Positions 1-1,062 of a DNA stretch of 1,062 bases are shown piece by piece. This stretch comes from Naegleria gruberi. Its lineage: Eukaryota. The position numbers were made by a program, and so were the translations under genes. Every line of letters begins with the position of its first letter. The first letter of the stretch is position 1. The notes below the pieces were generated by a model, which saw only the letters and a list, made by a program, of their open reading frames with translations, ran no database searches and was not told the origin of the DNA. The stretch is from assembly GCA_000004985.1 (NCBI GenBank), contig GG739585.1, one strand, 5' to 3'.

Positions 1-1
1 A

Positions 2-244
2 GATTTCATTCAAAATATGGTCAAAAAGGCCAATGTTGAAGCCTTCCATACAAGTCCCAATGTTGTCTAGGTTATTGAAGATGATAGGATAGTTTGAAAC
101 TTTATCGTGGTAACGATGATATTGAACAAATCTATGATATTCTTGTTGATATGGATGATTCTTCATGATGAAAATAAAATTAATAAATTGATGAATTGCT
201 TCCAAAATCCGTAATTGATGATAAAATTCTTTAAAATTAATCAT
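2..244 (-). CDS. Hypothetical protein, N-terminal part (about 81 codons). It starts at the ATG at 244..242 and continues beyond the left edge of the window. The sequence is His/Tyr/Gln-rich and I do not recognise a family.
   Basis: I translated the reverse complement by hand: MINFKEFYHQLRILEAIHQFINFIFIMKNHPYQQEYHRFVQYHRYHDKVSNYPIIFNNLDNIGTCMEGFNIGLFDHILNEI... There is no TAA, TAG or TGA in 81 codons, and in 68% AT DNA the chance expectation is roughly one stop per 13 codons. The ATG sits in an A(-3) context (ctcATCatgATT). It is the first Met after the upstream in-frame TAG at 268..266, and also the first Met after the TGA at 457..455 if TAG is read as sense. The gene is divergent from the plus-strand gene. 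It is absent from the ORF track, probably because it is truncated by the window edge and under the length cutoff. Confidence 0.45.
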   Translation of the reverse strand, partial: MINFKEFYHQLRILEAIHQFINFIFIMKNHPYQQEYHRFVQYHRYHDKVSNYPIIFNNLDNIGTCMEGFNIGLFDHILNEI

Positions 245-383
245 GATGAGTGGAGGTTCAAATTTCTAGCTATTACTCTTGTTTTTAAAATCGAAATTAA
301 ATTCACATGGTGACAGTGCTGTTAATTTTTTTGTTGTTGAAAATTTCCGCCACTCCAATATTTTTTAGCCGTTACCAAACAAA
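245..383. promoter_or_regulatory. Compact divergent intergenic and promoter region between the minus-strand ATG (244) and the plus-strand ATG (384). It should contain both 5' UTRs and the core promoters.
   Basis: It is 139 bp long, lies between two divergently oriented start codons, and has T-runs (tgttaatttttttgttgttgaaaattt, 320..346). No bacterial -35/-10 plus SD arrangement fits either start. Its boundaries depend on which start codons are correct. Confidence 0.3.
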
Positions 384-1062
384 ATGGCAAATAACAACTT
401 GTAAATCCTACTGAGAGGATTACCTGGTTCTGGGAAGGTTTGTTACCACAAAAGTCATCTTGAACAATTTGTGAACAACATTATTATCTAATAATTATAG
501 TCCTTCTTGTGTGATAAACTCATCCTTCTTCTCGATCAACATTTTCAACAACAAACTATTCATCATCGGAAGAAAACTTCAACCAATGATCAACAACATG
601 ATGAAGAATATTTAATTCTAAAACTAAGTAGGGATACACTCAGACATGAATTATTCTCCCCTATTGGTCCGAACTTTTCCAGTCAAGAGAAATCCTTCAT
701 TGATGATTTGATTGGTCAAAGCATTCACCATCTTCTCACCAACAATTATTCTAACAACAAGCAAGTTGTTATATTCATTGATGGAATGTGTTTTTCAACA
801 ATTTCATCTCTTGAAAAGTTTATTCGAATTGCAGAGAAGGAATCAATGGATTGGTTATTGGAATCTTTTGAAGAGCGTCATCTCCTAGTTATTGACAACA
901 ATACAACAAGCCTTGAATTACTTCCCATTGTGGAATGGTTGTTAACACAAAAAGAACAGCATTAATCTATTCAAATGTAAAGCCTTTATATAATCTATCA
1001 TTTAGAACATGAAGAAAGTAATGAGAGAAAGGATGAGGACAACCATAACATGACCACTCAAA
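384..1062 (+). CDS. Extended gene model under a TAA/TAG = Gln (ciliate-type, table 6) code. It encodes a P-loop (Walker A) nucleotide-kinase-like protein, starts at ATG 384, and is open at the 3' end, continuing past the window.
   Basis: ATG 384 is in the same frame as the 507..965 track ORF (123 nt = 41 codons upstream). The only in-frame stops between 384 and 1061 are TAA at 402, 489, 492, 963 and 978 and TAG at 498. There is no TGA in this frame anywhere from 222 to 1061 (about 280 codons). Reading TAR as Q, the translation is MANNNLQILLRGLPGSGKVCYHKSHLEQFVNNIIIQQLQSFLCDKLILLLDQHF... It then continues through the track ORF and on as ...TQKEQHQSIQMQSLYIIYHLEHEESNERKDEDNHNMTTQ to the window edge. 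The motif GLPGSGK(V) at 417..440 follows a short hydrophobic strand right after the initiator Met, which is the canonical architecture of small P-loop kinases. A Walker-B-like hhhhD (ILLLD, 516..530) follows. Counting TAR codons from ATG 384, TAR makes up about 6 of about 20 Gln codons (13 CAA, 1 CAG), a proportion typical of ciliates. The alternative is a standard-code pseudogene. Confidence 0.4.
507..965 (+). CDS. The stop-free core of the same gene in the standard code (the ORF-track call). The 5' end at TTG 507 is an ORF-finder artefact and not a credible start.
   Basis: An ORF of 152 codons has roughly a 1e-5 per-frame chance of being open at this composition (my estimate), so this is real coding sequence. 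Amphipathic, protein-like segments are visible (EEYLILKLSRDTLRHELF, KSFIDDLIGQSIHHLL, KQVVIFIDG, LEKFIRIAEKESMDWLLESFEERHLLVID). The track starts at TTG, immediately after TAG 498..500 and two sense codons. The first in-frame ATG is not until 786 (codon 94). No Shine-Dalgarno sequence precedes 507. The true boundaries are therefore not those of the track. Confidence 0.55.
   Translation: MCDKLILLLDQHFQQQTIHHRKKTSTNDQQHDEEYLILKLSRDTLRHELFSPIGPNFSSQEKSFIDDLIGQSIHHLLTNNYSNNKQVVIFIDGMCFSTISSLEKFIRIAEKESMDWLLESFEERHLLVIDNNTTSLELLPIVEWLLTQKEQH

Follow-up and report, generated by a model that had tools for sequence, protein, structure and literature searches.

Among the described systems closest to the locus presented here are RazKIN and LcoKIN (PDB 9d8a and 9drz), stand-alone, GTP-dependent RNA 5′-OH kinases of the Mucorales, for which the role of the catalytic Asp has been described and in the former of which the Ser after the P-loop Lys ligates Mg2+ (PMC11571804). 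These enzymes, along with T4 Pnk and Pnkp1, act on RNA or DNA and resemble the family described below in fold class, in a P-loop of the form GSGKS(T), in a downstream catalytic Asp and in an Arg lid, but the sequence similarity is limited to two short stretches, the P-loop and the β3–β4 region. PSTK and KTI12, APS kinase, gluconate kinase and the kinase domain of PFK-2 are the top structural neighbours (TM 0.60–0.68) at sequence identities of 13–18 %; PSTK and KTI12 possess an additional C-terminal tRNA-binding domain that is absent from our target. Bacterial AAA_33 proteins (P0013, P0017, P0019 and P0007; about 170–180 aa) are homologous to the family over their full length and share with it GLPGSGKS, (S/N)(R/K)DxxR, FSxxE, hhhDG(M/R)x(L/F)S, the lid and the C-terminal helix; they are intronless and sit in sugar-catabolism operons, whereas the Naegleria proteins carry low-complexity inserts. 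The nearest eukaryotic homologues are N. fowleri FDP41_005988 (P0002) and its paralogue FDP41_013039 (P0003) (30 % identity, E value 4e-14). GLPGSGKSFLC, KLSRDxLR, FIDGMC and a C-terminal VxWIL are found both in N. fowleri and in the target; however, N. fowleri has no intron after GSGK, its protein reaches 311 aa with large inserts, and β4, the lid and HPAxxSR are kept.

The locus lies in a 1,062-nt stretch of DNA (hereafter, the window). Its source is a Naegleria amoeba belonging to the N. gruberi complex, in which the standard genetic code applies. We consider it very probable that the window holds a two-exon Naegleria kinase gene whose Walker A motif reads GKS after splicing, and that this copy is most likely non-functional. 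A metagenome contig, L001, is 97–99 % identical to the window, and at 90 % identity three of its proteins cluster with N. gruberi NAEGRDRAFT_53656, 74886 and 74885. Exon 1 (384–437, + strand) reads MANNNL(TAA)ILLRGLPGSGK and comprises the start codon, strand β1 and Walker A through its Lys (counterparts: L001, MANNNLLILLRGLPGSGK; N. fowleri, VHLIVFRGLPGSGK). An earlier, sequence-only reading had placed a Met start and then a hydrophobic ILLR ahead of the P-loop, and this holds, with the ATG at 384 and ILLR just before GLPGSGK (417–437, + strand). It had also read the motif as GLPGSGKV, matching GxxGxGK. Nucleotides 417–440 are indeed GGA TTA CCT GGT TCT GGG AAG GTT and give these eight residues in frame +3, but only GLPGSGK survives as protein, the final V being intronic. 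The motif is unlikely to have arisen by chance: when the window was simulated 20,000 times with a first-order Markov model, 0.33 % of the sequences contained a GxxGxGK match in at least one of the six frames, and 0.055 % contained one preceded by a hydrophobic run.

The intron in question is a putative 63-nt, phase 0 spliceosomal intron (438–500, + strand; GTTTGT...TTATAG), an assignment drawn from homology and splice-site similarity. As it sits exactly between the Walker A Lys codon and the next codon, it takes in the 'Val' codon GTT (438–440) and all three stops read as Gln under table 6 (the TAA TAA TTA TAG cluster). The Val that had been assigned to the position after the Walker A Lys is thus replaced by Ser (TCC, 501–503), which completes the motif after splicing, and the spliced protein would read GLPGSGK/SFLC, with a true GKS motif and hence the canonical Ser that ligates Mg2+. 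BLASTP alignment of the read-through translation with N. fowleri FDP41_005988 left a 21-residue gap between GSGK and SFLC that corresponds exactly to 438–500, and the N. fowleri gene is intronless at this site (GGT AAA TCG TTT CTT TGC). The 5′ splice site (AAG/GTTTGT) is identical to that of a 69-nt intron in the L001 arginase gene, excision of which yields a single continuous Arginase Pfam match (E value 7.7e-53). A family HMM built without the target scored the spliced window at 89 bits, against 71 bits for the unspliced table-6 reading. Searches of Pfam, NCBIfam and the PDB with the unspliced translation returned almost nothing (in Pfam, one weak match to AAA_33, E value 0.016), whereas the spliced sequence matched families of the P-loop clan, as the sequence-only reading had anticipated (AAA_22, 2.9e-6; NPHP3_N, 4e-6; AAA_33, 3.6e-5), and the N. 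fowleri homologue was retrieved with the spliced query only. Once the intron is removed, GxxGxGK[ST] stands right after the N-terminal β-strand, and all homologues carry GK[ST]. A shorter, 32-nt intron (GTGAAC...TATAG, 469–500) would also remove the stops but would leave GSGKVCYHKSHLEQF, which occurs in no homologue, and the homologue gap is 21 residues rather than about 10. Exon 2 (501–965, + strand) runs from SFLCDKL to VEWLLTQKEQH and ends in TAA (963–965). This is a real stop, beyond which the sequence-only reading had continued, and the C-terminus aligns with homologue ends that read LVHWILQQHEE, LVEWILQ and LVEWINSTN immediately before their own stops.

Placement of the downstream motifs also changes with splicing. 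KLILLLDQ, proposed previously as an hhhhD Walker B or catalytic Asp about 30 residues on, spans 516–539 (rather than 516–533, as first given) and falls 6–13 residues past GK once the intron is excised, in helix α1; its equivalent in the AF2 model of the homologue P0004 is a helix (23–40), not a β-strand. The Walker-B-like strand is more probably VVIFIDG (765–785), part of strand β3 (VVIFIDGM, 765–788, + strand), whose Asp and Gly are nearly invariant in the family alignments. The catalytic D-x-x-R motif is probably SRDTLR (627–644, + strand), which follows strand β2, supplies a candidate general-base Asp and an Arg, and aligns with the essential-Asp region of the Mucorales RNA kinases; (S/N)(R/K)DxxR is conserved in all family members. 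In the mechanism that we infer from these motifs, the NTP phosphates and Mg2+ would be bound by the P-loop Lys and Ser, a hydroxyl acceptor would lose its proton to the Asp of SRDxLR, the Arg-bearing lid would close over the phosphates and the γ-phosphate would then be transferred to the acceptor.

The gene product belongs to a small P-loop phosphotransferase family centred on Naegleria. Of the eight proteins recovered in an exhaustive phmmer search, five belong to named Naegleria species and two are metagenomic; the Naegleria-centred family comprises FDP41_005988 and FDP41_013039 of N. fowleri, C9374_011524 of N. lovaniensis, NAEGRDRAFT_70086 of N. gruberi and the window locus. Searching with the family profile retrieved bacterial AAA_33 proteins (E value 1e-18 to 1e-8), and a comparison of the Naegleria and bacterial sets by hhalign returned a probability of 99.8 % (E value 4.6e-30, 164 columns, 26 % identity between profiles). 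At the level of sequence, the family is homologous end-to-end with the AAA_33 'predicted kinases' of bacteria, which are roughly 175 aa long and score above the Pfam AAA_33 threshold (49–57 bits). The target falls short of it: against a gathering threshold of 27 for PF13671, the spliced window scored 19.6 bits and an L001-based reconstruction 24.5 bits. The AF2 model of P0004, which is a model of a homologue and not of the window protein, has a pLDDT of 86 and a pTM of 0.85 and adopts a three-layer β-α-β P-loop kinase fold with five parallel strands; its top Foldseek matches are PSTK, APS kinase, gluconate kinase, LcoKIN, Kti12 and the PFK-2 kinase domain. The spliced Pfam matches, the hhalign result and this alpha/beta fold bear out the proposal of the sequence-only reading that the N-terminus belongs to a small P-loop kinase of the AAA_33, PNK or KTI12/PSTK kind.

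As to the acceptor, the genes of the bacterial relatives are separated from class II F_bP_aldolase genes by no more than about 10 nt, and in three distinct contexts they have as further neighbours genes for ROK, ribulose-phosphate 3-epimerase, transketolase and sugar ABC transporters. A gene for an uncharacterised protein of roughly 500 aa belongs to the operon together with the aldolase and the kinase. On the operon context of these distant relatives, we somewhat favour a sugar or sugar phosphate as the candidate acceptor. That the family instead acts as a polynucleotide (RNA/DNA 5′-OH) or tRNA-linked kinase, in the manner of T4 Pnk, the Mucorales KIN enzymes or PSTK, appears unlikely, though it deserves to be taken seriously. 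The best sequence matches among solved structures in a PDB profile search are LcoKIN (1.6e-12) and RazKIN (6.5e-11), followed by Pnkp1, PSTK and T4 Pnk, the latter of which also has the D-x-x-R motif, and PSTK heads the Foldseek matches. Gluconate kinase, APS kinase and PFK-2 kinase are equally near in fold, however, and the closest relatives overall are bacterial proteins within carbohydrate-catabolism operons, a genomic context that points to sugars and not RNA; RNA-repair partner genes were not seen nearby.

The copy in the window is probably a pseudogene or null allele, on account of two lesions relative to L001. The first is a premature TAA at codon 7 (402–404, + strand), within strand β1, which interrupts the spliced ORF where L001 has TTA (Leu) and the homologues have L or I. 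A 15-nt 'intron' (GTAAATCCTACTGAG, 400–414) that would drop this TAA is far below the 63 and 69 nt of the introns described above and would remove strand β1, and L001 is coding over this stretch (TTG TTA ATC CTA CTG CGA). The second is the loss of 109 nt that are present in L001 (about 516/517 to 624/625), with the junction at 853–855 (+ strand) of the window, corresponding to 36 ancestral codons for strand β4 and the lid. The missing segment encodes WRVIEVRREENLCRLAIESSKE..LDYESVKSTFQ in L001 and aligns with YCIQVERDEMKCRESI...RDYDKVKQNFE in N. fowleri; the window accordingly matches positions 4–104 and then 143–175 of the family profile, positions 105–142 being absent. The segment is not an L001 intron, as GT..AG ends are missing on both strands and it encodes the conserved β4 and lid. 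Rather, it is flanked by a near-repeat (TGGATTGG / TGAATTGT), which makes a microhomology deletion more likely. Unlike the bacterial AAA_33 proteins, the target has lost the HxAKDR lid motif, and in the window the whole β4-lid segment is gone, with it the lid that would bear the phosphate-binding Arg residues (family motif RI...HxAKDR). The suggestion of a catalytically dead protein may therefore hold for this copy through the codon-7 stop and the 36-codon deletion, but not through the supposed Val.

It is improbable in our view that the gene is intact and functional in the living organism, with TAA 402 explained by an error in sequencing or assembly, or by a rare allele, and the form shorter by 36 codons tolerated as a working 172-aa GKS kinase. 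Lesions aside, the coding bodies of the window and L001 differ by one substitution in alignment columns 100–522, so that no heavy decay is visible; the deletion is in frame and retains the conserved C-terminus VEWLLTQKEQH, and the P-loop, SRDTLR and FIDG motifs are unbroken. Against this, the deletion removes a central strand and the whole lid (E123–132 and H135–144 of the P0004 model), and a P-loop kinase fold without β4 is unlikely to be stable or active. The two independent assemblies also carry different disabling lesions, and the matches of three large protein searches included no model of this gene's protein from N. gruberi. Some of the lesions could be assembly errors, as L001 itself has two 1-nt frame disruptions, and TAA 402 could be a base-call error. 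Furthermore, the L001 lid keeps one Arg (CRLAI) but lacks the HxAxxR/HPAxxR motif; since even L001 is without it, the protein of this lineage may have diverged in function and not simply decayed.

Far less probable is a module of a STAND or AAA+-type NTPase (of the NPHP3_N, AAA_22 or AAA_16 kind) in place of a kinase. The top Pfam matches of the spliced sequence, from the P-loop through the FIDG strand, are to AAA_22 (28.1 bits, cutoff 27) and NPHP3_N (27.6 bits, cutoff 24.8), but these span Walker A to Walker B only, whereas the whole protein aligns with the bacterial AAA_33 kinases, D-x-x-R and lid motifs included. The structural neighbours are all small kinases, and the protein is only about 170–210 aa in length, without downstream STAND domains.

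The assignment of the standard code draws on the sister contig. Seven clear L001 genes (165–463 aa, the arginase being called as two pieces) contain no in-frame TAA or TAG, and all seven terminate with one or the other; across the neighbouring genes, neither occurs in frame in about 1,900 codons. As the L001 genes lack both codons in frame and all end on one, TAA and TAG are stops here, and a ciliate-type code (table 6; TAA/TAG as Gln genome-wide, with TGA as the sole stop) is not in use. The table-6 translation of the sequence-only reading consequently falls, together with its continuous frame from 384 to 545, which would need TAA (402; 489, 492) and TAG (498) as sense codons. The variant-code model, in which one continuous ORF encodes a true GSGKV and hence a pseudo-kinase or scaffold without normal Mg2+ ligation, is practically untenable: frame +3 is free of TGA from about 217 to the window end and the window is AT-rich, but the model is contradicted by this stop usage, by the Naegleria origin of the DNA, by the exact match of the 21 extra residues to the gap against the homologue, by homologue C-termini that end at the position of TAA 963, by the sequence beyond 965 being antisense to the C-terminus of the neighbouring gene and by GK[ST] in all homologues. 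The standard-code, two-exon gene thus illustrates how TAA and TAG codons clustered in a short in-frame intron of AT-rich eukaryotic DNA mimic a variant code; here the intron also created a false 'non-canonical active site'.

One possible history, which we offer tentatively and hold to be doubtful, is that the Naegleria-centred family derives from a bacterial sugar-operon P-loop kinase of a kind always encoded beside a class II aldolase, that the intron at the P-loop codon was gained after acquisition by Heterolobosea, and that the N. gruberi complex is now losing one paralogue through different disabling lesions that segregate among strains. The analysis defines a P-loop kinase family, uncharacterised and of very narrow distribution, in Naegleria, the pathogen N. 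fowleri included; its bacterial relatives are clear and sited in carbohydrate operons, and the locus documents a probable gene loss in the N. gruberi complex; none of these results overturns existing knowledge.

Finally, we inspected the remainder of the window and its surroundings. An Rfam search of the window returned a mir-217 match at chance level and nothing else. Exact look-up of the 152-aa ORF of the window and of N. gruberi P0006 and P0105 in the contig index gave no record, and neither a protein scan nor an exact-DNA scan detected further copies in JGI metagenome contigs. Upstream, the ORF list contains the 5′ part of a divergent ORF (1–245, − strand; MINFKEFYHQLR...) that is open to the window edge and has no Pfam match; when synteny with the locus in N. 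fowleri was compared, the neighbour upstream bore no recognisable relationship. Downstream, the window takes in the 3′ end of a convergent gene (1002–1062, − strand; stop codon 1002–1004) that encodes a secreted protein, rich in Cys and bearing a hydrophobic tail, homologous to N. gruberi NAEGRDRAFT_74885.

The window (1062 nt, G+C ~32 %) carries an ATG at 384 that is followed in frame +3 by the codons GCA AAT AAC AAC TTG TAA ATC CTA CTG AGA GGA TTA CCT GGT TCT GGG AAG GTT, translating as MANNNL-(TAA)-ILLRGLPGSGKV. Read directly from these codons, GLPGSGK at 417–437 is a real motif, as the sequence-only reading had held. It is not a chance match: of 20,000 sequences simulated from the window with a first-order Markov model, 0.33 % contained GxxGxGK in any of six frames and 0.055 % contained it after a hydrophobic run. 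More in-frame stop-type codons lie downstream (TAA TAA TTA TAG, 489–500), and the continuity of frame +3 hinges wholly on TAA and TAG being sense codons. The same reading had adopted such a code (table 6, TAA/TAG = Gln) and, with it, a non-canonical Val after the Walker-A lysine. Judged from sequence comparison, both the Val anomaly and the code assignment appear to be artefacts that arise when a short in-frame intron is translated. Correcting them is the main value of the analysis, alongside a modest lead on an uncharacterised family of kinases shared by Naegleria and bacteria. The gene itself is a new member, probably a defective one, of a known class of enzymes.

On L001, a sister metagenome contig, the arginase gene is interrupted by a 69-nt GT..AG intron (AAG|GTTTGT...AATCAG, minus strand, 5125–5057), removal of which yields one continuous Pfam Arginase match (E = 7.7e-53). 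In the window, the identical hexamer opens the codon after the Walker lysine (GGG AAG|GTTTGT) and TTATAG ends at 500; the 438–500 segment is 63 nt long, in frame and 25 % G+C, holds all three downstream 'Gln' stops and, once spliced out, leaves GLPGSGK|SFLCDKL. Three independent tests (homologue search and alignment, family HMM and Pfam) back this putative intron. First, the spliced query recovered N. fowleri FDP41_005988 (E = 4e-14), which the unspliced query had missed; this protein, the product of a single-exon gene, reads FRGLPGSGKSFLCECL, and BLASTP alignment of the unspliced table-6 translation against it opens a gap, exactly 21 residues long (VCYHKSHLEQFVNNIIIQQLQ), that separates GSGK from SFLC. 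Second, a family HMM built from members other than the target scored the spliced protein at 89 bits vs 71 bits for the unspliced reading. Third, the expectation of a P-loop match in Pfam was borne out: the unspliced reading matched only AAA_33 (E = 0.016, over the P-loop), whereas the spliced reading matched AAA_22 (2.9e-6), NPHP3_N (4e-6) and AAA_33 (3.6e-5) over residues 7–149, its score falling just below the AAA_33 gathering score. It would follow from these tests that the 'Val' codon (GTT) is the first three bases of the intron and that the lysine is followed by Ser. The non-canonical Val thus gives way to GKS, with Ser after the P-loop lysine in every homologue; in the RazKIN structure, the equivalent Ser17 ligates Mg2+ (PMC11571804).

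The case for a TGA-only stop code had drawn on the absence of TGA from frame +3 over ~280 codons (217–1062). This absence is coincidental in the 5′ UTR, the intron and the neighbour-antisense parts, since the stretch consists partly of each. Searched against 5.8 billion proteins, the table-6 translation gave a single match, a 140-aa ORF on L001 (9.7 kb, ENA), of which positions 1–516 correspond to window 332–854 and ~626–832 to 855–1062 at 97–99 % identity. The clear genes of this contig encode a Rieske/PaO-type protein (463 aa), a 334-aa protein, arginase, two Gly/Ser-rich secreted proteins and a Cys-rich secreted protein. None contains an in-frame TAA or TAG, all end on one or the other, and their Gln codons are CAA or CAG; three L001 proteins share 90 %-identity clusters with N. 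gruberi NAEGRDRAFT_53656, 74886 and 74885. Because of these gene ends and clusters, the source amoeba belongs to the N. gruberi complex and uses TAA and TAG as stops, contrary to the table-6 code. Stop usage among seven clear genes (TAA six, TAG one) shows a strong TAA bias, though the sample is small; the sole ORFs ending on TGA are the truncated target and a doubtful one of 63 aa. The contig also encodes paralogous secreted proteins at 3442–4158 (−) and 6196–7383 (−), each with an N-terminal ...ASQCRGP... motif and, beyond it, long tracts of low complexity rich in Gly/Ser/Arg (and Lys/Ser); Pfam matched neither.

At the 3′ end, the true stop is TAA 963–965, where homologues likewise terminate (LVHWILQQHEE*, LVEWILQ*). 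The proposed read-through past this codon runs antisense to the C-terminal end of a convergent neighbour, whose own stop lies at 1002–1004. Once the intron is removed, KLILLLDQ (516–539) lies 6–13 residues past GK, and its equivalent in the AlphaFold model of a homologue (P0004) is helix 23–40; the model thus predicts helix α1 here and not the hhhhD Walker B that had been suggested. Further downstream are SRDTLR (627–644, +), a catalytic-type motif that fits the family consensus (S/N)(R/K)DxxR and has the D-x-x-R of polynucleotide kinases, and the Walker-B-like strand VVIFIDGM (765–788, +).

Under the standard code, the gene is broken at codon 7 by TAA 402–404, a position that is TTA in L001 and Leu or Ile (strand β1) in homologues. 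After position 854, the window lacks 109 nt of L001 that encode WRVIEVRREENLCRLAIESSKE and, past a +1 frameshift, LDYESVKSTFQPLE, together aligning with N. fowleri YCIQVERDEMKCRESI...RDYDKVKQNFE. From this alignment across the frameshift, the ancestral segment would have comprised 36 codons (108 nt) for strand β4 and the lid; the window covers the family profile only at 4–104 and, weakly, 143–175. We rejected the 109-nt segment as an intron, as it has no GT..AG ends. The near-repeat TGGATTGG and TGAATTGT at its edges (window 847–861; L001 509–632) suggests a microhomology deletion instead. L001 carries the +1 frameshift between AIESSKE and LDYESV (560–600) and a second lesion close to the C-terminus, where one nucleotide of TTAC-TACC is deleted (690–700), and even its version lacks the HPAxxR family motif. 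Both known copies are therefore interrupted, in different ways. Sequencing or assembly error may be the source of the lesions; nevertheless, different disabling lesions in two assemblies suggest that the gene is decaying in the N. gruberi species complex, in agreement with the lack of an N. gruberi protein model for it in large protein searches. On balance, we consider the window copy likely to be non-functional.

Exhaustive phmmer of 1.84 billion representatives with FDP41_005988 found only eight proteins: two N. fowleri paralogues, one N. lovaniensis protein, the N. gruberi paralogue NAEGRDRAFT_70086 (gene model without a P-loop), the L001 ORF, two metagenome proteins and, weakly, a long repetitive protein. 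NAEGRDRAFT_70086 is annotated from MRFLDNKV...KLSRDDLR, without the P-loop of its N. fowleri orthologue (FDP41_013039); its model may be missing a first exon, possibly through an intron within or close to the P-loop. A profile search widens the family to bacterial 'predicted kinases' of 153–189 aa with Pfam AAA_33 (E 1e-18 to 1e-8), and hhalign matched the Naegleria and bacterial sets nearly end-to-end (99.8 % probability, E = 4.6e-30, 164 columns). The P0004 model (pLDDT 86, pTM 0.85) runs β1/P-loop/α1/β2, then β3/β4/lid/β5/C-terminal helix, a predicted P-loop kinase fold. Foldseek against the PDB returned PSTK, APS kinase, gluconate kinase, Lichtheimia RNA kinase, Kti12 and the PFK-2 kinase domain (TM 0.60–0.68), while the closest solved proteins by sequence profile are Mucorales stand-alone RNA 5′-OH kinases (1.6e-12), Pnkp1, PSTK and T4 Pnk. 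Together, these relatives and folds uphold the earlier assignment to the small kinases of AAA_33, PNK and KTI12/PSTK type.

The conserved Lys and Ser, D-x-x-R and Arg lid, taken with the family's known mechanisms, would imply that a phosphoryl group is transferred from an NTP to a hydroxyl. The nearest non-Naegleria relatives occur in three bacterial contexts, each ≤ ~10 nt from a class II fructose/tagatose-bisphosphate-type aldolase gene, with further neighbours including ROK, ribulose-phosphate 3-epimerase, a split transketolase, LacI/GntR/DeoR regulators and sugar ABC transporters; one other relative adjoins a sensor kinase, not an aldolase. These neighbourhoods look like an uncharacterised carbohydrate pathway, and on their account we tentatively favour a sugar or sugar phosphate as acceptor; a polynucleotide 5′-OH, the acceptor of the RNA kinases, is a less likely alternative. 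At bacterial loci L005, L007, L009 and L010 (gene 5001–55xx), the AAA_33 relatives are adjacent or translationally coupled to class II F_bP_aldolase genes, and two of the bacterial loci also have an unannotated ~480–520-aa protein.

Upstream, a divergent ORF (MINFKEFYHQLRILEAIHQF..., window 1–245, −) is separated from the kinase gene by 138 nt of intergenic sequence; Pfam gave no match for it, and no similarity could be detected between it and the gene upstream of the N. fowleri homologue. An Rfam mir-217 match inside this minus-strand ORF (140–215, +) was dismissed as chance-level (23 bits vs gathering 70, E = 0.2). The convergent neighbour's C-terminus reads SGHVMVV in the window vs SAHAMVV in both NEG-M and L001, so the window differs here from the NEG-M reference.
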